In this document: positions 1 to 64,000 of the stretch, piece after piece
Numbering within the stretch: position 1 is the first letter of the stretch
Layout: each line of letters begins with the position of its first letter
From: Squalus acanthias
Taxonomy: Eukaryota
Length of the DNA stretch: 64,000 nucleotides
Assembly: GCA_030390025.1 (NCBI GenBank)
Contig: CM059437.1
Coordinates: forward strand, 83,762,001-83,826,000
Direction: 5' to 3'
Translations under genes and position numbers: made by a program
Notes under the pieces: model-generated
Told to the model about the DNA's origin: nothing
Databases searched by the model: none
What the model saw: the letters and a program-made list of their open reading frames with translations, nothing else

Positions 1-159
1 GTAATATTTTACTTTTTAGTTCATTGCTGCTACCCAGTGCTTTGGAGGAGTCAGTGCTTCATTCACCTGAACTAAGGAACTCACCGAGGCTGATGTACGG
101 AGTTTAAGTGTGTACGGGCACTAATAGTTTGACCTTAAATTTACCATGAACAGTTCAAA

Positions 160-1158
160 TATTGGACCCCAGCTATTCACAATATACATTAATGATCTAG
201 ATAAGGGAACTAAATGTAATATCTCCAAGTTTGCAGATGACACAAAGCTGGGTGGGAGTGTGTGCTGCGAGGAGGATACCGAGAAACTCCAGGATGATTT
301 GGACAGGTTGGGTGAGTGGGCAGAAGCGTGGCAGATGCAATATAACGTGGATAAGTGCGAGGTTATCCACTTTGGTGTCAAAAACAGAAAGGCAGACTAT
401 TATCTGAATGGCAATAGATTGGGAGAAGGGGAAGTGCAACGAGACCTGGGTGTCCTTGTGCACCAGTCGCTGAAAGTAAGCATGCAGGTGCAGCAGGCGG
501 TGAAGAAGGCAAATGGTATGTTGGCCTTCATAGCGAAAGGGTTTGAGTATAGGAACAGGGATGTCCTGCTGCAGTTGTACAGGGCCTTGATGAGACCACA
601 CCTTGAGTACTGTGTGCAGTTTTGGTCGCCTTATCTGAGGAAGGATGTTCTTGCCATGGAAGTTCAGCGAAGATTCACAAGGCTGATACCTGGGATGGCA
701 GGAATTACATATGAGGAGAGATTGGGTCGATTGGGCTTATACTCGCTGGAGTATAGAAGAATGAGAGGGGATCTCATCGAAACATATAAAATTCTGACAG
801 GTCTGGACAAGCTAGATGCAGGAAGAATGTTCCCGATGGTCGGAGAGTCCAGAACCAGGGGTCATAATCTAAGGATAACGGGTAAGCCATTTAGGACAGA
901 AATGAGGAAGAATTTCTTCACCCAGAGAGTGGTGAACCTGTGGAATTCTCTACCACAGAAGGTAGTTGAGGCCAAGTCATTAAATATATTCAAGAATGAG
1001 TTAGATATATTTCTTAAAGCTAAAGGTATCAAGGGATATGGGGAGAAGGCAGGTACAGGGTACTGAGTTTGGATGATCAGCCATGATCTCATCGAATGGC
1101 GGAGCAGGCTCGAGGGGCCGAATGGCCTACTCCTGCTCCTATCTTCTATGTTTCTATG
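160..1158 (+). mobile_element. 5'-truncated CR1-clade LINE (shark HER1-like): C-terminal part of ORF2 reverse transcriptase plus 3' tail
   Basis: ORF 146..1066 has RT motifs [33 protein letters not shown] and RGDLIETYKI. It ends in the CR1 tail GGCCGAATGGCCTACTCCTGCTCCTATCTTCTATGTTTCTATG. Confidence 0.95.
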
Positions 1159-1231
1159 CTGTAACACCATAGAATCCCAGAAAAAGCAGATCATCAGCCC
1201 ACTTGCACCAAAAAAAACTGTTTCAAGCCAG

Positions 1232-1674
1232 GAAAGAAAGAAAGATTTGCATTTATATAGTGCCTTTCACGACCACCGGACGTCTCAAAGCGCTTTACAG
1301 CCAATGAAGTACTTTTGAAGTGTAGTCACTGTTGTAATGCAGGAAACACGGCAGCCAATTTGCACACAGCAAGCTCCCACAAACAGCAATGTGATAAAAT
1401 CTGTTTTTGTTATGTTGATTGAGGGATAAATATTGGCCAGGCCACCGGGGAGAACGCTCCTGCTCTTCGAAATAGTGCCATGGGATCTTTTAATTCCACC
1501 TGAGAGAGCAGACGGGGCCTCGATTTAACGTCTCATCCGAAAGACAGCACCTCCGACAGTGCAGCGCTCAAGTGTCAGCCTAGATTTATGTGCTCAAGTC
1601 CTGGAGTGGGACTTGAATCCACAACCTTCTGACTCAGAGGCGAGTGTGCTACCCACTGAGCCACAGCTGACACT
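1232..1674 (-). mobile_element. Full-length tRNA-derived Deu-domain SINE (SacSINE1/DeuSINE-like)
   Basis: Minus strand shows A box TGGCTCAGTGGG, B box GATTCAAGTCC, central GCTGTTTGTGGGAGCTTGCTGTGTGCAAATTGGCTGCC and tail GGCACTATATAAATGCAAATCTTTCTTTC. TSD-like CAGGAAAGAAA/CAGGAATGAAA flanks it. Confidence 0.85.
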
Positions 1675-1884
1675 CAGGAATGAAAAGTGAACGAAGCAAA
1701 GGTATTCAACTAACTTTAAAGTTTCTATAAAACACATCTGCGGTTGTTTATGTTTATATATGGGCATTCTCTGCTAAATTGACTTGTAATATTACTTATT
1801 AAGTTAGCATATGGAGAGCATGATAATATGATTTATGCCACCAATTAGAATATGTAGCACAGAGGGGTCGAGAAGATATTTAAG

Positions 1885-2006
1885 AAAACTGTGAATATTG
1901 AAAATCTGAAATAAAAATAGAATATGTTGGAAATATACAGCAGGTTTGGCTGGAACTGAAAAGAGAAAAGACAGGTTAATGTTTTGGATAGGTATCCTTG
2001 GTCAGA
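1885..2006 (-). mobile_element. Degenerate copy of the short hammerhead-motif repeat seen at 16554
   Basis: AAATCTGAAATAAAAATAGAATATGTTGGAAATATACAGCAGGT matches the reverse complement of 16620-16665. Confidence 0.6.
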
Positions 2007-2239
2007 ATTCATTATTTCACTTTATCAAGGAGATGTGTTACTGTCACAGAGGGGAAGTGGTGGGGAGTTAAGGTCCTTAATAAGGTCTGGGAGTATAACA
2101 ACTTGTTACTTTTTCAGGTTCCTTTTACTGTTTTCATTTCTTTGACAGCAATGTTCTCATTATGGAAGGTTTACAGCCTTATATTATTGTACTGGCATTT
2201 ATATCTGTAAAAAAACTATTTTATCATTTTATTTTACCT

Positions 2240-2590
2240 CAATTTTCTCCCCTCCTACCCTAATGGTTCTGATTCATGCTGATGTATAGTTCCACAGGCC
2301 TTGGCTATGCTTCAGTAATATTATTCACGGTGAACCGGGGCAGTGAGTACTGACAAGTTATTTGACAATCGGCACATCATAGCTGAACACCATCCTAACC
2401 TCAGCTGACATCTACACAATGCACTTTTCAGCAAGGGTCACTGAATCAAGAGCAGGAGCTCTTTTCTGATTTTTCTCCTCCCTCCCTGAGGAACACTGAT
2501 TTAATCAGCTAACTGAGGAGTGAATCAGGGACCTTCGGATCCGTGTTGCTTGGTAGCACACCAGGTGGTGCATTTAGCCACTATACCATT
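2240..2590 (-). mobile_element. Old tRNA-headed SINE-like repeat, an abundant family in this window
   Basis: Similar to copies at about 10120, 17090, 19800, 41740, 43280, 49170, 52440, 58180 and 62060 (shared AGCTGATCTCAGC and CCAGTGACCCCTGCTGGAAA blocks). Confidence 0.55.
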
Positions 2591-2931
2591 GAACATAATT
2601 TGGTTCCAGTGTACATTAATGGGAGTTTTTGCCACAAACTAGACTCTAAAGCATCTTGAACTGTATAGCTTGCTAGAATGCTCACAGGAGAATTGACTGT
2701 CAAAAAACTTCTAAAAATTATACCTTTATGTAAATAAAATTAAAGTTATCATGGTGCTGAATGGTGTTTGAGGTCTAAATTCCAAAATGGCAGCCTTGCC
2801 AATGATGGGGAAGGAGTTTTTTTTTTTAAAGCAGATTGTTCAGGCACTCTGAATATTAAAACATTGGTTTTCAGTCAGTCATAAACTGGCCATGGACATT
2901 ACACAGCCTCCACCTATGCCCATTGCCATTA

Positions 2932-3461
2932 GGGTCACTTTTTAACCTGCTCAGAACGGGCATGAAATTGGCAAAGAAGTTGCACCACTCGGCGGAAGCC
3001 AGTGTCGGGAGGCCTGAACCATTTTCAGGTTTGGCTCTCATCAGCATAATTCACCAATCAGTATATTGTGGGGCCAGGAGGAGCAGGAATCCTGATCCTG
3101 GCTCCACAAAAAAGTTCCAGGCCGTTTTTAGAGTGACCTCCATTGCTCTCTTTAAGGGATGCTGGTTAGGCCATTCTCTGCCTGGTACAAATGGAGGGTG
3201 CATGAATGGTGCACATTCCACCCATTTGTACCTGAAAATTACAAACAGGGTCCTACAACTAGCTTAGGACCCCAATTTGCATATGTAAGCCGCCTCCTGC
3301 CTGTTTTAGGCAGGTGTGCTGTACACCCATTTACAGGCCTGCTTAAAGATTTAATCAAGTGGGCCTTGGCTGAAGTGCCCCATTCCCCCTTCCCCAGTTT
3401 TTCACTACTGGCCACCCATTTTTCAGGCAGGAAATAGGTGGGTGGCAGTTGAAAATCACCC
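2932..3461. mobile_element. Degenerate PIF/Harbinger-type MITE
   Basis: Imperfect TIRs GGGTCACTTTTTAAC...GTTGAAAATCACCC resemble the other GGG...CCC TIR elements; the interior is richer in GC than its flanks. Confidence 0.45.
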
Positions 3462-4251
3462 ACCCATTGTTTCATTCAGGCATTCCTATTCTCAGTTTCA
3501 ACATCGCTGCTTGTTATTTTCAGATTGGGTTGGAGGAATGGACAGAATGACTTGTGTCTTGCCAGTGTTGAGCTGAAAATAGTTCTGGTTCATCCAGGAC
3601 TTTATGTCTAACAGACAGTCAGATAGTATAGTGACGGTCGTGGAGTCAATGGTTGTCCTGGAGTCGATGGTGATTGCAGAGATGAAGCTTGGGGGTCATC
3701 AGTATAAAAATGGAAATGGATCCCATTCTACAGATAATGTTGCTGAATGGCAGGTAAAGGAGGGGGAACAACAATCTTTGGCATGGCAGAGGTGACTGTG
3801 GACGCAGGAGGAGAAACCATTACTATGCTGGGAAAGGCAGAAACAGAATTCAGATAGGGTGGTTCCAAGGAGATGGCCCACAGAAATGAGAGATGGGAAG
3901 GAGAATGGAATGGTCACCAGTATTGAAGGCTGCAGAGAAGTCGAGGACAGGAGGGTTGAGGTGTTGTAATCACATAGGCTATCAAGATGGTTTTGCTGTT
4001 GTAGTTGGGGGCATGAAGTTGGCAGAGTAGCCACACCACCAGCTTAAAGCCAGCATCTGGAGGCCCAAACCTTTTTCAGGTTAAGGTCTTATCAGCATAA
4101 ATGACAGAGATGGCTTTGCTGTTGGTGAAACTAGACTGAAGGGATTTAAGTAGGGTGTGGTGTGACAGAAGGGTACGATAAGTGTAAATTGTTGTTGCAC
4201 TGTTGAAATAAACCAAAGGACTTCACAGATCTGCATCACAATTCCAACACA

Positions 4252-4850
4252 AGTGTCAGCTTAGCTCAGTTAGTAGCACTCTTGTCTCGAGTCAGAAGGA
4301 TGTGGGTTCAATCTCCACTGCAGATTTGAGAATACAATCTAGTAGTGTGGGACTGTTGCAATCTCAGAGGATGAGACGTTAAATTGTGGATGTAAAAGAT
4401 GCAATGGCATTATTTGAAGTGAGAAGTCGCACAACACCAGGTTATAGTCCAACAGTTTTATTTGAAATCACAAGCTTTCGGAGCGCTGCTTCACCTGACG
4501 TAGGAGCAGCGCTCCGAAAGCTTGTGATTTCAAATAAAACTGTTGGACTATAACCTGGTGTTGTGTGACTTCTCACATTTGTCCACCCCAGTCCAACACC
4601 GGCATCTCCACATCATTATATGAAGTGCCCCTGGTGTCCTGGCCAACATTTCCCTTTTGATCACTGCCATTAAAAAAAGATCAGCTCATCTATTTTGCTG
4701 TTTGTGGAACTTCATTGTGTGCAAGCTGGCTGCTGTGTTTGCCTACACAACAGTGACACCCTTTCAAAAACAATGCATTGGTTGTAAATTACTTTAGAAT
4801 TGGCTCAAGAATGTGATAAAGTGTTCTTTAACTACAAGGTCTTTCTTTCT
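4252..4850 (+). mobile_element. Diverged DeuSINE copy interrupted by a palindromic insertion
   Basis: Head AGTGTCAGCTTAGCTCAGTTAGTAGCACTCTTG...GGGTTCAATCTCC, Deu block GCTGTTTGTGGAACTTCATTGTGTGCAAGCTGGCTGC and tail TCTTTCTTTCTT. Confidence 0.75.
4419..4613 (+). mobile_element. Penelope-like terminal fragment: about 72-bp-arm inverted repeat with a minimal hammerhead motif
   Basis: 4419-4490 is the reverse complement of 4505-4576 with one mismatch. TCAC-CTGACGTA-GGAGC AGC GCTCC-GAAAGCTT-GTGA lies at 4491-4527. Flanked by a 14-bp duplication CATTAT(T/A)TGAAGTG at 4408-4421 and 4614-4627. Confidence 0.7.
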
Positions 4851-5019
4851 TCCCGAATGCTTGTATCATTAGAGAAGGTATGTAGGAGAGGTTCAGCCAT
4901 GGAGGGAGGGGGGGGGGGAGGGCTTTATGGGACAAAAGCACCTAAAGATGAGAGAAGAAGCAAACAACTTGAATGAGATAAATAAGTAAAACCAAGACAA
5001 TTTTGTTTGTAAATATAGT

Positions 5020-5025
5020 TTTATT
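5020..5025 (-). terminator. Candidate distal polyadenylation signal of SMTN
   Basis: Minus-strand AATAAA is followed about 20 nt later by a U/GU-rich tract TTGTCTTGGTTTTACTTATTT. Other candidates are at 8345-8350, 10670-10675 and 10762-10767. Confidence 0.35.
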
Positions 5026-6964
5026 TTGTGCTTTAGTGCATATCTGTATATACTGTGTAAAACAGACGAGTTACAAAATGCATACTGAAATATGTTGACC
5101 GTATTACAATGGTGTAGTGGCCTGAAAAAGACACAACATGCTACACTGAAGGTAAAACCAGGCCTATCCCACACGTACCTCAATGCTAGTGCAAGCAGGA
5201 ATACAGTCATGTTGTGAGCTCTCTTTTTTTTTAAATTAAATGAAGTTATAATCTGAGGGAAAAACTCAAAAGGAGGAAAGAGTTGTGTGTACCTGCTCCA
5301 CAAATTACAAGGGAATTGACTTCAAGTTTTGTATAAGCAGCGTGTGTTTGTGTCACTATGTCCGTGTATACACTGCACCAGTACTGAGTGTAGATTGAGG
5401 GACACTGGTGAGAACTTAAATTGAGCTTATCATCCCCTTAGTAAACCAGCTGGAGTAGTGCAAGCCTGGGTTTTGATGCTGATGATCAACTATCTTAAAT
5501 AAGTTAGTCAGTCCTAAAAAGTTCAAGAGACACCCTGTGTCAGGCAGAAACAGTCTGAAATCAAATCTTCATATAAATGTGTTTGACCAGATCATAAGCA
5601 CTGATTCAATACTGGAGAGTGCGGTGGGTGATAATGTATCTGTATCTAACCCATGTTATACCTGATCTGGGGATGCTCGACGTTACGACCAGTTACAAAA
5701 GATGGAATATGTCCAATCTCCAACATTAACATCCCTCACCTCGATGAGTAAAAAATATTTTAAAATAATGAAAAATCTAAAATATCTTCCTGCTGCGGGT
5801 TTGCCAGGGGCAGTCAAAGTGCCTGTCATCTCAACACACCACCAATGCAGTTCCAAAAAAAATTACTGATTACCCAGCATTACCTAAACAAAGTTTGCTT
5901 GTTTTTGTATTGCTTTATCATCTGTTCAGTTTTCACGGTGTGTTGGGCCGGCCAGAGACAATGGGATATCACAGTTACCTTAAAAGCTGCTGGAGTAGGG
6001 TGACTAACCAAATCCCTGCCTGAGGTGAATGGGTGGGATTAGTGCAGTCAGTGTGCAGGCCTACCTGTAAATTGGACATTTTAGCAGCCAAACAAAATCT
6101 GAAAATATTGGATTAGTGAACAGCTTTTAAGCAAACATTAGCCAGCAGGATTCACTTCATTACAAAACGGAATGATCTATGACCCGAGAACATCGTATAT
6201 CAGGGTGCACTGCGCGTAGTTATATAGTAATACGGCAGTGCATTTGTTTCTTGTACATTTCAATTTGAAGTCTTAGTTTTTCTTTTACAAGACAATGAAG
6301 AACTATTGGTACAAGCTCTAAAATTAATCATGCAGTGGAGCAGGTACTGTACTCATCTTTCAGAACAGTGTATAAATTCGTAGCCAGTTTGTGCATATGC
6401 ACCTCTGTGCCATGGATTTACAAGCTGCTTGCAGAGAGTCAGGGTCTAGAACTCTTTCTCCTTCATACACTCCAGATACATTAGTGACCTCCAGCAGGTC
6501 GTCTTCTTCCTTACAACAACGATTATCCCCCATGTACCGATGAACTAAAATTCATGGTTTCAAAAAGGAGTACCTTTAAATAGTCTCAGCGTCACTAACA
6601 GTAGCACAGGTGTAAGCGATCGATCAGCCAAAACTCATCTGACACCAACGGCAGAGCAGCCTTCAAAACTCACATCCTAAATTTCCAAATTCCCATTTAA
6701 TCTCAGGGTTAATCCCAGTCTCCCTTTCTAACCTGTTCATCACTCTTTATCAGCAGAATGTAACTGTCAATGTCTAGATGTTAAATGGGCATGGTCACCA
6801 CTGAAAAGGCATCAGCAAGGTTATGCCTCTGGTGCAATTATATCATTCAGCAGGACTACAGAAAAAAAAAATTAGAAGTGTTTTCAAAAAGAAATTTATG
6901 GCCCAAGTTCTTGCTGCACTGCAAATATAAAACCAATATAAATTATTTTCAAAGTAGGAGAGAG

Positions 6965-7150
6965 AATTGTAAATCTGAAATATAAACAGAAAATGCACAG
7001 CAGGTCAGTTAGCATCTGAAAGAGAAAGAAAGATAAACTGCAAAGTCACACCTGAACCTATGAAGAATTTACCCAAAATGTTAGCATTTCTGTCTTTGCG
7101 ATGCTAATTAACTTGTGTGTTTCTAGCATTTACTACTTTTATTTCAAAGC
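6965..7150. mobile_element. Old two-armed (inverted) copy of the 16554 repeat family
   Basis: AAATCTGAAATATAAACAGAAAATGC...AGCATCTG is followed by GATGCT...TTTCTAGCATTT...TTTATTTCA in the opposite orientation. Confidence 0.5.
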
Positions 7151-9462
7151 AACTCCCTTAAAAGAGGCAGAGATGGACCTTATATTGGAGAAAGACAATT
7201 GCAGCATCAGTAAGCTAATCATTAAAGGCATTTTTACACTAAGAGTTGGGATCTTGGGATAGCAGCATTTGGAGACCATGTGTGGCAATCACCTTCTATA
7301 AAGTAGGTTGATGCTGCTGCTCCAAATTAAGGCCACTTTTAAATGTGGACCTGTATTTTTGCATATATCTATGATTTTCATGGCTCTGCGTGCCGTTATA
7401 AGCCAACTTTCTTAATTTCCCTAGGGGTTAAACCCTGCAGGCAGATCTCATATCAATTTGAATATAATTTGATTGAGCAGCATCCTGAAATTGAGAAGAG
7501 GCTGGGGCTGCCCTCTTGCATGGTTGTGTCACAATATGCCCATAGCCGGTTAAAATAGACAGAATCTACTCTGACAGCGGGTTACAAAATCCACAGAGAT
7601 CTAGGCAATTTGGATCTACAATGCTGTCAGATTTCTCAAGTTGCATCCTTTACATTCGGGTGAACGGTCAACAGCAGGAGAGCCACGTGTCTGCTGTTGA
7701 TGGTACTCCCTCAAGGTAAAAGCATCTTGAGATAGGGATTAACCCATTACTGCAGGGTGGTTAGCAGATGCCAGATGAGAGAAGGTTGGTCAAAGGCCAA
7801 CAGCTCTTCTTCCCAACGCCAAAGTCTGTTAATAACAACTGGTTTCTAAGCCAAGAATTTCACCACCTCGAGTACAAAGAGGATAATGGATTAAGATGAA
7901 TCCGTATTTCCAAAAACAAATATTAAAACTAATTAAAAAAATTGTAGCAAGTTCAATGCTAACTTTAATAAGAAAACACAGTCCAAGTGAACACTAGAAT
8001 AATATGTACAGACACACACATGCACACGTGGCAGTTTTCTTCATACAGGTTACATATAGAAACATTGCACTTTTTTAAATATAAAATGTGGCACTAAGAG
8101 CTATACTAATACAGTAAATATGCGTGTTGTTTAGAAAGGTCAGTCTGCTCTGCATAGATTATTTAAAAAATAACACACACCCAATATCCTTGGCAGGGAG
8201 TAACACACTGAGCAGTTTTCAAGTACAGTAATTTGAAATTCAGAGTCTGTGGCGTTTGTGCTTGCATGAACAGTGCCAGAGATTTAAACTCTCTGCTTTA
8301 GTGCAGCAGAAATTTTAACTAGTTATTTGAAGTGTATGAGTATATTTATTTGGTTATGATGCTGGTGGTTTACTCTAATTAGTTAAAAGTGATGAATAAT
8401 GAGCACACCACAGTGTATAATTTTCTCTTTTTGTTAATGTAATTGAAAAAGTTGGTTTTTGCTTACCCCCACTTTCATGCCAGCATTAGCAAACCAAGGG
8501 AAATACACTCATGTTTTAAAAACATCACTGTACAACACAATAAATGACTGGTTTACAACATAATATGCTTGTCGTATCTTCAAGCTTATACATTTCTAAA
8601 TCAGTAATTATGGTTAAAGTGAACATCAAAAATGTTCTCAATCTCTCTCTCTTCGGGGTTGGGGGGGGGGGTTAGGATTTTGTGTGTTTCAAAGTGATAC
8701 ACAGATTAATGTTTTGGGTGTACCCTTTGTCAGAACTCTTTCAACGCTGACTGATACATAATCAGCGCCTACTGTTTTTATTTCCATTTTGCAGTATTTG
8801 CAGTTCTTTTTTTATCTTTTGAAGAAAATATATTTCTTCAATTGAATGTAATCTTCCTTCTTCATAACAGACCTGAAAAGACTCTCAACCAAAATACCCG
8901 GCCTGTTATAAGTTTCAACAGTAACTAAAAACCCATATTTGTTGAGTATATTTTTCAAAGTAATTTGTCGTTATCTCTCCTGGTGGTTCTCAACCATATT
9001 TAAACAGAGTTAAAATAAAGAGCAATGTTTTACTCTGCAGATGAAGCACTGCAGTAGTGGCTGCAGTACCATAAGATGTAGCACAGTTCTTAATTGTTCT
9101 GGTTTAGTCAGGATGTTCGGTTATTAAATAGCAGCAGCAGGGTGCAGGACTTCCAAGCCAGCAAAATCAGCCGATTTGCTTGTTCTACAGCAAATCATTC
9201 TCCCACCTCAAGCACTAACCTTTCAATATATTACACCTTCAGAACAGAGTTAGAAGTCTTTATATTTTCCAATATGCACTGGCAGTAGACGAGGTTCCCC
9301 ACTGCCAGCTTGTACTCATCACTAGCCTAGTAGTGGTGTCTGCCACCAAGTTGGTAAGAGCTGATCTGCAGGCTCCACCAGATCAAAGGACAGTAATGTG
9401 GAGAGGAGTTCTCTGTGCTTTTTCTTCAAGAATAGAGCCAGAGAAACAGTGAAAAAAGATAA

Positions 9463-9615
9463 GGGGTAGAATTTCGGTGAGTGTTACCCGATCTCCTACT
9501 GTAACCGTGGTGGAAGATCAGCGAAAATCCCCCAAGAAACGGTGTAAATGGCTGTTTATATTGTTTCTCTGGCGTTTCTGCCGAAGCTATGGCAGGAGAT
9601 CGGGAATTCCCTTCC
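9463..9615. mobile_element. Short Harbinger-type MITE remnant
   Basis: Begins GGGGTAGAATTTC, the same TIR type as the 20161 element, and has an internal CCCGATCTCCT/AGGAGATCGGG inversion. Confidence 0.45.
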
Positions 9616-11521
9616 TGTGAAGCAGTCTGGCTAGGAATCCCACCACTTTTAAGTTTGGAAGGCTTGGTTATGGGCACAAGTGACGACTCAACTTGTAACT
9701 GTATGCAGATCTGTAAAATACTCCAGCCTGACTATCTGTTTTACTCTGTTCGAAGCCTGAAAAAAAAGCTTCTCTCCTCCACTTCTAATTTTCCCTTGCT
9801 GAACAGGACAGCAACACACAAGCCACAATGATTACTGTCATTGAGTACTGCATGATACATTTACCTCAGCATTCTTCACAGTTGATAACACTTTACTATT
9901 CTACTTTTAAGTGCAACAATTGAGAAGTAAATTCTCAGCTTTCAGCACACTCTACCATACCTTATGGACAGGACAATGTTTTAACGTTCACTTGAACACT
10001 TTTAATGTTCTGTGAAAATTCATAGTTGCTATGTTTGGAACTAATATACGCAAGTACATTTAAAAAAAAATAAAAGCTTCCCTCCATTCTTCTCAAGGTA
10101 GAGACTAATTGAGGTATGATTCCATGGGCATTGGCAGCGCTCTTGTACCTGCTCAAGTGACCCTTCTTGATGTTTGAGTGAGTGATGACAGGTTATTCCA
10201 AAGTAACCTGGCATCACAGCCAAGTACAATGCTGTCCATCTCCACACTGGCATATTTTCCAGCAGCAGTCATTGGCTCGTCATCAGGAGCGGCAACACTG
10301 CCTGATTTTCCTCCTCCTTAGCCCAGGGGCACTAAGACCAATTGTAGCATTCCCAACTGCTGTTCCAGCTGCAATCAGCTAACTCAGGACACACTGGAAA
10401 TTGAACCTGTATGTTGATATTCCCAAAGTAACACTGATTAATTTGATTGAGGCAGTAACTTGAGGATATGAATCACAATAGTGGAAGTGTGTGGATGACC
10501 CATTAGGTCAATGAATCCCATGGATGGGCCTGCGCTTGTTACACTGTGCTCGAATGCACAGGAAGCTCCTCATGTAGGCTTTGCTGCAACCTGTAACATT
10601 CATCAGCTTCTGTACCCTGGCCTTTATATATATATATTATATAGTTTAAAAATCTTTTGTTGTGGTTGTTTTATTGTCAGAGACCCAGGCATGAGGACTG
10701 CTGTGTTAATAGAATATCTATTAAATTATCATTTAGATTGTTGAAAGGAATACTAAATCCTTTTATTATAACTAAATGACATACATATTTCCTTTTGTCT
10801 CACCAAAGCACAATCTTTTTTCTGCAGATGTGAACCATGAAAACTATAATTTGAAAACAAATTCTAATTGTACAATATAGAAACTTCCCTGCAAAAATGA
10901 CTACAGAATTATTGGCCAAAGCCACACACTGTACTGTGAGACAAAGACACCAGAACTATCAGTTTCTGTGCCATGTTATCTGAAATTGCCTTCTTTTACC
11001 GTTTCTAAATCTGGGGGGGGGTTGCGGGGAAGAGAGAGAGAGAGAGGGAGAGGGAGAAAAAAAAATTCTGGTGTGCTACATAATTCCAAATCAAAATCTT
11101 ATATCATTAGATTTGCTTGATTATGCCCAAGTTTCCTTTCCCTTATTTTAAAAGGTGTTGTGCGACCTACTGACCTTAATTCAGTGCTGTAATATGCCCA
11201 TCTCTTTGCAAATATGAATGTGGATGATTATAAAGGCTCTTTCTCAGTACATTTATAAGGTGATTTTTTTCCTGATTTGGAAATAAAAATGGTCATGTAC
11301 TAGGATTCTATAATATACACAAAGTAGACAATACATCAACCTGGCATCTCCATCCCTGTCGATGCATAAAAAGAAAAAAATAATCCCAGAACGCAAACAC
11401 AGCACATAGTGACTCATGTCTGTACATGTTTTCTGACAATTGTCTCAAAACACAGGCATACTGTGGATTTTTTTTTAAACCAGAAAGACAAGACATTCTG
11501 GCTTCCATCTCCCGGGTCCGG

Positions 11522-11677
<156 letters not shown>

Positions 11678-12094
11678 TTACGCTAAAATAATGCTTTAAA
11701 CTGTACAATGCTGTGAAAGTAATTCGTTAAAAATAAATGTGACTTTCTTTACTCCTATTCAGGCCTGTCCTGTGCCTTACACCATTTTTCATCCAAGATA
11801 GTGCATGGGCCTTTTCCAATGTCAGGCTACTAGGAGGTGAGCAAGGATGCTCTATGGAGCTCCTCAAGCCCTCCATTATCATCCCTTCATAACAGAGGAG
11901 GAAGAAGAGATATTGACCCTGGCCTTTAATCAGGATCTATTTCTTGACTGAATTCACCAGTTGGTGGAAATCACTGGAGCAAGACAAAATATTTTAAAAA
12001 TCCCTTTTACTAAGATGATACCAGGGACGAGAGGCTTTAGTTAGGAGAAACTAGATACCTGGGACTCTCTTCACTCGAAGAGAGAATAATAAAA

Positions 12095-12845
12095 ACTTGC
12101 ATTTATAAATCATAGAGGTGCAATCAGACAAAAATGGAAGCCAAACCAAAGGAGGTGATATTAGGGCCTAGATTGCTAAAGGCACAGCCGCCAACAGTGA
12201 GGGGAGGTATGTGCAAGAGGCCAGAGTCAGAGGAATGGAGAGTTGGGGAGCAGGCTTGTAGGAGGTTACAGAGTTAGGTAGGGGCAAGACCATGAAGGGA
12301 TTTAAATACAAGGATAAGAATATTAAATTGGAGGTGCTGGGAGATTAATGTGGATAGGTGTGATGGCTGAGCAGGACTTGGTGCAGGATAAGATATGGGC
12401 AGCAGAGTTTTGGATGAGTTGAAGTTTATGGAGGGCGGAGGATGGGAGGCCGGCCAGAAAGCATTGGAATAGTCGACTCTGCAGGTGAAAAAGGCATGGA
12501 TGAGGGTTTCAGCAGCAGGTGGCATGATATAGGGGTGGAGGCGATGTTACAGAGGTGGAAGTAGGCAGTCTTTGTGATCGAGGGAATATGGGAATAGAAG
12601 TTCAGGTGAGGGTCGACTAAGATACTGAAGTTGCAAACCGTCTGGCTCAGCCTGAAAACATCTTCTTCCCCAACCATTATGGAATAAATTTGTGGTGTGG
12701 ACCAAAGATGATGGCTTCGGTCTTCTCAATGTTTTACTGGAGGAAACTGCAGCTCATCCAAGAATGGATGTCGGACAAGAATTCTGACAACAGGGAAATA
12801 GTGGGGTTGAGAGGGGTTCTGGAGAGGTAGAGCTGGGTTTCGTCA
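12095..12845 (-). mobile_element. Decayed L2-clade LINE 3' fragment
   Basis: Minus ORFs give AAETLIHAFFTCRVDYSNA, ITKTAYFHLCNI and FNILILVFKSLHGLAP, typical of L2 ORF2 C-terminus, with frameshifts. Confidence 0.8.
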
Positions 12846-12849
12846 CCAT

Positions 12850-14005
12850 TTCAAGGCCAATATATCTTTCCTGAGATACGGTGCCCAAAACTGAACACAG
12901 TACTCCAGATGGGGTCTGACCAAGACTCTGTACAACTGAAGCAGCACTTCATTTTTTATTTCCAATCTCCTTGAGAAAAAGGCCCAACATTTCATTAGCC
13001 TTTATGATTAAATTTTGTACCTGTGCACTAGCTTTCAATGATTTGTATACATGGACACCTAAATCCCTTTGCTCCTCCACAGTTCCTAGTCTCTTGCCAT
13101 TAAGTAACTATTTTGATTTGTCCTTCTCAAATCCAAAGTGGATGACTTCACACTTCCCCACATCGAACTCCATTTGCCATAGTTTTGCCCACTCATGTAG
13201 TCTGTTTATGTCCTTTGTAGCTTCTTCCTCCCATCCACACAACTTAATGTGCCTCCTAACTTAGTGTCATCTGCAAACATAGATAAACACTCCCTATTCC
13301 TTCATACAAGTCATTAATATATATGGTGGAAAGCTGAGGTCCCAGTACAGATCTCTGGGGAACACCGCATGTCACCTCAATCAGAGAATGAACCCTTTAT
13401 CCCTACTCACTGTTTCCCAACAAACCCATATCGCAAGGTTACCTCCAATTCCATGTGCTCCCATTTTTGCTAATAATCTCTTGTGCGGAACCTTATCAAA
13501 TGCCTTCTGGAAGTCCGTATCGACAACAACAACAACTTGCATTGTTGTAAATTGTACAACGTTTACAATTTACATAGTAAAACATCCCAAGGCGCTTGAC
13601 AGGAACGATTATCTAACAAAATTAACACCGAGCCACATAAGGAGATATCAGGACTGGTGACAAAAAGCTTAGCCACAGAGGTAGGTTTTAAGGAGCATTT
13701 TAAAGGAGAGAGAGGTAGAGAGGTTTAGGGAGGGAATTCCAGAGTTTAGAGTCCAGGCAACATGCATATATACTATCCACCATGCTAGTGACCTTCTCAA
13801 AAAAAATCAACTAGATTAGTCAGACATGACCTACCTTCACGAATCCATGCTGACTCTCTGATCAACTGATACCTGTCCAAGCGCTCAGTCAATCTGTCTC
13901 TGATAATAGATTTCAGTAACTTCCCCACAATTAATGTTAAGCTGACAGGTCTGTAGTTACCTGGTTTCTCTCTCCCTCCCTTCTTAAATAATAGTGACAT
14001 TTGCA
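12850..14005 (-). mobile_element. Decayed CR1 LINE fragment with a nested L2 3' tail (about 13521-13760)
   Basis: Minus ORF LFKKGGREKPGNYRPVSLT...GRSCLTNLVDFF; antisense CR1 RT sequence at 12850-13520; a CAACAACAACTTGCATT tail insertion. Confidence 0.8.
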
Positions 14006-15474
14006 ATTTGCCCCGTACTGTCCTAAAATGGCAAACAAGGTCCTATGTACATCAGAGGACCCCAATTTGCATATTTAAAGGGAGAACCGCCTGACGCAGA
14101 CGGGCACAGTAGGCTTGGGGGAGGATTGCAGTGGCCACAGCAAAGGTGGTAACCATTTTTGGGGTGCTACCGCCCCATCTCCACCAGGCGAGAGGCCTCA
14201 AAATTTCCCCCCCATGCTTCCGGTCAGTCTCCACTGGCACAACTTTAAAAGTAAAAATTAGCAGAAAAACTGAAATGGATCAGTATTTTAAAATATGATG
14301 AACAAGGCATGTCACAGAAAGGCACAGTGTCACACCACCAATCATCCATGTTAAGCTGTACAACTCTGGGAAGGTTGTGTGTGGAATACTCACTTGACTG
14401 TGGTTGGTGCTTAATACTGAACATCAAAGAATCAAAAAAAGTGGGGAATAAAGTTGTCTAAAAACATTAAAATGCCTTAAAAAGTCTAATTTTCAAACAA
14501 AAAGGGAAAACAAATAAAAAGCCTTTTTACAACCATGGACTATTTTATTTTAAAAGTGTGGATGGAGATGCACGCTCAACTTTAGATGTATCACAGCCTC
14601 GATATTTCCAATTGAGCACTGAGCATGTGATGTAAAAATCAAACTTATCATTAAGTATGTGCATACTTTCCACTTTACCATGTAACCTTGATAAACCAAA
14701 TACTCACTCCATAAACTGGTTTCTAATGACAAACATTTTTACTTATGACGTAAATGTTTACATTTTTAGCGCTACTTCCATAATCACGGGGAGGGAAAGG
14801 CAGTTGTAGAGAGCTTTTTCCCCTCTTTAGTACTTACCATGCAACACCCCATCCCCTAGTTTACAGGGTAAATTACTTGTTCCCAGACCTCTGCTGATAG
14901 CACTCTGCAAATGGGCACTGGGAGACACACGAGAGGCAAATCCTGGCACAGACTCCAATGGCCAGTACTCTCTTTGTTGATACTCCTCTATCTGCCCCTC
15001 CCAATTTTACATCGCATGCTCAGTGCTTATGAGATGAGGAATATGGCATAAAACTTTAAGGGTGTACATGGAAAAAAAATGATCCCAAAACCAAAATATA
15101 ATAAAAACAGAATACTGAACTCCGCAGTTTATTTTTTAATACATTGTATATGAATTTTTTTAAATAATTAGTTGTGCAGAATAGGGTTCATTATATAGTC
15201 TAAAATAGATTTATGTTGGGGTTTTTTTAAAAAAGGAGCAATTAACAGCAACGGTAAAACTAGTTGGAATTTTATAAAAGTTCTCAAAACATTATCAAAA
15301 AGCTGTCACCAATTGTAAAATTAGGGTTCAAATGAGTATCTTATACATTTTGAATTGAATTACAACCAGTTCATCTATGTTTCCCACACACACACTAACA
15401 TGAAATACCACTGTCCAGACAAAAGGAAGTAGATAGCCTGATAAACTAAAAGCATTTACTGGAGATAGAAAGAA

Positions 15475-15592
15475 AACCATGAATGCTGGAAATCTGAAAA
15501 AAATCCCAGAAAATATTAGAAATGCAAAGCAGAACAGTCAGCATCTGAAAAAGAAAGAAATTTTTATGTTTTGAGTAGACTTTTCATCAGAA
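15475..15592 (-). mobile_element. Degenerate hammerhead-motif repeat copy, sense to SMTN
   Basis: Minus strand reads TTCTGATGAAAAGTCTACTCAAAAC...CAGATGCTGAC...TTCAGATTTCCAGCATTC. CTGATGA is retained and the GAAAC core is lost. Confidence 0.6.
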
Positions 15593-16074
15593 TTAGCCAG
15601 CATACGTCCTGCACAGGACATAATGGAAAAGAAGAAAGAGAAGGAGGTAAGTTTAAAAATCAAAGAACCCGCCTTTTCTCATTCAAGGTGCATTCAAACT
15701 ACATTGATGCTGCAATTATATATATACAGCCTGAATCCAGATACAGGACCGATCTGACACTGGAACAGAGTGGGATTCCTTGGAACAGTGAGCAACAGTC
15801 TGCTTCACTTCAGTGTTAGTTCGGACCATGACATTCAATTTACACTCCATACATTTAACATTGGTGTGAAACCAAAACTGAAATGTCTCTGCACCAATAC
15901 TGAACTTGCAGTGTGAATGCACCATTACATGTTAGCTGGGCTCAATGGCTTTGCATTTTCTGTTTATATTCAACTTAACTATAATTTTGTACTGTTGATG
16001 AGTTTCATGGGCCAATCTCATTTTTGTAATGCTCCAGGAATATTAGAGTTTTATACCTTCCATATCTAACTATG

Positions 16075-16500
16075 GTCAGAGTCCTGTCCTGCACAAATTA
16101 CCACGCACACATCACCTCATCCTGCTTTATTTCCTGCTCTACAAACTCTTTGTACCCTCTAAACTGACTTCAAGATGTGTTTGTTTTCAAATCCTCTATA
16201 GCCTGACTCCGAGTCTGTACACAACGTTTCTCTAATTCCAGTTTACTGTTTGCACCCCCACCCACTCTGCTCCACCATTGGATGCAAATCTTTTAAGTGC
16301 CAGCTCTCTGGAAATCTCTTCCAAAATAACCACCTAGCTACAGGCCCCCCGCCTTTAAAAGCCTCCTTAAAAACTTCTCTTACACAGTGCCTTAGAACCA
16401 CCTCCTGAATGTCTTCACTTTCAGCATGGTGCCCACATCAATCCCTTGTAAAACACAGATGTTCCTTAATGCGAGGCTTGTTATATATCTGCAAGTTGTT
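16075..16500 (+). mobile_element. Highly decayed L2 3' end
   Basis: CACATCACCTCATCCTGC, TTTTCAAATCCTC and TTTAAAAGCCTCCTTAAAA blocks and a GCAAGTTGTT tail. Confidence 0.5.
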
Positions 16501-16553
16501 TTTAATTACTGTATCTTTTCAGAAAGTTTGAAGTACTACAAACAATTATCTAG

Positions 16554-16690
16554 CCGTTCTGATGAAAGGTCATCGACCTGAAACGTTAACTCTGTTTCTC
16601 TCTTCACAAATGCTGCCTGACCTGCTGAGTATCTCCAGCATTTTCTGTTTGTATTTCAGATTTCCAGCATCTGCAGTATTTTCTTTTTGT
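16554..16690 (+). mobile_element. 137-bp non-autonomous (Penelope-associated) retroelement with a 5' minimal hammerhead ribozyme motif
   Basis: Perfect 14-bp TSD AAACAATTATCTAG at 16540-16553 and 16691-16704. GTT-CTGATGA-A-AGGTC ATC GACCT-GAAACGTT-AAC at 16556-16590. Confidence 0.75.
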
Positions 16691-17971
16691 AAACAATTAT
16701 CTAGTCTGATTACAATAGGGAGACACATGTTGTAACACTGTCTTGCTTCCTCCGAGAATAAGTTCAAGCTCAGATGACAGAGACGACTGAAAGTTTTCCC
16801 ATTGGTCACTCTATGTAAAGGCTGTTTAATGCCACGAAATTCATTTGGAAAATGTCGACAATATTACACTAGGCACAGTTCCAAATTTTTAAAGAATTGT
16901 CCTTGTGATGAGAATTAATTAATGTTTTCCTGACAATCTATCTTTAAGAGGATACAAGGATACAGAGAATGGAAAGGTCACACTGCTGTGCTTTTGAAGC
17001 TGGAGTAAAAGGAAAATTACTGATCGAAGACTACAAAGGTTGCCATTTTTATTTACTATTTTATTATTCCGGAATGATAAAATATTAGAACAATTTCCCT
17101 CCCTAATATTTGTACCCTCTCAATGAGCATGGTGATCACATTCTAGTACCTCACTCAAGTGATCATTCTTGTGCCTGAGCTCGGCGGCGAGTTTTCATGG
17201 CTATTCAACTGTGGAAGGGCATCACAGCCAAGCCCAATCCTCTTCCCACGTGATGTCCACATACATGCATTTTTCAACATGCGTCACTGGATCAGCTAAC
17301 TATATAAAAGGCAAGCTCTTTTTCTTTAATAGATCAGGATCAAACCTGGGCTTTATCTGGCCTGCGTGACGCAGTACCACAATGGGCAATGGAATTATCA
17401 ACGGAGTCACTGGGACACACACATACATTCTTTGTTTTATCAAAGTTTGGTAATACAATTTAATGCACATCAGCAATGCCCACCTAGTAATAACCATTTA
17501 AAATTCTTTAAAATGACTTTAAGATGTCCCCATATAGATGCTCATCAGTTTTCTCAGTTAGCTAAGTAATTTTTTATGTGAAATACTTCATAAACTGCAA
17601 GTAGGTAAATGACAGATTACTGGCAACAGACTCGGATTAAGAGCTCAAACTCCAGAATAATTAATATCTACCATTTCATTAGCACCATGAAGGGAAAATG
17701 GATTCCAGATACAAAACACTGTGGTGAATTTATCTACATTTCCTGCAATCAAAGTCAGTTTAAGTAAAGAAATGCCAGACCAACTGATATTTCTGTCCAA
17801 CATGCACTACTTTTAATGCATTCAGTTTTCCTGATTACCTGGACAAATCGTGTTCAGTATAAGTGAGGCATGCAGCATTCTAATGAAATCTGTGGCCATT
17901 TCACTATATACTGAACTGAAAAGGAGCAGAAACAGCAGGAGCATTTCCTTGCAGGATTCAGCGCTTATTGC

Positions 17972-18083
17972 TTTTATACTGGCACCATTTTAATTTGGAT
18001 TCCTGATCCTGGCAGAAGATTTGTAGGTCTATGAGTCTGGTGCCAAGATAAAAGAATCCAAATGAAATGGCATCAGTATAAAA
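17972..18083. repeat. 112-bp imperfect palindrome, probably a decayed MITE
   Basis: TTTTATACTGGCACCATTTTAATTTGGATTC pairs with GAATCCAAATGAAATGGCATCAGTATAAAA, and the inner arms also pair. Several mismatches fall at former CpG (GGCGCC) sites. Confidence 0.7.
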
Positions 18084-20769
18084 ACTGCTTTGAACAATGT
18101 ACAACAAACATGACTTTAGTCACTAGTTGACCAGATAAATATGGTTAGCCTGGATGCTCCCGCTACAATTCAATACCAAAGGCATTATTGAAGGGATATT
18201 AGTGTACCATTTACTGAACTCCTGAACCTTGCTCAAACTTGGAAGCTTCCAAATTTTGAAAAGATACAATCAGTTGCTACAGGTCCAAATTTGAAAACAT
18301 TAAAAACTTTTTACGCCTAGTTTTAGACAAGTTCTTGCAGGATATAATTTTATTCAATGCAGCCTCCTGTGTGATCTGAAACATATTGGAATTTTCAGTT
18401 GTGAAAATGGCACTTGTGGGAGCTGATGAATTTACTTTCAGTATATCCATTATATGTCAGGATTTTGGAGATCGTACAAGAGCTATGTTCAGACGGGACA
18501 CAATGCCACAATAAAAAGGCCATATTTGGTAGTAAATTGAGCTAACGTAAATAAAAAAGATGTTTGTTTGCAAAACACTTACACATAATCATCATGGAAA
18601 CCTTCTAACGCGAATGTAATAATAATGAACAAAAATCTGAAGCTGTACTTGCAAGAAATAACCCAGCGCTTGCCAGGAAATTTACAATGTTTTGCTGTCA
18701 ATTTTGTGTTTGCATTCCTTTCAATGGGATGAACCACAGCTGGTTTTACAAAACACTGGTAGGGAATGATTGAATGAATTAGTGAATGAATTAGGCATAA
18801 AATAAAACAGAATTAGGCTAATTTAATTCTAAAACATGTGAATCTTTTATTAAAAAAACTAACTTCAAACAGATGGAAAATACTGAAAATACACAGCAGA
18901 ACCATTTGAAAGAAAAATGTGGACAGACTTGCATTCTATTTCCAACATTTTTGATTCTTAATCAGATATCCAGTATTCACTGATTTATTTTCACCTCTAT
19001 CAGTAAAAATTCTAGATTGTGTTAAATCACTCCAATTTCCTAGATCTAGAAAGGGAAAATGAAGAGAAAAATGATCTAACTATTTTATTATAAAAATCAG
19101 TATGCCCTAACATGCTTTTCCAGTCTGTCATACTTGTATCACACACAACTTTCTGTCACAATTCAAAGAAAACCATAAAGAAGCAAAGTAGCTATCCAGG
19201 AACACAAAATACTCGAGCCAAAAGGTCAGCAGTCTTTTAATTAACATCTGTGTGAACTTGATGGTATTATTTAACCATTTAATAAACCTCTGTGAACCCA
19301 GTGGTAACTTAACAGCAGTTAGATTTTGTAATCTAAAAGGGACAAACACCTACATTTACATGGTATAGTATTCCTGACCCTATAAAACAGCTCATTAACT
19401 GACTTACCATGAACAGCACTAAAAAAGATTTGCTGGTACTTCTATAAATAAGTCTAGTGTCCATTGCATATGTCACAAATTTTTACAGGTGTAAGCTTAA
19501 AAATAAAGAAAGCTAGTTAATTCCTACTGGTTTTCCTGACCTTCCAACCTGGCCTTTCCCCCGAGTGCAGGAACTGCGGATTTACAAGCAGCTGCCAATA
19601 TACAGAAAATTCCTTCAGCCTCCAGTTGATCTGAGGATATTCACATTTCGAACAATTTACCATAGGGAGTATCCGAGTACTGGCCTACTGGGTCAGGCCA
19701 AGTTAAATACAGCTGCATATTAGCAGCTAAGCATCATAATCACGTTCCAGATGCTAGAGTTCCCATAAGCTACACTACAGAGGATCAACTAATGTATATA
19801 TTTTCTTCCCTATCTCGCCTGAAGATGTAGAATTATGCTGGCGTACGGTTCCACTGACCATCCTGAAATTTCTCACCCAAATAACCATTCATGTGTAAGT
19901 TCCAGCAAATCAGTTGCCCATTGGGACACCACTGCCATTACCCAATCCCATGCCCACCCAATGTGCATATGTGGACACTTTCCAGTAGGGGTTACGAGAT
20001 AACTACTAGGAAGACCAACTCTCACTAACTTTCCCCTTCCTACACCAGGGAGACCAACTGTAGCACCCCATCTGCCATCCTGACTAAGATCAGCTAATTG
20101 GGCACAGAGGATCAAACCTGGGATGTATGACTCAGTTTCATACTATTCAGCAAATTTATTGGGGTAGAAATTCAATTGCGTTTCACCCAGTTTTCAGGCG
20201 CTAAAACGGCGTTCTGCATACCAATTTTGCGGTCCTGCGCCGGAAGTGCACATGAAATGTAACCACCACCATATTGACTAAGGCGCTCCTTAGGCATCCC
20301 TGGCAGCCGCCTGAAATGAATGGTGGGCTCACTAAAATATTTAAATAGGGCTCCTGTGCTTTTATTAGGACCCTTTTGGGAAATTGGTGCTTGGAAGCAT
20401 TTGATTTGATCATTCTTAAGCCTGCCCAGAAAAACATGGCGCAAACATTCAGAAATCAGGCTGAAGCCGCGCCATTTATAGGGATCCCCGCCTCCATTAA
20501 GGTGGTGAGCAACCTCGAGCAGCTCTAACTGTTGAGGACCCAGCTGCAGACTGCTGTGCCTCAACATCAGCCGGGGCAGTCTGGGTCAGCTGGCCATGTG
20601 GAACCAACAATGGCACTGGGTCAGAAGCTGGCAGGGAAGCAGACGTCCTGTCATCCTGAGAGAGAGGACAGCATGCACCTCTCCTATGGAGCCAAGGGCC
20701 ACGGTCATGTGGTTACCCCTCTACCCTCTCACAACTCTGCATGAGAACAAAGTGAAGGAGCGTAGTGAT

Positions 20770-22191
20770 GCTCTGGAAGCACTCCACATTCTAATCCATG
20801 TTCTCCTTCATGGTTTGAAAGCCTGAGGAGATGCTAGACCCCAGAGCTACGATGGCAGCAGTCCAAACTTCCAGTGAAACTATCAGAGCGGTCACCAGAG
20901 GCGCCATCATTGTGGGCTCCACTGCAGTGTTCTTAGAGCTGCCAACTCGCTCCATGGTTGACTACATGGTCTCAATGCCCTGCTTGACGACCCAGCACAA
21001 GCTGGAGCTGGACTCCTCCATCTGCCATTATGCGCAAGCTCGCTGGCAGATTGCCCAGTGCACTCAAAAGGTCCTGGTGTATAGAAATCAGTCCTTTAAC
21101 GTAGGCTGTGCCCTTGACGCCTTCATCTGTACCCTTTGCAACAGAGCTAGCATTTAAGCTCTCCCTCCGGCAAGCTGGTTCCTGGGCCATTCCATTCTCC
21201 TGCCCATGACCCTGTGCACTAGTGCTCAGTGATGCTTCCAGTGCAGACCTCACCTTTAAAAATACACATAGGGCCAGTCTCTGAGCTGGTGCTTACTAAG
21301 GTTAGGTCGAGTGACACTGTGTCATCATGAGTGCTGCCCTCTTCCAGCTCCTCAGCCTCTGGGCGTGCTACATTTGCTTCACCTGAAAGTGAAGAGGGGA
21401 ACAAGTATTAGCATTTAGTGTCAAGGACAAGCAGGGATAGGTGAGTGGCTGCTAAAAGAAGCTGCACTTTGTCAGGCATAGTGTGCGAGGGTGAGAAGAG
21501 AAAGAGTGCAAGATGGACAAGTGCTCTGCAGGACGTGTTCTTGAGCCTCACCACTTGTCACATCCGTGAGGTCCTCCTCTACTTGAGAGAGCACTTGAAT
21601 GGATGTTCTCCCTCCTCCTGCTCTCACCTCCTCTCTATTATTATTCACGAGCTTGGCCTGCAAGAAAAAAGGGAGTGCTAGTAGTAGCCTAGTGAGATGC
21701 TTTGAGGATGTGCATATTAAGGTCAAATAGTGGTGCTGATGTTATGAAGGGTGGCAGAGATGCGAGGAGGTGAAGGCAATAATAGTAAGGAGAATAGGAG
21801 GTGCAGAGTGTGGTATTAGGACCAGAAGAAGGTGGAGTGAAGTATGCTGCAGTGAATGGAGGAGAGTGCTGGTAATCGGGGGAGGGAAGGGTTGCGAGTT
21901 CTTTGGCTTCAGGTAGTGCAGAGTTAAGCAGAGAGTGATAGAAGACAGGAGTTAGCAGTCTTACCTCATCAACCTTGGTCAGATCATTAAACTTTTTCCT
22001 GCATTACAGCCAGGTCTGTAGGGCGAGGCTCCTGGCGCTGTCCCACTCTGCCACATGTGCCCACTACTGCCGAGCAGCTCATAGGGATACCTTCCTCCTG
22101 CTTGGTGGAAGAAGACGTCCTTTCTCCTGCCAACCTCTAATGCTGAATCTGAGAAGCGGGGGGCCATTGAAGCTTCTTCTTGACCTGCCAT
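20770..22191 (-). pseudogene. Decayed three-exon Harbinger Myb/SANT-like DNA-binding protein gene
   Basis: Exon 1 (22191-21965): APRFSDSALEV...WAHVAEWDSARSLALQTWL*CRKKFNDLTKVDE|GTAAG. Exon 2 (21657-21552): AKLVNNNREEVRAGGG. Exon 3 starts at 21382: GEANVARPEAEELEEG. Splice phases are consistent; in-frame stops and frameshifts are present. The 3' end is approximate. Confidence 0.7.
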
Positions 22192-22338
22192 GTTGAAAAT
22201 TTACCTTCCAGTTGCCTGCAGCCAAAGTGTACCTCTCCTTTAAGAGTTTCTGGCTGCCTTTAAATTGGGCCGGAATGCACGATATTCATGCCCCTAATTA
22301 GGTGAGCTGCCAATGAACAGCGGGACTAGTGGTGGTAG

Positions 22339-22745
22339 AACATAAGAACATAAGAAATAGGAGCAGGAGTAGGCCAATCGGCCCCTCGAGCCTGCTCCGC
22401 CATTCAATAAGATCATGGCTGATCTGATCCTAACCGCCAATCTACTATCTATCACAGAACCATCTCCTGCATCTAACAGAATTGCACACACGAAATAGGA
22501 GCAGAATCAGGCTACACAGTCCCTGGGCCCGCTCCACTACCCACAGGGCCATGAACGATCCGAACCTAGACTCATGTCCAAATTCCTGCCCGCTCCCCGT
22601 AACCCTTAATGCCCTTTACTTCTAGGAAACTGTCTATTTCTGTTTTAAATTTAATTAATGTTGTAGCTTCTACAGCTTTTTGTGGCAGCATATTCCATGG
22701 ACCTACCACCCTCTGAGTGAAGTAGTTCCTCCTCATCTCAGTAGC
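22339..22745 (-). mobile_element. Nested CR1 3'-tail fragments inside the Harbinger element
   Basis: GAACATAAGAACATAAGAAATAGGAGCAGGAGTAGGCC...CCCTCGAGCCTGCTCCGCCATTCAATAAGATCATGGCTGATC, followed by a second diverged tail. Confidence 0.8.
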
Positions 22746-23814
22746 CCGCCTATTTCATGATAATGAGGGTCCTGGACCAATTTTACTTCCTAGTTCAGCC
22801 CACATGATTAGGCTTATGCTGTCTGCACAGCATCAAGTCTGGGACCAAAACAGGCCGGTACGAATTTCTACCCCATCAACTGAGCCATTAGGGCAGCCGT
22901 ACCCATGCCCTATATATTTTTTTTTAAAACAGGCTTTGAAATTTTACAAATATGTACTAAGAAAGTAGCACAGCACTTTTCAAAAAAAAAACATCTTTCC
23001 AATTTATTGTCGTCAGGAAACAAATCCATTAATACAGTTGCAACTTCCTTTTAAAGTCATAATGCTTAGGACTCAAAGACACACTGTGATCATCTCCTCA
23101 CACAAGAAACACCATATAAAGTCAATGTTTACAGCCCACAAAGGCAGTGACCTTCAAAGGTTGGAACTGTTCACAGATGCCCATTAATTTTCTTGACAGA
23201 AAAACTTGTAATTTTTTAGAAACATGTAACATACACAATCATTGATCGCAGCAATAACAAGACGTCAGGGGCTGTGGAAAACCTTTTTAATAAAGAGACT
23301 TCAGTTTGGCACACTGTTTGGTAGCCAAGGAGACACATGCTGGTTCACAAACAGACTGCTATATTAATGTAAACCTTAGCTCAACCCTTTTATTTTCAAA
23401 TTCAAGCCAAGATATGATGTAACCTAGCTTGAGGCTAATGTATCATTGACTGCCTGCATTGTTTGACAAGCAAACTATTACCGCTCGACGATATGACTTA
23501 TTCAAAATATGAGTCAAATTATGATAATTAACAAAAACACATTGAAAAAAACTCAGTAAAACTACTTGATATCAAGCACAGAGAATAGAGTTGACTTTAA
23601 AAGGAGTGCTCCTAGAAACACAGAACCTTACAGCACAGACAGAGGCAAATTGACCAGTGTCTGTGCTGCTTGTTTGCTAGAGCAATCCAAAACTATTCCC
23701 AATGCTCTGCCCTCTCTATTCTCTTAGTGACAATTTTGAATTGACCTTGTCACTGACTCCCCAATCAGAAAGAAGAAACAACTTGCACTTATATAGTGCT
23801 TTTCACAACATCAG

Positions 23815-24299
23815 TTTTTCCCTATTTATTCTATCAAAACCGTTCATAATTTTAAAAGCCTCTATTAAATCTTTTCTAAGACTTTGCTCCTCATTCCTGG
23901 TATCATCTTGTACACTGTATATTCTCTGGATTTAATGTCCTTTCTATAATAGAGTGCCCTAAACTGCAGACAATATTATAAATAGGGCCTAACCAATGCC
24001 TGGTACAAATTTAATGGGCTGGATTTTGTCTTGGGGTCGGGTTGGGGTCGTGTAATCCGCATTTCGTGTTTCCCCCCCGACTCCAGATTAATGTGGGTGC
24101 CTGATGCAATTTTCACTTAATTGGGCAATTGAGTTGGCGCATGTGGGAACCCATGAACTAATTACTGTTTTCAGACTGAAAGTCGCCTCTGATGATGTCA
24201 TCATTGCTGACTGCCTAGTCTCAGAGACTGTTGATGAGAGAGGACCTGCCTGGCTTTTGATGTGAGTGGACCTGGATGGGGGGGGGGGAAAAGGAGAGA

Positions 24300-24382
<83 letters not shown>

Positions 24383-25385
24383 TTTTTGCAACCAAGTCCT
24401 CCCAGGCAGTCTCTGAAGACATTCAATGCAGCAGCATCAGAGGCGACGTTCAGACCTAATACTACTACTACCTTCATCACATCTCCGTTGTAATAGTGGA
24501 CCTGCAGCCGATAGTCAGCTATCCACTTGTGCTCCCGCCAGGTTTCACTGGAGTGTTTCACACCAGGCGTGCTTCACGTCAGAAGAAGGTTAAACTAGCT
24601 ACAGCGTTTCAAAATGGCATTACAGAGCCAATTTAGAGCTTGTTAAGGGCTTTAATGGCCTCTCCCGCCTCTTGAAGGCGGGACGGAGTCGGGAACCCCG
24701 CGACTGATTCTGTCAAAATTGCGTGGAGGCGGGATGGTGTCGGAAACCCCGACCCCGCAAATTTAACCCCCCACACGCCTCCAAACCCGACTCCATGGGT
24801 CATTCAAAATCCAGCCCATTATCTCTTTACTCTTGTACTCTATGCCCCTATTTATAAAACCCAAAATGCTACTGGCCTTTTTCACAGCTTTATCAATCTA
24901 CACTCGTACCTTCATGGAATTATGTATTTGAACCCCAAGGTCGCTCCATTAATCTACCCCCTTCAGCATCCTTCCTTTCAGCCGCTACTGCAATTCATTG
25001 TTTTTCTTCCCAAAATGCATTATCTCAAACTTCTCCCACCGGTCTACACATTCCTCTAAACTATGTCCTCGTGAAGTCTTTCACAGACCTCTTCACTGTT
25101 GTGTTGTCAGCAAAGTTTAATATTGTACTTCTTGTGCCCAAGTTCAAATCATATATATCTATCTACCTCTGGAATGAAAGTGGACCCAGCACTGACACCT
25201 GGGATACTCCACTTCCATCTTTTCTCCAGTACAGACAAAGCCCATTAATTCTAACCACGTGTTTCCTGCCTGTCAACCAACTTCCTATCCATGCTACTAC
25301 ATTTGCTCTTGTACCAGAAGTCTGCATTTATGTAACAGAAGTCTGAATTTTTGTGAGGCACCTTATCAAATGCCTTCTGAAATGC
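23815..25385 (-). mobile_element. Old CR1 fragment split by a MITE
   Basis: Antisense CR1 RT-like blocks (GGCCTAACCAATGCC, GGACCCAGCACTGACACCTGGG, CACCTTATCAAATGCCTTCTGAAA) lie on both sides of 24016-24817. Confidence 0.6.
24016..24817. mobile_element. PIF/Harbinger-type MITE, copy 1, with an expanded (GA)n at about 24293-24379
   Basis: TIR GGGCTGGATTTT / AAAATCCAGCCC; near-identical to 28444-29183 over most of its length. Confidence 0.85.
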
Positions 25386-25770
25386 CTGCATCATTAGGAC
25401 AAATAACTATTGTTTAAAATGGAACAATATAGCTGCAGACTGTTTACATTATGCCCTCTACAGATGCTTTGGCTTTTCTTTTGGATTTTTTTTCGTGTAA
25501 CAGACCTGAGTGATAGGGCTACACTGGCATTTGAAACATTCTACACAATGTATGCCGGAAATGGTGTTGGAGGGGTCGGTAATAACCAATTAGATCATGG
25601 ACACTTTAGAAACTAATTGTGATGGGAATGAGCAACTATCCCAGGAAATAATGGGTTTCTTTCATATAGTAAGAACAGAGCAAACGGACACAATTGAGGA
25701 GGGATAACAAGTCAGGGAGAAGGAAATATTTTTTTTTACTGCCATTAGTTCAGAAAGCTAAATTGTTATA

Positions 25771-26189
25771 CAGGAAACTTTCGTTTATCCGGCATCGACG
25801 GGACCGGCGTGGTGCCGGTTTATCGAAAGTACCGGATAACAGAGAGTTATATCTACCGAGGCTATTTTTAACAAAGAGACTCCAAGCAGCACGGGAGAAT
25901 CTACTCATGCTACTGCAATGTTTCGGACTTGCGACAGCACCAGGAGGCCGAGTAGTGGCACTTTTGAAAAGTACCCCTACTGACTAAATCGGCGTTCGCG
26001 GACTCGGACTCGGGATCGGCAACATTGCCGGTTATTTGAGAGGATTTTTCGGCGCACTCGGCGTTCGCGGAGACTCGACTGCGACTCGGCAACATTGCTG
26101 GTTATTTGAGAGGAGTTTTCGGAGGATGATTTTTGCCGGTTAAGCGAGAATTCCGGATATTTGGGTGCCGGATAAACAAAAGTTTCCTG
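25771..26189. mobile_element. Tc1/mariner (pogo/Tigger-type) MITE, CpG-rich and young
   Basis: TA TSD; 24-bp TIR CAGGAAACTTT(C/T)GTTTATCCGGCA with one mismatch; an internal about 65-bp tandem duplication. Confidence 0.85.
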
Positions 26190-26686
26190 TACATATAATA
26201 AAGATTAGATAAGAGCTGAAAGGTATAACAGAATGTATAAAGCGCCGAGTTTCACGGTTATGGTACTGTTTACATCTGCACCCCTCAGTTTAGTTCCTGC
26301 TTTTTTTATCTTTGATGTTTTCTGTTATTTTTGTTCCTATTGAATCACTGAATGAATCATTAAATGAACCTGCAGTACAAAGGTTTACATGTATATGGAC
26401 TGTAATGCGATCCTAACCAGAGTACAAGCTGTTCTTGGTATAGTAAACTTAAGAGCCATGTATTTTGCTACAATGTAGCATAAAATGAAATGAAATTATA
26501 TAATTTAACCAAAGTGGTTTTATAATGAGACAGAGGCAATTTTTTCCTTCTGCTTTTCTCCCGTCATCTTCTTCAGTTGTTGATTCATGCTATTGTGGTT
26601 TCATGAGTGTTGGCAGCCATCTGATATTTGCCCAAGTGGTCACTTTTTATGATTGAACCTAGATAGTGAGGCCCCAATATTTACTG

Positions 26687-27360
26687 GGACTGGATTTCCA
26701 AAGTTGGGGAGGGGTCGGAGTTCTGGTCTGGAGTTTTAACTTCCCAGCATGCGTGTTTCTTTTTAAAACAGGTTCCCTGCCCAGAAGCCAGCCTGATTTG
26801 ACAGGCTTGGCTCCCTGCCGGTCGGGGAACACTCCAGAAGAGGCCGCAGCCCAGGAGCAGGCAAGTTCCTGCTGCCCGGGGTAGAGATCACGAGGGGGGT
26901 GGCTACAGCGTGGTTTGGAGGGTAGGGGGTGATTGCGGGGTGGGTTGGAGAGAGAACAGGGTTAGAGATTGGGGGGGGGGGGGGGGGGAGGGGGAGGGCG
27001 GTGATCTCGGGGGGTGGGGGGTTCTGATTGCAGGGGTCCAATCGCGTGGAGCGGTAAACAGGTTGGCTTGGTGGTTGGGGGGAGGGAAGCATTCCTGCTC
27101 CTCCTGGCCCACAAGCAGTGCTGGAAAAGCACTTATCTCTTGCACGCAGCAGTCCTCGCCTCTCTTTAGCTGCCGGGTTTCCCAAGGCCCGGGAAACCAG
27201 GACAGCCAACATTAAAGCTGGAAGAGAGATAAAATCTGAGGCACACAGCCCCATTAAAATATTTAAATGAGTGACCCCACTTCCTGGGAGAGCGTTGGTT
27301 GCCCGCTTCTCATCCCGCCTCTGTTAAAACTGGAAGTTTGCGGGTTGGGTTCAGGTTCAG
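26687..27360. mobile_element. Truncated Harbinger-type MITE, with an adjacent LINE fragment at 27361-27602 (minus)
   Basis: Starts GGGACTGGATTTCC and is GC/poly-G rich. It is followed by minus ORF WHYLRAKWDRFRTDLATQNW, resembling a LINE ORF2 linker. Confidence 0.55.
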
Positions 27361-28443
27361 GCTCCTGGCATGCTCTTCTGCACACCTCACTGAACCAGGG
27401 TTGGTCCCCTGGTAATGGTAGAGTGAGGGATATGCTGGGCCATGAGGTTACAGATTGTGGTGGAGTACAATTCTGCTGCTGCTGATGGCCCACAGCGCCT
27501 CATGGATGCCCAGTTTTGAGTTGCTAGATCTGTTCTGAATCTATCCCATTTAGCACGGAGGTAGTGCCACACAACACGATGGAGGGTGTCCTCAGTGTGA
27601 AGATATTTAAGTAGCTGTAGCTGTTTAAAGAGTGTCAGGTTCGAACTTCCAAAAGATATAGTTCAGATTAGCACAGTTCCCGCAGTGATAATACAAGACA
27701 AGTACAGTGCCTGCCATATTGGGAAAGGGAAAAAAAAGGCACACTTTATCCACGCCTGAAATAGGATCTCCGCTATTCCCGGCCCGACCCCGGTGCAAAC
27801 CCACTTACCTAAGGGTTGCTGCTAGCATCGCAGTGGCCTGATATTGCACAACTCCTTGCCGGCGGGCTCTGATCTGGGGAGCCTTGGGCCTCACCAATCA
27901 GGCGTAGGGAAAGTACCCTCTGCTTCCCCCCCCCCCCCCACTCAGTAAATGGATGCGCCCACATTTCTGGGCCAATAATTAGTATTTAGATCGTGACGTT
28001 TTATTGTTTTCCACCTATTGTGCAGTTAGATAGAAGGATTTTTACTGTAATATATAAAAGTATTATTTTACTGTTATTTAATTCCATGTTCATCTTTTGT
28101 TATTCATGAAACACAAGAAGATGGTGTAATGAACTGCATGCATAATATAATTGAGTTGTTTTAAATAGAAGTGTGTCCTTTGTTGACAACAATTAGGAGT
28201 CAGTAGACAGGAACAATTGTATCCTGATATTCTGATACAACTACAAACAGGGATTTCAAGATAAATTATTTGAAAATTAGGTCCTTGGTCCTAAACTGTC
28301 ATTTAACAACCAAGTTTAATCCCCATCTAAAACATCAATTTTGTTTCTTTTAAAAAGGTAAATTAAAATAATTATATTAAAGTCTTTCTCTGCTGCAAAT
28401 GGTTTAAATATAAAGCTAATTATGGTATGGGTTAAAACAATAA

Positions 28444-29183
28444 GGGCTGGATTTTGATACTGGGGCGGGTTGGGGTCGTGTCATCCGCATTTCGTGTTAT
28501 CCACCCGACTGGAATTGGATGTGGGAGATTGATGCAATTTTCACCTAATTGGGCAATTGAGTTCCAGCATGTGGGAACCCATGAACCAATTAGTGGTTTC
28601 AGTCTGAAAGTCGCCTCTGATGATGTCATCATTGCTGCTGCATTGCAGGTCAGAGACTGCCTGACCTTTGCTGTGAGAGGACCTGGATGCAAAATGAGCA
28701 GCGAGAGAGAGAGGGAGAGGGATTTTTTTTTGCATCCAGGTCCTCTCACAGCAAGGCCAGGCAGTCTCTGAAGACATTCAATGCAGCAGCATCAGAGGCG
28801 ACTTTCAGACCTAATACTACTACTACCTTCATCACATCTCCGTTGTAATAGTGGACCTGCAGCTGATAGTCAGCTATCCACTTGTGCTCCCGCCAGGTTT
28901 CACTGGCGTGTTTCACATCAGGCGTGCTTCACGTCGGAAAAGGGTTAAACTAGCTAAAACGTTTCAAAATGGCATTACAGAGCCAATTTAGGGCTTGTTA
29001 AGGGCTTTAATGGCCTCTCCCGCCTCTTGGAGGCGGGATGGAGTCGGGAACACCGCGACCGATTTTGTCAAAATTGCGTGGAGGCGGAATGGAGTCGGGA
29101 TCAGGTCCGCCCGCCACTTTTCGCTATTTTAACCCCCCACACGCCTCCAAACCCGACTCCATGGGTCATTGAAAATTCAGCCC
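28444..29183. mobile_element. PIF/Harbinger-type MITE, copy 2, with an internal about 200-bp palindrome
   Basis: TIR GGGCTGGATTTT / AAAATTCAGCCC with TAA/CAA flanks; homologous to copy 1. Confidence 0.85.
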
Positions 29184-30289
29184 CAAGAGTTTCAAAACAG
29201 CAAGTAAGTTGCAGATATTTTTCAATCCAATTTTTAAATATTTCAGTAGCATAAATATATTTCCTGCTTTTTTTCCATTATTTGAAACTCCAGCCACACT
29301 AATATTCAACAGGCATCACATACAGACAGTAATGACAATTACTTTAGTGGACAAATGACCTGTTACCCACAAAAACACTCTGTGGTGTGTGTTTGCATCA
29401 ACTTTCTCATTACTTATTTTTCTCTTGTTCTTTTATTCCACTCCCACACCATGGCAATTCCTCCTGCTTTTTCATAGGTTATGTTCATAAAGGTGAGTTG
29501 ACAATAATGAAGTAACTTTAAGCTTTTGATTGGTCTGCAACCGTACCCTCGTAAAACAATGGTATTCAAAAGAATTGGGATAGAGAAGTAGAACAAAAGG
29601 TCAAAAACAAGTCTTGCTACTTTTAAGGCAAGACTGATTGAAGTTTGATATATCTTTTTGCCCCATTTCATCCCACACCACTTCCCTCTGTTAGAAGACA
29701 TGCCACTGATTGAGCTGCCTGACTCCTCCCTCTCCCCAACTGACTCCTCCCTCTCTCTAAAAGAGCACCTCAGCTGCTTCGGAAGCCACCAACACTTCAG
29801 CTGAGATCAGGAGCAAACCTACTAAGGCGTAACGTGGGAAAATTCTAAGTGACAATCAGTACAAATTGTTTTATTGAAATCCAGTCAGGAGTTAGAGAGG
29901 GCTTGAGACAGTGAAACAAAACAGCACAGAGTACATGAATACAGCAGAAATTCAATGAATCAAGTAAATTATCATAAAAATAAAATATCTAAGCTAGATT
30001 CATAGAAGTATAAACAGATACAGAGACACAAATAATGAAAGAGTCAAACATTTATTGCCTTTCTACATTTCCTTTATACCACTCCCAAAATAATGAAATA
30101 GAGGGAACAGTTGTACACTTAACAAAAACTTAGAAGTACAGGAGCAAACTGGAAGAAATTCAAAGAATAATTAAAGTTGACAAGAAAAAATTGGATAGGG
30201 CAGAAAAATAAAAACTTAGTTTTACCAGTCTGCTAAGACCTAAAATTTCTAAGTCGGATAAGGTCTCTCACCCTTCACTCCGTTAATCC

Positions 30290-30443
30290 CTAGGAGGAGG
30301 TTTTGGTTTTGGTTTTAACCAGACCCTTCTGCACCAGACAGCGATAATATTCCTGAATGTAAGTGTAAACACATTTCCAGTCGGGCTCCTTCATCCGCAC
30401 CATATCTTCCACATCCAGTAGCTGTGGGCAGTCTGCATGCTTC
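30290..30443 (-). CDS. SMTN: Smoothelin alternative (proximal) CH C-terminal exon (E)KHADCPQLLDVEDMVRMKEPDWKCVYTYIQEYYRCLVQKGLVKTKTKTSS*
   Basis: Acceptor CTCTCTGGCCCCATAG, phase 2. Matches the smoothelin isoform motif HADCPQLLD.EDMVR..EPDWKCVYTYIQE.YRCLVQKGLVKTK. TAG at 30292-30290; possible donor AGG|GTGAGA at 30272/30271. Confidence 0.93.
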
Positions 30444-33400
30444 CTATGGGGCCAGAGAGAGGGTCAAACAAGAGAGGAGACGGGACACAACAGGGAACAG
30501 AAGGAGAGAGGGAGAAAAAAAAAGCAAGAAAAAAAACAAGAAAACATAAATTACATTCATTCAGTGACATACAATGAACAAAAAGAAAAAACATGCTTCA
30601 TGATACACAACAGCAATAACATTGTGCTCAATACGAATCCATTGAACATGGAATGTAGCACATGACATGAACATGGTAACTACATCAAAAGCAATGGTTC
30701 CGGTGGACAATGGGGGAAATGTGTAACTGTTTGAAGAACATATATAACATTTATGAGTGTATTAGCGATGATAGTGCACAAAAGACCAACAAAGAAAGTT
30801 AAACAAGTAAATTAAAAGTTTGGGGAACGAAAGAGCATTCTGTGGAAAAGCAAAAAACTCAGCAAATAAACAGAATTTGAAATCTGGTCAATGAACAATA
30901 ACAGTTCCACCTTTCCCTCTCCACAAAAGACACAGGTTATAGCACAGTGGTATCCAACAGAAAGCCCTCAGGGTCAAAAAACAGCCCCAATCAACATGTT
31001 ACTGTGACCCAATGATTCACTCCATTATACACAACTGTGTCAGCTCCCAGGGTTAGCTCATTCTCATTTTTAAAACAAAATTAATGAAGCCCACTGCTCT
31101 AGCAGATAAATAATTGTTAAAGCGCGATTGAGCAGAACTGGGTAAGCAACATGCCTTTTAGTTTGCAATACGGATAGGCAGATGTAGCTGTGCACGTTTG
31201 ATCTTCTCACAGTAAGAAATAAGCAAAACTCTGAACACATTTTACATTATGGCCATGCAGTAATAGAACATAAATATAAAACGAGAGAGAGAGAGAGAGA
31301 GAGAGAAACAGAAAGAGAATGATTTAGCATCCCAAAGCCTCTAATATGCCCTCCTCCACAAGCATTAACCATGGGGTCAGAATCTTTCCTCGTGGACACA
31401 AAATTCTGCAATAAAGAGGATGGTGCTCCGAAGATTCTCTCCCCTATAGAACACACATACACACACACACACACTAAAATTTGATGGACAGGCAAGTTTC
31501 GCAGTTAAGGCAGAGAGCTTAGAGCAGGTTATCCTGTGAAGATTGTTTTGGAGGAATGGCAGGGGGCTGGGTTAAAAATTCACAAAGCAACTTCCATTAT
31601 CTACATTTCTTAAAGGAAGCAATTTTAGATGAGTATTTTTTTCTCGCATCCAAATGTAGCTGTCATAATTTTTAACTAAGAGTTTTGGAATGAGAAGTCA
31701 ATTATAGAACTCACTACAGATATTTTCTTAAATAATACATGTTGGGAGATAGTAATGATGGGCATTCCAACTGATTACGTAGACCTGTGGCATCCATAAC
31801 CTCTTCCCCCTCTCTTACTCTTCAGCACCATTAAGAATGGAGTTATATCAGCATCGATAACACACCAAAAAGAGCCATTTGGCAATTTCCCACATCAGCA
31901 CAATTGAATTCAGGATGCATCTCCATGATACTGCATGTTCCAGCATTCTTGAGAGTAGCCTTCAAAATGTTTAAAATGAAGGGTTCTTGGAACACCAATT
32001 AATAATTACACTCTTAATGGTGGCCTGCGAGTGATCCACTTCATTCGATTTAATCTGGTATTATATTGTATACAAGAACTGCATGTGGCTTCCCTGGCAC
32101 AATAAAGAGTTTCACAGCATCACATTTTTCTCAATCTTGAACACCATTTATACTTATTTATTTTGGGATGGAAAAGAAAGGAATTAAACATGTTAATTTT
32201 CCTGGAATCTTTAACCACTTAAGTACAACCATTTAAAACTAATTTTTAAATGCACCCTTGAAGTTTTGAACACATCCATATGTACAGTAACATTATTTCT
32301 TGATGAAATAAAAACATCCGAGTTAAACACTGGGCAAAGTAGTGGTGGTTCCAGCATACTAAAAGGACTCAGACCACATCCACAATTCTCCACAGGACAT
32401 GTTTCCAATCACAGCAAGGCTATCAAAGTCCTGAGTAAATGCCAGGCGTTTGCCTGCAAAGAGGTAAGGAGTCACCCCCAGCCACATCTGTGCACCTTTC
32501 AGCAGTTGGATCACCTTTCGGCATCTGGGACCTTGTAGCAGGTGAAGGGCCACGACACAGCTTGCCCTCTCAGCTGGTGCATAGTGCTGGGCATGGTGCA
32601 TAGCATGGCAAGACTTAAAGATGGGAAAAGCACTCACTTTAATCATAATACTTTAAGACTGGGGAGCAAGCCACTTGAGCAAGGTACTGGAAGATGACAG
32701 CCTTCTCGTGGCCCACCCTGTTACGTGATCTTAGATCACAACTAATGTCATCTCAAAGGACACCGAACTTGTCGTTAAATCGACCTCCCGGTGAGAGTAG
32801 CAAATCAAACGGCCCTCTTCAGGATCAAAGAAAAGTACACCGGAAGCTTTGGCCTGGATATCTGACTTAGATATAGATATTTAATTTGTTTTTTGCTACT
32901 ACCATACTAAAGCAGAAGACTGGAAGATACCTGGCATCCAAGGAACCATACCCTAATAAGCAGTGAATACCTTGAGGAAGGGATGGATGGAAATGGCAGA
33001 GAAAAATTTGTATGGGGAAATAAAGAAGGAAAGAGGAGAAAATGTATGACAGCTTTGGAAAGAGAAACAATTCAATCCATACAAGAAGTAATATTCTCAT
33101 TCTGTCAAGAAATGCTTTTAAAGATTTATAAATCATATATCAGTAACCTCAAAATTATTTTAAAATATTTATTTTCCCCTCTATTTCCTCTATCTTTGCA
33201 TTGTTCCTGTTACTGCCACCCAGCTGAGACCAGAAGTTCACATGTCATCTTCCTGGTCTGTACGGTTCAGTAGCACACTGGGTGGTGCATTGATCCATTT
33301 CTTTACATCCAACATTCTAAGTCACATATCCCCAATAAAGAATTTAAAACAACATGAACCCAACAACAACAAATTATTTAACATTACACTTTCTGCGATC

Positions 33401-33809
33401 ATTGATCACCTCACTATTAAAATTTAGCACAGAAGCTTGAATTAAAAATTGATTACTGAAATCACCCACAGTCCCACAAGCTGACAGACAGTAATGAAAC
33501 AATTGCTCAGAACATATGCATTAAACAGAAAGCTCCAAATGGCCAGTCAAATGTCCATGGTGTGCTTATCATTAAGCTTAGTTATCAGATATATTATAAA
33601 CATTATATATGCAATAAATAGGGCTTGCGTTTAGGAGTAAATCAGTTGCAGTACACACTTCAGAACCCCAGAAAAATCTTTAAGCTTGTTTTAATCACTT
33701 CTAATAATACTGACACATAAAACAAATTAAAAATTTACATGGAGTAACACCACTAAAAATTCCAGAAGGGAAAAAGAAAATAGGGAATAAACCTTAATAA
33801 AAGACACCA

Positions 33810-34295
33810 CTGAGGTCTGTACTGAAGCCAGCCCTTATACTTTTAAGCCAGGTCTGTACCAAACCAGGCCCCTACAGACACCAGGCACACAGCAATACCA
33901 GACTATACTGACAACAGGCCAGTACAAAAACCAGATTTGAATGGACACAAAGCCTGCAACAAAAGCAGGTCAGTACCAAAATCGAATCTGTACTGACACT
34001 ATGAGGCTACCTTTTGCCAATCCACAACCAGAAAGGGAGTAGGGCTTTGGGCAGACCCTGCTTGCAAATCTATAGAGCTGCAGGCTGGCCTGCTCACACA
34101 TTGTGCAACATCTTTTTAAATGTGGCGCTTAAAGGGTGGACTTTTACTGTCTGGTTTACATTTGCAAAAATTATTGGACATTCAACCCAAAATCAGACAG
34201 GTGCCACCACCTGGCCGATAGATATCAGGCCTGTATCTGCAAGCACCAACACCAGGCTTGTATCTACACAGGTACCAGTCTACACCAACATCAGT
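33810..34295. repeat. Degenerate about 16-18-bp minisatellite (CAGGYCTGTACYRACAC-like) in two blocks
   Basis: Recurrent CAGGTCTGTACC, CAGGCCAGTAC, CAGACTATACTGACA, CAGGCCTGTATC and CAGGCTTGTATC units. Confidence 0.55.
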
Positions 34296-35012
34296 TACTA
34301 ATTCCTTTCACAGCATCCAGTATACTCACTGGTAACTCAGAGTACAGAATGCACAATGGGTGTCAACTAGTCAGAAATCACAAATCCTACATTAATGCTG
34401 CCTTTTCCTGGATGTAAATGAGGTTGCAGCTGCACATAGACAGATGGGTTACTTGGTTTCATTGGAGATTTATTTCAGTTTTTAGGTGACTCTTGCTTAA
34501 AATAAATTTTTTTTTAAATAGCTGAGATACCAACTCTTAAGCACAAGTCCCAGGGCACCCTGCACCAGCAGAGAACACCAAGGCTCGTTCCACACGCTGC
34601 AATAAAAACATTGTAATATTATTGTATAGACAAAAGATATTTGAGAGGAGCTGTACAGCTCCTAAAAAGATTATTCCATATATTGCACAGGAAGGTGGTT
34701 ATCCAGTTCCTTGATTCCTTGACACATTTATTAGCAGTCTTCTCACACATTAACATTGTTCCAGTGCATCTTGTTGAACTCTCTCTTTCAGTAAAACACA
34801 CAATAACCACTCTTCATTCCAGTTGAATTATGTTTTGCAACCTAAAATTCAGTGGTTTATTCTTTCATGAGTTTATTCTTTCATGCTGTTATCACACTTT
34901 TAAAAGGCAATGCTCTCTCTGTAATGAGGCGCTCAATAATCACTGCTTAGAGGCATCAATTTATAAACTCTAAGATAATACAATGCACATGGAGCTCAAG
35001 AAATGGTACCTA

Positions 35013-35685
<673 letters not shown>

Positions 35686-36207
35686 AATGTAGCATACCTG
35701 GTGGTCTATCTCAAACTGAGCAAACCAACAATACAATGTATGTGTAACTCTCTTTCAAAACTGACAAAGAAGCACAACTGTCCTTCAAAGAGGGAGTTTT
35801 GCCATTTGGTTCCTTTTAAAATCAAACAGTTACAAATTATAGTTAACTTAAATATCAGCAATTTTTCATCTTTTGTTCTCTTTTTTTTAAAATTACATGT
35901 ACAGCAAGTCCAGTTAACATAATCACACAAAATGGTTGGGAAGGAATGAAAGCGAGGAAGCTGAATAAAACACAATTGAAATAATAAAACCATTGAAACA
36001 TCACAACTCAATAACTTTAAAATTTCTCTCATACTGCAGGCTCAGTAACTACTCCCAGCCTCTTCCCCCAAAGATGTTCTCAGTATTCACAGTTTAACCA
36101 AAAAATACCAAAATAACAAATTATATTTTATTTATATTTTACAAAAGTGGGTAAATGGACTTGAGGTACAGATCAGCCATGACCTAACTGAATCACACAA
36201 CAAGCTA

Positions 36208-36513
<306 letters not shown>

Positions 36514-37269
36514 TTAAAACAATTACATATTTGATATTTCCCCCAGTCACGGTTACTGAGGGAAAATTGTGCCGACAAAGACTTCAACACACACACAATT
36601 TAGTTGTGGGTCCTAAAAAAAATTCAAAAGTCCCTTTACTCTAGTTGCTATGTAGAGTGGCAATGTAAGCAATTTTCTCTGGTTGGCATTTCTAGTGAGA
36701 TCGTGAATGTGCTCAAAAATACTGACCAGAGGACATCTTCCCACATTTCTTTACAGTGTACCTATACAAAAGTGTAGATTTTCCTCTGTACCAGGGATTC
36801 GGTCAGAAGTGCAGGACTTCCACCCTCCCATTTCCCCGACGGATCTTCTTTAGTAAGTGAGCTCCCGGTGGCATTTCCGCTGGGTTGTCCATTTCATATG
36901 TGGGGCGGGGGGGGGGGGGAAGTCACAACATGGCGGTGGTACCTGCCAGCAGTGCCTGCTGCAGGGGGAAAAAAACCTCCAAATTAGGCAAATGGCCCGT
37001 TAATTTTTAAATAGCCTTTCCGCTGCTTTATCAATGCTGGATGCATTAATGCAGAGAAATACATCAAACAGCTGAATGGCTCACTGCTGCATTTTATGCT
37101 CCCTCACATCCTGAAACTACCTCAAAATAGGCAGAAGACAAGAGACAACCTGGGCCAATTGTGACCAGAGGAAATTATTTCCTCATTTATAGCCAAGTGT
37201 GAATAAATTTGAATTGTTTAAAATTTGGGGATCTGAAAAATTGGAATCCAAATCTGGATCTGAATCTGG

Positions 37270-38225
37270 GATGTGATGTTCCCCAGGGATCTATTCTGAG
37301 GCCTCAACCTTTCACCATATTTATTATGAACATGGATGAAGTAATAGAGAGTTGTATATCCAAGTTTGCAGATGGCACTAAGTTAAGAGGGGCAGTAAGT
37401 AGTGCAGATGGGAGCAGGAAGTTGCGAAGGGACATAGACAGATTAAATGAGTGGGTAAAACTATCGCAAATAGAGTTCAATGTGAGGTCATCTACTTTGG
37501 GCCCAGGAATGATAAATCTTTTTAATGGTGAGAATCTAAGTACTATGGAGGAGCAAAAAGATTTGGGAGTCCAAGTACACAAATCATTAAAAGCCAGTAG
37601 ACAGATACAAAAAGCAATCAAAAAGGCTACTGGAATGTTGGCATTTATATCAAGAGCCCTGGAAAACAAAGGGGAGGAATTTATGCTTCAGTTGTATAGA
37701 GCCCTGGTCAGACCCCATCTGGAGTACTGCATTCAGTTGTGCACCGTACTTCAGGAAGGATATATTGGCCATGGGAGGGGGGGGGCAGCGCAGGTTCACC
37801 AGAATGATACCGGAGCTTAGAGGGTTAAATTATGAGTATAGGTTGCATAAATTTGACTTGTATTCCCTTCAGTATAGGAGATTGAGGGGGTGATCTAATC
37901 GAGGTATTTAAAATGTTAAAAGGATTTGATAGAGTAGATATGGAGAAACTATTTCCTCTGGTGAGGCAATCAAGAACAAGGGGACATAATCTTAAAATTA
38001 GAGCTAGGCCATTCAGAAGCAAAATCAAGAAGCATGTTTTCATACTAAGGGTAGTAGAAATTTGGAACTTTCTCCCCCCAAAAGGCTGCGGTTGCTAGGA
38101 CAATTGGAGCTTTCAAGACCAAGATAGATAAGGTCAAGAGATGTGGAGCAAAGGCGGAAAAATGAAGTTTAGATGCAGATTGGGCAGAGCAGGCCCAAGG
38201 GGATGAATGACCTACTCCTACTCGT
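37270..38225 (+). mobile_element. Decayed CR1 LINE 3' portion
   Basis: ORFs show [30 protein letters not shown] and RTRGHNLKI with frameshifts; CR1 tail GAATGACCTACTCCT. Confidence 0.88.
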
Positions 38226-38368
38226 AATATACTTGGATACTCCATCTCAACCATTGTTATTATGTCTGGTATTAACAATGTACATACCATGGCTGAAAGA
38301 GGGTTCTGCAGAGATGCGGTACACTAGCACAAGCAGGTAAATAGAATCAAAATACCAACATGAAACCA

Positions 38369-39440
38369 GGAACGGTAGCATAGTGGTTATGTTACTGGAC
38401 TAGTAACCCAGAGGCCTGGACTAATGATCCAGAGACAAGAGTTCAAATCTTACAACGGCAGCTGGGGAATTTAAATTCAGTTAATTAAATAAATCTGGAA
38501 TAAAAAGATAGGGCTGGATTTTGAATCTGGGGTCGCGTTGGGGTCGTGAATCACACATTCTGGCTTGTAAACCCGCCTCCATCGAGATGTGGCCAACCCA
38601 CTGTATTTTCCCTTGATTGACCTTGTTAAGCCCGCCCAGTGGGCTCAGCAGGCCAATTAAGGGCCACCCGGCAACAGGTGACGTCACAGATTGACATTTC
38701 ATCTGTCAAGAGCTTTTGACAGATGAAATATCAGCATTTGACAGCTCTGTGAAGTTGTCAAACACTGACAATATGATTTCTAACTTCAGTCCTTCCTCTC
38801 AGGCTGAGTTAGAAATCATTCCAGCACAGAAAACAGAAGGCTGCAGTTTTTGACAGAACCACGGCTTTCCTGCTTTCTGTGCCGGTGAGATTTTTAACTC
38901 CCGAGAACTGAAGGGCTGACATCTGCAGGAGGAAGTTAAGGTAAGTAAAACTTTTTCCCACACTTAGCACTTACCTTACACACTTACCTCTGCACACATG
39001 CACCCATCACTCACCTGCCCACCGGACATATCGACCCCTCCAACCCCTGTAGACTCACGGTCCGCCCCGATAACTTGGCGTGGTAGCCACCTGTCGGGAA
39101 GCCCACATTTCACCTGTCAAAATAGGGATTATGCAAAAACCTGCCTGTTAACTACCTGTTAACAGGCAGTTAACTGCCACTAATCCCTTCCCGCCTCGGG
39201 GAGTCGGGTCTCAGCACAGGTCGGGTACGCGCCGCCAGCGAAACTGGCATGGAGGCGGGTTTGAGGCGGGATGGGGTCGGGACCCCCGAATCTGCAACTT
39301 TAACCCCCCCCCCCCGCCTCCAAACCCGACTCCACGGGTCATTGAAAATCCAGCCCATAGTATCAATAATGGTGACCATGAAACTATCTGATTGTCGTAA
39401 AAACTCATCTGGTTCACTAATGTCCTTTAAGGAAGGAAAT
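38369..39440 (+). mobile_element. tRNA-derived SINE 5' part (38369-38510 and 39357-39440), interrupted by a MITE
   Basis: A box TAGCATAGTGGT and B box GAGTTCAAATC; the body resumes after the MITE at ATAGTATCAATAATGGTGACCATGAAAC. Confidence 0.65.
38511..39356. mobile_element. PIF/Harbinger-type MITE, copy 3 (related subfamily)
   Basis: TIR GGGCTGGATTTT / AAAATCCAGCCC with an exact ATA 3-bp TSD; internal hairpin ATTTCATCTGTCAA/TTGACAGATGAAAT. Confidence 0.88.
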
Positions 39441-41098
39441 TTTGCAACCATCTTCAACCAGAAGTACCGAGTGGATGATCCATATCGGCCTCCTCCTGTG
39501 GACCCAGCATCGCAGAAGCCAGTCTTCAGCCAATTCGATTCACTCCACATGATATCAAGAAACGGCTGAGCGCACTAGATACAGCAAAGGCTATCGTGCT
39601 GAAGACTTGTGCTCCAGAACTAATCGCGCCTCTGGCCAAGGTGTCCCAGTACAGCTACAACAATGGCATCTGTCCGACAATGTGGAAACTGCCCAGGTAT
39701 GTCCTGTCCACAAAAGGCAGGTCAAATCCAATCCGGTGATTTACTGCCCCATCAGTCCACTCTCAATCATCAGCAAAGTGATGGAAGGTGTCGTCGATAG
39801 TGCTATCAAGGGGCACTTACTCACCAATAACATGCTCACTGATGTTCAGTTTGGGTTCCGCCAGGACCATTCGGCTGCAGACCTCATTACAGCCTTGGTC
39901 CAAACATGGACAAAAGAGCTGAATTCCAGAGGTGAGGTGAGAGTGATTGCCCTCGACATCATTTTGACACAGTGTGACATCAAGGAGCCCTAGTAAAATT
40001 GAAGTCAATGGGAATCAGGGGGAAAACTCTCCACTGGCTGGGTCATACCTAGCACAAAGGAAGATGGTTGTGGTTATTGGAGGTCAATCATCACAGCCCC
40101 CAGACATCGCTGCAGGAGTTCCTCAGCGCAGTGTCCTAAGCCCAACCATTTTCAGCTGCTTCATCAATGACCTTCCCTCCATCATAAGGTCAGAACTGGG
40201 GATGTTCGCTGGTGATTGCACAGTGTTCAGTTTCATTCGCAACTCCTTAGATAGTGAAGCAGTCCATACCCGCATGCAGCAAGACCTGGACGACATTCAG
40301 GCTTGGGCTGATAAGTGGCAAGTAACATTCGTGCCACACAAGTGCCAGGCAATGACTATCTCCAAAAAGCGAGGGTCTAACCACCGCCCCTTGACATTCA
40401 ACGGCATTACCATCACCGTATCCCCCATCATCAACATCCTGGGGGTCACCATTGGCTAGAAACTTAACTGGTCCAGCCACATAAATACAGTGGCCACAAG
40501 AGCAGGTCAGAGGCTGGGTATTCTGCGGAGAGTGTCTAACCTCCTGACTCCCCAAAGCCTTTCCACCATCTATAAAGGCACAAGTCGGGAGTGTGATGGA
40601 ATACTCTCCACTTGCCTGGATGAGTGCAGCTCCAACAACACTCAAGAAGCGCAACACCAAAGCAGCCCACTTGATTGGCACCCCATCCACCACCCAACAT
40701 TCACTCCCTCCACCACCGGCGTACCATGGCTGCAGTGTGTACCATCTACAAGATGCACTGCAGCAACTCGCCAAGGCTTCTTCGACAGCACCTCCCAAAC
40801 CTGCGACCTCTACCACCTAGAAGGACAAGGGCAGCAGGTGCATGGGAACACCATCACCTGCAAGTTCCCCTCCAAGTTACACAACATTCTGACTTGGAAA
40901 TATATCGCCGATCCTTCATCGTCGCTGGGTCAAAATCCTGGAACTCCCTCCCTAACAGCACTGTGGGATACCTTCACCACACAGACTGCAGCGGTTCAAG
41001 AAGGCGGCTCACCACCACCTTCTCAAGGGCAATTAGGGATGGGCAATAAATGCTGGCACTGCCAATGACGCCCACATCCCAGGAACAAATAAAAAAAA
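39441..41098 (+). mobile_element. Decayed non-LTR retrotransposon (CR1/L2 group) RT region and 3' tail
   Basis: ORFs show YCPISPLSIISKVME, QFGFRQDHS, GVPQRSVLSPTIFSCFINDL and FAGDCT; tail GGGCAATTAGGGATGGGCAATAAATGC...A-rich end. Confidence 0.88.
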
Positions 41099-41530
41099 CG
41101 TGTAATGGCATCAGATGATGGAAATTACATGCTAATTGCTGTAAAAGAGATAAAAATCAAGGCACAGAGCTAATCATTAACAGCAGTTGAAAATAGCTCG
41201 GAAGATAGATAACAACTGAGAAAATCATTCAACCTATCTTAGCTCATCCATTTAGAAAGAGTCTATAGTCCCAAAACACAGCAGCCAACTATTTCTTACA
41301 TTATTTTCGGAATTTCTGCCTCTGCACCTGGAAGTATATTCCATTAAGGTGATTCTGCACCAAAATTAATACAGTTTCCTCAGACAATACTGCAATGAGA
41401 TGTTGTTCCTTGCATTTTGAGTCTTAGCATAAAAGACCCACCATAAGATTTTCGGCATCTTGCTTTCACAAATACTATACATTAAACACAGCAAAAACAT
41501 CATTTAAAGAGTTCTTGGTGAGTGTCCTAC

Positions 41531-41695
41531 CTTCCACCTTCCTTTTCTAGCTTCTCAATCAATGCCTTCCGTGCCTGTGTTCCTGAAGTGCGTGGCAGCG
41601 TTTGTGACCTCATCACCTCTTTCCGCTTCTCAGCCTGTTTCCTCTCAAGTGCGGACACACTGCTAGACCGTGCATCATCTTCTCTGTCAAAAATA
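41531..41695 (-). CDS. SMTN: Smoothelin exon (S)IFDREDDARSSSVSALERKQAEKRKEVMRSQTLPRTSGTQARKALIEKLEKEGG
   Basis: CTTCTCCAG acceptor, GTAGGA donor, 165 nt, phase 2-2; matches smoothelin SIFDRED...QARKAMIEKLEKEG. Confidence 0.95.
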
Positions 41696-42110
41696 CTGGA
41701 GAAGCAAACCATAAAATGATAGAATTCCCAAATGCAGATGGTTCAGCAAGTTAGCCCGGCGAGTAGCTGAGCAATATAGACCATGAAATTCCTTGGTTTG
41801 GTCCCTAGTTTGATTTAAGATGATCTTGGCCAGATTGGTTACAATTGGTCTCAGTGCCCCTGGGCTAGAGAGAGGAAAACTGGCCAGGTTCCTGTACCTG
41901 CTCACTATTCAGGAACTCCTGCTGGAACTACTTGTGTGTGAATGCTAGGCAGATAGCATCTGCCAGTGCCATGCTGGAACTGGTTGCCAGGAGAAGCACA
42001 TAGCTTGCCCTGTGGCAACTCACAGGCACAACCTTGACCCTTTCCTTCACAGACCAACAGGTCTCAATTTATTTACTGTTACGCTCTGAAGATAAAAAGT
42101 CACTTCTCAC

Positions 42111-42180
42111 CTGCCAACTTTTTTGGATGAAGTGCTGCTGGAACTAAAGGAGGACTTGGTCTGGACAACAGTTGTTCCAC
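42111..42180 (-). CDS. SMTN: Smoothelin exon (G)GTTVVQTKSSFSSSSTSSKKVG(S)
   Basis: TAGCAG acceptor, GTGAGA donor, 70 nt, phase 1-2; matches QTKTFSSSSSSKKMGS. Confidence 0.92.
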
Positions 42181-43722
42181 CTGCTAAGAGAGAAACAATT
42201 AAAAAGATGTCAAATTTTGTCTGAGAACACTCCTGTGAAACACCTGAGGACGTTTTTGCTAAGTTATAAGGCGCTATATAAATGCAATTTGTTGTTGTCT
42301 CAGTCAGGAAATGAAATTTGAAACCTCTTATCAGCACTGAAACCTTAACATGATTCTTAGGCTTTTTCTCCTATGGCTCTGTAACCAGTTGCTACAAGGT
42401 ACATGACAGCACTCTGGGGTGGCCTGGTCTGACATTTTCCTCTGTTTTCCAGCTCCCTGGCAATCTGGATGAAATATGGAACTTGCGGTGTAGAAAAATC
42501 ACAATACCAATGCTTCTAATTAAGCAATGCAAAATTAAAACTTCATCATTCACATGTTTTAACTTCAAGGGAACAGACTGTACATTCTGTCCTGTGTAAC
42601 AAGATAGTGAGAGCACTGCCCCTAAAATTGAACAAGCTGTACTGCTGGACCTGAATCCAACTATAGGCATCTCGGGGTCTTGAGCGGTGAGGTGGGGTCT
42701 CTTTCCAAATTAGTTTGCATCTATAAGTCATGTTTTCCAAATTAATGCCCACATCAGCTCATGGCTTCACATGAATTCCAATTCGTTCATATGCCAGTCT
42801 GACCTGGCAGTGGACTCAAGACCAATCCCTTGTTCCAGACATCTCTGCATCACTGACCACATGTAACTGATTCCATCTGCTGTCTGATATTTTCAATGCT
42901 GCATGTTAGGAAAAAACGGAGACGCTTCTCACTAAGAGCACACAGTATAATCAGGGCTGTTGCGTTGAATCCACCCATTTAATTTTGAAATATTGAATCA
43001 GAATAAGCCATTGGATCTCTGTTCAAGCATGGTATTGCTTGCACTGAATCATACCAGTATTTATTCTGGATGCTACAAAAGTCTGAAATCATTGCTACTG
43101 ATTACTGCTCTATTCTTTTCAACCCAGTCTTGAATCACTGAAGAAATGAAATAACGGAAAGGTCGACTAACAGAAGCAAGGTTCATGGATTCCCCTTTTA
43201 TTTCATTCCCACTTCTCTTTCTTTCTCGTGTTGCTGACTTATTTGGGATACGTTTCCATATGTGTCCCCTGACTTTCAGCTCTCTGCCCAAGCGACTAAA
43301 CTTGACAGGTCAGCCTAGCCAGTAAGTACAGTGAGTGTTGCCAGACTATTCATTTGTGGAGTGCATCATAACCAAGCCTGATCATGTCCTCACCTGACAT
43401 TCACACGCACACTTTTTAAGCAGGGGTCACTGAACTGCATTCAGGGTCAGTAACTTTGGCTATTTTTCCCCTCCCAACCAAGGGCTCTGTGGTCAACTGT
43501 AGCATTCCAGCAGCTGCCTTTGCTAAAAGTGAAGATCAAACCTGGGATCTTCCTGGTTTGTGCAACTGAATTCCGCATTAGGCAGTGCACTTACCAACTG
43601 AGATGTTGGGAGAGCTTTGTTCCTTTTGCATACCATGTCCTATCCCAAGACACTGCTATTTTAGATGTAGCAGAGTTGAACATAGTTCAAGAGTTCATAT
43701 TAGTCCGACTTATTCTGCTTAC

Positions 43723-43785
43723 CATCAGTTTTCTTTACAATGCTGGACTCCACAGTGGTAGTTCGTAAAGTTCTGTTGCCACCGT
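43723..43785 (-). CDS. SMTN: Smoothelin exon (D)GGNRTLRTTTVESSIVKKTD
   Basis: CTTTCAG acceptor, GTAAGC donor, 63 nt, phase 1-1; matches RTTTVESS. Confidence 0.92.
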
Positions 43786-43849
43786 CTGAAAGACCAGAAT
43801 AATTTTCAGTAATTCTGGATATTACAAGGGAATTAGTATTGACCCAACG

Positions 43850-44820
43850 CCACCATAGCTGAGCATAGATTTTTTAAATTGAGAAACGTAGATGAAGGGC
43901 TCTAGTCCATAGTGCATCAAGCTTGGAAAAGAGGAAGAGAGAAGACCAAGTAATTCAAGAAGAGGTGATGAGGTGACACCAAGTTCCAGTTTTAAAAGCT
44001 TGTAGCTTATAAGAGAAACGGAAGACTGAGCAAGGAAAATCGTTCCATAGTTTTGAGATATTGAGAAAGAATGAATTAGACGAGATGGATAGGTGAGTCT
44101 TGATTCCAACATAGTGAAGAAATAGGAAGAAGTAGTGGTTGGAATTTCTTTTGTCATCATAACCACAAGGTAGGTTCAGAGGAAGGTCTTTCAGCCGATT
44201 GGATTTTCTCCTTCTTTCCATTACAGCCCCTAGCTGTTTCTTAAATGAGTCCCGTGATCTCAACTAGTCTTTCTGGCAAATCACTCCAGCTGTGAATCAC
44301 CTTCTGTGCAAACTAAATTTGCGCTTCACACTCTGAACCGTGTCCTCTCGTTCTGGTCTATCTGATAATATTTTTCAGGTTTACTTTCTCTATCTCATTA
44401 AGAATCTTATCTACCTCTACATTCCCTTCTAAAATGTTTCTTTTCAAGGGTCTAGAGCCCTTGCTGCCTCGTAACTAATCCCTCGGACAGCATTATTCTC
44501 CTGTACACCGCTTTTATGTCCCCTTACGTTCCAAGGACCAGAACTGTACATGGTACTCCAGGTGTAGACTGACCAGGGCACTGTAGAGCTTCAACCTGAC
44601 TTCTGGGCTTTCAACTTAACTAATTTCACATTATAACGCAGCATTCTACTGGTTTTGTTTATTTCTCTCCCCTCAATGGGTCAAGTAACGCCCCTAGGTC
44701 TCTTTCAATATATCCCTTGGTAAGTTCTATCTCACCCACAAAGTACACATTTATGCTATTATTAAAATATATGTAACATGCATTTGTCTGCATTGAGCTT
44801 CAGTTTCAAACCTGCTCAAG
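43850..44820 (-). mobile_element. Two abutting decayed LINE fragments
   Basis: Minus ORF pieces HSFSISQNYGTIFL and ISKLWNDFPCSVF, then antisense CR1-like GGACCAGAACTGTACATGGTACTCCAGG. Confidence 0.5.
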
Positions 44821-45261
44821 CTCTCAGTGTAACACCTGGCTGCCTCCTAGCCTAGTGTTAAATGCAAATTACCCCAGAAAAGTGAGGAAACAGCAAAACT
44901 ACAACCAACTTCCAACTGACTCCAAACAGACCATCCTAAACTACGACCAGTACAAGGCCACCTGTGGTTTTTGGATTGGGCTCAGAAGATGCACTGGAAG
45001 ACCCAAGAAACTTCTGAAGGTCCAGTTATCCTTAATATGAAGGATATCCACACATACACTAGCTAGTAGAATCCTGTGTTCGTCAGTATATAAACTGCAC
45101 CTTCAGTTTGCAGGTCACAAAAACAAAACGTGAACATGTGACCTATAAGAGTTTAAGGTACTTTGCAATCTACAAGGCAAGCCCCTTTCTAATACTGATG
45201 AGTGCAGTGTAGAATTTCTCAGTCTAGTTGATTGTTTTGTGCACAGCAAGAACATAGGAAT

Positions 45262-45610
45262 GCATAGTGTCACTGTCGGAGGTGCCGTCTTTCGGATGAG
45301 ACGTTAAACCGAGGCCCCGTCTGCTCTCAGGTGGACGTAAAAGATCCCATGGCACTATTTCGAAGAAGAGTAGGGGAGTTATCCCCAGTGTCCTGGCCAA
45401 TATTTCTCCCTCAACCAACATAATAAAAACAGATTATCTGGTCATTTTCACATTGCTGTTTGTGGGAGCTTGCTGTGGGCAAATTGGCTGCCACGTTTCC
45501 CACATTACAACAGTGACTCCACTTCAAAAGTACTTCATTGGCTGTAAAGTGCTTTGAGATGTCCGGTGGTCGTGAAAGGCACTATATAAATGCAAGTCTT
45601 TCTTTCTTTA
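45262..45610 (+). mobile_element. 5'-truncated DeuSINE, with a second tail fragment at 45793-45935
   Basis: Near-identical to the reverse complement of 1232-1560. Confidence 0.85.
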
Positions 45611-46511
45611 TAGGACTGGAAGAGACTATTGTGATCCACCTAGTCAGTCCCAAAGTTCAAAAAAATACCATACACTACTGGGGCTCTAATATACCTCGAT
45701 CACTTTCTCTGCCAAATACCTATCTTGTTTCCTCTTGAATTTGCCAATATTGTCCACCTTAAATGCCTCTCTGGGCAGTCTCTTCCATAGCTTGGAGCTT
45801 GCTGTGTGCAAATTGGCTGCCGTGTTTCCTACATTACAACAGTGACTACACTTCAAAAGTACTTCATTGGCTGCAAAGCCATTTGGGACATCCTGAGGTC
45901 ATGAAAGGCGCTATATAAATACAAGTCTTCTTTCTTTTATATATTCACAACCCTCCGTGTAAATTAGTTAAATCTAAACGTTTTGCTTTCTTTCGCTTAA
46001 GGTTCTACACATACCCACTTTTTGCAGAGTTTGTGGACACATATCAAAAATATGAATTCATTTTATCAATACTCCTTCAATCTTAGATATCTCAATGAGA
46101 TCTTCCCTGAGCCTTCTTTTCTCCAGCATAAACATTCCTACTTTCCAGAAATTCTCCTCCTGGATGAGGTATCTAACCCAAGTGTCAATTTAGTTGCCCT
46201 TTACTGTACCCTCTGGACAACATCGTATTGTAGAATTCTTCTCAACTTTTTGACTCCAAAGTCTTTAGCTGAATTAAGAAGAATCTGTTGGTGATTTGGT
46301 TAACCTTGCTTATGCATGACTGCCAATTTAGGGACTGCAACTTTACACCTACTATAAAAAAGCATTACCATGGACTGCAATTGCAGTAGCTTTCGGTCAA
46401 ATATCACCTGTGGCCCAAAGCCAACTGTTCCAAGATACCCATGTGTTCTTCAGTGAACCAGTGATCACTGTTGCCCTCCGTATCCTCACTATGCAGTATT
46501 TATCCCATTAC

Positions 46512-46685
46512 CTGACTGGGTGATTCGCTCAGTCTTTGACATGGAGGTGACAGTCTTCCCATCTGCAGATTTTTCTGTTTTGGATATAGCCATTCCAGCA
46601 GCATTTAAAGACTTTGCTTTCTTCTCCTCTTCTGTTTTCTGTTTCAGTTCCTGTAGTCTCATTTCATGCTCTCTCTCTCTCTCAT
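46512..46685 (-). CDS. SMTN: Smoothelin exon (D)EREREHEMRLQELKQKTEEEKKAKSLNAAGMAISKTEKSADGKTVTSMSKTERITQS
   Basis: CTCTTCAG acceptor, GTAATG donor, 174 nt, phase 1-1. Confidence 0.93.
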
Positions 46686-48119
46686 CTGAAGAGAGGCAAA
46701 AACAAAAACACAACTGTAAGAAGTCACAACACCAGAGCCCCTCCAGCTTACATAAACAATGCCCAATAGCTAATGAGAAGTTGTACATTTAGGCAGAACT
46801 CTAAAGATTAGTTCATGGGCGCTTCTGTCCCACACATCTACTGCTGACATACTGCACTAATCTTTGGTGGCAATACGGAACAAAATTAAGCTGAACCTTT
46901 TACTTCTGTTCCCCAATAATATTCTACTTTGCTGTGTAAACCTGGAAAAACAGATAATGAAGATCGCCAATAAAAGATGAACAACATATTTTTCTTTTTG
47001 CTATTAGGAAGCATCATCTTTTTCCACTAGGAAGCATCAAGTCTTACTTTCCTCAAAAATAAACACTTCAAAACCTTTGAAAAGAGAATATATTAACATG
47101 TGTTTGGAGTATTAACCCATATTCCCCCTCCCAGGGTAATCCTTCTACTCTTAATGATTATGAAGGTGACCCTTACCAATTAACTGAGTGAGGGTTTTTT
47201 ACTATTCCACCTCAGAGAAAATGAGACCATCCACCTAAATTATAACATTTTACTCAAATCTGCCACATGGCTGATAAAAATTTCTTTTTTTGTATTTTGT
47301 GAATATACAATAGTTTTTACTTTCAGAATGTGCAACATAGTGACATGAACAGGGTTTACAGCCCCTATCTGAATAGACAGATAATGTGAATATTGTATAG
47401 TATGGTTATCTAGTTTAGTGGATAAATGAAAGTTATCAGACCCCTGACACCTATAGCCATACCTTCTTTGTCACTTGTAAGCTCCCCATCCACAAGAGAG
47501 TCTATGACGCATGATATCAAGAAACAAGAAAACCATACATAAAAAAGGAGGTTCCCAAGATTATTCTGCTTGCTAGTTCCATACCATTTCTAATCCAGTG
47601 AGACCATTTGCACTGGTTCTCTTATCTGGATAGTGTGTTGTCAAATGATACACCGATAGACATGACGTGCTCTCACATAGCAAAAAAAGCCAGTTCTGTG
47701 ATCAGGACACTTAAAACAAAATGACTTTTGTACAGCAAGGGATTGAACTCACAACAAAGATAAAAGTATACATAACTGTTGTAATCATCACCCTTCTAAA
47801 TGGATGAGAGTCCTGAACATGTTACCACATGAGCACGTAATCAGTACATAGAATAATACAACACAGAAGGCGGCCATTCGGCCCATTGTGCCTGTGCCAG
47901 AGTACTGAAGGAGTGCAGCATTGTCAGAGGAGCCGTCTTTCAGACAAGACACTGAATAGAGGCCCCTTCTGCCCGTCCAGGAGGGCATAAACAATCTTGT
48001 GGCACTTTTAAGAGCAGCAATAAAGTAATTAATTGACAGTGAAGTGCATTGGGGACATCCTGTTGCATGAAAGGCACTATATTATTGAAAGTTCTTTCTT
48101 ATATTCAGTAGCTTGACAA

Positions 48120-48620
48120 GATCCACCACAACACCCGAGGTCCACCATACACATCATGTGGCAAGACAAAATTACTAACAGCAAGATCCTTGACCACACC
48201 AAGACCATCAGTATTGAGGCCATTTTGATAAGACCACAGTTATGTTGGTCAGAATATGTCAGCTATATGGAAGATTCCAGAATGCCAAAAAGGTCCTGTA
48301 CAGCAAGCTGGAACAAGGCAAGCAGATGCAGGATGGGCAGCGAAAGCGGTACAAGGCCCTCAAGCTATGCAATATCAATGCTGATAGCTGGGGAAACCTT
48401 ACAGCTGACTAAGCAAACTGATGAGCAGTAATACAGGGTGGTGTCAGCTAGTAGGAGCACCAGAATGTAGATCTGCTGAAAGAGAAACAGTAAAAATGTA
48501 AACATGAACAGCAGCAGCCTGTTGAACCCAGACAATCTGTTTAGGTCAACAAAACATGCAGGAGATTGTGCCTCTCTCATATTGGCCTTAATAGTCAAAA
48601 GCACACTTACGACTGATTCT
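48120..48620 (+). mobile_element. Decayed RTE-clade LINE 3' fragment
   Basis: WQDKITNSKIL...SIEAILIRPQLCWSEYVSYMEDSRMPKR resembles the RTE/BovB ORF C-terminus. Confidence 0.65.
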
Positions 48621-48985
48621 CTTTAAAACAGGATTACAATCTTTGAGTATGAAGGAATGGAGCCATCACCCACTGCATTATCGATTGTTAAAATAAGTGT
48701 GCTGTGGACTGATGTCCATTGAGAAATTAATTCAGACTACTCAGGCACATTCCAGTAAGGACTCTACTTAATTACAAATGATACCTTCACCCTGTCCATC
48801 AGAGACGAGTAGAAACCCAGATCTCAATAGAGTCTTACACCATCCTTCAATGTGCAGTTGCCTGGCTTCCATTCGGGATCTTCCCGTGACATGTCCAAGA
48901 CCGGTGACTCCCCATTTGCAGGATCACAGGAATAATCCCACATTAGTGGTGCTGTGCTATCTTGCCTTTCGTTTAAGCCACCTAC

Positions 48986-49061
48986 CTCTTTTCTTTTTCC
49001 GGAGCTCCCTCATTGCAGTTCGAATCATCTTCCTTTCTTCAAAATCTGTTGTTGTATCAAG
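48986..49061 (-). CDS. SMTN: Smoothelin exon LDTTTDFEERKMIRTAMRELRKKKR
   Basis: AAG acceptor, GTAGGT donor, 76 nt, phase 0-1; smoothelin-domain motif TDFEERK.IR.A.RELR. Confidence 0.94.
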
Positions 49062-49169
49062 CTTCAGAATATAGGTGGAGAAAACAAGTGTTATAAAGTA
49101 GTAATATTTCATTAAAAACAGATCTTTTTTTGTTCCTCTGTCCTGCTAAAACTACAAATCTTAGTCTCT

Positions 49170-49580
49170 CAAAATACTGGTTAAGGCAGTGAGTAGATGT
49201 GCCATACCGACCAGGAAAGTCCCAGGTTTGATTCTCAACCTGTGCTGAGTTAATTGATTTCAACCAGGGAGGCAGTAAGGATGCTACAATTGGCTTTGGT
49301 GATACTGGGCTAGGGATAATTGGTCAAGGTTACCACTTTTGATCACTGTCCAGCAACCCCTTCTGGAAATCCATCCATGTGGACACAGGGCAAGGACAAA
49401 ATATGACTTGGCTGTGATGCTCATCACAGTCAAAATATTTGCTGGTGCTCACTAAATAAGCTTACACGTGAAGATTGGACACGTGGGTGAGGTACTGGAG
49501 GTTGATCAGCACCCATGGAACCATTTCCTAGCAAGGAGTCAACACCTTCAGGAGCGGAAAAGGGGATAAAATTAGCAGGA
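49170..49580 (+). mobile_element. Old tRNA-headed SINE-like repeat, representative near-complete copy
   Basis: GACCAGGAAAGTCCCAGGTTTGATTC...TGTGCTGAGTTAATTGAT...CCATGGAACC, shared with many copies in the window. Confidence 0.6.
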
Positions 49581-50452
49581 ATAAAAGATCGGAAAAAAAA
49601 GCTAGGACTGGAATTAATGCTTCCTGGGTTAATGGAAACTCAGATGTATATAGAAACTTTAGTTAGAGTTTCCCCTCATTCATGATATATTTCCGCATCA
49701 GTTTTTTCACAGCCTGTTGCAGTCCAATTTGGTTACTAAGTCAATAAAACCCCACTAGATTAGAATTTTGTTTTTCTCCCAATCTTACTGTAAGTGGCAC
49801 ACGTCCAGTGCGTCCATAGTTCTAAATGCCTTCTATGATGTGGGGCACAACTATATTTTTAGGACCGAACAGGTTCAAGTATATTCAGGATGATGTAGCT
49901 GAATGCAAACAGTTTTTTGAACACTTTAATGAAAAAAAACTCATTTAAGTAATCAGTAGGTCAAACAAATGTCATTAATTTCATGATAGAGTGTAACAAC
50001 CTAATACAAAAAAAACTCGAATTATACTGCACAGGGAAAAATCCTATAAGTACAAGTTATGTAGTCATAAAATCACAAAGTAATTCATTTTCTCCTAAAA
50101 TTAACACAAGTTTTTAAATGTATGACAACTTTTCAATAGGGTAGAGATTGACATCATATTTGAATACTTTGGGTTGTCAGTCATTTGAAAGCTCTATTTT
50201 CACAATGGCTCGACTCTAAAGCCAAAGTTTAGATTTGTATTTTGCTTTGGACGACAGAGATGGATTTTCGGCTGTTTGCTCCTACTGAGTGTACTTGAGG
50301 AACTGATCCACTGGTGGCTCATATGAGCAAATCACTGACAGTAAACGGTCAATGAACTACCCCACCAGTGGTCAAAATACAATTAACCAATAAAATCAAT
50401 TATTATTAACTATTTTGTGCTACCCATTATGGTTTCTACAATGAACACATAC

Positions 50453-50623
50453 CATTTTGTCCAGGACCTCCTCGTCTTCAATAGCACTCAGATCTTCCAA
50501 ACTGGGCTTGGTTTTTTTCTCTTTTGCATTCTCCTTTGCCTTCTCCTCTACACCATTGGGTAAAATAGCCTCAAACTGTTGTAGTGAATGAGCTGCTTCA
50601 GCCATCACAGGTTCAGTGTCCAT
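50453..50623 (-). CDS. SMTN: Smoothelin exon MDTEPVMAEAAHSLQQFEAILPNGVEEKAKENAKEKKTKPSLEDLSAIEDEEVLDKM
   Basis: TCTTTGCAG acceptor, GTATGT donor, 171 nt, phase 0-0; matches IEDE.VLDKM. Confidence 0.94.
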
Positions 50624-53337
50624 CTGCAAAGACAAACAGGTTCTATTTGCTCGAGTTGTCTGGTCTAAATGTTGGTGCATTTCAAATTCAAGAGCCTGGA
50701 TACAAAATGCTCTTCAGCAGGGAGCTCCATCATCAGAACTCCCTTGGAAAGCCAAGTTGTGACAAAGAATTGTAATGATCGTTAACATCCATTGTTACTT
50801 TCCTTTTTGTCATTTATTTCTGTTGTTGTCTTTTAATGTAGAGTAAAATGTCAACCTATTCCCCCAGCACATTGCAACTCTCAAACTATTCAGTATTTGC
50901 ACATCAAATAAAATATTATAAAATTAAACAGAACTAAGAGGATAAGCATGTTCAGTTAATCATAATTCTATGCAACTCGGGCTCAGCTAGTCGCAAACTC
51001 TGATGGGGTCAGTTGGTGGGATGAATGAGAAACAAATTAAAAGATTTCTCTTCCAATCACAGCGATAATCATGAGAAGGTTAATAAATGAAACCCTAAAG
51101 CCTGGAAATTACTATATGAGTGATGTTATAGTAATGCTTAATGTATTTGCATCAAATTCCCCTCACTGCTATTTTAACAAAGGCTTTAACCCTTTTATTT
51201 TAAGTGGGTTAACACCTCAGTTAAAACAGCAGACAGAGGAATTAGATATGAACTGGTTTGTATATCATTGCTCACAGAAATTTCTGGGCTTAAATCTGAT
51301 CACATTGACCAAAGCCAGCTATACTAGTTTAATGAAGGTGGATAAGACTACCTGGACAAGTTAGATTCAAGTCAAAAATAAGAGCTGTGTGAAACCACCA
51401 CGGATTCTGAAAACTTCAGGATCAATTTAAAACTTGTATGTTCTCTCCATTCCCATAATTACTCCAATGCAAAACACCATTTCCAATAGCCTAGTAATCA
51501 GAGCCCTTACTCTGCACAAAGATATAGCAGCAATGCTCAGCCAAAATGACTGGGAACTTCTATTTATTGATCTCAACAAACGCAAAATATTTTTTTTTTA
51601 AGTTAATGTCAAGTGTGCCCAATGATTACAGAATCAGAAATAGTACATTTGAAGTATATTCAAGTGGACATATGCAATGGTTATAGAACACTTGATTTTT
51701 ATTTTTTTTATCCTGTCACTGATACTGCATTGAACAAACTATAATTCTTTATCTATATATTAGAGAACGCTTCTTTTAAGAGTTAAATATTTAATATAAG
51801 CAGTACTGCAAAAAGCACACTGCCTTACTTTTGAGTCTGTGCCCATCCACGCACTTAAATATCAGCATGACCCTTCAGCAATGCTCGTCGGCCTTGCTGC
51901 CAGTATTAAAATAGACAACAAAAACAAGGAGCACTTATTTAGTAAATTGGAACATTTTCTTGGCTTAAGTTCACTGTAGCAATGCAGGCAGCTGCTCTGC
52001 CCTACATCACACCTGTGTCAACACTGGCAACATTAGCACCAAAAATATCCCTTTAATTCATACCAACAGCGTTATTGCTCAGTAATTACACCTGACAAAC
52101 TTGTAGCAGTTTCATCACAATTACCCATCCTTCAGTGAAAGTGTTGTCACACAGCAACCTCAAGGAGTACACTGGCACCAACTTCTACCAGGACTGTTCC
52201 TTGATGAGCCTCACATGATAACAATTATTGTATAATAACCCACTCTGATTTTGAAACTGTAATGTCATCATAGGGTTCAAAGTTATAAAACACTATTGCA
52301 GTTTATAATAAAATTTGAAACTGTCAATTAGATACTTGATTAGAAAGCAGTATTCCGTTACTCTCTTTACATACAAGTCTCTTTATCCCGCCTCCATTTT
52401 CTGATATAAACCGTGCGCTACATATAACAGAATGTGCAGATGCGTATGTGCTGAGTTAGCTGATCTCAGCACAAGCTTTGGTAGGGACAACACATTTGGT
52501 CTTAGTATCCCTAGGTTAGGAAAGGCAAGATAGCTAGGCTCCCCACTCCAGATTGCTATGCGACAACCTCTGCTGGATTGGATGTGTGGGGACCTCAGGC
52601 GAGAACAGGATTAAGTTCAACGATGAAGCCCTGTGGTAAAATAGTCTGCTAGCATTCACTGTCTAAGCTCACACATGAAGAAAACCATTTGCAGAACATA
52701 CACCTGTGGAACTTTACTACAGGAAAGAGTTACCACCTCCAGAACAGGCAGCAGGTAGAAGAAAACTCATGAGAAAAAGAGCAGAAAAAAACTCCACACC
52801 ATTCCTTAAATGCATTTGATTTTAGAAGAAAAATCAATTGTTATGCTTCCAATATCACACCGCCTTTGCTCCTCATATACTTATTGTTCATTACGGACAC
52901 TGTCCTTACCTGGTCATAACATACCTGACATACTTCACAAGTGGATTACACACAATTAGCAACCAGGAGACAACAACAGATACATATGAGTTCCCTAGCT
53001 GGTTTTGGACATATATCGGAACTCCATAAACGCTGGTAATTCACACCAACTATCCATTATTCAATATGTAGTTTGTTCTCCCAGTTTGGATTGTGGGGGA
53101 CTCTACTTGTATACTGAAATAATAACCCAGTATCCAAATTTAATTACCAAACAGAATTGAATGACGCTCGTTAAAATAAAATTACTACCCATTTACAGTG
53201 AAAATCTAAGGACTAATCTCTCATTATTGTACCCATAAGGAGCAATAGAATGTACCTTAATCATCCATGGAAACTGGTACCTCCAGTAAATGTGCCTAAT
53301 CTTCATCTGCTTGTTTTCCCCAGATTCTCGCAATTAC

Positions 53338-53358
53338 CTTTTTATCAAACGCGTTCAT
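53338..53358 (-). CDS. Candidate alternative first coding exon (MNAFDKK) of a short SMTN isoform
   Basis: ATG...AAG|GTAATT donor is in phase 0 with the exon at 50623; a 200-nt ATG-free leader lies upstream (53559-53359). Confidence 0.4.
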
Positions 53359-53584
53359 TTGAATTCAGCTACAGGAAAATCAACCAGTCTCAGGTTCCCA
53401 ATCCTTCTTAAGTATGCAGTCAGTTTCCCGTCAGGCACCAGCGTGAAGTGGCAAAGACTACAGCACCTTCTTTGGCTTAGAGGTTTCCAATTGGTCTCTG
53501 AATCAAAGTCAAGTTGAGCTGACTGTTTACTCGAACTGAATTCACTGTTTTCCAAGTTTCATCAAAACCCATCCGTCAACCAAA

Positions 53585-53720
53585 CCCAGATATAGCCCAG
53601 ATTCTTGTGGCAACTGCTCCTCTTTTCCCAGATGACATTCCAACATAGATAACAAGCTGCTTCAAACAGGTGAGAATATTTTACTGATCTTCAAAATAAA
53701 ATGTACTCTATTTTTGGTGA
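53585..53720 (-). promoter_or_regulatory. Candidate muscle-type internal promoter (TATA-like, E-boxes, MCAT/TEAD, MEF2)
   Basis: TATATC at 53594-53589, CAACTG at 53611, CATTCCA at 53636-53642, CAGGTG at about 53668 and TCTATTTTTGGT at 53707-53718. Confidence 0.4.
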
Positions 53721-54568
53721 TCCCTGTAACTCCTGATTGGATATTCAATCGCTATAGCCCTGAAGGGTCATATATTCAAGCAATACAACACACAATTAAA
53801 CAGTTCAGTTCTCAAAAGATACAGGTCTGCAGCACTTTTTTTGTTTTGCTTTTTTGAACTGTACTGGGTTTTCCTTTAGTGAGGGACTCAAAGGGTATCA
53901 AAAGGATTCTTCAAATACAGAAGAAATATACACAAGACATGACACACACATGTTTGAATTGAACTCACTATAACCTGAAGTAGCAATACTGAGAAGTTAA
54001 TAAACATTATATTGGGAGGAAGGGCAAATCGCAGACGTTGGATAAAGCACACACTTTTTTGTTTATTTACTTTTGAGGGTAAGATAGCTTCTTTGCACTA
54101 TCTATAACCAGAGGGTAGATTGGTGATCTGGTCTCTGGCTTTGTTGCTTGGAGATCAGCCGCTAAAAGATGCATTTGAGCAGACTGGCATTCTTGCCAAA
54201 TTTCCTTCCCTCCAGGAAACAAACTGGCTTCTACTTAGCATCTCAACATGGACCTTTGGGATATAGCAGACGCAAATCTTCACTGCCATTCTCTAGCAGC
54301 CCAACATTATTCTCACTTTCAACAAGTAACTGTCGCTCCTTAGCGCCACACTACAATAGCCTCAGCAATTCTTCTATTTTTCTATTCATTATTCTTCCAT
54401 TCTAAACTGTGAAGGATAGAGTACACAGTGTATTGAAACATTCCACTACATTTCACTGATGGTGCATGTGGATCAGACAGCTCACTTTTACACTCTGTAC
54501 TTCCAATAAAATTATGACTCAGAAGTTGGTAAGATATGTCCAGGGCCTTGCTATCTGATCTATCAGTC

Positions 54569-54578
54569 CCTTAAATGG
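54569..54578. promoter_or_regulatory. Perfect CArG box (SRF site)
   Basis: CCTTAAATGG fits CC(A/T)6GG, about 1 kb upstream of the candidate first exon. Confidence 0.4.
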
Positions 54579-57500
54579 TTTGGTTTACACAGCCCTGTGT
54601 ATCTCATGCTTGTATTTTTAATTTTCTTCAACATAACCTCATTCAACTTAGGTCAGTATAACTTTTCTCTAGACAAGATGACAGTTCTGCACAAATCTCT
54701 CATTTAAAAACTCCACATATAATCTACAATCTGAACCTTGACACCAGTGTTTTGTTTAACATAAGACAGTGGTTATGTGTTTTATCAATCGATAACAGAA
54801 AGCATCGCTAGCAATCACATTTTTATTTTCTGTTAAAAAAATTCCCCCAAATTAAGTTTTATTTTTAATTGTCAAGGGCAAAAAGCCGTGAGCTGCTGCT
54901 CCTCAGTCCGTTAGGACTGCAGCTAGAAGCAACACTCACAGCTGTTGTTGAACATATTTGATCCTTGCTCTCAGTGATAACACACAGAACTTCAAACTGA
55001 CACAGGAGACGTCATGTAAACAAATCAGCAAAGAGGGAAGAGATTGGCAATTGGCACAGATTAACACAACAACCAGGGTCTCCCAGGCCAAAAAGTATCA
55101 CCTAACCTCCCAACAGACATAAAATATTATGGTCAAATCTAATGCAGTGTAGGACTTTGACTGCTAAAAGGCAAGTTTAGGAAGTATTTCTCTATACACA
55201 GGGTGATCAACAGCTGGAAAAGGTTGCTAGGAAAGGTGAGCAAGGCTGGTATATTCAGCACAGCATGGGAGACATGGAGGCCAATTGTACTGCATCATCA
55301 CAAAGGGATTGAACATGGACCTTCCTGTTCTGTTGGCTCAGTTACACAGTGTTTAGCAAATAAGCCACAAGTGAGGTATATCTATGAATGTAATACATTC
55401 AAGATGCCAGCCACACCTGGACTACGGTAAGAAATGTCAAGGAACATTAACAAGTCCCTCCATGCTTGTAATAATACACATTAAACCTTTACAAAAATAA
55501 AAACCTAAAACTTTTGGTTAAGCAAAAATAGACAGAATATAACATTTATTCTACTAATGTAGATTTTCTAATGACTAATGGGTTCCTCCCTGCTCTTGAA
55601 ACAAACAATATTCTCCACTGTATAATCCATTAAATAGCTACAAGGTAAAATTCTGTCAAATTGGAAGATGTTACACTTCTAACAGCTGCCATTTTGACCC
55701 TTACAATGAATGCCCATCCACTGCTGCGTGATGTGCAACAGATGCACTGATCCAATCACCATCAATCACAAGTTGCTAAGAATGGTCTCCTACAGTAGAT
55801 GGCAAACTGAAATTATCCACCACTCTACAGGATGAATTCCATGACGCAGAAAAGAGAAACTGAATCCGTCCCAATGGTAGGACACAGTGCATTTCACCCT
55901 CAACACCAGATGCAGTGTCAGATTATTGTCGTCTAAAAAGATAATACATGTTGACTTCAGTGTATTCAGCAATCCATTTCCTGGAAAGAATTTTGCTTTT
56001 TCAGTCCTGCTCATGGCTTTCCTTTTACCCATATTTGCAGCAAAATAAAGCAGACTAAAAATATAATTCACATTTCTCAATTGCATTCGGGGAGGGGATA
56101 CAATTTCAAACTATTAGCCATGGCAAAGTTTTATTCAAAGATATGTGGCTTCCTGTAAATTTAAAATTATTTTGAAATTCGTTCTGTAACAGAGGCGGTT
56201 AAAAACATCTGATTTAGAAGTACTAAGCACCAACGAGACTGTGAAGAGCAGATACCAATGAAAATGATTAAAAAATAAATGATAATTTGTGCAACACAGT
56301 GAACTATACTCTACACAATGCAGGAGCACTCTACTGTCAAACAAAAATCATTATATGTACCAATGACATGTAGCCAGGCAAGCTAAGAATTATTAGCAAA
56401 TTCTCTGAGTTTAGATTAATGAACTAAATGAATCTTAATCTTGTGGTTTGAGGTCATTTCAATGTTTCTGAAGAACTGGAGCATTTAGTCAACACAAAAG
56501 AAGTGCAAGATATCAGCAAGGGATGTCTTTTTGGACAGTAGCAGTTCAACATACATGGTCAAATTTCCTGGAGAAAACTAGGTACCAATGCTGATTGATG
56601 CAAAAGAATAAAGATACCAGATAATCCAGTCAGACTAAACTGCAGCATTTTCCTACCAATCCTTTTATTCCACTAGCTCATGTCCCATCTAAAGCCATCA
56701 ATTTAATAGATATTAAATAAAAGCCTTCAGTTAGTCCTACAGAACAGCTGTGAATCGCTGGAATATAGTCTTCTGCATCTCAGTCACCATTTTAATTCAA
56801 AACTGTGCCACAGACATTTGATTTCCTCTTTTATTGAATGTTAATCTTCTTTCCTATTCAGATGTTGGAAAATAATACATCTCATTCCTCCCCTCTTCTC
56901 CTGAAGGTGCTGACTCTTACAAGACGATCTATAACTGGCAGTCAAATCTGCCAATGCCCATTTTGTGCCCCGCCAAAGTTGAATTTAACCCCTACAGTAT
57001 CAGTCAACCCAAATTTTATTTACTCTTGCAATGTGTGGTGCAGGTGTGCTCAAAGTACTTTGCCCAAGTGTTTCCCCTTAGTTAAAATGTATGGTGTGTG
57101 TTTTTTACTTCCTAACTGTATGCTCTAAGTGTATCCCAAATGTAAGAAGGAAGTGAGGTGGATGGATGGCTGCAGGATGTCAGTATCAATCTCCTTATGT
57201 TGGGTCAGTAGATGGCCCTTCAACTCAAGGCACCATGGGTACTGACGGGGTGGATGCCTGGGCCTTTATGCTATGTGACACATCTCTGGTTATTTGAGCA
57301 GGGCATCTGGGTAATATGGTTGTGGCATTGCACTAAAAAACACATGCATCATCAGTGCCAGCTCCTGCTATTGGTCACTCCAACCAGAAATCTGTGTGGG
57401 AGCAGACCACCGGGTAGCTGTGAGGTGGTCAAAGCCCTGCATTATCTAGTTCCATTTTATCGTCCTTTATGCTGTGTCTGCACCTATTTCTGGGATGCAA

Positions 57501-58409
57501 TGGAAACCAAAATCAGCCCCAGTATCTCTAGCATGCAATTTATCCATTACACTTAAGGCACCCATGTCACATTTGCACCCAGTTGGTTCATATTTACAAA
57601 ACTAAAACTGAACAAGTAGGCAATGTATAAGTCAGCAAGCAGGTATGAAAACCACCAAAAATGAAGGTGATAAAACTACGAATCAAGAAACGGTCATATT
57701 AACAGCTACCAACCAATAGCTATTGATAAAAAGGCAAACCAATCAAATTGCTCAAACAACTTTTAGAAAACAATTTTAGCCACCACCTTGGACTCTCCTA
57801 CCCCAGATGTTAACTGTGGAATAAAGTTTGTAACAAAATAAAAACATAAAATGTAATAAATATTTAGAAGAAATTATTAAATTTAGCTATACAATAGCAT
57901 TTTCTGTGTTTAAAATGTGTCTAACAAAGCTTTTCCGGAGAGGCCTGTACCTCTCTGAAAAGCCTAAGGCTTGAGCTCATGGGCTTGCCAGTCATCACTG
58001 GCAGTTGAAGAAAATTAACTCCTCGAACTCCCATAACAAACTGTGCCTACAATTCCCAGCATGTCCACACTGAATTAGCGCAGACAATGTGCAGAAAACT
58101 TCTAAAATGATCAGCATGATTCTCTGCAGACAGACAATATCCACACAACAAAGCCTAAGAAAGGCGGCAACAATAAGTCATACATCGGAAAGGTACCAGG
58201 TTTGATCTCCAGTAAGTGCTGAATTAGCTGATCTCTGCCGTGGCAGCAGTGAGGATACTACAATTAATCTTAGTGTGCCTGGACTAAGGAGGGGGGGAAA
58301 GCAGCTATGGTTCACCTCCTTACCACTTCACAGTAAACTTTGCTGCAGTAAACTAGTGTTTGAGCTCAGCTCTAATGCCACCCAGAGTTGACTAGCCTGC
58401 TGACATTCA

Positions 58410-58541
58410 GGGGGTGAATTTCCGTGGAGGCTCTCCACTCGTTCACTGGAACTTCCGACAGAAAAGTCATGGAAACCAGAGAAAAACGGCATTCTGGGTT
58501 TCTGCAGCTCTTCCGAAGAACCTCAGCAGAAATTCACCCCC
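58410..58541. mobile_element. 132-bp Harbinger-type MITE inserted in an old SINE
   Basis: TIR GGGGGTGAATTTC / GAAATTCACCCCC with a TCA 3-bp TSD. Confidence 0.75.
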
Positions 58542-59977
58542 TCACTCTATGGGGTCACATATGAAGACATCCCACTTTAGTGAGGTATGGGAGGGCTACT
58601 CACAATGGTGAAATTATACTTCTCCTGAGACACTGCCTCTGATGGGAGAGGAAAGAAAACGTTTCATCAAAATTTTGTTTCCATATTAATATAAAGTGTA
58701 CCAATCACATGGTGAAGTAATAATGAGATGTTTCAGTGTTACTACTGGACATGGTAAAGTCATGCTTAAGAGATAAATAGAAGCAAGAATTCTAACCGAA
58801 ATATAAAAGTCAAACATTTGGAATATATATTTATTAATGGCAATAATAAATCAGAACAAAAATGTTTATACTTTGCCAGCACTAACATTCGCAAAGCTGT
58901 TGCATCCCACTGTTTGTATTTTATTTAATTAAAAACACAAACATTAGTATCAAACAACAATTTTGCTACATTATCTAAAGCTTTTACTCTTAAATTATTT
59001 CAGAATAGGTTTTATTGAGCAAAACAATATGCTTCTCAAGGTCAATGTACTCACAGTTCACTGTAACCCAATTTCAAATCACTCTACCATCTGGCTGGCC
59101 TTCATTCTAACAGAATACGCCTCTTGAATTCCTCATGTCATACATAACCCAGGGAATAGAACGTCATTCTCCCCAAGGTAACAAGTGCCAAACAACTGCT
59201 TGTACCTTCACGGTGTAAACCGTGCCCGACTACCTCTTCAGTATCAAACTCTGGATAAATGTATGGAAAGTCAGAGCTCAGAAATCTCACTTTTCTACCA
59301 CGTCAGCGCAGGACTCCATGGTCCATGATAATAATGGGTAGTAATAAGGTTACCCAGCATTTACTGTGGATCAAAAATGGCCCAATTAAGATAAAAGAAA
59401 TGCTTGTGCAGCAATTATCATTAATGAAGCACAAAATCTACAAAGATACTGTAGAATGTGGTAACGTCCACGTCCTTATATTTAGTGACTGATGCTATCT
59501 TTCTGATTAGAGTTTAAATCAGACATCGCCCATCTCCCTCCACCCATACAACAAAACAACCAATACATATTAGGTGTACACCAAGAAACTCCTAAGCACT
59601 TTTGAATGCAGCAAAACTCTGACTTGTTACTCACAGCCTTCCCCATCAACATTCACAAGCAAATTTCAATGGAGTGCTAAGTTATTGGAGGACAAAGATG
59701 AACACTGTATTTGAATCCTACAGTTTCTCTCTACATTAAGTGAACAGTCTCACTTTTTATTATTTTTTCCAAAAAGGTTAAATGAGAGACAAGATAAAAG
59801 CTTAGCCTTGTTCAAAGATGTTCAGTAATGTTTCACTTGAAATCCTGATTATGGGTTTCCAAAAACTTTGCTGCTGAAATATATTTGGTTTTGAATTTCA
59901 GGTCACGGAAATAAATTTTTGCAGTAAAATCAGGAGTATAATCTGTGGCAGGTTGGGAAGCAATAAGGGGACTAAAA

Positions 59978-60711
59978 CATGTTTTCAAACTGGGGTCTAC
60001 AGCTTTTAAGGGTCCACAAAAGCATCCCAAGGGTCCCTGACGTCATTATATTTTTTTCCCAAAGAACTGTCACACCTCACCTCAATCATGGAGGAAAAAA
60101 AAGAGGCAAGAAGAAATCCGAGTGAGAGACACTGAGAAAAACAGGGATAGTAAGAAAAACAAGATAGAGGAGCCAGTTTTTAGCTCCATTACGTCTCAGG
60201 AACAGATCTTCGCCATTTTGCATGACGTTTGAGTTTTTAAATCAGTACTGCACTTAAGTGTCAGCCTAGATATTGGTTCTCAAGTCTCTGGAACTGGACT
60301 TGAGCCCACAACCTTCTGACTCAGAGGCAAGTGTGTTACCAACTAACACCCAACAAATTTACACGAATACATAAAAATCAGCCCCAGAATCTAAGAAAAA
60401 GGAAAATAATCAGAATGAGAAATGGAAGAACAGAGAAGTAAGAAAGATAGAGAGTGAAATCTCAGTGGATCCACAAGGTTATTAGATTTCTCAGTTTTAT
60501 GACTAATGTAGCACCTTGAGAATTTAGTACTCTATATTTTTTCATTGGTGACCTACTATAATATGATTTCTGCAATGATCACAGTATTTCTTTAGGTAGA
60601 TAACACCATCTTCCAGTAGTTAGGACACAGGGTCCCCCAGGAGTGTGTCAATATTTACAGGGATACCAGGGACAGCATCAGTCTCCCACAATGGAAAAAT
60701 TGAAAACCACT
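59978..60711. mobile_element. Old hAT/Charlie-like non-autonomous element with a DeuSINE head fragment inside
   Basis: Ends CATGTTTTCAAACTGGGGTC...TTGAAAACCACT; GGGTCC(C) subterminal motifs. Confidence 0.4.
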
Positions 60712-62999
60712 AATGTAAAGGGGGGAGGGGAGAAAAATAAATATTATGCCAAAAGAAAGAGCATTTAGCACCCATTTGTAACATTTAGCTTTTTGTAGTA
60801 GTTTATTTAAATTGTTATTCATTAATGCCCTGCTGTTTTATGTTCCTCCATTTTTTGCTCTGATTATCTTCTCCTACCTCTCCTTAAAGTGGAGATAAGA
60901 GTTTCATGGTTTCCTAACTCTAATTCTTTCATATGGTAACTTAGAAAATAAGTGTACACTGGCTATTTGACTGTGGAAGGTGGTGACCAAAAATGTACTT
61001 TTTGATTTAAATTCTTTATGGCTAGAATCAGCACAAGGGCCAAATCCCACAGGCACACAGGGCATTTCTCAACAGAAAGGTTCAGATACCAGAAATGCTG
61101 GTTACTTGTTACCAAGAAAAGCATAATGGGCTGTCCAAGGTGTTAGTTGACCAGAGTCATCACGTTCAATCACAAGCATCCTTGCCACTGTCAAAAGATT
61201 GGATTGAAGTGAAATCTTCTGTGGATTGCTGCTGATTTAATGTATTATGGGAGATGCAGTTGTTTATTGCCTTTTGTTTCAGTATAACTTCAAAAGGAGT
61301 TTGCATCATATTTTTGTGAGTAAGCTTGCCTGAGAAAGGCAATCAGTCTTCAGCTTTCCAGCCAGAGAAGAGGTGTGTGTTTGAGTTCTGCATCAACAAA
61401 CAGAGGAGCTTGGTCAGTTAGAGGCTGTGGAATGTTGCAGTGTAAAGACTGTGTCTATATTTCAAAGTTGATGTTTAGAGGGAATTTAAGTGGTGTCGTT
61501 ATTATTTTATGTTTCGAGGAGAAGAGAGAAATGTATGATTAATTGTTTTATACTGTTTACTGTTCATTTAAAAGCCTTATGTAAACAAAACCACTTGTTG
61601 GTTCAGAGCTTCAATCTCAGTCTAGTAAGAGTGTATATTTGGCCCATTTTTCAAAGAAAGGAGAATCAAGTGGTGGAATGTGACATTTTCAGTCGTTCTG
61701 GCGTACAGTGTAATGATTCTCTGTTATGATCTTTGGGCCTCACTATCGTTTACCTAGACATTGGGCAGAAAAAGATTATAGGAAATGTGAGTGGTCAATG
61801 ATGGTGAATCCAAGAAAATATCTATGTAAAAACCCAAAAAACATGTCAAAGACTATCAGAGTTGAGCCTGGCCCATTGTCACTGCATCCATATATGCACT
61901 TTCCAGTATGAGTTGACGTCACAGTAGTTAGGAATGGAAATTGAGGGATTTTTCTTATTCCTATCCAAGAGATACTGAAGCCAATTCCAACTCCCTCACC
62001 CAAATTGTGAAAAAAAAAATGTACTTGTGGAACGACTATGTGGCACAATAGCTACAGTAGAGTTCTACTGCCAACTCACTAAAAAGCCATTAGTATGACT
62101 TACAGTGAGCGTCAGTAGGTTATTTAACTGAAGAAACAACACAGCCGAGTTTGATCTCGTCCTTCCCAACAACAATAACATGAACTTTCCAGCAGGAGTC
62201 ACTGGATAGCTAATGAGAGTGGAATTTCTGTCTGATTTTGCTCCTTACCCACCCAGGAAATGTTGAGGTCAATTGTTGCATTCCAGCTACATTCTGGCTG
62301 TGAAAAGCTAAATAGGCACAGATCAAGAATGGAACCTTCTTGTGTGTCCGGCTCATGACTGTTGAACCTTTCAGATGAGTACACACTAGCATCTATTTGC
62401 TCCTGAACCAAATTTTAAGTAAAAGATTACATTACTGTGAGTTTTAAGCAACTAATGTGTCTACATGTTGAATACTGTGGTGCCTCACTGTGCTGACTCA
62501 AATCTCCTGAGAGGAAACTAAAGATTATGTGTGTGTGGCCTGAAAAATAAGTGTTATATGGCAAAGAAGATAGATAAGAATTTAACTAATAAAAGCATGA
62601 ACAGTACTCAATGTTTAGACATGCAGGAGCATAACAATAATTATTCATCAAAAGATGACATCATAAAGAAATGAGATTGGGTTATATTTTGTACCGAGTA
62701 TAATAGGCACAATGATCAGACAGAAATCTCCCATTGACTTCATAGTTTCTAATCAAATCAACAGGTTTTGATGAAAATAAAATTTAAAAAACAATTTTAA
62801 AAATAGAAAGCAGTAGGATGTGGTTTTGCTCCCATTGTTCCTTGCACACACACAAGTTCCTAATCTTATCAGAGCCACTGGGGAAAACCCAAGCATTTCT
62901 CTACAGGAGGAAGGAAAATCAGAGATAGGATATTACTCCAGGCACTTCCCAGCAATTACGAGAAGCCCACATAGGAGCAGCATAAGGGAGACTCTGAAG

Positions 63000-64000
63000 C
63001 ATAGAAACATAGGAGATAGGAGCAGGAGTAGGCCATTCGGCCCCTTGAGCCTGCTCCGCCATTCAATGCGATCATGGCTGATCATCCAAATTTAGTACCC
63101 TGTCCCTGCTTTCTCCCCATATCCCTTTAGCCTTAAGAAATATATCTAACTACTTCTTGAATATATTTAATGAATTGGCCTCAACTGCCTTCTGTGGTAG
63201 AGAATTCCACAGGTTCACCACTCTCTGGGTGAAGAAATTCCTCCTCATCTCAGTCCTAAATGGCTTACCCCTTATCCTTAGACTGTGACCTCTGGTTCTG
63301 GACTCCACCATCGGGAACATCCTTCCTGCATCTAGTCTGTCTAGTCCTGTTAGAATTTTATAAGTTTCAATGAGATCCCTCTCATTCTTCTAAACTCTAG
63401 CGAATATAAGCCTAATCGACCCAATCTCTCTTCATACGTCATTCCTGCCATCCCAGGTATCAGTCTGGTGAATCTTCGCTGCACTCCCTCCATGGCAAGA
63501 ACATCCTTTCTCAGATAAGGCGACCAAAACTGCACACAATACTCAAGGTGTGGTCTCACCAAGGCCCTGTACAACTGCAGCAAGACATCCTTGCTCCTGT
63601 ACTCGAATCCTCTCGCTATGAAGGCCAACATACCATTTGCCTTCTTAACCGCCTGCTGCACCTGCATGCTTAGCTTCAGCGACTGGTGCACAAGGACACC
63701 CAGGTCTCGTTGCACTTCCCCTTTTCCCAATCTATTGCCGTTCAGATAATAATCTGTCTTCCTGTTTTTGCCACCAAAGTGGATAACTTCGCAATTATCC
63801 ACATTATACTGCATCTGCCCAATCACCCAACCTGTCCAAATCATACTGGAGTTTCTCTGCATCTTCCTCGCAGCACACACGCCCACCCAGCTTTGTGTCG
63901 TCTGCAAACTTGGAGATATTACATCTAGTTCCCTCGTCTAGATCATTAATATATATTGTGAATAGCTGGGGTCCTAGCACTGATCCCTGCGGTACCCCAC
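63000..64000 (-). mobile_element. CR1 LINE 3' portion, same family as 160-1158, running off the window end
   Basis: Minus ORF 63350-63907 is nearly identical in protein to ORF 146-1066, with frameshifts; tail CATAGAAACATAGG. Confidence 0.95.

Follow-up and report, generated by a model that had tools for sequence, protein, structure and literature searches.

The locus considered here raises the question of whether a 137-bp insertion headed by a hammerhead ribozyme motif is a small mobile element in its own right or a piece of something larger, and of what fixed its two ends. It lies in a 64,000-nt stretch of the Squalus acanthias genome (GCA_030390025.1, contig CM059437.1, positions 83,762,001 to 83,826,000, forward strand), referred to below as the window; plain coordinates are window positions. 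A sequence-only reading had taken it for a tiny non-autonomous, ribozyme-bearing retroelement. The features of the insertion are as follows:

16540..16553 (+), left target-site duplication (TSD), 14 bp, exact repeat of AAACAATTATCTAG
16554..16690 (+), inserted unit, 137 bp, the pLTR-plus-tail terminal segment of a Penelope-like element (PLE)
16554..16558 (+), 5' edge CCGTT, at a hot spot of 5' breakpoints; predicted transcription start and 5' strand of helix I
16559..16590 (+), minimal type I hammerhead, predicted cut after 16587 (from sequence, descriptor match, and between-family covariation)
16654..16690 (+), optional tail of ~35 bp, between the family's two 3' ends
16691..16704 (+), right TSD, 14 bp, exact repeat of AAACAATTATCTAG

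The insertion and its hammerhead motif

The duplication is perfect, as originally described, with AAACAATTATCTAG found exactly at 16540-16553 and 16691-16704 around the 137-bp unit. TSDs at sister insertions are 10-18 bp long, mostly 12-16 bp. A contig from another organism (run X24) joins 16518 to 16721; all of 16519-16720 is absent from it, the insertion together with 51 bp of the target region, so that it does not represent a clean empty site. The flanks were covered in this run only, the three others having no coverage there. No PLE coding body is found within the 64-kb window. The insertion is confirmed as real: it is a retrotransposition product, a TSD-flanked copy of an abundant PLE's terminal repeat. 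Short copies of this kind, running from the 5' edge to the tail, are called stubs here; the one in the window is likely dead, because it has neither an upstream TATA-like box nor an ORF.

A minimal type I hammerhead of the Penelope kind had been proposed at the head of the unit, and its core boxes are in place and found by a relaxed descriptor. Read from the 5' end, GTT (16556-58) is followed by CTGATGA (16559-65), an extra A (16566), a 5-bp helix II (AGGTC/GACCT, 16567-71/16575-79), GAA (16580-82), ACGT (16583-86), U17 (16587), and AAC (16588-90). The core elements CUGANGA, GAA, A15.1, U16.1, and H17 are all present, and the predicted cut after 16587 agrees with hammerhead numbering. The relaxed descriptor gave one match in the window, the motif at 16559..16590, whereas 50 dinucleotide shuffles gave 0.0 on average; with helix I of at least 3 bp it gave 20 matches across evenly spaced genome samples totalling 600 kb, and none in any of 10 shuffles. 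Two details of the earlier description need adjustment. The 3-bp stem I (GTT/AAC) is present here, but as a remnant at the insertion edge of what is AGTT/AACT in the family (77/100). Likewise AACGTT, described as a loopless stem III, is a palindrome, but the helix III of a dimer would be ACGT, the longer word taking in core residues A14 and U17. The Rfam scan (E<=5), which is uninformative for minimal forms, gave no hammerhead match, and MFE folding of monomer or dimer, not decisive for minimal motifs, did not yield the hammerhead fold. As weak evidence, the predicted dimer of the window copy is a long duplex rather than two cores. Dimer cleavage has reportedly been described by Lunse et al.

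Several features count against activity of the window copy: U at position 17, the 3-bp helix I, the lack of a second hammerhead motif in the window as a partner, and an A-U pair at 10.1-11.1 in place of the G10.1-C11.1 described as highly conserved in PMC4209133. As a solitary monomer whose helix I is cut short, it would probably not cleave where it sits; the published minimal hammerheads (min-HHRs) are described there as not cleaving as monomers and cleaving weakly as dimers (PMC4209133). The motif is, from its sequence, best explained as a passenger in this copy. Among 100 cores of the same family (family 1), helix II is AGGTC/GACCT in 44 and GGGTC/GACCT in 39, and position 17 is U in 95 and C in five. 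Several of the youngest copies (L057 and L059 among them) have C at position 17 and most others U; the cleavage triplet therefore differs between subfamilies.

Covariation of the helices was examined by comparison with a second PLE family (family 2), first detected by an open descriptor. Its helices are YYAC/GTRA (I) and GGRGC/GCTCC (II) with the palindrome AGCT, where family 1 has AGTT/AACT, RGGTC/GACCT, and ACGT; the core and the extra A are kept while all three helices differ. There is, then, compensatory change in helices I, II, and III, between two lineages only and with search patterns that fixed the palindromes of both families and helix II of family 2. The 10.1-11.1 pair is G-C in 30/30 family 2 copies, but the search pattern demanded it. 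Exact family 2 cores number 48,820 genome-wide vs. 0 in the control, and PLE-like coding sequence lies upstream on the same strand at 7/30 loci. In the family 2 copies L310-L339, 3' ends fall ~80 and 123 nt from C3, and head-to-head inversions are frequent at the ribozyme 5' edge.

The parent element

The 30 closest genomic matches to the unit include 20 that extend 5' into a shared element and nine that have an inverted arm; the remaining one is the window copy itself. The shared extensions are from 199 to >1635 bp long, the longer ones with RT and GIY-YIG reading frames, and represent 16 independent insertions, because five of the loci have common flanks. These five (L017 and L025-L028) are a single insertion found repeatedly, through either segmental duplication or assembly redundancy. 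The inverted arms, head-to-head at nine of the 30 closest loci and at 12/30 in the 3'-end query set, in some cases carry the ~35-bp tail and in others do not. One copy (L036) is a complete pLTR-ORF-pLTR with a broken ORF, its 5' repeat beginning at unit position 13; the 137-bp unit is 97% identical to both of its repeats, and identical to three long copies at 131-132 of 135 nt. In tandems the last bases of the unit lead directly into the ORF region, and the unit is therefore a pLTR plus tail.

No intact ORF of the window copy's own subfamily was found in 16 stretches. A protein search of the genome gave 119 scored matches, nine with a 1004-aa open frame, all of these in a sister subfamily whose repeat is 90% identical to the 137-bp unit. 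The sister subfamily occurs as tandems with a 3.2-kb period, 99.9-100% identical (L057-L064, L066, L071); from its sequences it appears to be very young and is probably still mobile. In L057-L064 (e.g., G000:C4:15717500-15727400), where the 1004-aa ORFs are intact, there is an in-frame ATG within the hammerhead core. An autonomous Penelope with the same terminus, which the earlier reading had suggested looking for, is represented both by L036 and by this sister subfamily.

The 1004-aa product matches Pfam RVT_1 (E 2.6e-5, residues 527-654) and, C-terminal to the RT, GIY-YIG (E 6.6e-4, residues 906-942), both with scores below the curated cut-offs. Its homologues at E<=1e-30 number 1,648 among 7,981 scored, PF00078 being present in most of those listed and PF01541 in some; among named proteins, the closest to the parent's is from Chiloscyllium (72% identity). 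A CX4CX2C linker, CTRRRCNTC, precedes the GIY-YIG region in the sister subfamily protein P0001. According to the available text of PMC8557442, a CX2-5CxxC linker in this position marks the Neptune and Nematis clades, and judged by this motif the parent's linker is of Neptune/Nematis type. The parent shows the hallmarks of EN+ PLEs, namely an RT plus GIY-YIG ORF, partial pLTR tandems, an adjacent inverted truncated copy, and an optional tail, and on these sequence features the unit represents the pLTR end of a PLE with an endonuclease. Contigs guessed to be RNA cover the parent element, although as contigs they give no ends, strand, or level, and no run in which the element was found is recorded as RNA. 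Another arrangement is seen at L251-L253 (G000:C1:6.99-7.13 Mb), where larger duplicated blocks contain repeats of a 635-bp PLE 3' fragment, spaced ~1.68 kb apart, which form a tandem with several hammerheads in one orientation.

Abundance and subfamilies of the stubs

The exact core pattern of family 1 has 56,393 matches in the 3.7-Gb genome, vs. two for a reversed control. Sixty evenly spaced 10-kb stretches contain 46 BLAST matches to the unit, inverted arms counted apart, which scales up to ~3 x 10^5 fragments. Start-site stubs bear the diagnostic bases of several long subfamilies (four diagnostic sites, no tree), the type of the youngest subfamily being commonest among them (14/50). Continuation into the ORF was seen in none of 50 start-site entries (49 loci) and none of 100 position-sampled cores. 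The idea of a tiny non-autonomous element in its own right is not supported by these comparisons: the 137 bp are the terminal segment of an autonomous element, and the stubs mirror several of its long subfamilies.

The two ends

The 5' ends of stubs are sharp at (C)AGTT, 4-6 nt before the core, and not at the predicted cut. The breakpoint pattern RR|AGTT-core has 1,292 matches genome-wide, compared with control breakpoints of 89 five nt upstream, 73 inside the ribozyme, and 93 downstream; 29,220 copies run on upstream of AGTT. The count of 1,292 is partly inflated, because AGAGTT matches include inversions favoured by helix-I microhomology. An adjacent inverted arm is present at 11 of 30 inspected AGTT breakpoint loci, some of them joined by this microhomology. 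Of the 100 intact cores that come first by position, 20 begin no more than 7 nt from C3 (14 bare and six inverted) and five more within the next ~30 nt; seven of the 14 bare starts have a TSD ending <=8 nt from C3, and upstream sequence is not common to the start-site cores. The window copy begins CCGTT where the family form is CCAGTT, either by untemplated addition or as a variant of its source (compare L112 and L114). Breakpoints at the predicted cut site are also above the controls (233 matches vs. 73-93). Ribozyme-defined 5' ends were considered and rejected, with ~5 of 20 cut-site loci bare, the rest deletions, a substitution, duplications, and inversion junctions, and no clear excess.

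Among 75 extended copies, which are related by descent and belong to only a few subfamilies, the sequence at the hot spot is YCAGTTC in 67, and a TAAA, TATA, or TTAT word is found at -28 to -31 in at least 69. The initiator consensus is YYANWYY, which we take YCAGTTC to fit. Family 2 has TATATA 30 nt before TC-A-CTTC, and several inversions begin at that A. The TATA-like box ~30 nt upstream and the initiator-like sequence suggest that the AGTT edge is a transcription start.

The 3' ends of 100 copies are bimodal, with 45 in bins 100-109 and 33 in bins 135-149. The two ends are ~35 nt apart (unit positions ~100-103 and 135-137) and so have the tail signature of PLEs as given in the available parts of PMC8557442 and PMC11167929. 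By analogy with the anole element PAc in vitro (PMC11167929), they may be RT start sites.

Origin of the stubs

We consider it fairly probable that a stub is a cDNA primed internally from the first pLTR of an uncut transcript, running off at the predicted RNA 5' end. A tandem element would be transcribed from its upstream pLTR, starting at AGTT; the GIY-YIG domain would cut the target with a 14-nt stagger; and cDNA would be primed internally at either of the two tail sites, as for PAc in vitro. Priming in the far pLTR would give long copies, variably truncated, while priming in the first pLTR would lead to run-off at the 5' end after ~100 or 137 nt, leaving a stub. Since the predicted cut lies within the stub, the template RNA would have been uncut or re-ligated. 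The more general proposal is that shark-type PLEs routinely insert such "strong-stop" cDNAs of ~100 or 137 nt, from an internal RT start site back to the cap, and toward this we incline only slightly.

The same edge could be produced by structure in the template, if RT, having primed at the 3' pLTR on a long transcript, tended to fall off or fold back on reaching the base of helix I. Truncation at the 5' end is general to the family (extensions of 199 to >1635 bp), the arms of helix I are complementary, several inversions are joined via AGTT/AACT microhomology, and inverted arms too tend to finish at this edge. A structural stop is nonetheless rather unlikely, since the break lies just beyond the structure and not within it (73 matches at the inside position), and coincides with TATA/initiator spacing in two families in which the offset from C3 differs (-4 and -7). 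That the stubs are solo repeats, formed when full pLTR-ORF-pLTR insertions from the start site lost their middles by direct-repeat recombination, is improbable. L036 is a full element with its 5' repeat near the edge (unit position 13), and recombination or deletion is invoked in the available text of PMC3846280 for solo pLTRs without TSDs; yet none of the 50 start-site entries or 100 position-sampled cores enters the ORF, even though the youngest type is the commonest stub (14/50).

A separate non-autonomous element, with a 137-bp master transcribed and amplified alone in the manner of a retrozyme or SINE, would fit the two ends common to thousands of stubs and the roughly one-fifth of intact cores that begin at the edge, and non-autonomous pLTR derivatives exist, according to the accessible part of bioRxiv 10.64898/2026.07.22.740005. 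It is highly improbable here: the stub types parallel the long-copy types, there is no upstream TATA-like box in the stub, no tandem array of the unit was found in the window or among the sampled copies, and the first 44 nt of the unit are matched exactly at only nine genomic places, with bare, inverted, and extended copies mixed. Hardly any credence can be given to the 5' edge as a splice site, with the stubs as copies of spliced RNA halting at exon 1. A polypyrimidine tract and CAG lie directly 5' of TTCTGA, TTTTTCCAG|TT is readable also as a splice acceptor, and in D. virilis the 5' end of helix I is where an intron ends (PMC4209133, available portion), but there is no shared or host exon between TSD and unit, and no joint with GT..AG ends occurs at the edge among the matches listed (15 of 52 joints).

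Run-off of internally primed cDNA thus remains the preferred reading. The window copy is one likely dead stub among ~10^5 relatives, and the useful part is the family pattern, a modest mechanistic lead. PLE mobilisation is poorly understood, with one active protein studied in vitro (PMC11167929). Stubs with fixed ends offer a genomic read-out of predicted transcription and reverse-transcription starts, and their ends argue against the ribozyme setting the template end. If they are indeed strong-stop products, TSD-flanked stubs, in thousands per genome, would give base-resolution maps of the TATA/initiator promoter and of both priming sites in two independent families, and the hammerhead would be uncut before copying in vivo. 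The intact, very young ORF copies in the same genome are material for testing this model of origin.

Comparison with known elements

An EN+ PLE terminus with a min-HHR is an already described kind, of which the window copy is an ordinary member. In the available portion of Cervera and De la Pena (2014; PMC4209133), the min-HHRs of metazoan PLE pLTRs are of the same type I without a helix III loop, with palindromic 15.2-16.2, an extra nucleotide between 9 and 10.1, and a short helix I; they too occur as thousands of single motifs, there ascribed to truncated PLEs. The shark family differs in having A-U or G-U at 10.1-11.1 where G-C is usual, a 5-bp helix II, and mostly U at position 17. The 56,393 and 48,820 exact cores in shark compare with 4,000-9,000 in coelacanth and Xenopus (PMC4209133), counts made with different descriptors. 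No shark term was found in two supplements of that paper.

PAc, the Poseidon element of Anolis carolinensis (Frangieh et al., 2024; PMC11167929, available in part), is alike in having a hammerhead where pLTR and ORF meet, a 30-40-nt tail bounded by two 3' ends, and a template that is not ribozyme-cut; its ribozyme required its protein and was dispensable for insertion. Unlike PAc, the shark element has the Neptune/Nematis-type CX4CX2C linker, and genomic start-site-to-tail stubs are not described as a class in the available text on PAc. Partial tandems, an adjacent inverted truncated copy, a one-sided tail, and TSDs are shared with other EN+ PLEs (PMC8557442, PMC3846280, accessible parts). In these the transcript begins in the upstream pLTR (also PMC2377424, likewise partial), as it would in the shark element, and TATA and initiator-like motifs are noted in rotifer pLTRs (PMC8557442, PMC3846280). 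The D. virilis Penelope promoter is given as internal and of TATA-less type (PMC2377424), whereas the shark element has a TATA-like box. Solo pLTRs in Adineta are without TSDs and are ascribed to recombination or deletion (PMC3846280), in contrast to the TSD-flanked shark stubs with their sharp start.

Animal non-LTR retrozymes, as presented in the accessible part of bioRxiv 10.64898/2026.07.22.740005, are likewise short, non-coding, hammerhead-bearing, derived from PLE pLTRs, and dispersed as monomers. They are defined there by tandem hammerhead units, whereas the window copy is a monomer matching an autonomous terminus; a retrozyme identity was considered and set aside, the insertion being a single copy with no tandem array found. 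No description of TSD-flanked start-site stubs as a class was found in the open literature searched, and the family may already be listed in Repbase, Dfam, subscription journals, or the bioRxiv supplements.

Relatives and other repeats in the window

Five older relatives of the unit had been listed for the window. Three stand (~1885, ~6965, and ~15475; BLAST matches at 1882-2007, 6968-7036, and 15469-15592, E<=9e-9), the candidate at 8730 is weak (nhmmer E 0.07-0.12), and that at 18870 lacks support (E 0.18, no match with the family profile). The three are:

1882..2008 (-), old decayed relative, 72% identical
6968..7146, old decayed head-to-head pair, 6968-7036 (-) and 7071-7146 (+), E 9e-9 and 1e-3
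15469..15596 (-), old decayed relative, 69% identical

At 24016-24817, 28444-29183, and 39249-39356 lie related, non-coding repeats that contain GA tracts and inverted internal arms; they are the source of sub-threshold, miRNA-like Rfam matches. LINE-like RT fragments, which we take to be CR1/L2-like, lie on both strands at 164-1160, 12849-13366, 37203-37817, 39968-41065, and 62998-63998. A near-perfect 72-bp inverted repeat with a 14-nt spacer occupies 4419-4576.
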